A DNA stretch of 64,000 nt, from the NCBI RefSeq assembly GCF_003018255.1, contig NZ_CP027440.1; one strand, given 5' to 3'. A program made the position numbers and the translations under genes. Source of the DNA: Escherichia coli (lineage in GTDB: Bacteria; Pseudomonadota; Gammaproteobacteria; Enterobacterales; Enterobacteriaceae). Under the pieces are notes generated by a model that ran no database searches, was not told the origin of the DNA, and saw only the letters and a list, made by a program, of their open reading frames with translations. Shown one piece after another: positions 1-64,000 of this stretch (position 1 is the stretch's first letter; each line of letters opens with the position of its first letter).

Positions 1-118
1 GGCCTCAACAGCATTGAATATGTTCACCAGCGCCAGTAACGCGGGTTACGGGAAAGAAGACGATAGCGCAGTTATCAAGATTTTCTCTGGCATCACCCTA
101 CCGGGAGCGAAATCATGA
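1..118 (+). CDS. 3' end of an upstream dehydrogenase gene (ygbJ-like), partial; start lies outside the window
   Basis: Open frame from the window edge ending at TGA 116-118, overlapping the ATG of the next gene (ATGA), which suggests operon coupling. Identity is inferred from conserved gene order only. Confidence 0.5.
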   Translation, partial: ASTALNMFTSASNAGYGKEDDSAVIKIFSGITLPGAKS

Positions 119-1377
119 TCAAGATTGGCGTTATCGCCGATGATTTTACCGGCGCGACGGATATCGCCAGTTTTCTGGTGGAAAACGGTCTACCAACGGT
201 ACAAATTAACGGTGTTCCAACAGGTAAAATGCCGGAAGCAATCGACGCACTGGTGATCAGCCTGAAAACGCGCTCCTGTCCGGTGGTTGAAGCCACACAG
301 CAATCGCTGGCGGCTCTGAGCTGGTTGCAACAGCAAGGTTGCAAACAGATCTATTTCAAATACTGCTCTACTTTCGACAGTTCGGCGAAAGGTAATATCG
401 GCCCGGTTACCGATGCATTAATGGATGCTCTCGACACGCCGTTTACGGTCTTCTCTCCGGCCCTGCCGGTCAACGGACGTACGGTTTATCAGGGGTATTT
501 GTTCGTAATGAATCAACTGCTGGCCGAATCCGGGATGCGCCATCACCCGGTAAATCCCATGACCGACAGCTATCTTCCCCGTCTGGTTGAAGCGCAATCC
601 ACAGGGCGCTGCGGCGTCGTTTCGGCACATGTTTTCGAACAAGGTGTGGATGCCGTTCGTCAGGAGCTGGCTCGCTTACAGCAAGAGGGCTACCGCTACG
701 CGGTGCTTGATGCGCTGACCGAACACCATCTGGAAATTCAGGGAGAAGCCTTGCGCGATACCCCACTGGTAACGGGCGGTTCTGGTCTGGCGATTGGCCT
801 TGCCCGGCAGTGGGCGCAAGAAAACGGTAACCAGGCTCGCGAAGCAGGGCGTCCGCTCGCTGGGCGCGGCGTAGTGCTCTCCGGTTCATGCTCTCAAATG
901 ACCAACCGCCAGGTGGCACATTACCGTCAAATTGCACCAGCCCGTGAGGTTGATGTGGCACGCTGCCTCTCAACCGAAACTCTGGCCGCTTATGCACACG
1001 AGCTGGCAGAGTGGGTTCTGGGCCAGGAAAGTGTACTTGCTCCACTGGTTTTTGCCACCGCCAGCACTGACGCATTGGCAGCAATTCAACAGCAATACGG
1101 TGCACAAAAAGCCAGTCAGGCAGTGGAAACACTGTTTTCTCAACTAGCGGCGCGGTTAGCAGCGGAAGGCGTGACACGCTTTATTGTCGCAGGCGGTGAG
1201 ACCTCCGGCGTAGTCACACAGAGCCTGGGCATAAAAGGTTTTCATATTGGCCCAACCATTTCCCCCGGCGTGCCGTGGGTAAACGCACTGGATAAGCCTG
1301 TCTCACTCGCCCTTAAATCTGGCAACTTCGGTGATGAAGCCTTTTTTTCACGAGCCCAAAGAGAGTTTTTATCATGA
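115..1377 (+). CDS. ygbK: YgbK-type four-carbon acid-sugar kinase (3-oxo-tetronate kinase, OtnK; DUF1537 family)
   Basis: 420-aa ORF with N-terminus MIKIGVIADDFTGATD typical of this family; stop overlaps the next start. Confidence 0.85.
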   Translation: MIKIGVIADDFTGATDIASFLVENGLPTVQINGVPTGKMPEAIDALVISLKTRSCPVVEATQQSLAALSWLQQQGCKQIYFKYCSTFDSSAKGNIGPVTDALMDALDTPFTVFSPALPVNGRTVYQGYLFVMNQLLAESGMRHHPVNPMTDSYLPRLVEAQSTGRCGVVSAHVFEQGVDAVRQELARLQQEGYRYAVLDALTEHHLEIQGEALRDTPLVTGGSGLAIGLARQWAQENGNQAREAGRPLAGRGVVLSGSCSQMTNRQVAHYRQIAPAREVDVARCLSTETLAAYAHELAEWVLGQESVLAPLVFATASTDALAAIQQQYGAQKASQAVETLFSQLAARLAAEGVTRFIVAGGETSGVVTQSLGIKGFHIGPTISPGVPWVNALDKPVSLALKSGNFGDEAFFSRAQREFLS

Positions 1378-2012
1378 GCGATTTCGCAAAAGTAGAGCAG
1401 TCTTTGCGAGAGGAGATGACGCGGATTGCCAGTTCATTCTTTCAGCGCGGATATGCAACTGGTTCGGCTGGCAATCTGTCGCTGCTTTTACCTGACGGGA
1501 ATTTACTGGCGACACCGACAGGTTCATGCCTGGGCAATCTCGATCCGCAGCGGCTTTCCAAAGTCACCGCGGATGGCGAATGGTTAAGTGGTGACAAACC
1601 CTCGAAAGAGGTGCTCTTTCATCTGGCGCTGTATCGCAACAATCCGCGCTGTAAAGCGGTAGTGCATTTGCACAGTACGTGGTCGACGGCGCTTTCCTGC
1701 CTGGAAGGGCTGGACAGCAATAACGTTATTCGGCCGTTCACACCATACGTGGTGATGCGGATGGGAAACGTCCCGCTGGTGCCCTATTACCGACCGGGCG
1801 ATAAACGCATCGCACAGGATCTGGCGGAACTGGCAGCAGACAATCAGGCTTTTTTACTGGCAAATCATGGCCCAGTGGTTTGCGGTGAAAGCCTGCAAGA
1901 AGCCGCCAACAATATGGAAGAGCTAGAGGAAACGGCAAAGCTGATTTTTATTCTCGGTGACCGCCCGATCCGTTATCTGACCGCAGGTGAAATTGCGGAA
2001 TTAAGGAGTTAA
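1374..2012 (+). CDS. ygbL: class II aldolase/adducin-family decarboxylase (3-oxo-tetronate 4-phosphate decarboxylase, OtnC)
   Basis: 212-aa ORF; ATGA overlap with ygbK; position in the ygb operon. Confidence 0.85.
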
Positions 2013-2016
2013 TGCA

Positions 2017-2793
2017 ATGCCTCGTTTTGCAGCTAATTTATCCATGATGTTCACCGAAGTGCCTTTTATTGAACGCTTCGCCGCAGCGCGAAAAGCCGGG
2101 TTCGATGCTGTGGAGTTTCTGTTTCCCTATGACTACTCCCCCCAGCAAATCCAGCAGCAACTGGCGCAAAACCACCTGACGCTGGCGCTGTTCAATACCG
2201 CTCCCGGAGATATTAATGCGGGAGAATGGGGATTATCCGCCCTTCCCGGACGTGAGCACGAAGCACGTGCAGACATCGACCTGGCACTGGAATATGCATT
2301 GGCGCTCAATTGTGAACAAGTCCATGTGATGGCAGGCGTCGTGCCCGCTGGCGAAGATGCTGAACGGTACCGGGCAGTATTTATTGATAATCTCCGCTAC
2401 GCTGCCGACCACTTTGCGCCACACGGCAAGCGAATATTGGTTGAAGCACTCAGCCCCGGCGTTAAGCCTCATTATCTCTTCTCCAGCCAGTATCAGGCAC
2501 TGGCTATTGTTGAAGAGGTTGCGCGAGATAACGTTTTTATTCAACTAGATACTTTCCATGCGCAAAAAGTAGATGGCAACCTGACGCATTTAATCCGCGA
2601 CTACGCCGGGAAATATGCGCACGTACAAATTGCCGGACTACCTGATCGACATGAACCGGACGATGGAGAAATCAACTATCCGTGGCTGTTCCGCCTGTTC
2701 GATGAAGTGGGATATCAGGGCTGGATCGGTTGTGAATACAAACCTCGTGGCCTCACCGAAGAAGGACTTGGCTGGTTTGACGCCTGGCGCTAA
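2017..2793 (+). CDS. ygbM: hydroxypyruvate isomerase-like TIM-barrel protein (2-oxo-tetronate isomerase, OtnI)
   Basis: 258-aa ORF starting 4 nt after the ygbL stop; xylose-isomerase-like fold signature. Confidence 0.85.
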
Positions 2794-2881
2794 TTCGTTA
2801 AATCCCCAATTACAACGTACCCATACATCCCCCCATCTACGGATGGGGTAGGTTAACTATAACTTTCAGACAGGGTTTCCC

Positions 2882-4246
2882 ATGTCCACAATTACATTGT
2901 TATGCATTGCGTTAACTGGCGTAATCATGCTGTTGCTGCTGGTCATCAAGGCAAAGGTACAACCATTCGTTGCTCTGCTCCTCGTCAGCCTGTTAGTCGC
3001 ACTTGCGGCGGGTATACCGGCGGGCGAAGTGGGTAAAGTGATGATCGCCGGGATGGGCGGTGTGCTTGGTTCCGTCACTATTATTATTGGTCTGGGCGCT
3101 ATGCTGGGGCGTATGATCGAACACTCTGGTGGTGCAGAGTCACTGGCTAATTATTTCAGTCGCAAGTTAGGCGACAAACGAACTATCGCTGCGCTGACTC
3201 TGGCAGCGTTCTTCCTCGGTATTCCCGTCTTCTTTGATGTCGGCTTTATTATTCTTGCGCCAATCATTTACGGTTTTGCCAAGGTTGCCAAAATATCACC
3301 ACTCAAATTTGGTCTGCCTGTCGCTGGGATCATGCTCACTGTTCACGTGGCGGTACCGCCTCATCCAGGCCCTGTCGCCGCAGCGGGGTTACTCCACGCA
3401 GACATCGGCTGGCTAACCATCATCGGTATTGCGATTTCTATTCCCGTAGGGATTGTTGGCTACTTTGCAGCGAAAATAATCAATAAGCGCCAATATGCGA
3501 TGTCGGTCGAGGTACTGGAACAGATGCAACTGGCTCCGGCCAGTGAGGAAGGCGCGACAAAATTAAGCGATAAAATAAATCCACCGGGCGTCGCGCTGGT
3601 CACCTCGCTAATTGTTATTCCTATCGCGATTATCATGGCGGGTACGGTTTCCGCAACACTGATGCCGCCTTCGCATCCCCTGCTTGGTACGCTACAGCTG
3701 ATCGGCTCACCAATGGTAGCTCTAATGATTGCGCTGGTGCTGGCATTCTGGTTATTGGCTTTACGTCGCGGCTGGAGCTTACAACACACCAGCGACATTA
3801 TGGGCTCAGCCCTTCCCACTGCGGCGGTAGTGATTTTGGTTACTGGTGCTGGAGGGGTATTTGGCAAAGTGCTGGTGGAATCGGGCGTCGGTAAAGCCCT
3901 TGCCAACATGTTACAAATGATTGACCTGCCTCTGTTACCAGCCGCATTTATTATTTCACTGGCGCTGCGTGCATCGCAGGGGTCAGCAACCGTAGCAATC
4001 CTGACAACCGGCGGGTTACTCTCAGAAGCGGTGATGGGATTGAATCCAATTCAGTGCGTATTGGTGACGCTGGCAGCCTGCTTTGGTGGGCTTGGCGCGT
4101 CACATATTAATGACTCAGGGTTCTGGATTGTGACCAAATATCTGGGGTTGTCGGTAGCAGACGGGCTGAAAACCTGGACAGTGTTAACGACCATTCTCGG
4201 TTTTACCGGATTCTTAATTACCTGGTGCATATGGGCGGTAATTTGA
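2882..4246 (+). CDS. ygbN: GntP-family acid-sugar:H+ permease
   Basis: 454-aa highly hydrophobic ORF of GntP transporter length and pattern. Confidence 0.85.
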   Translation: MSTITLLCIALTGVIMLLLLVIKAKVQPFVALLLVSLLVALAAGIPAGEVGKVMIAGMGGVLGSVTIIIGLGAMLGRMIEHSGGAESLANYFSRKLGDKRTIAALTLAAFFLGIPVFFDVGFIILAPIIYGFAKVAKISPLKFGLPVAGIMLTVHVAVPPHPGPVAAAGLLHADIGWLTIIGIAISIPVGIVGYFAAKIINKRQYAMSVEVLEQMQLAPASEEGATKLSDKINPPGVALVTSLIVIPIAIIMAGTVSATLMPPSHPLLGTLQLIGSPMVALMIALVLAFWLLALRRGWSLQHTSDIMGSALPTAAVVILVTGAGGVFGKVLVESGVGKALANMLQMIDLPLLPAAFIISLALRASQGSATVAILTTGGLLSEAVMGLNPIQCVLVTLAACFGGLGASHINDSGFWIVTKYLGLSVADGLKTWTVLTTILGFTGFLITWCIWAVI

Positions 4247-4253
4247 CCTTAAT

Positions 4254-4281
4254 AAAAGGTCCGATGGGCATCGGACCTTTT
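4254..4281. terminator. bidirectional intrinsic terminator between ygbN (+) and the decarboxylase operon (-)
   Basis: Perfect inverted repeat AAAAGGTCCGATG/CATCGGACCTTTT, A-run before and T-run after, directly flanked by two convergent stop codons. Confidence 0.7.
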
Positions 4282-4283
4282 AT

Positions 4284-4520
4284 TTAGCGCTTACCTTCCG
4301 CCAGCAGCGGCGGGATGCTCGGCACCATCGGCGCGTCATCAATATCTTTCTGCGTCATGCGGAACGCTTCGGGATAATGTTCGCGGCTGGTGCGGCGTAG
4401 CGGTTCGGTATCGCGCCAGGTATAGAGGCAATGCTGGCACTGGTAGACCATCCAGACATCTTTTACCGGCGATTTCGCCATCACTTCAATCTGTTCATCG
4501 GCACAACGTGGACAAATCAT
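4284..4520 (-). CDS. ecdD: small zinc-ribbon subunit of a UbiD-type hydroxyarylic acid decarboxylase (EcdD/KpdD/BsdD-like)
   Basis: 78-aa ORF with CPRC...CQHC; immediately downstream of and co-oriented with the UbiD-like gene. Confidence 0.75.
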   Translation of the reverse strand: MICPRCADEQIEVMAKSPVKDVWMVYQCQHCLYTWRDTEPLRRTSREHYPEAFRMTQKDIDDAPMVPSIPPLLAEGKR

Positions 4521-4530
4521 CTTGTTCTCC

Positions 4531-5958
4531 TTATTGACGTGCGGCCAGCATAGCGGTCAGTTTTTCAGCCCAGGCTTTGGTTTCCGGTAAGTCCACCACC
4601 GGCTGGCTGTAGTGACCACGGTTGTCCGGGGCGACAGGCGTGGTGGCGTCGATAATCAGCTTGTCGGTGATCCCCGCCGGACTTGAGCCAGGGTCGAGTT
4701 CCAGCACGGACATATTCGGCAACTGTACCAAATCCCCTGCCGGGTTCACTTTCGAGGAGAGCGCCCACATCACCTGCGGCAGGTTGAACGGATCAACGTC
4801 TTCATCGACCATAATCACCATCTTCACGTAGCCCAGACCGTGCGGCGTGGTCATCGCACGCAGGCCCACCGCGCGGGCAAAGCCGCCGTAGCGTTTTTTG
4901 GTGGAGATAATCGCCAGCAGGCCGTGGGTGTACATGGCGTTTACCGCCTGCACTTCCGGGAACTCGGCTTTCAGTTGTTGATACAGCGGCACGCAGGTGG
5001 CAGGCCCCATCAGGTAGTCGATTTCGGTCCACGGCATACCAAGATAGAGCGATTCGAAAATCGGTTTGGTACGGTAAGAGACTTTATCGATACGCACCAC
5101 GGTCATGTTACGCCCGCCGGAGTAGTGGCCGGTAAACTCACCGAACGGCCCTTCAATCTCACGTTTACGACTTTCGATAACCCCTTCGAGGATCACTTCC
5201 GAGCCCCACGGCACATCAAAACCGGTCAGCGGGGCGGTGGCGATCGGGTACGGGCTTTCGCGCAGCGCGCCTGCCATTTCGTACTCAGACTGATCGTATT
5301 TCAGCGGCGTGGCCCCCATTAGGGTGATGATCGGATCGTTACCGAGTGTGATGGCAATCGGCAGATCTTCACCGCGCTCTTCTGCTTTATGCAGATGCAG
5401 GGCGATATCGTGCATCGGCACCGGTTGCAGGCCGAGCTTACGCTTGCCCTTCACTTCCATGCGGTAGATGCCGACGTTCTGCTTGCCGAAGTTATCCGGG
5501 TCGAGCGGATCGCGGGAAACCACGCACGCTTTATCGAGATAGAAACCGCCATCACCGTCGTTTAAACGAAACAGCGGCAGAATATTGAACAGGTTGATCT
5601 CGTCGCCATCGACGGTGTTCTGCGCCCAGGCTGGATTGGCGCGGCGCTCCGGGGCAATGGGGAAGTTATCCCAGCGGCGGATAAACTCATCAATCTGTTT
5701 TTTAACCGGGGTGTTTGGCGGCAGGCCGAGGGAAATCGCGTGGTTCTGCCAGGAACCGATGGTGTTCATTGCCACGCGGGCATCGATAAAGCCGCGAATA
5801 TTATCAAACCAAAGCGCGGGCGCGCCGTCGCCGATACGCCCGGTGGCGTTGGCTGCGGCTGCCAGATCCGGTTCCGCGTTCACCTCTTCGCTGATTTTCA
5901 GTAACTGGCCGTGGTCATCAAGCGCCTGTAAAAAGCTGCGTAAATCATCAAATGCCAT
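4531..5958 (-). CDS. ecdC: UbiD-family non-oxidative aromatic acid decarboxylase (EcdC/KpdC-like)
   Basis: 475-aa ORF with UbiD-like N-terminus MAFDDLRSFLQALDDHGQLLKI; start overlaps the upstream stop. Confidence 0.85.
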   Translation of the reverse strand: MAFDDLRSFLQALDDHGQLLKISEEVNAEPDLAAAANATGRIGDGAPALWFDNIRGFIDARVAMNTIGSWQNHAISLGLPPNTPVKKQIDEFIRRWDNFPIAPERRANPAWAQNTVDGDEINLFNILPLFRLNDGDGGFYLDKACVVSRDPLDPDNFGKQNVGIYRMEVKGKRKLGLQPVPMHDIALHLHKAEERGEDLPIAITLGNDPIITLMGATPLKYDQSEYEMAGALRESPYPIATAPLTGFDVPWGSEVILEGVIESRKREIEGPFGEFTGHYSGGRNMTVVRIDKVSYRTKPIFESLYLGMPWTEIDYLMGPATCVPLYQQLKAEFPEVQAVNAMYTHGLLAIISTKKRYGGFARAVGLRAMTTPHGLGYVKMVIMVDEDVDPFNLPQVMWALSSKVNPAGDLVQLPNMSVLELDPGSSPAGITDKLIIDATTPVAPDNRGHYSQPVVDLPETKAWAEKLTAMLAARQ

Positions 5959-6551
5959 TATTCATTCTCCTGAGAAAAATTCCGGGCCTGCGGCAATCCT
6001 TGCCAGCGCCTGGCGTGAGGATGTTCGAGGCCAAATTGATCCAGCACGCGGGCTACCACGTGGTGGACAATGTCATCTACCGTTTCGGGATGGTTATAAA
6101 AGGCAGGCATCGGCGGCACCATCGCCACGCCCATGCGCGAAAGTGCGAGCATATTTTCGAGATGGATTGTGCTAAGCGGCATTTCACGCGGCACCAGCAC
6201 CAGTTTGCGGCCTTCTTTGAGCACGACGTCCGCCGCGCGCCCCACCAGGCCATCGGCGTAACCAGCGCGGATACCGGCGAGCGTTTTCATACTGCATGGA
6301 ATAACGATCATGCCGTCGGTACGAAAGGAGCCGGAAGAGATAGTCGCCGCCTGATCCGCCGGGTTATGGCTGAAGTCTGCGAGGGCGGCAACATCGCGAG
6401 CGCTGTAAGGCGTTTCCAGTTCAATCGTGATTTTCGCCCACTTCGACATCACTAGATGAGTCTCGACATTCGGCATCTCCCGCAGCGCTTGCAGTAATGC
6501 CACACCAAGAGGCGCACCGGTAGCCCCTGTCATCCCGACGATCAGTTTCAT
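5958..6551 (-). CDS. ecdB: UbiX/Pad1-family flavin prenyltransferase (EcdB/KpdB-like)
   Basis: 197-aa ORF with MKLIVGMTGATGA flavoprotein motif; first gene of the three-gene minus-strand operon. Confidence 0.85.
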   Translation of the reverse strand: MKLIVGMTGATGAPLGVALLQALREMPNVETHLVMSKWAKITIELETPYSARDVAALADFSHNPADQAATISSGSFRTDGMIVIPCSMKTLAGIRAGYADGLVGRAADVVLKEGRKLVLVPREMPLSTIHLENMLALSRMGVAMVPPMPAFYNHPETVDDIVHHVVARVLDQFGLEHPHARRWQGLPQARNFSQENE

Positions 6552-6568
6552 TGCTTACTCTCTTAATT

Positions 6569-6582
6569 GTTCGTATACGAAC
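6569..6582. promoter_or_regulatory. 14-bp perfect palindrome GTTCGTATACGAAC in the divergent promoter region (candidate MarR-type operator)
   Basis: Perfect dyad about 18 nt upstream of the ecdB start codon, between the divergent MarR gene and the decarboxylase operon. Confidence 0.35.
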
Positions 6583-6697
6583 GTTATTATTAACATACTC
6601 CTTCATTTCCACAGCGGCAAGGATTGAAAAGTAACAACATCTTCTTCGTCACTGAAAAACCGCTATGATAGCGACAGAGAATTAGCCCGGAGTTTAC

Positions 6698-7105
6698 ATG
6701 GCGTTACGAAATAAAGCGTTCCATCAGTTACGACAGCTTTTTCAGCAGCATACAGCTCGCTGGCAGCACGAGTTACCTGACCTGACCAAACCACAGTACG
6801 CGGTGATGCGCGCCATTGCTGATAAGCCTGGTATCGAACAGGTGGCACTGATAGAAGCAGCAGTCAGCACCAAAGCAACGCTGGCAGAAATGTTGGCAAG
6901 AATGGAAAATCGTGGCTTAGTCAGACGTGAACATGACGCCGCTGACAAGCGGCGACGCTTTGTCTGGCTGACTGCCGAAGGAGAAAAGGTACTTGCTGCG
7001 GCGATCCCCATTGGTGACAGTGTGGATGAGGAATTTTTGGGGCGTTTGAGTGCAGAAGAGCAGGAGCTGTTTATGCAGTTGGTGCGCAAGATGATGAGCA
7101 AATAG
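6698..7105 (+). CDS. MarR/SlyA-family transcriptional regulator
   Basis: 135-aa ORF with winged-helix MarR pattern, divergent from the decarboxylase operon. Confidence 0.8.
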   Translation: MALRNKAFHQLRQLFQQHTARWQHELPDLTKPQYAVMRAIADKPGIEQVALIEAAVSTKATLAEMLARMENRGLVRREHDAADKRRRFVWLTAEGEKVLAAAIPIGDSVDEEFLGRLSAEEQELFMQLVRKMMSK

Positions 7106-7182
7106 GATGCTGATTGCCGGGTAGGACGCTGACGAGTCTTATCCAGGCGACAAAACACACCGACTTCCCAAACAAAAGAAAA

Positions 7183-7208
7183 AGGCCAGCCTCGCTTGAG
7201 ACTGGCCT
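7183..7208 (-). terminator. rpoS intrinsic terminator
   Basis: 11-bp stem (AGGCCAGCCTC/GAGACTGGCCT, one mismatch) followed on the minus strand by a U-rich tract, about 20 nt downstream of the rpoS stop. Confidence 0.65.
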
Positions 7209-7225
7209 TTCTGACAGATGCTTAC

Positions 7226-8218
7226 TTATTCGCGGAACAGCGCTTCGATATTCAGCCCCTGCGTTTGCAGGATTTCGCGCAAACGGCGCAGGCCTTCAAC
7301 CTGAATCTGGCGAACACGTTCACGGGTGAGGCCAATTTCACGACCTACATCTTCCAGTGTTGCCGCTTCGTACCCCAGCAAACCGAATCGACGTGCCAGT
7401 ACTTCACGCTGTTTGGCGTTCAGCTCGAACAGCCATTTGACGATGCTCTGCTTCATATCGTCATCTTGCGTGGTATCTTCCGGACCGTTCTCTTTTTCAT
7501 CGGCCAGGATGTCCAGCAACGCTTTTTCGGAATCACCACCCAGCGGGGTGTCTACCGAGGTAATGCGCTCGTTAAGACGAAGCATACGGCTGACGTCATC
7601 AACTGGCTTATCCAGTTGCTCTGCGATCTCTTCCGCACTTGGTTCGTGGTCCAGTTTATGGGACAACTCGCGTGCGGTTCGCAGGTAAACGTTCAGCTCC
7701 TTTACGATGTGAATAGGCAAACGAATAGTACGGGTTTGGTTCATAATCGCCCGTTCGATCGTCTGGCGAATCCACCAGGTTGCGTATGTTGAGAAGCGGA
7801 AACCACGTTCCGGGTCAAACTTCTCTACCGCGCGGATCAGCCCCAGGTTGCCCTCTTCGATCAGGTCCAGCAACGCCAGACCACGATTGCCATAACGGCG
7901 GGCAATTTTTACCACCAGACGCAAGTTACTCTCGATCATCCGGCGGCGGGAGGCAACATCTCCACGCAGTGCGCGACGCGCAAAATAAACTTCTTCTTCG
8001 GCCGTTAACAGTGGTGAATAACCAATCTCACCAAGGTAAAGCTGAGTCGCGTCCAGCACACGCTGTGTGGCTCCCTGCGATAACAGTTCCTCTTCGGCCA
8101 AATCGTTATCACTGGGTTCCTCTTCTACTAAGGCCTTTTCGTCAAAAACCTCAACTCCGTTCTCATCAAATTCCGCATCTTCATTTAAATCATGAACTTT
8201 CAGCGTATTCTGACTCAT
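7226..8218 (-). CDS. rpoS: RNA polymerase sigma factor sigma-S (sigma-38)
   Basis: ORF extends to 8254 but the start is placed at [17 protein letters not shown], giving 330 aa; sigma-70 family regions present; codon 33 is Glu, so no amber or truncating allele. Confidence 0.95.
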
Positions 8219-8280
8219 AAGGTGGCTCCTACCCGTGATCCCTTGACGGAACATTCAAGCAAAAGCCTGGTTCCGCCGAT

Positions 8281-9420
8281 TTATCGCTGCGGCAAATAAC
8301 GCAGCGGGTTTACGGATTTCCCCTTGTAACGAATTTCAAAATGCAAGCGTGTTGAACTGGTTCCGGTGCTACCCATGGTTGCTATTTTTTGCCCCGCCTT
8401 CACTTCTTGTTGTTCCCGGACCAGCATTGTGTCGTTATGGGCGTAGGCACTCAGGTAATCATCATTATGTTTGATGATAATCAGATTACCGTAGCCGCGC
8501 AGCGCGTTACCGGCATAAACAACGCGGCCATCTGCGGTCGCGATAATTGCCTGTCCTTTGCTGCCTGCGATATCAATCCCCTTGTTGCCCCCCTCAGAAG
8601 CGCCAAAGGTTTCGATCACTTTGCCCTCAGTCGGCCAGCGCCAGGTGGAGATAGGCGTACTGGTTGATGTACTGCTGACAGTCGGCTCGGTTGTGCTTGC
8701 TGTTGGTACCGTTACAGGCGCTGTGACCGTGGTCGCAGTTGGCTTGTTGTTCGGCAACATTTTGTTAGCACTCTGTTCACCCGAAGACTCAGAATACGTA
8801 ATTGTCGGTTGCGACGCAACAGCAACGGTGGAATTTTGTGCAGGCTTGATCACAACTCCTTGCTCTGCTGCGTCGGCCTGGGTAATGGCATTTCCGCCAG
8901 TGATTGGCGTACCGGAAGCATTACCCACCTGTAAGGTCTGACCGACGTTCAGCGCGTATGGTGCCTGAATATTGTTGCGCTGAGCAAGGTCACGGAAATC
9001 GTTGCCAGTAATCCAGGCGATATAGAAAAGTGTGTCGCCTTTTTTCACGGTATAGGTACTGCCGCTATAACTGCCTTTCGGAATGTTCCCATACTGACGG
9101 TTGTAGACGATGCGTCCGTTTTCCATCTGTACCGGCTGCTGAGCTACTGGCTGTACTGGCTGGATTTGCGGTTGTTGAGTAGCCTGAATTTGTGGCTGCT
9201 GTACCGGCTGAATTTGCGGTTGCTGCGCTGTAGACGTCGTCCCCATTTTCGGCGGCGGCGTAATCAACATACCAGAATTGGTATTTGCAGGCGCATTGCC
9301 ATTAACGGAGCTGACCGGTGCCGGTGGATTTGAAGTGTCAGAACAGCCTGCCAGCCATAGCGAAACCAGTGACAAAGCCGCAATGCGGCGAACGGTGAAT
9401 TTTGGGCTTCCCGCGCTCAT
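8281..9420 (-). CDS. nlpD: murein hydrolase activator lipoprotein NlpD (LysM plus M23 peptidase-like domains)
   Basis: 379-aa ORF with lipoprotein signal (LAGC), Q/P-rich repeats and a C-terminal M23 domain. From established knowledge, the main rpoS promoter lies inside this gene. Confidence 0.95.
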
Positions 9421-9559
9421 TTATCCCCCAGGAAAAATTGGTTAATAACCAGTGACATAATTACCGTGCAAGGCACCATACTGAACACTGGAAAAGATGT
9501 TCACGATACGCTGACCTGCGGCAAAATAACCAGGAAAAATCCAGGTATTTCCTCACGTT

Positions 9560-10921
<1,362 letters not shown>

Positions 10922-10941
<20 letters not shown>

Positions 10942-11971
10942 AATCACCTGTTGTGTTGATAAGTTCCCTGACAACGCTGGTTGCAAAACTTCCCGCCGGA
11001 AGCCAGAAACGGATTTCTACGGTGACGTCATCCCACCAGTTCCAGCTTAATTGTTGCGGATACAGCAGCATCGCTCTGCGCGCGGCTTCAACTTTTTCGC
11101 GCACCAGTAAGGTTTGTAATTCAGTTTCTTCGGCGACAGCTGCTTGTTCGAATGCCAGCGCTTCACGCTGAGTTCCCCATTCGCCACTGCCCGGCAATGC
11201 GGCGGTTATCATCAGCTCTTTATCGTTGACGCGACGCTGTAATTCCGCCAGTTCTTCGGTGGTTGCAACAAACCAGCTACCACGTCCGGCTAATTGTAGC
11301 GCATCGCCGTCAACAACTTGATTAACGTCTGCTTTTTTGAGGCGCTCAGCAACAATCTGATTAAACAACGCACTGCGGGCTGCCGACAACCAAAAACTCC
11401 GTTTATTGCGATCGCGCACCGGAGTATTGGTTTGCGCCCAACGCAGCGCGCCCTGCAAGTTGCTACCGCCAATCCCAAAACGTTGGGCACCGAAGTAGTT
11501 CGGTACACCTTTTACGCAAATATCGATCAGACGTTGTTCAACGTCATCGCGATTGCTCACTTCGCGTAGTACCAGGGTAAAGGCGTTACCTTTCAGCGCC
11601 CCTAAACGCAGCTTGCGCTTGTGCCGCGCATACTCCAGCACCTGGCAGCCTTCCAGTTGAAAGGCGCTCAGATCGGGCATCTCTTTGCCCGGCACGCGAG
11701 CGCATAACCACTGTTCCGTAACAGCATGTTTATCTTTTTGCCCAGCGAAGCTGACTTCACGGGCATGAATTTTCAGGAATTTCGCCAGTGCATCCGCCAC
11801 AAAACGGGTATTGCAGCCGTTTTTGAGGATTCTAACCAGAATATGCTCACCTTCACCATCAGGCTCAAAGCCCAAATCTTCCACCACCACAAAGTCTTCC
11901 GGATTGGCTTTCAGCAGCCCGGTGCCTTGCGGTTTACCGTGGAGGTAAGTGAGATTATCAAACTCAATCAT
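10922..11971 (-). CDS. truD: tRNA pseudouridine(13) synthase TruD
   Basis: 349-aa ORF; overlaps ispF stop and surE start (operon). Confidence 0.9.
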
Positions 11972-12447
11972 TTTGTTGCCTTAATGAGTAGCGCCACCGC
12001 TTCACAGGCAATCCCTTCCCCACGTCCGGTAAATCCCAGTTTTTCCGTAGTAGTGGCTTTCACGTTAACATCATCCATATGGCAGCCGAGATCTTCGGCA
12101 ATAAACACGCGCATTTGTGGAATGTGCGGCAACATCTTCGGTGCCTGAGCGATGATAGTGACATCGACGTTGCCGAGGGCATAACCTTTCGCCTGAATAC
12201 GACGCCAGGCTTCGCGCAACAGCTCGCGGCTGTCGGCACCTTTAAATGCCGGATCGGTATCCGGGAACAGCTTGCCTATATCTCCCAGCGCCGCCGCGCC
12301 AAGCAATGCATCGGTCAACGCATGGAGCGCCACGTCGCCATCAGAATGCGCCAGCAGCCCTTTTTCGTAAGGAATGCGTACGCCACCAATGATAATTGGG
12401 CCTTCACCGCCAAAGGCGTGTACGTCAAAACCGTGTCCAATTCGCAT
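11968..12447 (-). CDS. ispF: 2-C-methyl-D-erythritol 2,4-cyclodiphosphate synthase
   Basis: 159-aa ORF with N-terminus [12 protein letters not shown]. Confidence 0.95.
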
Positions 12448-13157
12448 TATGTATTCTCCTGATGGATGGTTCGGGTGAGGTAAAATTCGGCCAGCGCCAA
12501 ATCCTCCGGGCGCGTTACCTTGATGTTATCCGCGCGGCCTTCAACAAGTTGCGGATGAAAACCGCAATATTCCAGCGCCGAGGCCTCATCGGTAATGGTA
12601 GCGCCTTCATTTAGAGCGCGCGTCAGGCAGTCATGTAACAGCTCACGAGGGAAAAATTGCGGCGTCAGCGCGTGCCATAAGCCGTTGCGATCAACGGTAT
12701 GAGCAATGGCATTTTTGCCCGGTTCGGCACGTTTCATCGTATCGCGCACCGGCGCAGCGAGGATCCCCCCCGTGCGGCTGGTTTCGCTCAACGCCAACAA
12801 TCGCGCGAGGTCATCCTGATGCAGACAAGGACGAGCGGCGTCATGCACCAATACCCACTGCGCGTCGCCAGCGGCTTTCAGACCTGCCAGCACGGAATCG
12901 GCACGCTCTTCACCACCATCAACAACCGTGATTCGTGGATGATTCGCCAGAGGAAGTTGTGCAAAGCGGCTATCGCCAGGACTTATGGCAATGACGACAC
13001 GTTTCACCCTGGGATGCGCCAGCAGCGCATACACCGAGTGTTCAAGAATGGTTTGATTACCGATTGAGAGATATTGCTTAGGACATTCCGTTTGCATTCG
13101 GCGGCCAAATCCGGCCGCCGGAACCACGGCGCAAACATCCAAATGAGTGGTTGCCAT
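12447..13157 (-). CDS. ispD: 2-C-methyl-D-erythritol 4-phosphate cytidylyltransferase
   Basis: 236-aa ORF with [11 protein letters not shown] motif; 1-nt overlap with ispF. Confidence 0.95.
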
Positions 13158-13175
13158 GTTAATTCCCGGGCTGAT

Positions 13176-13487
13176 TTATCGATTATTTTGCCCCGCAGAC
13201 TGTGCGCGCTTTGACGCGTCAGGCACCAGACGATAAAACGTTTCGCCCGGCCTGGTCATGCTGAGTTCATTACGCGCACGCTCTTCGAGCGCCTCCTGGC
13301 CGCCATTGAGATCGTCAATTTCGGCAAAAAGCTGATCGTTTCGCGCTTTAAGTTTCGCGTTTGTAGCTTGCTGTGCCGCCACATCATTATTGACGCGAGT
13401 ATAGTCATGTATACCGTTCTTACCGAACCACAGCGAATACTGTAGCCAGACCAGAATAGCCAGCAACAGCAGCGTTAGTTTACCCAT
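13176..13487 (-). CDS. ftsB: cell division protein FtsB
   Basis: 103-aa ORF with N-terminal transmembrane segment and coiled coil. Confidence 0.9.
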
Positions 13488-13679
13488 CCTGCCCCCTGAA
13501 AAACGGCATCTTCATCCCATGCATCCGAAGACGACTCTACATCCTCTGTTGGGGATACCGCGACAACGCGGGCAAATGTACCACATTTGTCCATTGTTAC
13601 GTATACCCAGGGCGTGCAGAACATAATCTCATTATTAGTTACGGATTGAATTATGAACAGAATAGAGAGGAAAGAACAA

Positions 13680-14003
13680 TTAACCCAGTAGCCACATAAA
13701 CAGCGCACCAAACATAATGCCAACCGTCGCCAGAGTGAAAACAATACTGTAGCGTAGCTTTCCGTCCATCAATGAATGCAGTGCAATCCCCACCACTACA
13801 GCGACGGGCATCAGCGCCAGAAAGAAAGGCCAGGTGTAGATAAAAAAGAGCAGCGTGTTAGAGCCATAAATCAACATCGGAATTGCCAACGCGCACAGCC
13901 ACGATAAAAAACCAACCACAGCGCCTGGCAGCGACCATGTGGTGTCTTCAACCTCAGTAAGGCTGTCGTTATTTGTTAATGTAATGTTGTGGCTGTTACG
14001 CAT
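13680..14003 (-). CDS. ygbE: small inner-membrane protein YgbE (DUF3561)
   Basis: 107-aa hydrophobic ORF between cysC and ftsB. Confidence 0.8.
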   Translation of the reverse strand: MRNSHNITLTNNDSLTEVEDTTWSLPGAVVGFLSWLCALAIPMLIYGSNTLLFFIYTWPFFLALMPVAVVVGIALHSLMDGKLRYSIVFTLATVGIMFGALFMWLLG

Positions 14004-14052
14004 ATCTGATCCTGTTACTTTGACGAACCGGGCATGGAAACCCGGCGGTGTC

Positions 14053-14658
14053 TCAGGATCTGATAATATCGTTCTGTCTCAACAGATCTAATAATTGCTG
14101 TACCAAATTTGTTACTAATTGTTCACCATTGAGATGAATTTCTGCCGATTCAGGCGCTTCGTAAACGGAATCTATTCCCGTAAAGTTGCGCAGTTCACCG
14201 GCACGCGCTTTCTTATATAAACCTTTTGGATCGCGGGCTTCGCAAATCGCCAGCGGCGTATCGACAAACACTTCGATAAAGCGCCCTTCTCCTACGCGTT
14301 CGCGAACCATCTGGCGTTCGGCGCGGTGTGGCGAGATAAATGCGGTCAGCACCACCAGTCCGGCTTCAACCATCAAATTCGCCACTTCACCAACCCGACG
14401 GATATTCTCTTTACGGTCGGCATCGCTAAAACCGAGATCGCTGCATAATCCGTGGCGAACGTTGTCGCCATCCAGCAGATACGTACTGACGCCAAGTTTA
14501 TGTAACGCCTCCTCCAGCGCCCCCGCGACGGTTGATTTACCGGAACCAGAGAGGCCGGTAAACCACAGCACAACACCACGATGACCGTGGTGCTGTTCGC
14601 GTTGTTGCGGAGTTACTGGGTGGCTATGCCAGACGACGTTTTCGTCATGCAGCGCCAT
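14053..14658 (-). CDS. cysC: adenylylsulfate (APS) kinase
   Basis: 201-aa ORF with P-loop GLSGSGKST. Confidence 0.95.
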
Positions 14659-16085
14659 TATTTATCTCCCAGTAAATCGCGCGCACCCCAATGCGGGAAA
14701 TGGCGGCGAACCAGGGCATTCAATTCCAGTTCGAATGCACTGAATTCAGATGGCGCAGCAGTTGCCTGGCTAACTGGTTCGTGCACCATACCGGCACCTA
14801 CGGTCACATTACTCAGGCGATCGATAAAAATCAGCCCACCGGTAACCGGGTTTTGCTGATAACGATCTAACACCAGTGGCTCGTCAAAGGTGAGATCTAC
14901 CAGGCCGATGCCGTTCAGCGGCAGGTTTTCAACTTCGCGTTGGGTAAGGTTATTGATATCAACCTGATAACGAATGCCATCAACACGAGCACGCGTCTTC
15001 TTACCGGCAATTTTGATGTCATAACTCTGGCCCGGGGAAAGCGGCTGTTCCGCCATCCATACCACATCCACCGACGCGCTCTGCACAGCCGGTAACGCTT
15101 CGTCTGCCGCCAGCAGCAGATCGCCACGGCTGATGTCGATCTCATCCGTCAGCACCAGGGTGATCGCTTCTCCGGCAAAGGCTTCTTCGCGATCGCCATC
15201 AAAAGTCACGATCCGCGCGACGTTTGATTCCACACCAGAGGGCAGCACTTTGACACGTTGCCCGACTTCCACGCGACCGGATGCCAGCGTTCCGGCGTAG
15301 CCACGAAAATCGAGATTCGGACGGTTAACGTACTGCACCGGGAAGCGCATTGGCTGAGCATCCACCACTCGCTGGATCTCCACGGTTTCCAGCACTTCGA
15401 GCAGTGTCGGACCGCTGTACCACGGCATACTTTCACTTTGCGAAGCCACATTGTCGCCTTCCAGTGCAGAGAGCGGCACAAAGCGGATATCCAGATTACC
15501 CGGCAGCTGCCCGGCAAACGTCAGATAATCTTCGCGAATACGGGTGAACGTCTCTTCACTGTAACCCACCAGATCCATTTTGTTGATCGCCACGACCAGA
15601 TGTTTGATCCCCAACAGTGTGGAGATAAAACTGTGACGACGGGTTTGATCGAGCACGCCTTTACGGGCATCGATCAGTAAGATCGCCAGTTCACATGTCG
15701 ATGCGCCAGTCGCCATATTGCGGGTGTACTGCTCGTGCCCTGGGGTATCGGCGATAATAAATTTACGCTTCTCGGTAGAGAAATAACGGTAAGCCACGTC
15801 AATGGTGATGCCCTGTTCGCGCTCAGCTTGCAGGCCGTCCACCAGCAGAGCCAGATCCAGCTTTTCGCCCTGGGTGCCGTGACGTTTACTGTCGTTATGC
15901 AGCGATGAGAGCTGATCTTCGTAGATTTGGCGGGTATCGTGCAGCAGGCGACCAATCAGGGTACTTTTGCCGTCATCGACGCTACCACAGGTCAGAAAAC
16001 GCAGCAGGCTTTTATGTTGTTGCGCAATCATCCATGCTTCGACGCCGCCTTCATTGGCGATTTGTTGTGCAAGTGCGGTGTTCAT
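14658..16085 (-). CDS. cysN: sulfate adenylyltransferase subunit 1 (GTPase)
   Basis: 475-aa ORF with translation-factor-type GTPase motifs; 1-nt overlap with cysC. Confidence 0.95.
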
Positions 16086-16086
16086 C

Positions 16087-16995
16087 TTAAAAATACCCCT
16101 GACGTTTTTTCAGCTCCATAGACCCCGCCTGGTCGCGGTCAATTACGCGGCCCTGACGTTCACTGGTGGTGGAAACCAGCATCTCTTCGATGATCTCCGG
16201 CAGTGTTTGCGCATTTGACTCCACCGCGCCGGTCAGCGGCCAACAGCCCAGTGTGCGGAAACGCACCATCCGTTTTTTAATCACTTCGCCCGGTTGCAGG
16301 TCGATACGGTTGTCATCAATCATCATCAACATACCGTCGCGTTCCAGAACCGGACGTTCCGCAGCAAGATACAGCGGAACAATGTCGATATTTTCCAGCC
16401 AGATGTATTGCCAGATATCCTGCTCGGTCCAGTTAGAGAGCGGGAAGACGCGGATGCTTTCGCCTTTGTTAATTTGCCCGTTGTAGTTGTGCCACAGCTC
16501 CGGGCGCTGATTTTTCGGATCCCAGCGATGGAAGCGGTCACGGAAAGAGTAGATTCGCTCTTTAGCGCGGGATTTCTCTTCGTCACGGCGCGCACCACCG
16601 AAGGCGGCATCAAAACCGTATTTGTTCAGCGCCTGTTTCAGGCCTTCAGTTTTCATAATATCGGTATGTTTCGCGCTGCCGTGTACGAATGGATTAATCC
16701 CCATCGCCACGCCTTCCGGGTTTTTATGCACCAGCAGCTCGCAGCCGTAGGCTTTCGCCGTACGATCGCGGAACTCATACATCTCGCGGAATTTCCAGCC
16801 GGTATCGACATGCAGCAACGGGAAAGGCAGCGTACCTGGATAAAACGCCTTGCGCGCCAGATGCAGCATGACGCTGGAATCTTTACCGATAGAGTAGAGC
16901 ATCACCGGATTTGAGAATTCTGCAGCCACCTCGCGAATAATGTGGATGCTTTCCGCCTCCAGTTGCCGCAGGTGGGTAAGTCGTTTTTGATCCAT
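16087..16995 (-). CDS. cysD: sulfate adenylyltransferase subunit 2
   Basis: 302-aa ORF of the PAPS-reductase-like fold, immediately upstream of cysN. Confidence 0.95.
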
Positions 16996-17130
16996 AACCG
17001 TTCCTTTGCAATACCGCTATTTTCTTGCCATCAGATGTTTCGACTATAGGGAGCGTAAGAGAACGAATGAAATTACCAATTAGAATGAGTAGTTCCTTAA
17101 CGGAATAACGATTTGGCAAAGCTAATATCA
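16996..17130 (-). promoter_or_regulatory. cysDNC promoter region (expected CysB-activated)
   Basis: AT-rich region upstream of cysD; assignment rests on established cys regulon knowledge, and no precise sites were called. Confidence 0.35.
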
Positions 17131-17246
17131 AAAAGTGCTTAAGGCACCGGATTTCGGGCGTTTAGGAAGATTTGAAATTGTTTTAGCGCAGCGGCAGTTT
17201 CATACTATGACGGTAAAAAAATTTGCATGGTATTTAAGGACTCACT

Positions 17247-18284
17247 ATGTTTTCCGCATTGCGCCACCGTACCGCTGCCCTGGCGCTCGGCGTATGCTTT
17301 ATCCTCCCCGTACACGCCTCGTCACCTAAACCTGGCGATTTTGCTAATACCCAGGCACGACATATTGCTACTTTCTTTCCGGGACGCATGACCGGAACTC
17401 CTGCAGAAATGTTATCTGCCGATTATATTCGCCAACAGTTTCAGCAAATGGGTTATCGCAGTGATATTCGGACATTTAATAGTCGGTATATTTATACCGC
17501 CCGCGATAATCGCAAGAGCTGGCATAACGTGACGGGAAGTACGGTGATTGCCGCTCATGAAGGCAAAGCTCCGCAGCAGATCATCATTATGGCGCATCTG
17601 GATACTTACGCTCCGCTGAGCGATGCTGACGCCGATGCCAATCTCGGCGGGCTGACGTTACAAGGAATAGATGATAACGCCGCAGGTTTAGGTGTCATGC
17701 TGGAACTGGCAGAACGCCTGAAAAATACGCCTACCGAGTATGGTATTCGATTTGTGGCGACCAGTGGTGAAGAGGAAGGGAAATTAGGTGCTGAGAATTT
17801 ACTCAAGCGGATGAGTGACACCGAAAAGAAAAATACGCTGCTGGTGATTAATCTCGATAACTTAATTGTTGGCGATAAATTGTATTTCAATAGTGGTGTA
17901 AAAACCCCTGAAGCAGTAAGGAAATTAACGCGCGACAGGGCGCTGGCAATTGCGCGTAGTCATGGAATTGCCGCAACGACCAATCCGGGTTTGAATAAAA
18001 ATTATCCGAAAGGCACTGGGTGTTGTAATGACGCAGAAATATTCGACAAAGCCGGTATTGCTGTACTTTCGGTGGAAGCGACTAACTGGAATCTTGGGAA
18101 TAAGGATGGTTATCAGCAACGCGCAAAAACAGCCGCATTCCCTGCGGGAAATAGCTGGCATGACGTAAGACTGGATAATCAACAACATATTGATAAGGCG
18201 CTTCCTGGAAGAATAGAACGTCGCTGCCGTGATGTTATGCGGATAATGCTACCTCTGGTGAAGGAGTTGGCGAAGGCGTCTTGA
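17247..18284 (+). CDS. iap: alkaline phosphatase isozyme conversion aminopeptidase (M28 family)
   Basis: 345-aa ORF with signal peptide and M28 peptidase pattern; conserved position beside the CRISPR array. Confidence 0.9.
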   Translation: MFSALRHRTAALALGVCFILPVHASSPKPGDFANTQARHIATFFPGRMTGTPAEMLSADYIRQQFQQMGYRSDIRTFNSRYIYTARDNRKSWHNVTGSTVIAAHEGKAPQQIIIMAHLDTYAPLSDADADANLGGLTLQGIDDNAAGLGVMLELAERLKNTPTEYGIRFVATSGEEEGKLGAENLLKRMSDTEKKNTLLVINLDNLIVGDKLYFNSGVKTPEAVRKLTRDRALAIARSHGIAATTNPGLNKNYPKGTGCCNDAEIFDKAGIAVLSVEATNWNLGNKDGYQQRAKTAAFPAGNSWHDVRLDNQQHIDKALPGRIERRCRDVMRIMLPLVKELAKAS

Positions 18285-18304
18285 TGGGTTTGAAAATGGG
18301 AGTT

Positions 18305-19188
18305 GGGAGTTCTACCGCAGGGGCGGGGAATTCTAAGTGATATCCATCATCGCATCCAGTGCGCCCGGTTTATCCCCGCTGACGCGGGGAACACACATGA
18401 ATGTCGGTTCAGACCGTGTTTTTACCCGGTTTATCCCCGCTGGCGCGGGGAACACGAGGCTGAACAGGGAGGGGGCTACCGGCACAGCGGTTTATCCCCG
18501 CTGGCGCGGGGAACACTTGCCAACCGCCAAAGACTGGAAAACCAATCTCGGTTTATCCCCGCTGGCGCGGGGAACACTTAAACTTGCCGCCGGTATGGGG
18601 GGAACGGGCCGGTTTATCCCCGCTGGCGCGGGGAACTCGTTTCGCGTCGATCGCCTTTTGCGCAATCGCGCCGGTTTATCCCCGCTGGCGCGGGGAACTC
18701 TTTCTTTTTCCATTTAAGTTATTCTAATACCCCGGTTTATCCCCGCTGGCGCGGGGAACTCGATCATGCCTTACTAAAAGGTCCGCTGACGGGCGGTTTA
18801 TCCCCGCTGGCGCGGGGAACTCATCATGACAAAAAGTTACGCTCATCTATTCAACGGTTTATCCCCGCTGGCGCGGGGAACTCTCCATATGTTGCCCCGC
18901 TCGGGACAACACCCCCGGTTTATCCCCGCTGGCGCGGGGAACTCTTAGCGCCGACAAAAGAAGTTGCGGATAACAGCGGTTTATCCCCGCTGGCGCGGGG
19001 AACTCGCCCGTTCCCAGGGAGTGCGGCTCCACCCCCGCGGTTTATCCCCGCTGACGCGGGGAACTCTTCAGTTTCACACTCGGTAATGCCGTTATTTACG
19101 GTTTATCCCCGCTGGCGCGGGGAACTCCTCGGGGCCAGCCTCCCCCATTAACCCGGCACCGGTTTATCCCCGCTGGCGCGGGGAACTC
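18305..19188 (-). CRISPR. type I-E CRISPR array: 14 intact or near-intact 29-nt repeats plus one degenerate terminal repeat (18305-18333), 14 spacers
   Basis: Plus-strand repeat CGGTTTATCCCCGCTGGCGCGGGGAACTC at a 61-nt period (reverse complement of the canonical E. coli repeat GAGTTCCCCGCGCCAGCGGGGATAAACCG). Spacers are 32 nt, one is 33 nt. The four leader-distal repeats end in CAC rather than CTC. Confidence 0.98.
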
Positions 19189-19293
19189 TCTAAAAGTATA
19201 CATTTGTTCTTAAAGCATTTTTTCCCATAAAAACAACCCACCAACCTTAATGTAACATTTCCTTATTATTAAAGATCAGCTAATTCTTTGTTT
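19189..19293 (-). promoter_or_regulatory. CRISPR leader and promoter region
   Basis: AT-rich about 105 bp between the cas2 stop and the first repeat; shares motifs with the leader of the second array. Confidence 0.7.
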
Positions 19294-20497
<1,204 letters not shown>

Positions 20498-20512
20498 TTT
20501 ATTACACCTCAA

Positions 20513-21112
20513 TCACAGTGGAGCCAAAGATAGCAAGCCACATCCCATCGATTTAGCTGGCCCAATACCTTGCTGTACAAGATCTATTAACGCTGGCGCG
20601 TCGTTGATGGTGATCACCCCTTCAAAGCAAACCGTTTGGATCTTTCCACTTTTACCATCACCAGAAAAATACTGTGGCCGTTCCGATATGGGATGCACAT
20701 CTTCAACGCGCGCCGCATTGCCCAATTTACGTTGCAACCACGCGATTTGTTCTGCTTCTTTTATTAACGGAACCCGACAGCGTTTAATATTCCCTTTACT
20801 GTCCAGGCGCTTTTGATTGTCGAGAATAGTTTTGATCGGATTTGCCCGAAGCCGAAAATAGAGTGGAACACCAACCTGAAGTTGAAATTCAACCTGTTTA
20901 GTTTTAATGACTGTCGCAACGGCAGTAGAAACAGGCATTTGCGCTGACTGCAATAAAACATGACAGCCTTCTGGTGTGTTTCGCTTCTCAACATGAAAAA
21001 GAAAATCACGAGCAGCATCCGGTCTGTTTGGAAATAAATGCCATAATCCCTGGTGAAGTTGGTAAAGATCCCTGCTCCAGGCCCTGGCAATGATGACTTT
21101 ACTGAGATACAT
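20513..21112 (-). CDS. casE: Cas6e (CasE/Cse3) pre-crRNA endoribonuclease
   Basis: 199-aa ORF with N-terminus MYLSKVIIARAWSRDLYQLHQGLW; position in the operon. Confidence 0.95.
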   Translation of the reverse strand: MYLSKVIIARAWSRDLYQLHQGLWHLFPNRPDAARDFLFHVEKRNTPEGCHVLLQSAQMPVSTAVATVIKTKQVEFQLQVGVPLYFRLRANPIKTILDNQKRLDSKGNIKRCRVPLIKEAEQIAWLQRKLGNAARVEDVHPISERPQYFSGDGKSGKIQTVCFEGVITINDAPALIDLVQQGIGPAKSMGCGLLSLAPL

Positions 21113-21773
21113 CCATACCTCCTTTAATCACATACCATTCTCGGGAAGCAAATTGTCGAGGTAAGGTGATCATCGGTTCGTCGCGCACCGTAAATTTTAA
21201 ATGATGCCCGTCAACTGATTCCTCACTATAAATATCGCCGCCAACGGGCTCATAATTTAATAGCGCCTTCTGAGGATCCGACGCCTGACATGTCCCGAGA
21301 AAAAGCGGTTGTGTTAGCGGACAACTCCTCCGCCCCAGATACGGTGTATACCGAGGCTTTAATACTGCTTTTTCAAGTTCTGACATAACCATCGTTGCCT
21401 GTGGTGTTAACCAGATAGCGACGGTAAAGGAGGCATCACATAAATATTCGCGCCATGTTTGAATCGTTTCATGACTTTTCAAACCACGGTAATCTTCTCG
21501 CGCTCCAAGGACTGTATGGTAATCACGCAACCCCGTTACAGACACACGACGATCGTCAAGAATGAGTTCATCGCAGCGCACTGCAAATTGCACACTCTCT
21601 GATAACGCCTGTAATGAAGAAGTATCATCACGTTGGATCCCAAGACAAGCCCCGAGTAGCCCTAATAACCCGCTTCGGGTCGGAAATCTTCCGGTAGGTC
21701 GCGTTCCTTCAAAGGTCGGCTGCCCCCAGGCTTGCATTGGCCCAGCAAGCCGCAAGATCAAATAAGATCTCAT
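21099..21773 (-). CDS. casD: Cas5e (CasD) Cascade subunit
   Basis: Start at MRSYLILRLAGPMQAWGQ, giving 224 aa; 14-nt overlap with casE. Confidence 0.95.
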   Translation of the reverse strand: MRSYLILRLAGPMQAWGQPTFEGTRPTGRFPTRSGLLGLLGACLGIQRDDTSSLQALSESVQFAVRCDELILDDRRVSVTGLRDYHTVLGAREDYRGLKSHETIQTWREYLCDASFTVAIWLTPQATMVMSELEKAVLKPRYTPYLGRRSCPLTQPLFLGTCQASDPQKALLNYEPVGGDIYSEESVDGHHLKFTVRDEPMITLPRQFASREWYVIKGGMDVSQ

Positions 21774-21775
21774 GT

Positions 21776-22867
21776 TCACGCCTCGCCATTATTACGAACC
21801 CAGGATTTTAACTGTTCTAAAGTAGGCATTTGTTTAACTTGAGCAGTAATTGGGTCTACATCAGATAAGCTGAATTGCGCAGCAGCTCCGTTCAGACCAT
21901 ATCCATTGGCAACGCGATCCCAATATTGATTAAACGCCTGTATAGACGGTTGCAAAAAGCCATCTTTCGCTTTAACCGCTTTTTCAAAAGCATTTGCCAT
22001 AGAAAGTGGCATATCGGAGAAATTAACCATTACCATATCCGCAGGGTTAAAAGCGGCATAAGTACGCTGTTTTGCTCCAGGGACCTCTGTTGCCAGCATA
22101 TGAACAACATGGGTTGCAATTTCCAGAGCCTGCTCCCTGGAGGCACCACCTAAATTTTCCTGAAGTTGAGCGAGGTTAATGTTGGCATAACGATAAAAAA
22201 CACCCGATGAAAATTCCTGAGTTCCCAGATGTGCAGAACCTTGTTCCTGTAAATCATCTACAGCGGTGAACCAGTCAATATCAGAATCAACCTGATGAGT
22301 AGTGATCGCATGCGCAATGGACATTGCACCATCAACTTTTCCCAACTCACTCATCATGCCGCTGGTTGCCATTCTTCCACTAAGCGCAATATCAACACCC
22401 TGCTGTAAATTCACACGTATGGCGGCAATATCTTCCTTAAGAACTTTGAGCAGCTTTTTATCATCCAGATTATCAGCCTCTGCTTTTGCAACCTGCTCAC
22501 AGAACCAGGCTATTTCTCCCACAACCCAGGGAGTAACCGCATCGGCAGAAATCTTTTCGGCTTCATCAACTAATTTACCGGAGAGCAGCGCTAATGTCTT
22601 ATCGATGATTTTTTGGTCAAAACGTTCACCAAGTTTTTGCCGAAGAACATCACGTAATTGTGCAAGATGAATTGTTCTGAGACTGGATTCACCAATATTT
22701 TGTGCGTAATAATCACTTTTACGCATCGCATGTTTAAGGCTTTGACTTGAAATTCTTACTCGTCTTTTCCCGCCGAAAATAGCGTCTTTCTGCATGTTCA
22801 TATCGTCGCGGTTCAGACATGAAGGGCTGTGAGAGATCAGAACATGAATATTGATAAAGTTAGACAT
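21776..22867 (-). CDS. casC: Cas7e (CasC/Cse4) Cascade backbone subunit
   Basis: 363-aa ORF with N-terminus [24 protein letters not shown]. Confidence 0.95.
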
Positions 22868-22879
22868 AGAAAGGTTTCC

Positions 22880-23362
22880 TTACGCATTTTTGTTTGTGGT
22901 CAATACAAAATCTTCCAGAAGTTGCTGGCGTTCGCGCTTTCCCCACCAGGTCAACATCCTGGCCATTAATGGCCAGTCAAGTACGGGTTCGGCGTGAGTA
23001 AGTAATCGACGTAACTGGACCATATCGGCTGTTCTGTCAGCCCGAATTAATTGAAAGATACGGCGCTCGTTAATTCTTCCACTATTGGCTAAAGCTCTTC
23101 CCAACGAGATACCTGTTGTTTGCTCCGTTTTTTTGTCCTGATGTCGGATGACATTCTTTCCTGCGCTCAGGCAAAACACCATGCGCAAAAGAGCCTGCTG
23201 GTGACGTGGGTTTTCCCAACCAAAAGATTGCACCAGCCTATAAAACGCAGGGATATCGCGTAATTCATCAGGTTCTGAAACACGTCTAATTTGCGCACAT
23301 GCTCCATTATCCAGTTGTTGCCAGGCTCGATATAAAGCCATTGCATCAATTTCATCAGCCAT
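22880..23362 (-). CDS. casB: Cse2 (CasB) Cascade small subunit
   Basis: 160-aa ORF; 8-nt overlap with the casA 3' end. Confidence 0.95.
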   Translation of the reverse strand: MADEIDAMALYRAWQQLDNGACAQIRRVSEPDELRDIPAFYRLVQSFGWENPRHQQALLRMVFCLSAGKNVIRHQDKKTEQTTGISLGRALANSGRINERRIFQLIRADRTADMVQLRRLLTHAEPVLDWPLMARMLTWWGKRERQQLLEDFVLTTNKNA

Positions 23363-24863
23363 TTGATGGCCCTCCTTGAGGTTTTAACTCCCGTAAATGT
23401 TTGTATAGCGTGGCGCGGGCAAGCGCTAATGTGCTTATTAATTTAGGATGATGTGCATAGGGAGCTACAGATTGATTAAATAGCATTTCACACAATTGAT
23501 GAAGTTTGTCTCGTAAATCAGCTATTACCTCATCAGCTTGGGAAAAATTAATATTCGCCAATACATCGGGAATTAATAATTCACTCTGTCGATAGAAATG
23601 CCTTTCTGCAGTCTCATGAACAGAAACTCCGGCCCCTTTGAAGTCTTTATTTTTAAACCCTTCTGCAAAGGTATATAACGCCTTGCGTAAGGCTGTTTTA
23701 TATCCCAAACCAACAGTCACTATTTCGTTTATCACATTGCCGTATTGTTGCCACCCCTGATTAAACATCAACACATCATGACGCCGTTCAAGAATAGATG
23801 CTTGATTATTACGATATCCCCCCATAATCAATTCAAGAGGACTTTGCGGCGCAATATTTCTGAATTGATTCACAACCGCCGCCACGCGATTTCCATTTTC
23901 ATTTTGAATAATCTTATCTACCACAACTCGGCTGATTTGTGTCCATGATGGTGCGGAGGTGGTGAAAGCAAGAAATTTTTCCTCAACCTCCCCTTTCTTG
24001 ACTGTTACCAGACAAGGGGAATGCGGATGGGGCCATAGCCCATTAACTGTAAAGGTAAATTTTTCCTTAAGAAAACCGGTATAACGCAAATTGCTTTCCT
24101 GACCACAGCAAGAACATTTACCAATCCCAATGGGATCGCATAGTTCAATATGCGCTGGTTGCCAGAATAAACCACGGACAAACCCAATTGAAGAAGCAGG
24201 CACCGATTCATTCGGCTTGACAGGCTTAACCCAGGTAGGTTGGTTTTCCGTATGTAATTCATTGGGAAATTGTTTTTGAAGACGAGGTATTGTGAGGACA
24301 TTGAGTAATACCGTCGAGCGAAGATCGATCCCACATACGAAGGTGGTTATAGGTGTTCCTCCACGTAAACCGCTTTTAAAGCCACCACCAAAACCAGGTG
24401 CCTGATTCGCCTGGTTGAATAACGCAATCGCAGTGCATCCACCACATAATGCTTCACCCTGCCCCGGTTGATTGACAAATGCACAATTCGTCGCGCCGCT
24501 TACCCCAGCCAACAGTTTTTCCATTGGAGTCACATCATTTGCTTTGACACCTTTGGTCTGCATAAAGGGATGTTCTGCGTGATTAAGGTAGAACATATCT
24601 ATCCACGGCGCGATGAGTTGTTGAAACTCATCTTCAGTGAGCGGATTCATTATGCGATGTCGAAATTCAACGTCATCTTTTGCCGGGGCGATAATTTGCC
24701 CAATGCAAACCAGCAGTGCTAAAGTGGCCAGTTCCATATCGTCACGGGGCAAACTTAATCGCCACTGATCTCTACTGCAGTATAGCGATTGCAGATTTAT
24801 GATTTGGACTTTCCCCCCGTTTCGCGGGCGTACAGGGATCCAGTTATCAATAAGCAAATTCAT
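23355..24863 (-). CDS. casA: Cse1 (CasA) Cascade large subunit
   Basis: 502-aa ORF with N-terminus MNLLIDNWIPVRPRNGGKVQIINLQSLY. Confidence 0.95.
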   Translation of the reverse strand: MNLLIDNWIPVRPRNGGKVQIINLQSLYCSRDQWRLSLPRDDMELATLALLVCIGQIIAPAKDDVEFRHRIMNPLTEDEFQQLIAPWIDMFYLNHAEHPFMQTKGVKANDVTPMEKLLAGVSGATNCAFVNQPGQGEALCGGCTAIALFNQANQAPGFGGGFKSGLRGGTPITTFVCGIDLRSTVLLNVLTIPRLQKQFPNELHTENQPTWVKPVKPNESVPASSIGFVRGLFWQPAHIELCDPIGIGKCSCCGQESNLRYTGFLKEKFTFTVNGLWPHPHSPCLVTVKKGEVEEKFLAFTTSAPSWTQISRVVVDKIIQNENGNRVAAVVNQFRNIAPQSPLELIMGGYRNNQASILERRHDVLMFNQGWQQYGNVINEIVTVGLGYKTALRKALYTFAEGFKNKDFKGAGVSVHETAERHFYRQSELLIPDVLANINFSQADEVIADLRDKLHQLCEMLFNQSVAPYAHHPKLISTLALARATLYKHLRELKPQGGPSNG

Positions 24864-25205
24864 TTGTTCTCCTTCATATGCTCCGACATTTCTCCTGCAT
24901 TTCTATGCGTCGGCACACTTCCGTTATCGGTAAAAACAAAGAAAAAATACGGCGTAATTAATTCAATAATCACATTCACTGCAAAAATATATTCATTGGT
25001 TTAATACAATTAACCTATACATATATTAAGATGTGTTGAATTGTTTAAAGACAATAATGCATGCATTTCAAATCTGCAAGTTATTCGTTTTATTATCAAA
25101 GAAATTTTTAGTTATAATAATTACCATAAATTTTATTACATAAAATATTCATACTGTGAATATAAAATCTCATACCGGGAAATTAAAAGAAGATGTACAT
25201 TGTGC
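24864..25205 (-). promoter_or_regulatory. cas3-casA intergenic region holding the cascade operon promoter (Pcas); expected H-NS-bound AT-rich DNA
   Basis: About 340 bp of very AT-rich sequence upstream of casA; promoter and H-NS/LeuO control are taken from established knowledge of the E. coli I-E locus, and no exact -10/-35 was called. Confidence 0.55.
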
Positions 25206-25234
25206 ACTTTCCCTACTTAAGTAGGGATAAACCG
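25206..25234 (+). repeat. solitary degenerate CRISPR-repeat-like hairpin, sense on the plus strand (antisense to cas genes and arrays)
   Basis: ACTTTCCCTACTTAAGTAGGGATAAACCG against the canonical sense repeat GAGTTCCCCGCGCCAGCGGGGATAAACCG: same length, 19/29 identical, terminal GGGATAAACCG identical, 6-bp stem and 4-nt loop kept by compensatory changes. Confidence 0.6.
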
Positions 25235-25277
25235 TTATTGGTCTTGTTATCGTCATTGATACCAATCATTCCCGAAG

Positions 25278-27944
25278 TTATTTGGGATTTGCAGGGATGA
25301 CTCTGGTCATCCCTTCATCCCGAGTGTAGGTAATAACAATATTATTACCCTGCCAGATCCATCCATCCTGATTCTGTTTCCCTTCCAGCCAAAGTAACCC
25401 ATCTTCATCTACTACTTCAGAAAAATTACGTTTCCAGGTGAAGGGTACATTGACGCGATTAAGTGCTAACGCCTCATACTGCTGTTCATGACTTAGGTCC
25501 TCGTAGACCTGGCCATCGAGCAGTTGTTTACCTGAAGACGTTTGTAAATAAGGCAATAATGGCAGGCTCATTTCCCCATCCCTCGTTACCGCAAGAATTG
25601 TTTCATCGTTATCCTGCAAGCTATATTCTTCAGCCCACTGCAGAACCTTGCGAGCCTTGAACCTCTTTTCACACTCAGCGCTTTCAAACTTATCCATGCC
25701 TTTGATGACCCATTCTGGCTCATCCATTTCAGCATCATCGTAAATGCTATCCAGCCATTGCCGGTAGGCATCGGGGAAAAATAAGGATGCTCCATTAAGT
25801 TCCTCAATATGTTGCTGCGTCCGCCACATGACTCTAACGTTGCTATAAATATGCTCATGTCGTCCGTAACCTTCGCCATCAGGCAGCAAAACGGTGGCAA
25901 GAGGAACCTCAAAACCAGCGGGACGATATTTGCGATGATGGCGATGTAAACGGCCCAATCGTTGGAAAAGTAAATCTGCGGGGCAATGCTGAGTAATTAA
26001 CCAATCAAAATCAACGTCGAGTGATTGTTCCACGACCTGGGTGGCGACAAGTATCCGTCCAACATTTCGCTTCCCATTTTTGCCGAAATTGCTAATAACT
26101 CGATTCTCTTTTTCACGACGATCGTTCAGCGTAAAGCGCGCATGAAACAAATCTATATCTACTTGCGTGTTATTTAGTTCCTTTAACCGTTGGTGGCATA
26201 GCTGTGCAACATCAACCAAATTGCAGATAAGACAGACTTGTGCACCCGCATTTGCCGCTACGATCATTCGCTCTAACATCCTAAGGTCAGGTAACATGTC
26301 AGCTAAATAAATAGGTTCTGGCCGAATCGAAAAGCGGGGCGGGAGTTGTTCTGAATGAGCTAACAGATCAAAACGTTGTGCACCATTCACACCTCGCCAG
26401 TTAATGAGTGGATATGCGGAGTTATTTTCCTCTGGATCTGTATGCAGACCATAAGTATCCAGAAGTTTCTGTTTTTGTTTCATTGGTAGAGTTGCGGAAA
26501 GAAGAATAACACTCCCCCCCACATCAGCCTGAGCCTTGAGCACAGCCTCCAGCAAGCCGTTCATATACGTGTCGTAAGCATGAACTTCATCAACAATTAA
26601 AACACTTCGACCAATTCCCAAACCACGGATAAAGCGGTGTTTAACTGGCAATACCGATATCAACACCTGATCAATCGTGCAAACGCCGATTTGCCCAAGA
26701 AACACTTTCTTATTGCTTTGTGACAACCACTGACAACACTGAACCCATGCTTCTTCTTGCCCCTGCTCAGTAAATGCGCGTGATTTTATTGATTGAAAAA
26801 GGTGGTTAAAACGTGAATTACCATGAGCAAGAATAAGATTTGGGGAGGTAAATAAACGGCTCGCGTTCGCTTCCATTCTGCTGAGCATTGCATTTGCAGT
26901 AGCTTGTGTAGGGAGGGCAAAAATAACACTATCCGCAAGTTGTTGGTCAATAAGTTTCCAGGCATAGGCCAGCGCAGTTTCAGTTTTACCTGAACCCGTA
27001 GGTGCCTCTATTACCGTCAGCCCGGGCGCTACTGGAAGAGCATCAACTAACACTTGTAATTGTCTGGGTTGATAGCCATTGTCCAGTAGAGCATGAACAC
27101 CTTCATAACATCGCTTATTTGATACAAGGCCGCTCAACTCCAATACCCGGCTCGCATCCTGCTGTCGGTCCTGGAAATACGTTCTTAGAGCATTTATGTT
27201 GGAAGGTGCATCCTCTTTAAACAGAAAGGTATTCGTTGTAGTCCAGGAGCCTAACCAGTCAGCAAGCGAGCAAAAACCTGCTAACAGTGATGAACAATCA
27301 GGTGGTATATCGTTTATAGATAACCCGGCTGGCGTTAAAAATAATGCTTCGAGTACAGATATCCACTCCTCACGAGCCTGTTTATCTTGCGCAGCATAAG
27401 ATGCCAGAGAAGCTGGCATTTCCCAACGCGACTTATCTTGATCCTGGGAATGTAATATAAAACCATGATGTCCTGTAACAGCCTCTACCCATGGAAACCA
27501 GGACTCATAAGGATGAGGAGCGGCATCAAAAAAACTGAAAAAATCCCCGGGAGATTGCTCTGAAAGTGAATCCTGGTTAAACCAATACAGACCGGCTGCA
27601 CCATGATTAAATTTACGGCACATTTGTGTTGATGGACCATTAAGTGATGGCGTTGCAGGATTTAATTTCAGCCAACTTTCTGCTGATTTATATTGGAATC
27701 GTATATCAAACTTTCCGATATCATGAAGGGCAATGAAAAATAACAGCCAGGCTTTCACCTTCTGTTTTGATAGCATTTCATTTCGGCAAAAAGCATTTTG
27801 TAGTACGACTGATTGATCCCACCAGCAATCTGCAACAGCTGCAACATCCAGGCAATGATAAATCAACAGATGAATATCATTTCCTTTCGTCAGGCTTTTT
27901 GAGGATTTCCCCCAGTAATGACATATATATTTAAAAGGTTCCAT
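25278..27944 (-). CDS. cas3: Cas3 HD nuclease / SF2 helicase (type I signature protein)
   Basis: 888-aa ORF with HD-domain N-terminus (HCLDVAAVADCWW...) and helicase motifs (GSGKTE, DEVH). Confidence 0.95.
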   Translation of the reverse strand: MEPFKYICHYWGKSSKSLTKGNDIHLLIYHCLDVAAVADCWWDQSVVLQNAFCRNEMLSKQKVKAWLLFFIALHDIGKFDIRFQYKSAESWLKLNPATPSLNGPSTQMCRKFNHGAAGLYWFNQDSLSEQSPGDFFSFFDAAPHPYESWFPWVEAVTGHHGFILHSQDQDKSRWEMPASLASYAAQDKQAREEWISVLEALFLTPAGLSINDIPPDCSSLLAGFCSLADWLGSWTTTNTFLFKEDAPSNINALRTYFQDRQQDASRVLELSGLVSNKRCYEGVHALLDNGYQPRQLQVLVDALPVAPGLTVIEAPTGSGKTETALAYAWKLIDQQLADSVIFALPTQATANAMLSRMEANASRLFTSPNLILAHGNSRFNHLFQSIKSRAFTEQGQEEAWVQCCQWLSQSNKKVFLGQIGVCTIDQVLISVLPVKHRFIRGLGIGRSVLIVDEVHAYDTYMNGLLEAVLKAQADVGGSVILLSATLPMKQKQKLLDTYGLHTDPEENNSAYPLINWRGVNGAQRFDLLAHSEQLPPRFSIRPEPIYLADMLPDLRMLERMIVAANAGAQVCLICNLVDVAQLCHQRLKELNNTQVDIDLFHARFTLNDRREKENRVISNFGKNGKRNVGRILVATQVVEQSLDVDFDWLITQHCPADLLFQRLGRLHRHHRKYRPAGFEVPLATVLLPDGEGYGRHEHIYSNVRVMWRTQQHIEELNGASLFFPDAYRQWLDSIYDDAEMDEPEWVIKGMDKFESAECEKRFKARKVLQWAEEYSLQDNDETILAVTRDGEMSLPLLPYLQTSSGKQLLDGQVYEDLSHEQQYEALALNRVNVPFTWKRNFSEVVDEDGLLWLEGKQNQDGWIWQGNNIVITYTRDEGMTRVIPANPK

Positions 27945-28246
27945 TAATAGCCTCCCTGTTTTTTTAGTATTATCGATGATATCAGTGGACTATTTTTCGA
28001 TGCTGCTCATAAATATCGAATTACAGTGATATACACATGTCTTGCCTCCCTGCAAAGAAGAGACTAACATTCGAATTGCTTAGGTTCGAACGCAGGCCTC
28101 AGGTTGATAGAAATATCGCCTGGGGCTTTTGTCCATCTGGAACCTCGCGAATGCTTAACGCCAGACAGCCTCAAGCACCCAACTCCATTCTATACCTGTT
28201 AATTCTCCCTGCGATGTTCACCTTTAAATGCCGGAATGCTGCTCGC

Positions 28247-28283
28247 AAAATAAAAACGCCCCCATCATTTCTGACAGAGGCGT
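28247..28283 (-). terminator. cysH (cysJIH operon) intrinsic terminator
   Basis: On the minus strand, stem ACGCCUC/GGGGCGU followed by UUUUUAUUUU, about 20 nt downstream of the cysH stop. Confidence 0.6.
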
Positions 28284-28302
28284 TTAATTTATCCGGCAAT
28301 AT

Positions 28303-29037
28303 TTACCCTTCGTGTAACCCACATTCCCTTTTTAAGCCAAAGAAACGCGTTTCTTCTTCCGCCATGCCGGGTTCCCATTTACGGGTTGTATGGGTATCAC
28401 CGACCGATAAATATCCTTCGTCCCATAATGGGTGATATTTCAGGCCATGTTTTTGCAGGTACTGATAAATAGTTCGGTTATCCCAGTCGATAATCGGCAG
28501 CACTTTAAATACGCCACGCTGAATTGCCAGCACCGGTAAATTGGCGCGGCTGCCGGATTGTTCACGGCGCAGGCCAGCAAACCAGGTTTGCGCATTCAGT
28601 TCTTTCAGCGCCCGGTTCATCGGTTCGACTTTGTTGATCTCGTTGTACTTCTCAATCCCCTCAACACCCTGCTCCCACAGTTTACCGTAGCGCGCTTCCT
28701 GCCAGGCGGCGCTTTCGGTAGCGCGGTACACTTTCAGGTTGAGCTTGAGTTTGTCCGTTAACTCGTCAATAAAGCGGTAGGTTTCTGGGAACAGATAGCC
28801 GGTATCGGTGAGGATCACCGGAATATCCGGGCGAATCTGATTCACCAGATGCAGGCTCACCGCCGCCTGAATGCCAAAGCTGGAAGAAAGTACATATTCA
28901 CCGGGCAGATTATCCAGCGCCCAGGCAACGCGGCCTTCAGCGTCCAGTTTTTCCAGTTCGGCGTTAGTTTCCGCCAGCGCCAGAATGCGATCTACCTTCG
29001 GCAGTTCGTTCAGGGCGTTTAGATCGAGTTTGGACAT
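28303..29037 (-). CDS. cysH: phosphoadenosine phosphosulfate (PAPS) reductase
   Basis: Start at [14 protein letters not shown], giving 244 aa; C-terminal ECGLH motif. Confidence 0.95.
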
Positions 29038-29058
29038 AGATTCCTCACTGTTTGCCTT

Positions 29059-29094
29059 GCCTGATGCGACGCTCACGCGTCTTATCAGGCCTAC
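29059..29094. repeat. REP (repetitive extragenic palindromic) element between cysH and cysI
   Basis: GCCTGATGCGACGCTCACGCGTCTTATCAGGCCTAC matches the enterobacterial REP consensus. Confidence 0.8.
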
Positions 29095-29110
29095 AAGACC
29101 GGGCTAATGG

Positions 29111-30823
29111 TTAATCCCACAAATCGCGCGCCGGATCGAGCACCGGGCGAATGATGCCCGCACGCACCGTAAAGTCGCCGAAGCCTTCACCCGCTTCGCG
29201 CTCTTTCGCCCAGCGCCCTATCAGTTCATCAAGCGACGCCAGGATTTCCGGCTCGGTGATGTTTTCTTTATACATCCGTGGGATACGTGTCCCAATGCGG
29301 TTGCCGCCAAGATGCAAGTTGTAGCGACCTGGCGCTTTACCCACCAGGCCCACTTCCGCCAGCATCGCGCGACCACAACCGTTCGGGCAGCCTGTTACAC
29401 GCATCACGATATGCTCATCGCTGACACCATGTTTCGCCATTAAATTATCGATGTTGTCGATAAAAGACGGCAGGAAACGCTCGGCTTCGGCCATCGCCAG
29501 CGGGCAAGTCGGGAATGACACGCAGGCCATTGAGTTTTCACGCTGCGGCGTGACGGCATTCATTAACCCGCTCTCTTTGGCGATCTTCTCGATCTTCGCT
29601 TTCTCGCTTTCCGGCACACCGGCGATGATCAGATTCTGGTTCGCCGTAATGCGGAAATCGCCTTTGTGGATCTTCGCGATCTCCAGCAGGCCGGTTTTCA
29701 GCGGACGCCCAGGATAATCAAGGATGCGACCATTTTCGATAAACAGCGTCAGATGCCAGTTATCATCAATGCCCTTAACCCAGCCAATACGATCGCCGCG
29801 TCCGGTAAACTCATACGGACGGATCGGTTCAAATTTGATCCCCGCGCGACGCTCCACTTCCGCTTTAAACGTCTCAACCCCCACGCGCTCCAGCGTGTAT
29901 TTGGTTTTGGCATTTTTACGATCGGTTCGGTTACCCCAGTCACGCTGAGTTGTCACGACGGCTTCCGCCACTGCCAACGTATGCTCCAGCGGCAGATAGC
30001 CAAACTCACTCGCGGTGCGGGCGTAGGTTTTCTTGTTGCCGTGTTCGGTGGAAAGCCCACCGCCCACCAACAGGTTAAAGCCCACCAGCTTGCCGTTTTC
30101 GGCGATTGCCACGAAGTTCATGTCGTTGGCGTGCAGATCGATATCGTTCTGCGGCGGGATCACTACCGTGGTTTTGAACTTACGCGGCAGGTAGGTCTGA
30201 CCAAGGATCGGCTCTTCATCAGTAGTGGCGACTTTTTCCTGATCGAGCCAGATCTCCGCATACGCGCGGGTACGAGGCAGCAGATGTTCAGAGATTTTCT
30301 TCGCCCATTCATATGCTTCCGCGTGCAGTTGCGACTCGTAAGGGTTCGAGGTGCAGAGTACGTTACGGTTCATGTCGTTAGCAGTCGCCAGCGCATCAAG
30401 GCCGACCGAGTGCAGCATCTGGTGCACCGGTTTGACGTTCTTTTTCAGAATGCCGTGGAACTGAAACGTCTGGCGGTTGGTCAGGCGAATGCTGCCATAG
30501 ATGGTGTTTTCACCGGCAAATTTGTCTATCGCCTGCCACTGTTTGGTGGTGATCACGCCACCCGGCAGACGGCAGCGCAACAGCATCGCGTGGCGCGGCT
30601 CCAGCTTCTGTTCAGCACGTTCGGCGCGGATGTCGCGGTCATCCTGCTGATACATGCCGTGGAAGCGGATCAGCAGGAAGTTGTCGCCCTTAAAGCCGCC
30701 GGTCAGACCGTCGTTTAAATCTTCCGCAATGGTGCCGCGCAGGTAGTTGCTTTCAAGCTTCATGCGCTCGGCGTCTGTCAGTTTTCCTTCGACCACTAAA
30801 GGCCCTGGATGTTTTTCGCTCAT
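29111..30823 (-). CDS. cysI: sulfite reductase hemoprotein beta subunit
   Basis: 570-aa ORF with N-terminus [22 protein letters not shown]. Confidence 0.95.
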
Positions 30824-32622
30824 TAGTAGACATCTCGCTGATAACGGCGCTCTACGCGCAGCTCACTTAAAAATTCATCCGCCGCTTCGGTGTCCATGCC
30901 ACCAAATTCGGCAATCACTTCCAGAAGTGCCTGCTCAACGTCTTTCGCCATGCGATTAGCGTCGCCGCAGACATAAATGTGGGCACCGTCATTGATCCAG
31001 CGCCACAGCTCCGCGCCCTGTTCGCGCAGTTTGTCTTGTACGTAAATTTTTTCTTTTTGATCGCGCGACCAGGCAAGATCGATACGCGTCAGCACGCCCT
31101 CTTTGACGTAGCGCTGCCATTCCACCTGGTAGAGGAAATCTTCCGTAAAGTGCGGGTTGCCAAAGAACAGCCAGTTTTTCCCCGGCGCCTCGTCGGCGGC
31201 GCGTTGCTGCATAAAGGCGCGGAACGGCGCGATGCCGGTGCCTGGGCCAATCATAATCACCGACGTTTCCGGATTGGCTGGCAGGCGGAAGTTGTCGTTA
31301 TGTTCGATAAAGACGCGGACTTCACCATCTTCTTCCACACGATCTGCGAGGAAGCTGGAGGCACCACCGGCACGGGCGCGGCCTTCCACGTCGTAACGCA
31401 CCACACCAACGGTAACGTGCACTTCGTTCTCGACTTCCGCCTGCGAGGAGGCGATGGAATACAGGCGCGGGGTCAGCGGGCGCAGCAGGTTAATCAGCGC
31501 TTCGGCATCCAGTTGCGCCGGAGAGAAACGCACCATGTCAACAATCGGCGTGGTCGCGGCGTAATGCTGTAACTTCGCTTTATCGCCCACCAGCGGCAGC
31601 AGCGTTTCGCTGCGGGTAAGCGTGGCGTAGTTCTCAACAATATTCGCGGTGTTGACGGTCAGTTCAAAGTGCCACTGTAGCGCTTCGCTCAGGGTCAGCG
31701 TTTTGCCGTCAACGGTGACAGGTTCATCGCCTTTCAGCCACAGCAGTTCGACAAGTTCTTTCACCAGTGCCGGATCGTTCTGATACCAGACGCCCAGCGC
31801 GTCACCCGGCTGGTAACGCAGGCCAGAGTCACCTAAGTCAATTTCGATATGGCGAACGTCTTTTTCAGAGTTACGCCCGGTAATTTTCTGGTTAACAGAG
31901 AGGCTCGCCACCAGCGGCGCGTCTTTGCTGTACGGGCTGGTGTGGATTTCATTTACCGCGCCAGTAGCGACGGATTGCGAAGGTGCCGCGACAGGCGCAC
32001 GCGATTTAAGCGCATCAACCACGCGGGCGCGCCACTCGATGGCAGCAGCCTGGTATTCAACGTCGGCATCGACACGGTCGAGCAGGCGTTCACCGCCCAG
32101 TTCCGCCAGCTTACTGTCAAAATCTTTCCCGGACTGGCAGAAAAATTCATAAGAACTATCGCCGAGGCTAAACACGGCAAAAGCGGTATTTTCCAGCTTC
32201 GGCGCTTTTTTGGAGAACAGGAACTTATGCAGCGCGACGGCTTCTTCCGGCGGCTCCCCTTCCCCTTGCGTTGACGTCACTACGATGAGCAGTTTTTCGC
32301 TGGCGATTTGTTTGAATTTATAGTCGCCCGCGTTCACCAGCTTAACGTTCAGTTTTGCTGCTAATAAATCATCGCGTAATGCTTCAGCAACCCGGCGCGC
32401 ATTGCCGGTTTGCGAGGCGGAGATAATAGTTATACCCGGCATTTCTGCGGCTGGCGCTGGCGTCGCTGCAAGCGCAGCAGGCTGCTGATTGAGTACGCCC
32501 CAGAAATAGCCAGAAACCCAGGCAAGCTGGGTAGGAGTTAAATCGGTCGTGGCCGCCTGAAGGCGTGCCAGTTGCTCCGGGTTCAACGGAAGCAACGCGG
32601 AAGGTGGGACCTGTGTCGTCAT
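30823..32622 (-). CDS. cysJ: sulfite reductase flavoprotein alpha subunit
   Basis: 599-aa ORF with flavodoxin and FNR-like domains; 1-nt overlap with cysI. Confidence 0.95.
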
Positions 32623-32800
32623 GCGTCGTTATGTTCCAGTAAGCAAAGCTGTTTCTGCGCCCTGTCAGCGCCCATAAAACAGAAGAGGAGGTAAGGTTAA
32701 CGGGGTGAACGGTGTGGATTAAAGACGGGATAGCGATAACTAATAACCAAATCGACTAACCTGTTTTAGCAATAGTCTTTAACAACAAAACAGATTAACC
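32623..32800 (-). promoter_or_regulatory. cysJIH promoter region (expected CysB-activated)
   Basis: Upstream AT-rich region divergent from queD; assignment from established regulon knowledge. Confidence 0.35.
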
Positions 32801-32937
32801 AACCCAATGAAAAACAAATGAATTTAGCCAATCATTAAGATAAATCAGCGATTTTGCGCAACAAAGTCGTTTTAGATAATGCGAAAAAACAGCCTTTCCG
32901 GTACTCTACGGCGGTTTTATCGTCCTGTAGAGAAATT

Positions 32938-33303
32938 ATGATGTCCACCACGTTATTTAAAGATTTCACCTTCGAAGCCGCTCACCGCTTACCACACGTC
33001 CCGGAAGGGCATAAATGTGGTCGCCTGCACGGGCATTCCTTTATGGTGCGACTGGAAATTACCGGGGAAGTCGATCCGCATACGGGCTGGATTATCGATT
33101 TCGCTGAACTGAAAGCGGCGTTTAAGCCAACCTACGAGCGCCTCGATCACTATTATCTCAATGATATTCCAGGTCTGGAAAACCCGACCAGCGAGGTTTT
33201 AGCAAAATGGATTTGGGATCAAGTTAAACCCGTTGTGCCGCTGTTAAGTGCGGTGATGGTAAAAGAAACCTGCACCGCAGGTTGCATCTATCGCGGCGAA
33301 TGA
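32938..33303 (+). CDS. queD: 6-carboxy-5,6,7,8-tetrahydropterin synthase (queuosine biosynthesis)
   Basis: Start at [33 protein letters not shown], giving 121 aa; the longer ORF upstream was rejected. Confidence 0.9.
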
Positions 33304-33380
33304 TAAGAGTGTGTCGGCGGTCAATTTCCCTTAAGTAACGCTATGTTAGGGTGTTGTGTTCTGGATATCTGGGGCATGAC

Positions 33381-34652
33381 ATGGAAGACGACTGCGACAT
33401 TATTATTATTGGTGCCGGTATTGCAGGCACCGCTTGCGCGTTACGCTGCGCGCGAGCGGGTTTATCCGTTTTGTTACTGGAACGCGCTGAAATCCCCGGC
33501 AGCAAAAATCTTTCCGGCGGGCGGTTATATACCCATGCACTCGCGGAACTCCTCCCTCAGTTTCACCTGACCGCGCCTCTTGAACGACGCATCACTCACG
33601 AAAGCCTTTCCCTGTTAACGCCGGATGGCGCAACGACGTTTTCCAGCTTACAGCCCGGCGGTGAATCCTGGAGTGTATTACGTGCACGGTTCGATCCGTG
33701 GCTGGTTGCCGAAGCCGAAAAAGAAGGTGTCGAATGCATCCCCGGTGCGACGGTGGATGCGCTGTATGAAGAAAACGGCAGGGTGTGTGGTGTCATTTGT
33801 GGTGACGATATTCTCCGCGCCCGTTATGTGGTGCTGGCAGAAGGTGCCAACAGCGTCCTGGCTGAACGTCACGGGTTAGTGACTCGTCCTGCTGGCGAAG
33901 CGATGGCGTTGGGGATCAAAGAAGTGCTGTCGCTGGAAACATCCGCTATTGAAGAACGTTTTCATCTGGAGAATAACGAAGGCGCAGCGTTGCTGTTCAG
34001 CGGCGGGATCTGTGATGACTTACCCGGCGGCGCATTTCTTTATACTAATCAACAAACGCTCTCGTTAGGGATTGTTTGCCCGCTCTCTTCCCTTACGCAA
34101 AGTCGTGTTCCGGCAAGCGAGCTGCTGGCTCGCTTTAAAACGCATCCGGCAGTGCGCCCGCTTATCAAAAACACGGAATCACTGGAGTATGGTGCGCATC
34201 TGGTGCCAGAAGGTGGCTTGCACAGTATGCCGGTGCAATACGCCGGTAACGGCTGGCTGCTGCTGGGCGATGCGTTGCGCAGTTGCGTCAATACCGGAAT
34301 TTCCGTGCGCGGCATGGATATGGCGCTGACTGGCACGCAGGCGGCGGCACAAACGCTGATAAGCGCCTGCCAGCACCGCGAGCCGCAAAATCTGTTTGCG
34401 CTTTATCATCACAACGTAGAGCGCAGCCTGCTATGGGATGTTCTACAACGTTATCAGCATGTTCCGGCGCTTTTGCAACGCCCTGGATGGTACCGTGCGT
34501 GGCCTGCGTTAATGCAGGATATTTCCCGCGATTTATGGGATCAGGGTGATAAACCTGTTCCACCGCTGCGCCAGTTATTCTGGCGTCATTTACGTCGTCA
34601 CGGCCTGTGGCATCTGGCGGGCGATGTTATCAGGAGTCTGCGATGTCTGTAA
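33381..34652 (+). CDS. ygcN: FixC-like FAD-dependent oxidoreductase (electron-transfer-flavoprotein:quinone oxidoreductase family)
   Basis: Start at MEDDCDIIIIGAGIAGTA (FAD-binding GxGxxG), giving 423 aa. Confidence 0.85.
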   Translation: MEDDCDIIIIGAGIAGTACALRCARAGLSVLLLERAEIPGSKNLSGGRLYTHALAELLPQFHLTAPLERRITHESLSLLTPDGATTFSSLQPGGESWSVLRARFDPWLVAEAEKEGVECIPGATVDALYEENGRVCGVICGDDILRARYVVLAEGANSVLAERHGLVTRPAGEAMALGIKEVLSLETSAIEERFHLENNEGAALLFSGGICDDLPGGAFLYTNQQTLSLGIVCPLSSLTQSRVPASELLARFKTHPAVRPLIKNTESLEYGAHLVPEGGLHSMPVQYAGNGWLLLGDALRSCVNTGISVRGMDMALTGTQAAAQTLISACQHREPQNLFALYHHNVERSLLWDVLQRYQHVPALLQRPGWYRAWPALMQDISRDLWDQGDKPVPPLRQLFWRHLRRHGLWHLAGDVIRSLRCL

Positions 34653-34903
34653 CCCGTAATCTCTGGCGCGTTGCCGATGCGCCGCACATTGTACCGGCTG
34701 ACTCCGTTGAGCGTCAGACGGTACAACGGTTGATTAACGCTTGTCCGGCTGGTCTTTTTTCGCTCACACCGGAAGGTGACTTACGCGTTGATTATCGCGG
34801 CTGCCTGGAGTGTGGCACCTGCCGTTTGCTGTGCGATGAAAAAACACTACAACAGTGGCGCTATCCGCCTTCCGGATTCGGCATCACCTACCGTTTTGGA
34901 TAA
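34643..34903 (+). CDS. ygcO: FixX-like ferredoxin
   Basis: Start at MSVTRNLWRV, giving 86 aa; Cys cluster CLECGTCRLLC; overlaps the ygcN 3' end. Confidence 0.8.
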   Translation: MSVTRNLWRVADAPHIVPADSVERQTVQRLINACPAGLFSLTPEGDLRVDYRGCLECGTCRLLCDEKTLQQWRYPPSGFGITYRFG

Positions 34904-34919
34904 ATAATAAGGATAATTT

Positions 34920-35495
34920 ATGCCCCTCTTACACCTGCTCCGCCAGAATCCGGTGATTGCTGCCGTTAAAGATAATGCCAGCCTGCAACTGGCAATCGAC
35001 TCTGAATGCCAGTTTATTTCCGTGTTGTACGGCAATATCTGCACCATTAGTCAAATCGTTAAAAAGATTAAAAATGCCGGAAAATATGCTTTTATTCATG
35101 TTGATTTGCTGGAAGGCGCGTCAAATAAAGAAGTGGTGATTCAGTTTTTGAAACTGGTGACTGAGGCGGACGGCATTATCAGTACCAAAGCCTCAATGTT
35201 GAAAGCGGCAAGAGCGGAAGGTTTTTTCTGTATTCATCGCCTGTTTATTGTTGATTCGATTTCGTTTCACAACATTGATAAGCAAGTTGCGCAATCGAAT
35301 CCGGATTGTATTGAGATCCTGCCAGGCTGTATGCCTAAAGTGCTGGGCTGGGTGACGGAGAAAATCCGCCAACCGCTGATTGCCGGCGGGCTGGTGTGCG
35401 ATGAAGAAGATGCGCGTAATGCGATTAACGCGGGTGTTGTGGCGCTTTCCACCACGAATACCGGGGTCTGGACGTTAGCGAAAAAATTGCTTTGA
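34920..35495 (+). CDS. ygcP: GlpP-like glycerol-3-phosphate-responsive antiterminator family protein
   Basis: 191-aa ORF following ygcO with a short spacer. Confidence 0.8.
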   Translation: MPLLHLLRQNPVIAAVKDNASLQLAIDSECQFISVLYGNICTISQIVKKIKNAGKYAFIHVDLLEGASNKEVVIQFLKLVTEADGIISTKASMLKAARAEGFFCIHRLFIVDSISFHNIDKQVAQSNPDCIEILPGCMPKVLGWVTEKIRQPLIAGGLVCDEEDARNAINAGVVALSTTNTGVWTLAKKLL

Positions 35496-35519
35496 CGGGA
35501 TACTCGTAACGAGTTGAAT

Positions 35520-35640
35520 TTGTGTGATTTGTAGGCTGCACGCCACATCCGACATTCAGCGCCTGATACGACGCTTGACGCGTCTTATCAGGCTTACAAG
35601 TCCCCAGCCCAGAACCGTAGGCAGGATCATCCGGCAGCAC
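35520..35640. repeat. cluster of REP-type palindromic units (BIME-like)
   Basis: Contains CGCCTGATACGACGCTTGACGCGTCTTATCAGGCTTAC plus flanking imperfect REP-like palindromes between convergent ygcP and ygcQ. Confidence 0.7.
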
Positions 35641-35641
35641 G

Positions 35642-36502
35642 TTATTGGCAATCTGCGTGAATGGTTGTCACCAGTGCCTCCAGCACCGCTTTCCAGTCAT
35701 CAACCACGCCAACATCTGCCTGTGAAAATACCGCCGCGCTGGCGTCATGATTAATCGCCACCACAAACTTGCTATTGCGTACGCCCGCCATTAACGCTGC
35801 TGCGCCGGAAGCGCCAACAACAATGCACACCTCAGGCGCCAGCAGATGTCCGGAAATACCAATCACTTTTTCAGCATCAACGCCACCGTTCATCACTCGC
35901 GCCCGACTGTAGCCCACTTCGGCTCCCAGCTTTTCTACCAGCATAGCGATTTCCTGGTTATCTGCCTCTCCGCCCTGCCCCACCACCAGCACCCGTCTGG
36001 CTTCAGCTAATGGATCGCGGGTAACATTTTTCAGGTTTTCTATGCTAATCAGCCAGTCGGGAAGCGCACCGGGGACAATGTTCAGTTGCAGCATACCAGA
36101 GGGCAACATGGTGTTTATCTCTGCTCCCGCCTGACGCGCCAGGGAAAGACATAGCGGGCGTTTTTCTGTTTGCAGCGTCGCCGTTAGCGCATTTCCCCAG
36201 TGGGATTTGCGCACGCTTACGGTTGGAATATCTAACGAAGTCACCTGGCAGATGCTTGCACCATGTAAACGCCAGGCCAGCCGGATCGACAGTTCATCGC
36301 CAAACGCGCCCGGAGGAAAAAGGACAACCTCCGCAGGCGTTCGTTGCCACTGTTCCACCAGCGCATCCAGCACCTGTTCCGCAACCATCGGCTGTGGTTC
36401 TATTTGCCAATGCGTTAGTGTGCTGCCGCTGAAATCCTGCGCCGCCAGCCAGCCCGCCATTGCGGCATGTTCCTGATTTATTGTCACAATTGCGATATTC
36501 AT
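35642..36502 (-). CDS. ygcQ: electron transfer flavoprotein alpha-subunit homolog (FixB-like)
   Basis: Start at MNIAIVTINQEH, giving 286 aa; overlaps the ygcR 3' end. Confidence 0.85.
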   Translation of the reverse strand: MNIAIVTINQEHAAMAGWLAAQDFSGSTLTHWQIEPQPMVAEQVLDALVEQWQRTPAEVVLFPPGAFGDELSIRLAWRLHGASICQVTSLDIPTVSVRKSHWGNALTATLQTEKRPLCLSLARQAGAEINTMLPSGMLQLNIVPGALPDWLISIENLKNVTRDPLAEARRVLVVGQGGEADNQEIAMLVEKLGAEVGYSRARVMNGGVDAEKVIGISGHLLAPEVCIVVGASGAAALMAGVRNSKFVVAINHDASAAVFSQADVGVVDDWKAVLEALVTTIHADCQ

Positions 36503-37278
36503 GGCTGCATCCTTTGGCGTAAATAGTCCTGCCATAGCTTTTGCGCTTTTTCTGCTACCGTTTGCCCATCAATCAGCGCCGCTCTGCGTCGTTGCTCTGG
36601 CCTTGCCAGTTGCAGGCACTGTATCGCTGGCGCTTCCGCGGCAACAGTTTCGCGGGTAATCTCCGCTTTCCCCGCTGCCATTCGCTGGCGCATTCCCGGT
36701 ACTGGCAAGGCCACTTCACCACACTGACGCACGGCAATCACCGCAGGCAAGCGAACCCGGCAACAGCGCAACCCATGTTCAGTACGCTGTTCGAGGGTGA
36801 TAAACGGCGCGTCGAGAGTAAAACGCTCCACCTGGGTGAAACAGGGCCAGCCCAGCATTTCCGCCAGCAAAAATGGCGTTTGTCCATTCTGCCCTTCGCT
36901 GCTTTGGCAGCCGGTAATGATCAGATCCAGCGGATTCTGACGCTGCCATTCGGCAATATGGCGAGCGACAAATTCCGGCGCAAAGCGCAGATCTGCCGCC
37001 GTCTCCAGCAATACAGCGTCCTCAAACCCAAGAGCCATGAGATAGCGCAGCCAGTGCAACGCCCGTTCATCCCCCATGCTCAACGCGGTTAAAGACATCG
37101 GCGTACCGTTTTTTCTCTGCGCCAACAGCAGCGCGGCGGCAGCCTGTTCATCGGCACCGAGTAAACTTCGCAGAAGCGAAACATCCGGTCCGATATTACC
37201 CTGAGCCGCCGCCTGCCACTCTTTTTCCGCCAGCATTCCGGCATCCGGTTCGGCTTTAAACGCTAACAGAATGTTCAT
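36499..37278 (-). CDS. ygcR: electron transfer flavoprotein beta-subunit homolog (FixA-like)
   Basis: Start at MNILLAFKAEPDAG, giving 259 aa. Confidence 0.85.
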   Translation of the reverse strand: MNILLAFKAEPDAGMLAEKEWQAAAQGNIGPDVSLLRSLLGADEQAAAALLLAQRKNGTPMSLTALSMGDERALHWLRYLMALGFEDAVLLETAADLRFAPEFVARHIAEWQRQNPLDLIITGCQSSEGQNGQTPFLLAEMLGWPCFTQVERFTLDAPFITLEQRTEHGLRCCRVRLPAVIAVRQCGEVALPVPGMRQRMAAGKAEITRETVAAEAPAIQCLQLARPEQRRRAALIDGQTVAEKAQKLWQDYLRQRMQP

Positions 37279-38593
37279 TCGCACCTCCTACATTTCCCGC
37301 CGCCACCAGCGGGAGTGCTTTGGTTTCTGGTGCCCATAGCCAGGTCACAACAAAACCAACCAACAACACTACCGCCAGGAGCAATAAGGTGGCTTGCATT
37401 CCCCACTGCGCCAGCACCCACGGCAGCAGGCCAGTACTTACCGCCGCCCCCAACCGACTCATGGCGGTGGCAAAACCGACGCCCAGCGAGCGAATGTCAG
37501 TAGGAAAACTTTCCGCAGGCAAAATGCCCACCAGATTACTGACTGCCGAAATGGTGGTGCTGAAGAGAACAAAAAGCAGCAGCGTTAATGAACTGCCGGA
37601 AGGCAAACAGGCCATCACGACCAGCGTTGCCGCCAGCAGCAAAAAACTTCCCAGTAAAAATCTGCGATGCGCTAACAAGTGGGTCAACACTAACCCTAAT
37701 AACGCGCCAACAATTAACAACGCATTAAGCATCAGGCTGGCAGTCAGCGCATCTTCCAGACCAATAGTTTGGGCGATGGTCGGCAGCCAGGTATAAATCA
37801 CAAACCATGGGATTACGAGGCAGACAAAGAAGACGCTGTTAAACGCTGTGCGCCGCCAGTAGCGCGAAGAGAACAAGGTTTTGATGTGTTTATGGGTCGC
37901 CGTTGCCACTTCATCGCCCAGTAAAACATGGGGACCAAAATAGCGATGCACGATAGCGTGAGCTTCTGCAAAACGCCCCTGGCGCAGTAGCCAGCGTGGC
38001 GATTCTGGCGTTCCCCAGCGTAATAACGTAATCAACAATGCGGGCAGAGCTGCCGATGCCAGTAGCCAGCGCCAGGCCTCCGGGCTTTCGCTAATAAAGT
38101 GATGTCCGGCAATACTTGCCAGCACATAGCCTACGGTCCACACCACGCTGAATGCGCCCAGCAAAACACCGCGATGGCGGCGCGGAGAAAATTCAGCCAG
38201 CAAAGTGTGACCGACTGAGTAATCGCCTCCCAGACCAATGCCGATCAAAATGCGCAGTCCAATAAGATGCTCTGGCGTGGTGGCAAAAAATTGTAAGAAC
38301 GAAGCGAGCGTAATCAGCAAAAAGCTGAAGGTGAAGATTTTTTGCCGACCAATATGGTCGGAGATCCACCCCAAAACCAGGCTACCGATAAACAGGCCAA
38401 GTAGCGCCGAGCCGCCGATCATTCCCGCCATAAACGGCGTCAGTTGCATGGCGGGTGTAAGCTGAATAATGGCGTAACCAATGACGCCGAGGACATAACC
38501 GTCGGTCAGGTGTGCGCCGAAAGTGAGCGCAGCAATGCGGCAGTGAAAACGGTTAAGTGGTAAATCATCCATTCGCACCGGTGAAGTGTTCAT
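37256..38593 (-). CDS. ygcS: MFS transporter (sugar/metabolite:H+ symporter family)
   Basis: Start at MNTSPVRMDDLPLNRFHCRIAAL, giving 445 aa; 12-TM hydrophobic pattern. Confidence 0.85.
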   Translation of the reverse strand: MNTSPVRMDDLPLNRFHCRIAALTFGAHLTDGYVLGVIGYAIIQLTPAMQLTPFMAGMIGGSALLGLFIGSLVLGWISDHIGRQKIFTFSFLLITLASFLQFFATTPEHLIGLRILIGIGLGGDYSVGHTLLAEFSPRRHRGVLLGAFSVVWTVGYVLASIAGHHFISESPEAWRWLLASAALPALLITLLRWGTPESPRWLLRQGRFAEAHAIVHRYFGPHVLLGDEVATATHKHIKTLFSSRYWRRTAFNSVFFVCLVIPWFVIYTWLPTIAQTIGLEDALTASLMLNALLIVGALLGLVLTHLLAHRRFLLGSFLLLAATLVVMACLPSGSSLTLLLFVLFSTTISAVSNLVGILPAESFPTDIRSLGVGFATAMSRLGAAVSTGLLPWVLAQWGMQATLLLLAVVLLVGFVVTWLWAPETKALPLVAAGNVGGANEHSVSV

Positions 38594-38686
38594 CTTTACC
38601 CCTTCATTGTCCGGTAATAAGAACGGCTTCTCGCCTGAGAAGCCGAAAAGGCAACGCCCCGTCATCGCGGAACGCTGCCTGACACA

Positions 38687-40141
38687 TTATTTTTCAATCG
38701 GATAGATAGTACCCGTATTCATAATGCCGTTAGGATCGAACTGCTTTTTCAGCCCTTCCAGCAACGCCCACGCGCTGCCGTGTTCCAGTTTGCTCCAGTG
38801 AACGCGATGTTTACCGATACCGTGGTGGTGCACCATCGAACCACCGAGGCGAATGGTTTCTTCGCAGATGATTTTGTTGAGCGGATTGTGGTACTTGTCG
38901 ATTTCCTCTTCCGGCTTACAGTCAACGACGTTGTAGTCGTAGACGAAGTACATGTTGGTGCCGTTCTGATAGCTATGAGAGGAGTGACCGCCCAGCATGG
39001 TGATGTCGTCGGCATGCGGGAACTCGGTACGAATACGGTTAATAACGCTTTCGTAGATTTCGTGGATGCAGCTCCAGCAGCCGGACACTTCGGTGGTAAA
39101 GCCCATGTTGCCGGTTTTGAGGATCTGCACACGTTCAGCGGCCACTTTATCCGGCCCCCAGTTCAGGTGATTAAACCAGGTTTCGATCAGCTTGCTGTCC
39201 ACTCGCTGGCATTGCGGGTAACGTGCCACGATTTCAGCAATCCCTTCGCCTGTCGCCTTCGCAATGCGAGGGTTACCTTCAGCCATAAAGATCAGCACAC
39301 ATTTACCATCGGCAAAATGGGTGAAGTGTTGGGTGCCATCTTCAGCGTCATACAAACGAGCGATCGACGGACGATACCCTTCCACCATGATTTCACGCAG
39401 GATGTTGAAGCCGGTTTTCATGTCTTCCAGCACATAGCCATAGAAGAGATTGTTTTCCGGCGTAAATTTGAAGATTTTCACTGTGACTTCAGTGATATAG
39501 CACAATGCACCTTCGTTGCCGATGATAATGTGACGAATGTCCGGGCCTGCCGCGCGGCGTGGTACGTTTTTAATACGTGTGACGGTGCCATCAGCCAATA
39601 CTGCTTCCAGACCAACGACCATATCTTCGATTGCGCCGTAGAGTGTGGAGAACTGCCCGATACTGCGGGTTGCTACCAGGCCGCCCATCTGCGCCAGCGG
39701 TTTTGATTGCGGTGAATGCCCCGTGGTGTAACCTTTTTCACGCAACGTGTTTTCCAGCACCTCCAGCGGAACACCACATTGCGCCGTGACCTGCATATTC
39801 TCAATATCAATATTAATGATTTGATTCATGGCAGAGCCGTCGAGCACCACCGAGTTTTCCACAACGGTTTCCAGTCCACCCTCGGTAGCGGAAGCACCGG
39901 TACGCGGCACACCGTTAATTTTGTGTGCATTCATAAAATTCAGTACACGAGAGACTTGTTCTGTGGAACCGAGTTTTACGACCGCTGCCGGAATCGGCAA
40001 AGTATAAATGCCATGAATATCCGGAAATTTGCGAAAACGGTCAATACTGTTTTTCTTTAATACTGTTTCATCGGTAATTACGCGATCTGCACCAACAATT
40101 TCCTTTAGCTGGTCGACAATCGCTGCGCGAGATAAAGACAT
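38687..40141 (-). CDS. ygcU: FAD-linked oxidase (alkyl-DHAP-synthase/glycolate-oxidase-like)
   Basis: 484-aa ORF with N-terminus MSLSRAAIVDQLKEIVGADRVITDE (FAD-binding PCMH type). Confidence 0.85.
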   Translation of the reverse strand: MSLSRAAIVDQLKEIVGADRVITDETVLKKNSIDRFRKFPDIHGIYTLPIPAAVVKLGSTEQVSRVLNFMNAHKINGVPRTGASATEGGLETVVENSVVLDGSAMNQIINIDIENMQVTAQCGVPLEVLENTLREKGYTTGHSPQSKPLAQMGGLVATRSIGQFSTLYGAIEDMVVGLEAVLADGTVTRIKNVPRRAAGPDIRHIIIGNEGALCYITEVTVKIFKFTPENNLFYGYVLEDMKTGFNILREIMVEGYRPSIARLYDAEDGTQHFTHFADGKCVLIFMAEGNPRIAKATGEGIAEIVARYPQCQRVDSKLIETWFNHLNWGPDKVAAERVQILKTGNMGFTTEVSGCWSCIHEIYESVINRIRTEFPHADDITMLGGHSSHSYQNGTNMYFVYDYNVVDCKPEEEIDKYHNPLNKIICEETIRLGGSMVHHHGIGKHRVHWSKLEHGSAWALLEGLKKQFDPNGIMNTGTIYPIEK

Positions 40142-40210
40142 AGTAATTCCTTCCTGATAATAAAAATGGAATAATCATTAATAAGAGAAAACAGAAACCA
40201 CCGTTATGGA

Positions 40211-40996
40211 TTAGCGCACTAAATAACCGCCATCGACCACTAATAAATGCCCGTTGACATAATTCGATGCCTGACTTGCGAGAAACACGGCTGCGCCCAT
40301 TAAATCCTGAGTATCGCCCCAACGGTTTGCCGGAATATGATCAAGAACGCGCTGATTGGTTTCTGGATTACTGCGTGTCGCCAGCGTAATATCTGTTGCA
40401 TAATAGCCAGGGGCAATACCATTTACCTGAATATTATATTGACCTAGTTCATCACAATAAGCTTTGGTGAACCCGGCAAGAGCATGTTTAGTGGCAGAAT
40501 ATGCAGGTGACCATTGTCCACCTAAGTAAGAGAACAATGAACAGATATTAATAATTTTACCGCTTTTCTGCGGGATCATAATTTTTGCCGCTTCATAGCT
40601 TAACTCGAATGCGGCGGTCAGGTTCACATCAATCATCGGGTCCCAGTCGGCACGACCGAAATCCAGCACCTTATTCAGCTTACAAATACCGGCATTGTTA
40701 ACCAGAATATCAACTGTTCCGAAACGCTCACAGCAAGCAGCGATAATCTTCTGCGGCGCGCCTTCTGCGGTGATATCCACCTGCATGAAGTCCATCTCAA
40801 CACCCTGTTTTTCAATCATTTCCTTTGTTTTGCCGTTATCTTTAACGAAGCTTGGAATAAAGATATTTGCACCAGCTTTGGCCAGCGCCATGGCAAATGC
40901 CTGGCCTAAACCGCTATTCCCGCCGGTAACAATTGCGGTTTTACCTTTCAGGGAGAAAAAATCCATTGAGAACGCATTGAGAGATTCGATTGACAT
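40211..40996 (-). CDS. ygcW: short-chain dehydrogenase/reductase (SDR)
   Basis: Start at MSIESLNAF with GGAG ribosome-binding site, giving 261 aa; TGxxxGxG motif (IVTGGNSGLG). The longer ORF to 41071 is just the translated terminator hairpin. Confidence 0.9.
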   Translation of the reverse strand: MSIESLNAFSMDFFSLKGKTAIVTGGNSGLGQAFAMALAKAGANIFIPSFVKDNGKTKEMIEKQGVEMDFMQVDITAEGAPQKIIAACCERFGTVDILVNNAGICKLNKVLDFGRADWDPMIDVNLTAAFELSYEAAKIMIPQKSGKIINICSLFSYLGGQWSPAYSATKHALAGFTKAYCDELGQYNIQVNGIAPGYYATDITLATRSNPETNQRVLDHIPANRWGDTQDLMGAAVFLASQASNYVNGHLLVVDGGYLVR

Positions 40997-41020
40997 AGTT
41001 AGCTCCAATTTCCGTAAGGC

Positions 41021-41067
41021 AAAAAAAAAGAAAGGTAACTTCCCCCGCGAGAGGGAAGTTACCTTTC
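41021..41067 (-). terminator. strong intrinsic terminator-like hairpin about 30 nt upstream of the ygcW start codon
   Basis: Perfect 15-bp stem GAAAGGTAACTTCCC/GGGAAGTTACCTTTC with an 8-nt loop, followed on the minus strand by T9. Confidence 0.6.
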
Positions 41068-41314
41068 TCATTATCTCTGGTAACTGGAGATAATTTTTAT
41101 CATAAGGGCATAATCGCTAATGTGATCGTAATCACAGTGTTATATTCGAATTGTCAAATAATTTTAAAAAGCAGAAGCGTGATTACTCTCACACAACACC
41201 ACTGCTTTCCATGTTATTTCTTATTGCAATTACTAGAGACCTGAGAAAAGTAATCCACCTGAAAGGGCGGCTTACTTTTCTCTTTTTTTTGTCTATTACA
41301 AATGGGAATACGAT

Positions 41315-42592
41315 ATGCAACACAACTCATATCGCCGTTGGATAACCCTCGCGATAATTAGTTTTAGCGGCGGCGTTAGTTTCGATCTGGCTTATTTACG
41401 TTATATTTATCAAATTCCCATGGCGAAATTTATGGGATTCAGCAATACCGAGATAGGTTTAATAATGAGTACCTTTGGTATTGCGGCTATTATTCTTTAT
41501 GCCCCCAGCGGCGTTATTGCCGATAAATTTTCACACCGCAAAATGATTACTTCCGCGATGATCATTACCGGATTACTGGGTCTGTTAATGGCAACATATC
41601 CACCGCTGTGGGTAATGCTCTGTATTCAGGTCGCCTTTGCGATAACGACGATTTTAATGCTGTGGTCGGTGTCGATTAAAGCCGCCTCATTGCTGGGCGA
41701 TCATAGTGAGCAAGGGAAAATTATGGGCTGGATGGAAGGGCTGCGCGGCGTCGGTGTAATGTCGCTGGCGGTGTTTACCATGTGGGTCTTTTCTCGCTTT
41801 GCGCCGGATGACAGCGCCAGCCTGAAAACAGTCATTATTATCTACAGTGTGGTTTACATCTTGTTGGGGATTCTGTGCTGGTTTTTTGTTAGCGATAACA
41901 ACAACCTGCGCAGTACCAATAACGAAGAAAAACAGTCATTCCAGCTTAGCGATATCCTGGCCGTTTTGCGTATCAGTACCACCTGGTATTGCAGCATGGT
42001 GATTTTTGGTGTCTTCACCATCTACGCCATTCTGAGTTACTCCACCAACTATCTGACCGAAATGTACGGCATGTCGCTGGTGGCGGCGAGCTACATGGGG
42101 ATTGTGATCAACAAAATCTTCCGCGCGCTGTGCGGCCCACTTGGCGGCATTATCACCACCTACAGTAAAGTGAAATCCCCTACCCGCGTGATCCAAATCC
42201 TTTCCGTACTCGGCCTGCTGGCGTTAACTGCCCTGCTCGTCACGAACTCTAACCCGCAATCGGTCGCGATGGGGATTGGCCTGATTTTACTGCTGGGATT
42301 CACCTGTTACGCCTCACGCGGGCTGTACTGGGCCTGCCCAGGCGAAGCGAGAACACCGTCTTACATTATGGGCACCACGGTAGGTATTTGTTCGGTGATT
42401 GGATTCCTGCCGGATGTCTTCGTTTACCCAATTATCGGCCACTGGCAAGACACCCTGCCCGCAGCAGAAGCCTACCGCAATATGTGGCTGATGGGCATGG
42501 CGGCGCTTGGCATGGTGATTGTCTTTACCTTTTTGCTGTTCCAAAAAATTCGTACTGCTGATAGCGCCCCCGCAATGGCTAGCAGCAAGTAA
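41315..42592 (+). CDS. yqcE: MFS transporter
   Basis: 425-aa hydrophobic ORF divergent from ygcW. Confidence 0.85.
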   Translation: MQHNSYRRWITLAIISFSGGVSFDLAYLRYIYQIPMAKFMGFSNTEIGLIMSTFGIAAIILYAPSGVIADKFSHRKMITSAMIITGLLGLLMATYPPLWVMLCIQVAFAITTILMLWSVSIKAASLLGDHSEQGKIMGWMEGLRGVGVMSLAVFTMWVFSRFAPDDSASLKTVIIIYSVVYILLGILCWFFVSDNNNLRSTNNEEKQSFQLSDILAVLRISTTWYCSMVIFGVFTIYAILSYSTNYLTEMYGMSLVAASYMGIVINKIFRALCGPLGGIITTYSKVKSPTRVIQILSVLGLLALTALLVTNSNPQSVAMGIGLILLLGFTCYASRGLYWACPGEARTPSYIMGTTVGICSVIGFLPDVFVYPIIGHWQDTLPAAEAYRNMWLMGMAALGMVIVFTFLLFQKIRTADSAPAMASSK

Positions 42593-42618
42593 GCCAGGAA
42601 AATTACAGGAGAAAAATC

Positions 42619-44097
42619 ATGTCGAAAAAATACATCATAGGGATTGATGGCGGAAGTCAGAGCACAAAAGTGGTGATGTACGATCTGGAAGGTAATGTGG
42701 TTTGCGAAGGTAAAGGCTTATTGCAGCCGATGCATACGCCAGATGCCGATACTGCCGAACATCCTGACGACGATTTATGGACATCGTTATGCTTTGCCGG
42801 TCACGATTTGATGAGCCAGTTTGCCGGAAATAAAGAAGATATTGTCGGTATTGGTCTGGGCTCCATCCGTTGCTGTCGTGCGTTATTGAAAGCCGATGGC
42901 ACGCCCGCTGCGCCATTGATTAGCTGGCAGGATGCACGTGTAACACGTCCCTACGATCATACCAATCCAGATGTGGCCTATGTCACCTCTTTTTCGGGTT
43001 ATCTGACGCATCGCTTAACCGGCGAGTTTAAAGATAATATCGCCAACTATTTTGGTCAGTGGCCGGTGGATTATAAGAGCTGGACATGGAGTGAAGATGC
43101 TGCGGTAATGGATAAGTTTAATATCCCCCGTCATATGCTGTTTGATGTGCAAATGCCTGGCACCATTCTTGGGCATATCACACCACAAGCTGCGCTGGCG
43201 ACACATTTCCCGGCTGGGCTGTCGGTTGTTTGTACCACCAGTGATAAACCGGTAGAAGCTCTGGGAGCCGGGTTACTGGATGATGAAACTGCGGTAATTT
43301 CTCTTGGCACTTACATCGCATTGATGATGAACGGCAAAGCCTTGCCGAAAGATCCGGTGGCGTACTGGCCGATTATGTCTTCTATTCCGCAAACATTGCT
43401 GTATGAAGGTTACGGTATTCGCAAAGGCATGTGGACGGTGAGCTGGCTGCGCGACATGTTAGGCGAGTCGTTAATTCAGGATGCCAGGGCGCAGGATCTT
43501 TCACCGGAAGATTTACTCAACAAGAAAGCCTCTAGTGTGCCACCTGGCTGTAATGGGCTGATGACGGTGCTGGACTGGCTGACCAATCCGTGGGAACCGT
43601 ACAAACGCGGGATTATGATCGGCTTTGATTCCAGTATGGATTACGCATGGATATATCGTTCGATACTGGAAAGCGTGGCGCTGACGCTGAAGAACAATTA
43701 CGACAATATGTGTAATGAAATGAATCACTTTGCGAAGCATGTAATCATTACTGGCGGCGGTTCGAACAGCGATCTGTTTATGCAGATTTTTGCCGACGTG
43801 TTCAACCTTCCGGCACGACGTAACGCCATTAACGGTTGTGCAAGTCTGGGGGCAGCGATTAATACCGCGGTAGGTCTGGGGCTATACCCGGATTACGCAA
43901 CGGCTGTCGACAAAATGATTCGCGTGAAAGATATCTTTATACCGATTGAGAGCAATGCCAAACGCTACGACGCGATGAATAAAGGCATTTTCAAAGACCT
44001 AACCAAACATACTGATGTGATCCTGAAAAAATCGTATGAAGTGATGCATGGGGAATTGGGGAATGCGGATTCGATCCAGAGCTGGTCGAATGCGTAA
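42619..44097 (+). CDS. ygcE: FGGY-family carbohydrate kinase
   Basis: 492-aa ORF with N-terminus MSKKYIIGIDGGSQSTKVVMYD (sugar kinase ATPase fold). Confidence 0.85.
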   Translation: MSKKYIIGIDGGSQSTKVVMYDLEGNVVCEGKGLLQPMHTPDADTAEHPDDDLWTSLCFAGHDLMSQFAGNKEDIVGIGLGSIRCCRALLKADGTPAAPLISWQDARVTRPYDHTNPDVAYVTSFSGYLTHRLTGEFKDNIANYFGQWPVDYKSWTWSEDAAVMDKFNIPRHMLFDVQMPGTILGHITPQAALATHFPAGLSVVCTTSDKPVEALGAGLLDDETAVISLGTYIALMMNGKALPKDPVAYWPIMSSIPQTLLYEGYGIRKGMWTVSWLRDMLGESLIQDARAQDLSPEDLLNKKASSVPPGCNGLMTVLDWLTNPWEPYKRGIMIGFDSSMDYAWIYRSILESVALTLKNNYDNMCNEMNHFAKHVIITGGGSNSDLFMQIFADVFNLPARRNAINGCASLGAAINTAVGLGLYPDYATAVDKMIRVKDIFIPIESNAKRYDAMNKGIFKDLTKHTDVILKKSYEVMHGELGNADSIQSWSNA

Positions 44098-44132
44098 GTG
44101 AGGAAGGCCGGGCGGGAAACTGCCCGGCCTGA

Positions 44133-44271
44133 ACATACCTGAATGGTTATCCCCGCTGACGCGGGGAACATAAGTTCGACAACTTAAAAAATGATAACAA
44201 GTCCGGTTTATCCCCGCTGATGCAGGGAACATAATAAAAACTTTAACTAGTTCGGTTTATCCCTGTTTTTA
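44133..44271 (-). CRISPR. degenerate CRISPR remnant: three decayed repeats with AT-rich spacer-length intervals
   Basis: GGTTATCCCCGCTGACGCGGGGAACA, CGGTTTATCCCCGCTGATGCAGGGAACAT and CGGTTTATCCCTGTTTTTACAAGGAATAT at about 60-nt spacing, just downstream of ygcE. Confidence 0.8.
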
Positions 44272-44735
44272 CAAGGAATATTAACTACACTCGATGTCTT
44301 TAGAATAAAAGACAATACGAATCGTACTTTATCAATTTTCATTTAAAGTATGAACTGGATATCTTTATTCATAAGAACAATTCATCAACAGCGTATAGAG
44401 GCGGTTATGTAAAACCGCTCATTAGCCTCAAAACAAAGACAAATTTCCAGATTTATTACTTAATCAATGAATAACAAGCTTAAAAAATACACTGTAATTC
44501 TAAAGAAAAAATTAACAGGCATTAATTCAATATTAAAAAAATAATAGATTAAAATTTCTTAACGATTTAAGTATCATACAAATAACACTTTGATTAAATT
44601 TAATTTTTTGTATCGATAATTGTGAACTTCTCTGGCATGGAGAACTATTTTGAACATGAGGTGTTACGTGGATATGTTGCTTATTACAAGTACAGCTAAT
44701 ATAAAAACTTGAGAAAGAGATAACGGGTTATATGG

Positions 44736-45069
44736 TGGTTTATCCCCGCAGGCGCGGGGAACTCATAGAGAAAAGAAACGGCAGCTTTGCCACTTCCGGT
44801 TTATCCCCGCTGGCGCGGGGAACTCCGCGTTTCTAATCTCACCGCCACGGCGATCAACGGTTTATCCCCGCTGGCGCGGGGAACTCACCCCTTTAACGTC
44901 ACCAGACCGCTAACGACGCGGTTTATCCCCGCTGGCGCGGGGAACTCGCGTAACCATTTTGATGGCGCTACCGAAATGGCGGTTTATCCCCGCTGGCGCG
45001 GGGAACTCGATCAACGGCCTGGCGGCTGCCTCTGAAATCTCGGTTTATCCCCGCTGGCGCGGGGAACTC
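44736..45069 (-). CRISPR. orphan type I-E CRISPR array: 6 repeats, 5 spacers of 32 nt
   Basis: Same repeat as the cas-adjacent array at a 61-nt period; the leader-distal repeat is a variant (TGGTTTATCCCCGCAGGCGCGGGGAACTC). Confidence 0.97.
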
Positions 45070-45250
45070 TCTAAACATAACCTATTATTAATTAATGATT
45101 TTTTAAGCCAGTCACAATCTACCAACTTTACAGTATCACACAAACAACACATCCATTATGTTAAAGAGCACTTAATCCATTGATTAAAAAGCTAAATATT
45201 TAAAATAACTCTATACAAACTAAAATCTACCAAACTTCGCCGCAATAATT
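45070..45250 (-). promoter_or_regulatory. leader of the orphan CRISPR array
   Basis: AT-rich sequence abutting the last repeat, beginning TCTAAACATAACC, which parallels the TCTAAAAGTATAC start of the cas-adjacent leader. Confidence 0.6.
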
Positions 45251-45408
45251 TTCACTCCAGCGAAAAATTAACGCCACAGAATTTGTAGAGAATGATAATG
45301 ATTAGTCCGGGATGGGCAAGATGGATGAGTTTTCAGAGGCGACAAACAATATAAATGAGTAGAAGTCTTTACAGGTTCCACCCATTTATAACGCTTATAA
45401 ATGTTTAA

Positions 45409-46080
45409 TCAGGCAATATTTAGATATTTATGTGTTTGCATCGACAAACGCCAATTACGCGCAATGCAGGTTTCAATGCACAAACGTGTGGCATCATCCT
45501 TTTGGCTAATCGGCTGCAGTGCAATGACTCGCGGTTTATCATCGGTCAGCGTTGCCAGTAGTTCATCCAGTGCTTCAATATCACGTACGCGCCCCACTGG
45601 ATGCTTGATTTCGTTGGCTCGCTCCAGTGCCTGTGACAACACTTCATAGCCGCCGCGCATGTTCAGCTTTGGTGATACGGTAACCCAGGTATTCGGTGTG
45701 CAGCGTACCTCATGAGTACCACTGGTTTCAATCTGGCAGCTAAAACCATTCTTTTCGAGCAGATCAGTCAGTGGTAGCAAATCATGAATGCAAGGCTCAC
45801 CACCCGTAATCACCACATGCCGCGCGGTGTATCCCTGGCGACCAATGACAGCCAGCAAGTCTTCACTGCTCGCCGCCCCCCACTTATCACTCTCTTTGGT
45901 CTTCGCCAGAATGCTGAAAAGGGAGACTTCCCGATCCTCAAGCTTTTCCCAGGTGTGTTTGGTGTCGCACCAGGCACAGCCAACCGGGCATCCCTGTAAA
46001 CGAATAAAAATGGCGGGGACGCCGGTAAAGTAACCCTCACCTTGCAGGGTCTGGAACATCTCGTTAATCGGGTACTGCAT
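45409..46080 (-). CDS. queE: 7-carboxy-7-deazaguanine synthase (radical SAM)
   Basis: 223-aa ORF with radical-SAM Cys motif CPVGCAWC. Confidence 0.9.
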   Translation of the reverse strand: MQYPINEMFQTLQGEGYFTGVPAIFIRLQGCPVGCAWCDTKHTWEKLEDREVSLFSILAKTKESDKWGAASSEDLLAVIGRQGYTARHVVITGGEPCIHDLLPLTDLLEKNGFSCQIETSGTHEVRCTPNTWVTVSPKLNMRGGYEVLSQALERANEIKHPVGRVRDIEALDELLATLTDDKPRVIALQPISQKDDATRLCIETCIARNWRLSMQTHKYLNIA

Positions 46081-46374
46081 AGCATTCTCTGTGAAGTGGA
46101 TAATTGTTAATTATTGCAGATCCTGCCACAACAATCATGTCTTATTAACATTCTGTTACAGGCAGGTTTAAAGAAAAATGAGAAACAGATCGTTAATAAT
46201 AAAAGGGAGTAACGTATTATGTCAGAAATAAATAAAGTAAAGGGATTTAATCATGTCAAAAACATTCACCAAAATTATACTTATTTTTTTCTGTGTTCGT
46301 TTTTAATTATAACGAATCTCAAATTACCGATGCCGCCGTCAATTTATTTATCCAGCTTTAATGGGACATTTATA

Positions 46375-47244
46375 ATGCGCTATTTCATACTAATATTCAC
46401 ATTCGTGTGTTCCTTTGTTGCAGCCCAACCAACTATTGTCCCACAATTACAGCAACAAGTTACGGATCTTACGAGTAGCTTAAACTCACAAGAAAAGAAA
46501 GAACTGACGCGGAAGTTAGAATCTATTTTCAATAATACCCAAGTACAAATTGCTGTATTAATTATTCCCACAACCAAAGACGAGACAATTGAACAATATG
46601 CTACAAGGGTTTTTAACAATTGGCGTTTAGGAGATGCCAAACGCAATGATGGGATACTGATCATTGTTGCCTGGTCGGATCGCACTGTCCGCATCCAGGT
46701 AGGTTATGGGCTGGAAGAAAAGGTAACCGATGCTCTGGCTGGAGATATCATCCGTAGCAACATGATACCCGCATTTAAACAACAAAAATTAGCTAAGGGA
46801 TTAGAGTTAGCTATAATCGCTTTGAATAACCAACTCACTTCACAACACCAATATTCGGCTAATCCTTCAGAAAGTGAATCAGCGTCTTCCAGCGATCATT
46901 ACTACTTTGCTATTTTTTGGGTATTTGCAGTGATGTTCTTCCCTTTCTGGTTTTTTCATCAAGGCAGTAATTTTTGTCGCGCATGTAAAAGCAGTGTCTG
47001 TATTTCAGCAATCTATCTTTTAGATTTATTCCTGTTCTCCGATAAAACTTTTTCCATTGCTGTATTTTCCTTCTTTTTTACTTTCACCATATTTATGGTC
47101 TTTACCTGTTTATGTGTACTTCAGAAAAGAGCATCAGGTAGAAGTTATCATTCAGACAACAGCGGTTCCGCTGGAGGCTCAGGCGGCGGGTTTAGCGGCG
47201 GTGGCGGTTCTTCTGGCGGTGGCGGCGCATCCGGCCGCTGGTAA
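46375..47244 (+). CDS. ygcG: TPM-domain membrane protein with glycine-rich C-terminal tail
   Basis: Start at [17 protein letters not shown] (signal peptide) with a GGGA ribosome-binding site; C-terminal [18 protein letters not shown] tail. The longer upstream ORF was rejected. Confidence 0.75.
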
Positions 47245-47253
47245 CTCAACCAT

Positions 47254-47286
47254 AAAAAACGCCAGCCCGAAGGCTGGCATTTTTAA
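47254..47286. terminator. bidirectional intrinsic terminator between ygcG (+) and eno (-)
   Basis: Stem GCCAGCC/GGCTGGC with loop CGAA, flanked by an A-run upstream and a T-run downstream. Confidence 0.7.
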
Positions 47287-47303
47287 ATCAGATAAAGTCA
47301 GGC

Positions 47304-48617
<1,314 letters not shown>

Positions 48618-48647
48618 TCACTAGTTAAACTGAAACTCCAGACAAAC

Positions 48648-48670
48648 AACGCGTACCCAGGGTACGCGTT
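48648..48670 (-). other. 10-bp stem-loop in the pyrG-eno intergenic region (possible partial terminator or processing site)
   Basis: AACGCGTACC-CAG-GGTACGCGTT perfect inverted repeat. Confidence 0.4.
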
Positions 48671-48689
48671 GCCGTTCTAACTTTTTTAC

Positions 48690-50342
<1,653 letters not shown>

Positions 50343-50554
50343 TTAGGTTGAAAAGACGATGGAATAACCAGGACGGGAAAGCAGTATACCCGAACATGAC
50401 CTGTGCCACAAACTTTCATTATCCCTCCTCTTCGCCAGCGCACTATTGAAATCAGGAGTGAGAAAATAGCCCCTTTGGGGTAAATGTTTTTGACGCAAAT
50501 CAAGCGCTTGTCATTTAAAAAATGACACAAATCGCGCTTGACCACGTAATTCCC

Positions 50555-51346
50555 TTAGAGATCAATTTCCTGCCGTTTTACCTGTTGCCAGACTTCTTCC
50601 ATTGTTTCGAGGTCAACACCTGTCATTTCCAGTCCACGCGCGGCAACAATACGCTCCACTTCGCGAAAACGACGCTCGAATTTTTCGTTCGCTTTTTGCA
50701 ATGCGATTTCCGCTTTTGTCCCTAAATGACGAGCCAGATTGACTGTGGCAAACAGCAGGTCACCCATTTCCTCCTCCAGTTTAGCCTGGTCGACAACAAC
50801 CTGCCGCGCTTCGTACATCACCTCATCGATCTCTTCGTAGACTTTATCGACTACCGGGCCAAGCGTCGTCCAGTCGAAGCCAACGTTGGCGCAACGTTTC
50901 TGGATTTTTTGTGCGCGCATTAAGGCGGGTAAACTACTAGGGATATCGTCCAGCGCCGAATGCTGCGCTTTTTGCGCGCGCTCTTCAGTTTTGATTTGCT
51001 CCCAACGAGCAAGAACTTCGCGGCTGTTTCCGGCAGAACCGTCAGCAAAAACATGTGGATGACGGCGTTCTAATTTATCGCTAATCGCAGCGCAAATATC
51101 ATTAAAATCAAAGCGCCCTTCTTCCTGGGCCATTTGTGCGTAAAACACCACCTGGAACAGCAGATCGCCCAGTTCACCGCGCAGATCGTCAAAATCTTCA
51201 CGGGCGATGGCGTCCAGCACCTCGTAGGTTTCTTCAAGGGTGTAAGGCGCAATGGTGGCAAATGTCTGCTCTTTATCCCACGGGCAGCCGTTTTCCGGGT
51301 CACGCAGGCGCTGCATGATGGTGAGCAAACGGTCGATTTGATTCAT
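50555..51346 (-). CDS. mazG: nucleoside triphosphate pyrophosphohydrolase MazG
   Basis: 263-aa ORF with N-terminus MNQIDRLLTIMQRLRDPENGCPWD. Confidence 0.95.
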   Translation of the reverse strand: MNQIDRLLTIMQRLRDPENGCPWDKEQTFATIAPYTLEETYEVLDAIAREDFDDLRGELGDLLFQVVFYAQMAQEEGRFDFNDICAAISDKLERRHPHVFADGSAGNSREVLARWEQIKTEERAQKAQHSALDDIPSSLPALMRAQKIQKRCANVGFDWTTLGPVVDKVYEEIDEVMYEARQVVVDQAKLEEEMGDLLFATVNLARHLGTKAEIALQKANEKFERRFREVERIVAARGLEMTGVDLETMEEVWQQVKRQEIDL

Positions 51347-51404
51347 TAGAATGTCCTGAAAATTGCGGGTCCGTCAGGTGTAATACCTTCGAGTAAAAGA
51401 TATC

Positions 51405-51432
51405 GCTGGATACGGCTGACGCCATATCCAGC
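51405..51432 (-). terminator. relA intrinsic terminator (candidate)
   Basis: Stem GCTGGATA/TATCCAGC with a 12-nt loop, followed on the minus strand by a U-rich stretch, about 10 nt after the relA stop. Confidence 0.45.
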
Positions 51433-51441
51433 TATGTAAGA

Positions 51442-53676
51442 CTAACTCCCGTGCAACCGACGCGCGTCGATAACATCCGGCACCTGGTTGAGTTTACCCA
51501 GCACGCGCCCCAGCACTTGCAGGTTGTAAATCTCAATGGTCATGTCGATGGTCGCCAGTTGCTGTTTGGTGTCGCTACGGCTGGCAACGCCAAGTACGTT
51601 CACCTTCTCGTTGGCGAGAATGGTCGTGATATCACGTAACAACCCACTACGATCATTAGCCACCACGCGGACCACCAGCGAATATCCGGCGGAGTAGCTC
51701 TCGCCCCATACCGCGTCAACAATGCGTTCTGGCGCATGGGAGCGCAGTTCCGCCAATTGTTCGCAATCGGCGCGGTGTACTGAAATACCGCGCCCCTGGG
51801 TAATGAAGCCGACAATCTCATCTCCAGGAATCGGCTGGCAGCAGCGCGCGATGTGGTGCATCAGGTTACCGACCCCTTCTACCACCACACGACCGTTATC
51901 TTTACTGCGGTTTTGCGGCGTGTAGCTTTTTTGCTGAAGCTGTTTCAGCGCGGCGGCGTCCTGCTCTTCGGCACTCGGCTTATTAAATTGCGATTGCAGG
52001 AAGTTCACCATCTGATTGAGACGGATATCCCCGCCACCAATCGCCGCCAGCAACTCGTCGACATCATTGAAGTTGTAACGCGGCAGCAGATGTTTTTCTG
52101 CTTCTTTCAGGCTGATCCCCAGATGTTCCAGCTCGTCGTCAAGAATTTGCCGCCCAGCCAGAATGTTTTTGTCACGGTCCTGTTTACGGAACCAGGCGTG
52201 AATTTTCGAACGCCCACGGCTGGTTGTGACGTAACCGAGGTTTGGGTTTAACCAGTCACGGCTGGGGTTCGGCTGTTTCTGGGTGATAATTTCAATCTGG
52301 TCGCCCATCTGCAGCTGGTAGGTGAACGGCACAATGCGCCCGCCAATTTTTGCCCCGATGCAGCGGTGTCCGACATCACTGTGGATGTGGTAAGCGAAGT
52401 CCAGCGGCGTTGATCCCGCAGGCAAATCAACGACATCACCTTTCGGCGTAAAGACGTACACTCGGTCGTCAAAGACCTGACTACGTACTTCGTCGAGCAT
52501 TTCGCCGGAATCAGCCATCTCTTCCTGCCACGCAATCAGTTTACGCAGCCAGGCAATCCGGTCTTCATGTCCCGAACGTGCGCCGCCAGCAGCCGCGCCC
52601 TCTTTATATTTCCAGTGCGCAGCAACACCCAACTCTGCATCTTCATGCATCTGTTTGGTGCGGATTTGGATCTCAACGGTTTTGCCACCCGGCCCCAGAA
52701 CCACGGTATGAATGGACTGATAACCGTTTGGTTTCGGGTTAGCGACGTAATCGTCAAACTCATCCGGCAGGTGGCGATAGTGAGTGTGCACTATCCCCAG
52801 TGCGGCATAACAATCCTGTAAACGCTCGGCGACAATACGTACCGCACGCACATCAAACAGCTCATCGAAGGCGAGGTTCTTTTTCTGCATTTTGCGCCAG
52901 ATACTGTAGATGTGTTTCGGACGGCCATACACTTCAGCTTTAACGCCTTCAGCTTTCATCTCAGCGCGCAGATGGCCGACAAACTCTTCGATATAGTGTT
53001 CGCGGTCGAGACGGCGTTCATGCAGCAGTTTTGCGATGCGTTTGTATTCGGTCGGGTGGAGATAACGGAAGCAGTAATCTTCCAGCTCCCATTTCAGTTG
53101 CCCAATCCCAAGACGGTTCGCCAACGGCGCGTAGATATTGGTGCACTCTTTTGCCGCCAGTACGCGTTCATCTTCCGGCGCATCTTTTACTTCGCGCAGG
53201 TGAGCAATACGCTCCGCCAGTTTGATGACCACGCAGCGAAAATCATCGACCATCGCCAATAACATCCGGCGAACGTTATCGACCTGTTCGGAGGAAACAG
53301 AATCAGTGTGCGTCGCTTTCAGCTGGCGGATCGCCGCCATATCACGCACGCCGTGAATAAGGTTAACGACCGACTTACCGACGCTCTCACGCAGCACATC
53401 TTCGCTGACTACGTTGGCATCAGCCAGAGGGAACAGCAGCGCCGCCCGCAGCGTGTCAATGTCCATACTTAATGTCGAGAGGATCTCCACCATCTCAACA
53501 CCACGCCACAATAACAGACTGGCATCCGGATGCCCCTGCGTCTGTTGCAGACAATACGCCCAGGTTTCGGCTAAGCACTCACACGACTTCTGGCTGGTAA
53601 TACCCAGACTTGCGATCCATTTTTCCGGATCAAATTCACCAGCCTTATTGATATGTGCACTTCTTACCGCAACCAT
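51442..53676 (-). CDS. relA: GTP pyrophosphokinase, (p)ppGpp synthetase I
   Basis: 744-aa ORF with N-terminus MVAVRSAHINKAGEFDPEKWIASLGI. Confidence 0.98.
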   Translation of the reverse strand: MVAVRSAHINKAGEFDPEKWIASLGITSQKSCECLAETWAYCLQQTQGHPDASLLLWRGVEMVEILSTLSMDIDTLRAALLFPLADANVVSEDVLRESVGKSVVNLIHGVRDMAAIRQLKATHTDSVSSEQVDNVRRMLLAMVDDFRCVVIKLAERIAHLREVKDAPEDERVLAAKECTNIYAPLANRLGIGQLKWELEDYCFRYLHPTEYKRIAKLLHERRLDREHYIEEFVGHLRAEMKAEGVKAEVYGRPKHIYSIWRKMQKKNLAFDELFDVRAVRIVAERLQDCYAALGIVHTHYRHLPDEFDDYVANPKPNGYQSIHTVVLGPGGKTVEIQIRTKQMHEDAELGVAAHWKYKEGAAAGGARSGHEDRIAWLRKLIAWQEEMADSGEMLDEVRSQVFDDRVYVFTPKGDVVDLPAGSTPLDFAYHIHSDVGHRCIGAKIGGRIVPFTYQLQMGDQIEIITQKQPNPSRDWLNPNLGYVTTSRGRSKIHAWFRKQDRDKNILAGRQILDDELEHLGISLKEAEKHLLPRYNFNDVDELLAAIGGGDIRLNQMVNFLQSQFNKPSAEEQDAAALKQLQQKSYTPQNRSKDNGRVVVEGVGNLMHHIARCCQPIPGDEIVGFITQGRGISVHRADCEQLAELRSHAPERIVDAVWGESYSAGYSLVVRVVANDRSGLLRDITTILANEKVNVLGVASRSDTKQQLATIDMTIEIYNLQVLGRVLGKLNQVPDVIDARRLHGS

Positions 53677-53723
53677 CGTCCTCTCCTTTAGGGACCAGAC
53701 CTGCCGAAATCGGCAAATCGTAA

Positions 53724-55025
53724 CTATTTAACGCGCGAGAAAAGTACCATCGATTCCAGATGTCCCGTGTGTGGGAACATATCCAGCATCGCCAGTCGCG
53801 CAATGGTATATCCTGCTTTTAATAACGCTTCGCTATCCCGAGCCAGCGTTGCAGGGTTACAGGATACATAAACTATACGAATAGGTTCCAGTTTTATAAT
53901 TTGCTGCATAACACCTGCGGCACCTGCTCGCGCCGGGTCCAGCAACACTTTATCGAAGCCGTTTTTCGCCCACGGCTGCTTTGTGACATCTTCTTCAAGA
54001 TTTTCGTGATAAAACGTCACATTCTGTAAGCCATTAAGACGCGCATTCTGCTGGCCTTTTTCCACCAGCGCCGGAACACCTTCTACACCCACCACACTGG
54101 CAGCTTGTGTCGCCAATGGCAGTGTAAAGTTGCCCATACCGCAGAACAGATCCAGTACGCAATCTTCAGGTTCCACATCCAGCCATTCCAACGCACGCGC
54201 TACCATTTTCTGGTTCACACCCGCATTGACCTGAATAAAATCGCGCGGGCTAAAAGTTAAGCGCAACCCATTTGAGTCATACCAGGGCATCTCACCAGAG
54301 ACGGTTTCGAGTATCTCACTATCGGGGGCGAGATACAGATCCAGGCCTTCAGAATGCGAAAAGCATTCCAGTTTTTCGCGATCTGCCGAACTTAGCGGTG
54401 CGGTATGGCGCAAAATCATTAGCGTGCCGCTGGTTGCCTGTACCAGTTCAACATGACCAAGATGGCGCATAGCTTGTAAGCTGCCCAGGCATGCCCTGAC
54501 TTTGGGCAGCAATGCTTCAAGTTGGGGCACTAAAATGGGGCATTGTTTAACGTCGACAATGTCACTGGAGCCCGCTTTGCGAAACCCCATCTGAAGTTGC
54601 TGTGTTTTCGGTAAGTAGTTCAGACTTAAACGCGCGCGACGGCGATAGCCCCAGGGAACATCGGCGATCACTTCAGAGACTTCGTGTTTCATTAATCGGG
54701 CGAGTGCCGCACTTTTGCTTCGCTGCTGTAAATCCACACTGGCGTGTTGTTGCTGACAGCCGCCGCATACGCCAAAATGAGGACAGCGTGGCGTTTCGCG
54801 TTCCGGGCTATCGCTTAATCGGCGTACGACTTTAGCGCGGGCATACTGTTTTTTATCTTCAGTAACAGTAACTTCCGCGTTTTCCTGCGGCAATAATCCG
54901 GGGATAAATAATGTTTTGCCGTTATGTCGCGCCACACCCTGACCAAAAGAGTCGAGGTCGTTGACTGAAACGGTTATGATCTGACGCGTCGTCGTGCGTC
55001 GTTTTGCAGAGTAGAATTGCGCCAT
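53724..55025 (-). CDS. rlmD: 23S rRNA (uracil1939-C5)-methyltransferase
   Basis: 433-aa ORF with TRAM domain and Fe-S Cys motif [11 protein letters not shown]. Confidence 0.95.
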
Positions 55026-55081
55026 TGGCGAGACTTTCTCAATTTAACAGTGTGACCTTAATTGTCCCATAACGGAACTCC

Positions 55082-57838
55082 ATGACCAACTACAGCCTGC
55101 GCGCACGCATGATGATTCTGATCCTGGCACCGACCGTCCTTATTGGTTTATTGCTGAGTATCTTTTTCGTCGTGCATCGCTATAACGACTTGCAGCGTCA
55201 ACTGGAAGATGCCGGTGCCAGCATTATTGAGCCGCTTGCAGTTTCTACTGAATATGGCATGAGTCTGCAAAATCGCGAATCTATCGGTCAGTTAATAAGC
55301 GTACTGCATCGTCGCCATTCTGATATTGTTCGCGCGATTTCGGTTTATGATGAAAATAACCGACTCTTTGTCACCTCCAATTTTCATCTTGATCCCTCAT
55401 CAATGCAGCTCGGCAGCAACGTGCCGTTTCCTCGCCAGCTCACTGTCACTCGTGACGGCGATATAATGATCCTCCGCACGCCGATTATTTCTGAAAGTTA
55501 CTCCCCCGACGAATCGCCCAGTAGCGATGCCAAAAATAGTCAAAATATGCTGGGATATATTGCGCTGGAGCTGGATCTTAAATCGGTTCGCTTGCAGCAA
55601 TATAAAGAGATCTTTATTTCCAGCGTGATGATGCTGTTTTGTATCGGTATTGCGCTTATTTTTGGCTGGCGCTTAATGCGCGATGTAACCGGTCCGATTC
55701 GCAACATGGTGAATACCGTCGACCGCATCCGTCGCGGGCAACTCGACAGCCGGGTGGAAGGTTTTATGCTCGGCGAACTGGATATGCTGAAAAACGGTAT
55801 CAACTCGATGGCAATGTCGCTGGCGGCTTATCACGAAGAGATGCAACACAATATCGACCAGGCGACGTCCGATCTGCGTGAGACGCTGGAGCAAATGGAG
55901 ATTCAGAACGTTGAGTTGGATCTGGCGAAAAAGCGCGCCCAGGAAGCGGCGCGTATTAAATCCGAGTTTCTGGCAAATATGTCACACGAGCTGCGTACAC
56001 CACTGAATGGTGTTATTGGCTTTACCCGCCTGACGCTGAAAACAGAATTAACACCAACGCAGCGCGATCACCTGAATACGATTGAACGTTCGGCAAATAA
56101 TTTGCTGGCAATTATTAATGATGTTCTCGACTTCTCGAAACTGGAAGCCGGTAAGCTGATTCTGGAAAGTATTCCATTCCCACTACGCAGCACGCTGGAT
56201 GAAGTCGTTACCCTGCTGGCACATTCTTCTCACGATAAAGGGCTGGAACTGACGCTCAATATTAAAAGCGACGTGCCTGATAACGTGATCGGCGACCCAC
56301 TACGATTACAGCAAATCATCACTAACCTGGTAGGGAATGCAATTAAATTCACCGAGAATGGCAACATTGATATTCTGGTAGAAAAACGTGCGCTGAGTAA
56401 TACCAAAGTGCAAATTGAAGTGCAGATTCGGGATACCGGCATTGGTATTCCTGAACGCGATCAATCGCGCTTATTCCAGGCCTTCAGACAGGCTGATGCC
56501 AGTATTTCCCGCCGTCATGGTGGCACCGGGCTGGGGCTGGTGATTACACAAAAACTGGTTAATGAAATGGGCGGCGATATTTCGTTCCATAGCCTGCCGA
56601 ATCGTGGTTCAACTTTCTGGTTCCACATTAATCTCGATCTGAACCCGAACATTATTATCGAAGGGCCATCCACCCAGTGCCTCGCTGGTAAGCGCCTGGC
56701 CTATGTCGAACCAAACTCCGCAGCAGCACAATGCACGCTGGATATTTTAAGTGAAACGCCGCTGGAAGTGGTTTATAGCCCAACGTTCTCCGCGCTGCCT
56801 CCCGCGCATTACGACATGATGTTATTAGGCATAGCGGTGACCTTCCGCGAGCCGCTAACAATGCAACATGAGCGATTAGCGAAAGCAGTATCGATGACCG
56901 ATTTCCTGATGCTGGCACTTCCTTGCCATGCACAAGTCAATGCTGAAAAACTTAAGCAAGATGGTATCGGCGCGTGTCTGCTGAAACCATTAACACCTAC
57001 GCGCCTGTTGCCTGCCCTGACGGAATTTTGTCATCACAAACAAAACACGCTTTTGCCTGTAACCGATGAAAGTAAGCTGGCAATGACAGTCATGGCGGTT
57101 GATGACAACCCCGCTAACCTGAAACTTATCGGCGCATTGCTGGAAGATATGGTGCAACATGTGGAACTTTGCGATAGCGGGCATCAGGCGGTTGAACGGG
57201 CGAAACAGATGCCGTTCGATTTAATCTTAATGGATATTCAAATGCCGGACATGGACGGCATTCGGGCATGTGAGCTCATCCACCAGCTCCCGCATCAGCA
57301 GCAAACGCCGGTTATCGCGGTAACGGCGCATGCGATGGCCGGGCAAAAAGAGAAACTGCTTGGCGCGGGGATGAGTGATTATCTGGCCAAACCGATCGAA
57401 GAAGAGCGATTGCATAATTTGCTGTTGCGCTACAAGCCTGGCAGCGGTATTTCCTCTCGCGTCGTGACGCCCGAAGTCAACGAAATTGTGGTCAACCCGA
57501 ATGCGACCCTCGACTGGCAACTGGCACTACGCCAGGCAGCAGGAAAAACCGATTTAGCGCGCGATATGCTGCAAATGTTACTCGATTTCCTGCCTGAAGT
57601 TCGCAACAAAGTTGAGGAACAGCTGGTTGGAGAAAACCCGGAAGGCCTGGTTGATTTGATTCATAAACTGCATGGCAGTTGCGGCTATAGCGGTGTACCG
57701 CGTATGAAGAATCTCTGCCAACTGATCGAACAACAGCTACGTAGCGGTACTAAAGAAGAAGATTTAGAGCCGGAGCTGCTGGAACTGTTGGACGAGATGG
57801 ATAATGTAGCGCGCGAAGCCAGCAAAATTCTCGGGTAA
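55082..57838 (+). CDS. barA: hybrid sensor histidine kinase BarA (HAMP, HisKA, HATPase, receiver, HPt)
   Basis: 918-aa ORF with H-box [10 protein letters not shown] and receiver and HPt domains. Confidence 0.98.
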
Positions 57839-57911
57839 TGGACGTCTTGTCGAGTAGCAACCGGATTTTTATGACGCTGGTTTCAGATTGGTGACAAGTG
57901 CCTGTGTTTAT

Positions 57912-57944
57912 GCCGGATGCGGCGTTAACGCCTTATCCGGCCTG
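57912..57944. repeat. REP element downstream of barA
   Basis: GCCGGATGCGGCGTTAACGCCTTATCCGGCCTG matches the REP consensus. Confidence 0.75.
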
Positions 57945-58030
57945 CAAAACCAATTAAATTCAATGAATTAAAAAATGATGTAGCCCTGATACGTAGCGCA
58001 ACAGGCAATTTTGCGTTTGGCATCAGTCTC

Positions 58031-58066
58031 AAACCGGCTCCAGATAGAGCCGGTTTTGGTTTTCTG
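58031..58066 (+). terminator. intrinsic terminator between barA and the gudD 3' end
   Basis: Stem AAACCGGCTC/GAGCCGGTTT with loop CAGATA, followed by TTTTGGTTTTCTGTCTT. Confidence 0.6.
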
Positions 58067-58068
58067 TC

Positions 58069-59409
58069 TTAACGCACCATGCACGGACGCTTGTTATCGA
58101 ACGTCCAGCCGGGGATCAGGTACTGCATTCCCATCGCATCGTCACGCGCGCCAAGCCCGTGTTTCTGATACAGCTCGTGCGCTTTCATCACTTGATCCAT
58201 ATCGATTTCTACACCCAGCCCCGGTTTTTCTGGCACCTGAACCAGACCGCCTTTGATCTCTAACGGTTCTTTGGTCAGGCGCTGATTACCTTCCTGCCAG
58301 ATCCAGTGCGTATCAATCGCGGTGATTTTACCCGGTGCGGCAGCGGCAACATGGGTAAACATCGCCAGGGAAATATCGAAGTGGTTGTTGGAGTGTGAAC
58401 CCCAGGTCAGGCCAAATTCATGACACATTTGCGCCACACGTACCGAACCTTGCATCGTCCAGAAATGCGGATCCGCAAGCGGGATATCAACGGATTGCAA
58501 CGAGAGCGTATGGCCCATCTGCCGCCAGTCGGTGGCGATCATATTGGTTGCGGTCGGCAGGCCAGTTGCGCGACGGAACTCTGCCATCACTTCACGCCCG
58601 GAGAAACCTTGCTCCGCACCACACGGATCTTCTGCATAAGCCAGCGAACCTTTCAGGTATGTACCGATTTTAATCGCTTCTTTCAGCGACCAGGCACCGT
58701 TAGGATCGAGCGTAATACGCGCCTGCGGGAAACGTTGCGCCAGTGCCACAATAGATTCGGCTTCTTCTTCCCCGGCCAGTACACCGCCTTTCAGTTTGAA
58801 ATCGTTGAAGCCATATTTTTCATACGCCGCTTCCGCCAGGCGCACCACCGCATCCGGCGTCATCGCTTCTTCATGACGCAGGCGATACCAGTCGCATGAG
58901 TCATCCGGCTGGCTTTGATACGGCAGCGGTGTAGCTTTGCGATTGCCGACGAAGAACAGATAACCGAGCATTTCGACTTCGCTACGCTGTTGACCATCGC
59001 CCAGCAGCGATGCCACGTTTACCCCCAGATGCTGCCCCAGCAGATCCAGCATTGCCGCTTCTATCCCGGTAACTACATGAATAGTGGTACGCAAATCAAA
59101 TGTCTGCAAACCGCGCCCACCGGCATCACGATCGGCAAAAGTATTACGCACCAGCGTCAGAACGTTTTTGTATTCACCCAGCGTTTTACCCACCACCAGC
59201 GGAATCGCATCTTCCAGCGTTTTACGGATTTTCTCGCCGCCGGGAATTTCCCCTACGCCAGTGTGACCGGAATTATCTTTGATAATCACAATATTACGCG
59301 TGAAGAACGGTGCATGTGCACCACTCAGATTCATCAGCATACTGTCATGACCCGCCACCGGGATGACCTGCATTTCAGTAACAACAGGCGTCGTAAATTG
59401 AGAACTCAT
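58069..59409 (-). CDS. gudD: glucarate dehydratase
   Basis: Start at [23 protein letters not shown], giving 446 aa; enolase superfamily; paralogous to the upstream gene. Confidence 0.95.
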
Positions 59410-59429
59410 ATTTATGTCCTTTTTCAGAA

Positions 59430-60770
59430 TCAATGACGGCCGAAAACGGGACGTTTACGGTCAAAGGTCCAGCCGGGGATCAGGTACTGCATCGGGCCTG
59501 CGTCGTTACGCGCACCGCCAGGCAGACGTTTATAGGCCTCATGTGCCTTTTGTACCTGTTCCCAGTCCAGTTCCACGCCCAGACCGGGCGCATCAGGAAC
59601 GGCAATTTTTCCGTTTTTAATCTCCAGCGGATTTTTGGTCAGACGACAATCGCCCTCCTGCCAAATCCAGTGGGTATCGATAGCGGTAGGATTACCCGGT
59701 GCCGCCGCGCCCACATGGGTAAACATCGCCAGAGAGATATCAAAGTGGTTATTAGAATGGCAGCCCCAGGTCAGCCCCCAGTCGTCGCAAAGTTGTGCCA
59801 CGCGGACTGCACCGGAAAGCGTCCAGAAGTGCGGATCGGCAAGTGGAATATCTACCGCATTGAGCATCACCGCATGACCCATTTCGCGCCAGTTGGTGGC
59901 GATCATGTTGGTCGCGACGGGCAAGCCGGTCGCCCGTCGAAACTCCGCCATCACTTCACGACCGGAGAAACCCTGCTCAGCGCCGCACGGGTCTTCCGCA
60001 TAGGTAAGAACATCATTCAGCCCTTTGCACAGAGAAATGGCTTCATCAAGCAGCCAGGCACCATTGGGATCAACGGTAATCCGCGCATCAGGGAAGCGTT
60101 TCTTCAATGCACGAACAGTGTCGATTTCTTGCTCGCCAGGTAACACGCCACCCTTAAGTTTGAAATCTTTAAAGCCATAGCGATCCTGTGAGGCTTCCGC
60201 CAGACGCACAACGGCTTCGCTGTTCATCGCTTTCTGATGCCGCAACTGATACCACTCATGGTTGCCCGGCGTATTTTCCAGATAAGGAAGATCGGTTTTG
60301 GTCCGATCACCGATATAAAACAGATAACCGAGAACGGTAATAGCATCACGTTGCTTGCCTGGCCCTAACAGTTCGCAGACCGGAACATTCAGCGCCTGAC
60401 CTAACAGGTCAAGCAAAGCGGCTTCCAGCGCCGCCACGGCATTAACGCGCAATTCAAAAGTCCAGGCACCTTTGCCGAAGGTATCAAAATCGGCTGCCTG
60501 ATTACCTTTATGCACCTGCTGAACCACTTTATTCAGGCGCGCAACTTCCTGGCCCAGCACCATCGGAATAGCCTCGACCAGTGTTTGATAAATCACCTCT
60601 CCGCCCGGCGCTTCACCAATGCCGGTATGCCCGGCGTTATCGGTGAGTACCACAATATTGCGGGTGAAATATGCGTTATGTGCACCACCAATATTAAGCA
60701 ACATGCTGTCATGTCCGGCGACCGGAATGACTTTCATATCAGTAATAACAGGACTGGATTGTGTCGTCAT
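59430..60770 (-). CDS. gudX: glucarate dehydratase-related protein
   Basis: 446-aa paralog with N-terminus [22 protein letters not shown]. Confidence 0.95.
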
Positions 60771-60771
60771 C

Positions 60772-62124
60772 TTATTGCCCCGCGACAGGTTTCAGCTCAA
60801 TACGCTTGATATCGCCCACCAGCACCAGGTAGCTGAGTACCGCGATTAAGGCATGAACACCAACATAAATCAGCGCCCCATTAAAGGAGCCAGTCGTGCC
60901 AACGATATAACCAATTGCGATTGGCGTGACGATGCCAGAAATGTTACCAAACATGTTGAACAGGCCACCGGAAAGACCGCTGATCTCTTTTGGCGCAGTA
61001 TCAGCCATTACAGCCCAACCCAGCGCCCCGATCCCCTTACCGAAGAAGGCCAGCGCCATAAAGCCGATGATCATCCACTCAACGTTGACGTAGTTGCAGA
61101 ACACCATCACCATCGACAACAACATGCCCATCACGATCGGTGTTTTACGCGCAATGTTCAGTGAACCCGTGCGACGCATCAGCCAGTCGGAAATAATCCC
61201 ACCCAGCACACCGCCGATAAAACCGCAAACCGCCGGAACGGAAGCCACAAAGCCCGCTTTCAGAATCGACATCCCGCGCGCCTGCACCAGATAAACCGGG
61301 AACCAGGTAATGAAAAAGTAAGTCAGGGCGTTGATACAGTACTGACCGATATAAACGCCGATCATCATCCGTGACCCGAGCAGCTGTTTGATCTGCCCCC
61401 ACTTCACGCTGAACGGCACTTTAACTTTGGTGTTTTGCTGATCCATATTGATCAGCGCGCCACCCGCGGCGATGTACTCCAGCTCTTTCTGATTTACGCC
61501 CGGATGTTGATTTGGCTCGTGGATGACTTTCAACCAGATAAAGCTGATGACAATGCCCAGACCGCCCATAAAGAAGAAGACGTGTGACCAGCCCACTTCA
61601 TGAGTTAGCCAGCCCATAATCGGCGCGAAGATAACCGTTGCGAAGTATTGGGCGGAGTTAAAAATCGACACCGCCGTTCCCCTTTCCTGCGCCGGAAACC
61701 AGGCCGCAACAATGCGGCTGTTGCCAGGGAAAGATGGCGCTTCAGCAAGCCCGACCAGGAAGCGCAGTGTAAACAGGGCAACGATAATGCCGAATCCACT
61801 AAAGATATCGACGAAGCCTTGCAGCAAGGTAAACATCGACCAGATAAAGATCGACCAGAAGTAGACGCGTTTTGAACCAAAACGATCCAGCAACCAGCCA
61901 CCAGGGATCTGCCCGATAACATACGCCCATGAGAAGGCAGAGAACACATAGCCCATTCCCACGGGATCAAGGCCGATATCTTTGGCCATTTCCGAACCGG
62001 CAATAGAAAGCGTAGCGCGGTCGCCGTAGTTGAAGGATGTGACGATAAACAACATCACCACTATCCAGTAACGAGCATTCGTGCGTTTTTCCACACTGCT
62101 CGCAGCCTGACTTAAAGAACTCAT
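60772..62124 (-). CDS. gudP: glucarate/galactarate MFS transporter
   Basis: 450-aa hydrophobic ORF, first gene of the gudPXD operon. Confidence 0.95.
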
Positions 62125-62449
62125 TGTTGCACTCCTGAAAATTCGCGTTAGCCACGCTCACTCTGGACTGCGACATCGCCAGGAAATCAGAGGTGACGTA
62201 GGGTGTTTTTTGCCGTTTTTATAGGTCGTTCGCCGAATACGGCGCGTGTTTATATCTGGCAATAGCAGTATAAAAAGCGCGCCATAGCGGCTCACCGTGC
62301 AACAACACAACATTAATGCGTTCAATGAGGCCCGATTTTGGCATTAGCCCTGGACGGTGGAATCCACTTCACGGAAATGAAAACAAGAACAAGAAAGGAA
62401 GGGTTAAAACGAAGAAATAAAGAAGAGTATGAAATGGATCGCTTGACTC

Positions 62450-62506
62450 CAGGCAAACGCCAGTAAAAATCCGCGCTATGAAGCAGTTTTTACTGGCATT
62501 TGCCTG
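62450..62506. other. 20-nt imperfect inverted repeat in the gudP-yqcA intergenic region
   Basis: CAGGCAAACGCCAGTAAAAA ... TTTTTACTGGCATTTGCCTG separated by 17 nt; no U-tract on either side. Confidence 0.4.
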
Positions 62507-62558
62507 AAAAGATTCGATTCAGCACCGCTAAAACGGCATTTACCGCTCGCTGAACATA

Positions 62559-63008
62559 TCAGGACAACATCGTGCCCCAATGTTCGACCCACGGATTTGA
62601 TTCCGTTTCCGGTTCCGGGTTCTCACTGGCGTCAATCAACAGCATTTCGCCAACCCGCTGAGCGCTCTGTTCCTGCAACAAGGCATCGAACTGTTTGCCA
62701 CTATTGCAGAAATTCACATAACTACTGTCGCCGAGCGCAATCACGCCATAACGCAGATTCGGCTGGAAGCCCAGGGTATCTTTAATTCCCTGAAAGAGCG
62801 GCACAATGCTATCAGGAAGGTCGCCCTGCCCGGTCGTGGACGTAACCACCAGAACATACTTATCCTGATAGGGCAGCCAGTCGCTTAATTCAGGATCTTC
62901 AAATACCGTTGCTTTGTGGCCCTGCGCGGTCAGAATTGCTTCCGCTTCTTCCGCCACTAACAGCGAATTTCCGTACATAGTGCCGACAAAAATACCAATT
63001 TCCGCCAT
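62559..63008 (-). CDS. yqcA: flavodoxin
   Basis: 149-aa ORF with N-terminus [15 protein letters not shown]. Confidence 0.9.
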
Positions 63009-63025
63009 ACCGTTTTCTCCCTGGA

Positions 63026-63808
63026 TTAGGAACTTATCTCTCCATCCTGACCCGATGGCGCACTGAACTCAACCCTTTCATTTTCAGGAAGCAGACCCCG
63101 CCAGCCAAATTGTGATAACGCCTGCATCCAGGTGTCGTCCAGGCCCGCGTGAATAGTCAGTGGCTCGCCAGTAAAAGGATGCGTCAATGACAACTGACTG
63201 GCATGCAGCATTAACCGCTGAAGGCCAAAATGTTCAGCACCGCTGCGATTCTGGCGTAAATCACCATGTTTGCTGTCGCCAATAATCGGGTGGCGCAAAT
63301 GGGCAAGATGGCGACGGAGCTGGTGCTTACGTCCGGTTTTCGGCTCCAGTTCCACCAGGCCGTAGCGCGTGGTCGGGTAACGTCCGGTCGCTACCAGCAT
63401 TTCTACGGTCGCCAGACCGCGATAATGCGTCACTGCTGGCTGCGGGCCTTTATCTTCGCGGGCAAATTTATCAGCGATTTTGTCCAGTTCTTCCACCAGT
63501 GGATAATCCAGCACCGCTTCTTCCATCAACCAGCCGCGCACAATCGCATGGTAACGTTTCTGGATTTGGTGCTGTTCAAACTGTTGTGCCAGCAGCCGTC
63601 CGGCCTCGCTGGATAATCCCATCAACAACACACCAGAAGTGGGTCGGTCCAGACGATGAGCAGTAAACACATGCTGGCCTATCAGGTCACGCACGGTTTG
63701 CATGACCACTACTTTCTCGTCGCGATCCAGCCAGCTGCGGTGAACCAGCCAGCCGGAGGGTTTATTTACCGCAACCAGCCATTCATCCTGATAGAGTATT
63801 TCCAGCAT
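63026..63808 (-). CDS. truC: tRNA pseudouridine(65) synthase TruC (RluA family)
   Basis: 260-aa ORF with RluA-family catalytic region HRLDRPTSG. Confidence 0.95.
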
Positions 63809-64000
63809 TAGCTCGCATCATCCGCAAAAAGAGCATCCAGTTTTTCCAGCTCAGCCAGAATAAGCGCGCGTTGCGGATGATCAGTCGCCAGCGCCATTTC
63901 ATAATAGGGTGCAACGGCAAAAGCGCCCGGTAACGGCTGGTTGTTATCTAACAAATCGTGCATTCGCGGGATCAGCACCCACTGCAACCACTCCAGTGGT
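63808..64000 (-). CDS. 3' part of the gene upstream of truC (yqcC-like, DUF446), partial; start beyond the window end
   Basis: Minus-strand frame open to the window end, ending ...LEKLDALFADDAS, with the stop overlapping the truC start (TAATG). Identity is inferred from gene order. Confidence 0.5.
   Translation of the reverse strand, partial: PLEWLQWVLIPRMHDLLDNNQPLPGAFAVAPYYEMALATDHPQRALILAELEKLDALFADDAS

Follow-up and report, generated by a model that had tools for sequence, protein, structure and literature searches.

In the ara, gal, deo and lac systems, distal operators act together with proximal ones at a fixed helical phase. The region between yqcA and gudP of Escherichia coli recalls this arrangement, in that a box is repeated, the distances between its copies are conserved or shifted by about 10 bp and the intervening sequence drifts, with the difference that the putative regulator here is an activator of the PucR/CdaR type. 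Nearer counterparts are the boxes in the garP/garD spacer and upstream of cdaR, in the CdaR (SdaR) regulon: they share with the element described here the core motif and an inward A-tract, and the garP pair has, in addition, the same inversion and a spacing of 42–44 bp. Unlike these, the distal pair at gudP is located about 200–240 bp upstream of the inferred start, in the 3' region of the upstream gene, and its two arms are far more alike (19/20 positions). The gud/gar pathway enables E. coli and Salmonella to utilise oxidised sugars in the inflamed gut; gudP, cdaR, garK and garL were recurrent targets of mutation in a mouse evolution study (bioRxiv 10.64898/2026.05.27.728231), and CdaR with its promoters has been employed as a glucarate/glycerate biosensor (PMC4551912, bioRxiv 10.1101/2024.05.15.594374). 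The literature that we searched contains no CdaR operator description and no footprint, ChIP or SELEX data for this protein.

A second class of described elements, stable stem-loops that lack a U-tail, are followed by more C than G and protect Rho-terminated transcripts (Dar and Sorek 2018, PMC6061677), resembles the same locus from the side of RNA. Here, too, a stem-loop is found after a stop codon, without a U-tail and followed by an excess of C over G, and read-through is sensitive to bicyclomycin; the locus differs in that the position of the dyad is fixed relative to a downstream promoter. In kind, the element is an ordinary operator dyad or 3' stem-loop, and the operator and RNA readings are compatible, not exclusive.

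The stretch of DNA that was analysed, 64 kb long and referred to as the window, carries gudP (60772–62124), yqcA (62559–63008) and truC (63026–63808) on the minus strand. MG1655 has the same layout; its gudP-yqcA spacer is 434 bp, and a single base, outside the repeat, differs from the window. The dyad is situated 52 nt 3' of the yqcA stop codon and consists, on the plus strand, of a left arm CAGGCAAACGCCAGTAAAAA (62450–62469) and a right arm TTTTTACTGGCATTTGCCTG (62487–62506) that are complementary at 19/20 positions across 17 nt; the two 20-nt arms and their spacing had been given exactly so in the initial annotation of this DNA. The repeat can be extended to arms of 35 nt at 77% complementarity, and the predicted fold has a stem of 26 bp, longer than the 20-nt arms. 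The absence of a U-tract, claimed in the same annotation, holds for the full stem but not for the arms, each of which has a five-T/A run: TTTTT is found at 62487–62491 on the plus strand and at 62465–62469 on the minus strand, in both cases immediately past a weak inner stem of 4 bp.

Only six local inverted repeats are present in the window, and the dyad is the longest of them, the other five being ordinary terminator-like hairpins and one REP element. When the 20-mer arm was searched with up to three mismatches, 0.01 matches were expected in the window and the two arms were the only ones obtained. Among complete E. coli genomes the dyad is present in 5,425 of 5,426, at one locus per genome; we take the second BLAST "place" in each genome to be the palindrome matching its own opposite strand. 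A multi-copy repeat, mobile element, REP or MITE was rejected on the basis of this single locus. With REP/BIME sequences the dyad has in common that it is palindromic and flanks a gene on its 3' side, but it is single-copy and the sequence of its arms is unrelated to REP. The arms are invariant in two of three sampled variant strains, the third (CRE10) having a single T-to-G change in the downstream arm. No annotation of the dyad exists in MG1655 or other RefSeq genomes, and no literature pairing gudP with yqcA, gudT with an sRNA, or gudP with Cra was found.

Read in the sense direction of yqcA and gudP, that is, on the minus strand, the upstream arm CAGGCAAATGCCAGTAAAAA (62487–62506) is composed of a regulon box, CAGGCAAATGCCAG (62493–62506), and an inward A-tract. 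It is followed by the 17-nt inter-arm spacer CTGCTTCATAGCGCGGA (62470–62486), for which folding predicts a weak 4-bp inner stem, CUGC/GCGG, and by the downstream arm TTTTTACTGGCGTTTGCCTG (62450–62469), which holds the second regulon box, inverted, with its core at 62450–62463. If transcribed from yqcA, the complete RNA stem-loop predicted by RNAfold would span 62447–62508 and comprise 26 base pairs. The inter-arm spacer is unrelated in sequence between genera and, in relatives, often contains a small hairpin followed by T5–7. Two further conserved boxes flank the dyad on the same strand. The one directly upstream, GCTGAATCGAATCTTT (62508–62523), reads ACTGAATCGWGTTAGC in relatives and is kept in Citrobacter, Salmonella, Silvania, Kosakonia, Phytobacter and Superficieibacter; it may resemble the Cra/FruR consensus. 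The one directly downstream, GTCAAGCGA-N7-TTCATAC (62427–62447), is conserved in 35 taxa, 8 of which are without the dyad. A CRP matrix built from 40 published Footprint-seq sites finds its best CRP-like match in most spacers at GTCAAGCGA-N7-TTCACAC, yet the scores there are 2.7–7.6 against a training minimum of 9.8, and a CRP site is not claimed.

The box itself, about 14 bp long, is palindromic, with GC-WWWW-GC as its core (TGKGCA-WW-TGCMCA) and an A-tract flanking it on the inner side. Each arm of the dyad is one copy, box and A-tract together accounting for the whole 20-nt arm, and the same box recurs at the proximal promoter of gudP and upstream of cdaR, with two further copies in the garP/garD region (the E. 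coli boxes in the garP/garD spacer and upstream of cdaR are TGTGCATATGCTC, TAGCATTTGCACAATG and AGGCATTTGCACAATG). A 14-mer weight matrix was trained only on the proximal gudP Box A (30 unique sites) and four garP boxes, with the arms left out. Applied to the E. coli spacer, this matrix ranks the two arms second and third, after Box A: the upstream arm scores 13.4 in the sense orientation (p = 2.4e-5 versus the rest of the window) and the downstream arm 11.7 on the opposite strand (p = 6.3e-5 versus the rest of the window), both scores being inside the training range of the matrix. Boxes on which it had not been trained are recovered as well, with scores of 14.3 upstream of cdaR and 14.0 for the second garP/garD box. 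The information content of the motif is low, at about one match of such strength per 7 kb of the window; the nine other window matches that score at least 12.7 are all inside coding sequences, as judged from the MG1655 annotation with colinearity to the window assumed.

The boxes elsewhere in the regulon are conserved in their own right. Those of the gar region are found in Salmonella, Klebsiella, Citrobacter and Kosakonia. Upstream of cdaR, E. coli, Salmonella, Klebsiella, Dickeya and Pantoea all keep the box TGTGCAWWTGCACAATG with a constant interval to a TATGCT -10 element; it adjoins a CRP site that has been independently reported (PMC12871828). The garP pair is inverted, with its A-tracts facing inward and a spacing of 42–44 bp in four genera, and inward A-tracts with 42–44 bp from centre to centre likewise characterize the distal and the proximal pairs of gudP. 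Located between divergent promoters, the garP pair, too, is predicted to form a long, imperfect hairpin (z = -4.0 in E. coli and -3.4 in Citrobacter), which indicates that the hairpin potential comes with the architecture of the box pair.

A scan for YqcA produced 80 loci from Enterobacteriaceae species, in 69 of which gudP is found within 1.5 kb after yqcA. The dyad is present in 27 taxa including the window (Escherichia, several Citrobacter, Salmonella, Silvania, Kosakonia, Phytobacter, Superficieibacter, Raoultella and relatives) and absent in Enterobacter, the Citrobacter freundii group and others, where spacers are about 300 bp and the proximal promoter alone has been kept; in taxa that lack gudPXD (E. 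albertii and others), the whole spacer is deleted along with these genes. Some relatives have true REP elements at the position of the dyad. The upstream box occupies the same position in 26 of the 27 taxa, whether capable of pairing or not. The downstream arm is a full box in Escherichia only; the other genera have a conserved half-site, GGCRTTTTCA. Compared with the Citrobacter form of this arm, GGCGTTTTCATAGG, that of Escherichia shows four or five clustered substitutions, all of which raise complementarity.

The arrangement of the gudP promoter region was derived from an alignment of 70 taxa, and in all 70 spacers the order of elements is CGTGAA-N9-CCA, Box A (GGGCTTATGCCnnAAAC), Box B' (TGTGTnnnTGCACGGTGAG) and TATACT. 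In the window, on the minus strand, the conserved CGTGAA-N9-CCA element occupies 62357–62373; the proximal Box A, AGGGCTAATGCCAA, conserved in these taxa and the best matrix match in the window, is at 62338–62351; Box B', TGTGTTGTTGCACGGTGAG (62291–62309), is a half-box 42 bp from Box A in which TGCACGGTGAG is nearly invariant over the 70 taxa; and the conserved putative -10 hexamer of gudP, TATACT, is at 62267–62272. Among the dyad-bearing taxa the hexamer reads TATACT in 26 of 27 and TACACT in the remaining one.

The distances between these elements are close to rigid. In the 27 taxa with the dyad, the upstream and downstream boxes are 41–43 bp apart, except in three (both Salmonella subspecies and one uncultured taxon), where a loss of 10 bp leaves 33 bp. 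The interval from the downstream box to the proximal Box A is 112–113 bp in all 27, that from Box A to TTGCAC is 47 bp, and that from TTGCAC to TATACT, start to start, measures 30 bp in 25 taxa and 31 bp in the two of Silvania; counted by us in the sequences, the spacing from TTGCAC to the -10 element is likewise 30 bp at garP and cdaR. Of 35 taxa, 33 have 65–66 nt between the GTCAAGCGA box and CGTGAA, and two have 55 nt. The corresponding stretch of the window, a pyrimidine-rich, G-poor tract of 65 nt (17 C, 3 G, 38 T; 62374–62438, minus strand), is a candidate Rho-loading tract, phasing spacer or both, and between genera the identity of its central 34 nt amounts to only 32%. Length and helical phase that are kept over drifting sequence, with indels in steps of about 10 bp, are predicted by a DNA–protein assembly and not by a 3' untranslated RNA. 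The two boxes lie some 200 and 240 bp before the inferred start of gudP, and the gudP control region is about 250 bp long.

As the conserved, ancestral property of the locus is the box pair with its geometry, the operator-pair reading was rated best. Judged from sequence, the dyad would be a distal pair of operators belonging to the sugar-diacid (gud/gar/cdaR) regulon, with CdaR as the most likely binding protein, and we give this interpretation slightly better than even chances. The sequences themselves show the identity of the motif, its orientation, spacing and conservation. The regulator is probably CdaR, given the co-occurrence of the box at gudP, garP/garD and cdaR only, a pattern from which we infer the binding, an effect on gudP being likewise inferred. 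According to this proposal, the two inverted boxes, 43 bp apart from centre to centre, would make up the distal pair of operators in the control region of gudPXD and would be held at helically phased, fixed distances from the proximal box pair. The activator CdaR would act on the distal and proximal pairs together, for example by cooperative binding or looping, and its joint occupancy would set the induction by glucarate and galactarate. Among the three possibilities offered by the initial annotation, a protein-binding dyad upstream of gudP, possibly for CdaR, is the one best supported, by the box shared among the gudP, garP/garD and cdaR promoters and by the distances fixed across genera.

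Several observations point against an operator pair. The dyad is unusually far from the promoter, and it is dispensable, since many genera (Enterobacter and the Citrobacter freundii group among them) keep gudP with the proximal boxes only. To these can be added the low information of the motif, the restriction of the full downstream box to Escherichia and some indications that pairing itself is under selection. In relatives, furthermore, the inter-box spacer often has its own small hairpin and T-run.

The potential of the dyad to fold is considerable, and it is largely a consequence of two palindromic boxes facing each other. The 62-nt segment 62447–62508 folds at -39.9 kcal/mol by RNAfold (z = -9.3), and the complementary strand of a 97-nt region at -38.3 kcal/mol (plus strand, z = -6.9) compared with -45.5 kcal/mol for the minus-strand RNA (z = -6.8, 0/200 shuffles as stable). 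The minus strand is the sense strand for both yqcA and gudP, and the sole mismatch of the arms becomes a G·U pair there; the sense RNA is 4–12 kcal/mol more stable than the antisense RNA in the window and in five other Escherichia loci (L002–L006). Across taxa, the long hairpin is strong in Escherichia only (-26 to -40 kcal/mol, z = -6 to -10); a few Citrobacter and Superficieibacter have one of moderate strength, and it is insignificant in Salmonella, Raoultella, Phytobacter, Kosakonia and Silvania. RNAalifold returned 0 consensus pairs for the alignment of 27 taxa. When the E. coli structure was imposed on this alignment, 69.2% of cells were paired versus 66.1% in shuffles, the high baseline of the latter arising because the boxes are palindromic; the covariation score was 0.182 versus 0.138 in shuffles, with 0/500 shuffles as high. 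The stem positions between box core and A-tract covary (AGT/ACT, TGT/ACA, CG/CG), and the stem mismatches within Escherichia are mostly G·U on the sense strand.

Published transcriptome data place a Rho termination region in the spacer, at 62142 on the minus strand (NC_000913.3 2922118; PMC7815308, Supplementary file 2), which is the sole entry of that study for 2,922,000–2,922,999 and has regional resolution. Upstream and downstream reads number 114 and 23 in untreated cells and 112 and 90 with bicyclomycin (Rho score 3.98, p = 9e-8); relative to the upstream level, read-through into gudP is 20% without and 80% with the inhibitor, an increase of about four-fold (PMC7815308). This sensitivity to bicyclomycin implies that termination between yqcA and gudP is largely Rho-dependent and that the stem is no efficient intrinsic terminator. 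The curated Term-seq tables list no 3' end in 2,922,000–2,922,999, but yqcA is without any mapped end in them, probably owing to coverage that is too low, so that they are uninformative here; the TERMITe supplements have no entry at the gudP-yqcA locus. The tract that follows the stem has a mean C/G ratio of 3.1 over 35 taxa. A role in Rho-dependent termination or RNase processing, which had also been suggested for the dyad, is partly supported, by the bicyclomycin-sensitive region in the spacer and by the C-rich, G-poor tract after the stem; no mapped transcript end falls at the stem.

These data bear on an alternative in which the dyad would function primarily as RNA, as the 3'-terminal stem-loop of the yqcC-truC-yqcA transcript. 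Rho would load on the C-rich tract and terminate transcription before or within the start of gudP, after which 3'-to-5' exonucleases would trim the RNA back to the 26-bp stem; the stem would stabilise the mRNA and insulate gudP from read-through. The sense-strand stem, 52 nt past the stop codon, is perfect when G·U is counted and accompanied by the stability quoted above (-45.5 kcal/mol, z = -6.8); the better folding of the sense strand, by 4–12 kcal/mol, recurs in six Escherichia loci including the window; and the 65 nt after the stem contain 17 C against 3 G. Beyond the dyad, no significant hairpin follows yqcA in E. coli (the first 55 nt give z = -1.8); Salmonella and Citrobacter have a stable one right at the yqcA stop, followed in Salmonella by a U-run. 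The Rho termination region in the spacer (PMC7815308) favours the same alternative, and the stem-loop fits the protective class described earlier (PMC6061677). Set against this, the structure is not conserved across taxa, unlike the boxes and their distances to the gudP promoter, and a role in RNA leaves unexplained the 112–113 bp to Box A, the 10-bp indels and the occurrence of the same dyad at garP. In Salmonella the dyad is downstream of a separate stem with its U-run and is, accordingly, not needed to end yqcA there. We rate RNA as the primary function, the main rival to the operator pair, as less likely than not.

The RNA structure need not be primary in order to exist. In Escherichia, which is without the terminator hairpin that relatives have beside the yqcA stop, the dyad has become almost perfectly symmetrical, and it is probably also the stable 3' stem-loop of yqcA transcripts that are Rho-terminated further downstream. 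A fully dual use, in which the DNA would serve as a CdaR operator pair and the yqcA RNA as a 26-bp stem-loop at a Rho-terminated 3' end, appears doubtful to us. If it did apply, a roadblock formed by the regulator and read-through from upstream would influence each other, coupling transcription of the yqcA operon to the induction of gudP, and Escherichia would have gained the RNA role by way of operator symmetry after losing the ancestral yqcA terminator hairpin.

Three other explanations are each unlikely. An intrinsic (Rho-independent) terminator of yqcA, possibly bidirectional, is suggested by the relatives, where the element has at its centre an A-tract, a short GC-containing hairpin and T5–T7, as in terminators of this kind, many of which work in both directions; this is seen in Citrobacter, Klebsiella/Raoultella, Superficieibacter and others, although Phytobacter, Kosakonia and Silvania are without the T-run. 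The E. coli element departs from such terminators, since its inner stem has 4 bp only, the long stem takes up its U5, and what comes after the full stem is GAGUCAAG / GAGUCAAGCG, with no U-tract. A terminator scan makes no call at the dyad, and termination here is Rho-dependent, inhibition of Rho raising read-through about four-fold to about 80% of the upstream level. We hold an intrinsic terminator to be very improbable.

The initial annotation had also considered a small RNA element. Such an RNA, or a regulatory RNA derived from the 3' UTR, would use the conserved ACUGAAUCG... segment as its seed and the hairpin as its terminator, and sequence is indeed conserved directly 5' of the hairpin, and more hairpins that covary are found in relatives in the 3' region of yqcA. 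Searches of Rfam 15 with permissive thresholds gave only chance-level matches (E >= 0.46) for the E. coli spacer and for Salmonella, and with gathering thresholds there was no match in the spacers of four relatives, CsrB being detected elsewhere in those loci; altogether, the E. coli, Salmonella, Citrobacter, Raoultella and Phytobacter loci show no Rfam match. There is no evident conserved promoter, no consensus structure across the taxa by RNAalifold, no listed 3' end and no mention in the literature that we searched. With neither an Rfam match nor a common structure to sustain it, the small-RNA suggestion is unsupported, and we consider it the least credible of the explanations given here.

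The symmetry found in Escherichia might, finally, be functionless, the product of a template switch (quasi-palindrome correction) that copied one arm onto the other and then persisted. The four or five clustered changes of the downstream arm relative to Citrobacter are what one such event would give. The symmetrical form has nevertheless been kept in the window, in L002–L006 and in 5,425 of 5,426 E. coli genomes, and the sequence that resulted is also a full match to the regulon box, which makes a neutral palindrome improbable in our estimation. Either selection for one of the two roles or a single template switch could account for the substitutions themselves, by which the downstream arm became at once a full box and perfectly complementary.

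With the operator pair as the preferred interpretation, the analysis gives a concrete box, a repeated pair architecture (inverted, 42–43 bp apart) and a rigid gudP control region, for a regulator whose operator we did not find described in the literature searched. All three could guide the design of biosensors. The locus also suggests caution in a more general sense, as palindromic operator sites that occur in pairs can give rise, as a side effect, to a striking "RNA hairpin" 3' of a gene.

Two promoter-like sequences were noted near the dyad. On the plus strand, a sigma-70 candidate, TTGACT-16-AAAAAT, has a conserved -35-like TTGAC and a -10 that is not conserved (AAAAAC in Citrobacter). A candidate second promoter of the CdaR type, TTGCCT-19-CATACT, would use the downstream arm, with a spacing that is 5 bp off that of the gudP, garP and cdaR promoters.

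The promoters of garP, cdaR and gudP share a common plan in E. coli MG1655 (locus L082, positions 6909-7282, and locus L083, positions 2310-2463), in which a regulon box is centred near -42, its TTGCAC starting 30 bp from the first base of a TATACT or TATGCT -10. In the garP and gudP promoters, a second box is found 42 bp further upstream of the one near -42. This arrangement provides a testable model of a putative CdaR-dependent promoter.

The two arms of the dyad (window 62450-62506), which we read as a putative distal pair of CdaR boxes, vary in spacing between lineages, with the distance being 33 bp in two Salmonella loci (L022, L024) and in locus L057, as opposed to 43 bp. Exactly 10 bp, one helical turn, are missing in these loci, a loss that leaves both distal boxes facing the same side of the helix. 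In E. coli SCPM-O-B-8794 (L002), the only position at which the arms differ is swapped relative to the window (AAAC/ATTT versus AAAT/GTTT), such that the arm mismatch becomes a G.U on the opposite strand. Because this position is swapped while the spacer between the arms keeps its orientation, the comparison suggests an exchange between the arms.

Conserved elements of the minus strand adjoin the dyad on both sides. The upstream one, GCTGAATCGAATCTTT (62508-62523), is kept as ACTGAATCGWGTTAGC in Citrobacter, Salmonella, Silvania, Kosakonia, Phytobacter and Superficieibacter, and appears to resemble the Cra/FruR consensus (GCTGAAWCGWTTCAGC); if it is a Cra/FruR site, catabolite control would be added to gudP. 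The downstream one, GTCAAGCGA-N7-TTCA(C/T)AC (62427-62447), is kept in 35 taxa, eight of them without the dyad. It is the top CRP-like match in most spacers, with a score well under those of proven CRP sites, and its reverse complement holds a conserved -35-like hexamer, TTGAC.

A pyrimidine-rich, G-poor tract of fixed length on the minus strand (62374-62438) recurs in the orthologous spacers, measuring 65–66 nt, or 55 nt in loci L037 and L040. Its centre retains nearly no sequence conservation, the feature that is kept being the pyrimidine-rich, G-poor composition of the sense strand, and the tract could serve at once as a phasing spacer and as a Rho-loading site. Two short ORFs, at 62338-62466 on the plus strand (42 aa) and 62322-62456 on the minus strand (44 aa), overlap the dyad and this tract; the underlying sequence is unconserved between genera.

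In relatives (L007, L020-L022, L024 and others), a stable hairpin, CCCTCCC...GGGAGGG, lies at the yqcA stop, accompanied in Salmonella by a U-run, and a second, small hairpin with a covarying stem and a conserved GCCAG loop also falls within the first ~70 nt after the stop. Both hairpins have been lost in Escherichia. A Rho termination region has been published at NC_000913.3 position 2922118, minus strand (window 62142; PMC7815308), 18 nt upstream of the gudP start codon, and this signal could equally reflect premature termination within a long gudP leader.

Several loci have been rearranged. In E. coli 2014C-4135 (L090), an IS66-family element inserted directly after GAGTCAAG, at the foot of the hairpin (window ~62441), stands between the dyad and the gudP promoter. 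In E. albertii (L016) and in loci L055, L058 and L071, a deletion has removed the gudPXD operon, and yqcA converges directly on barA; L058 retains a gudP promoter remnant. In two Citrobacter loci (L013, L019), the upstream box is retained, fused to gudD remnants. A contig labelled Chryseobacterium sp. 18061 (L059) carries an enterobacterial yqcA-gudP locus near-identical to that of 'Citrobacter sp. 18056', and the assembly is probably mislabelled or contaminated.
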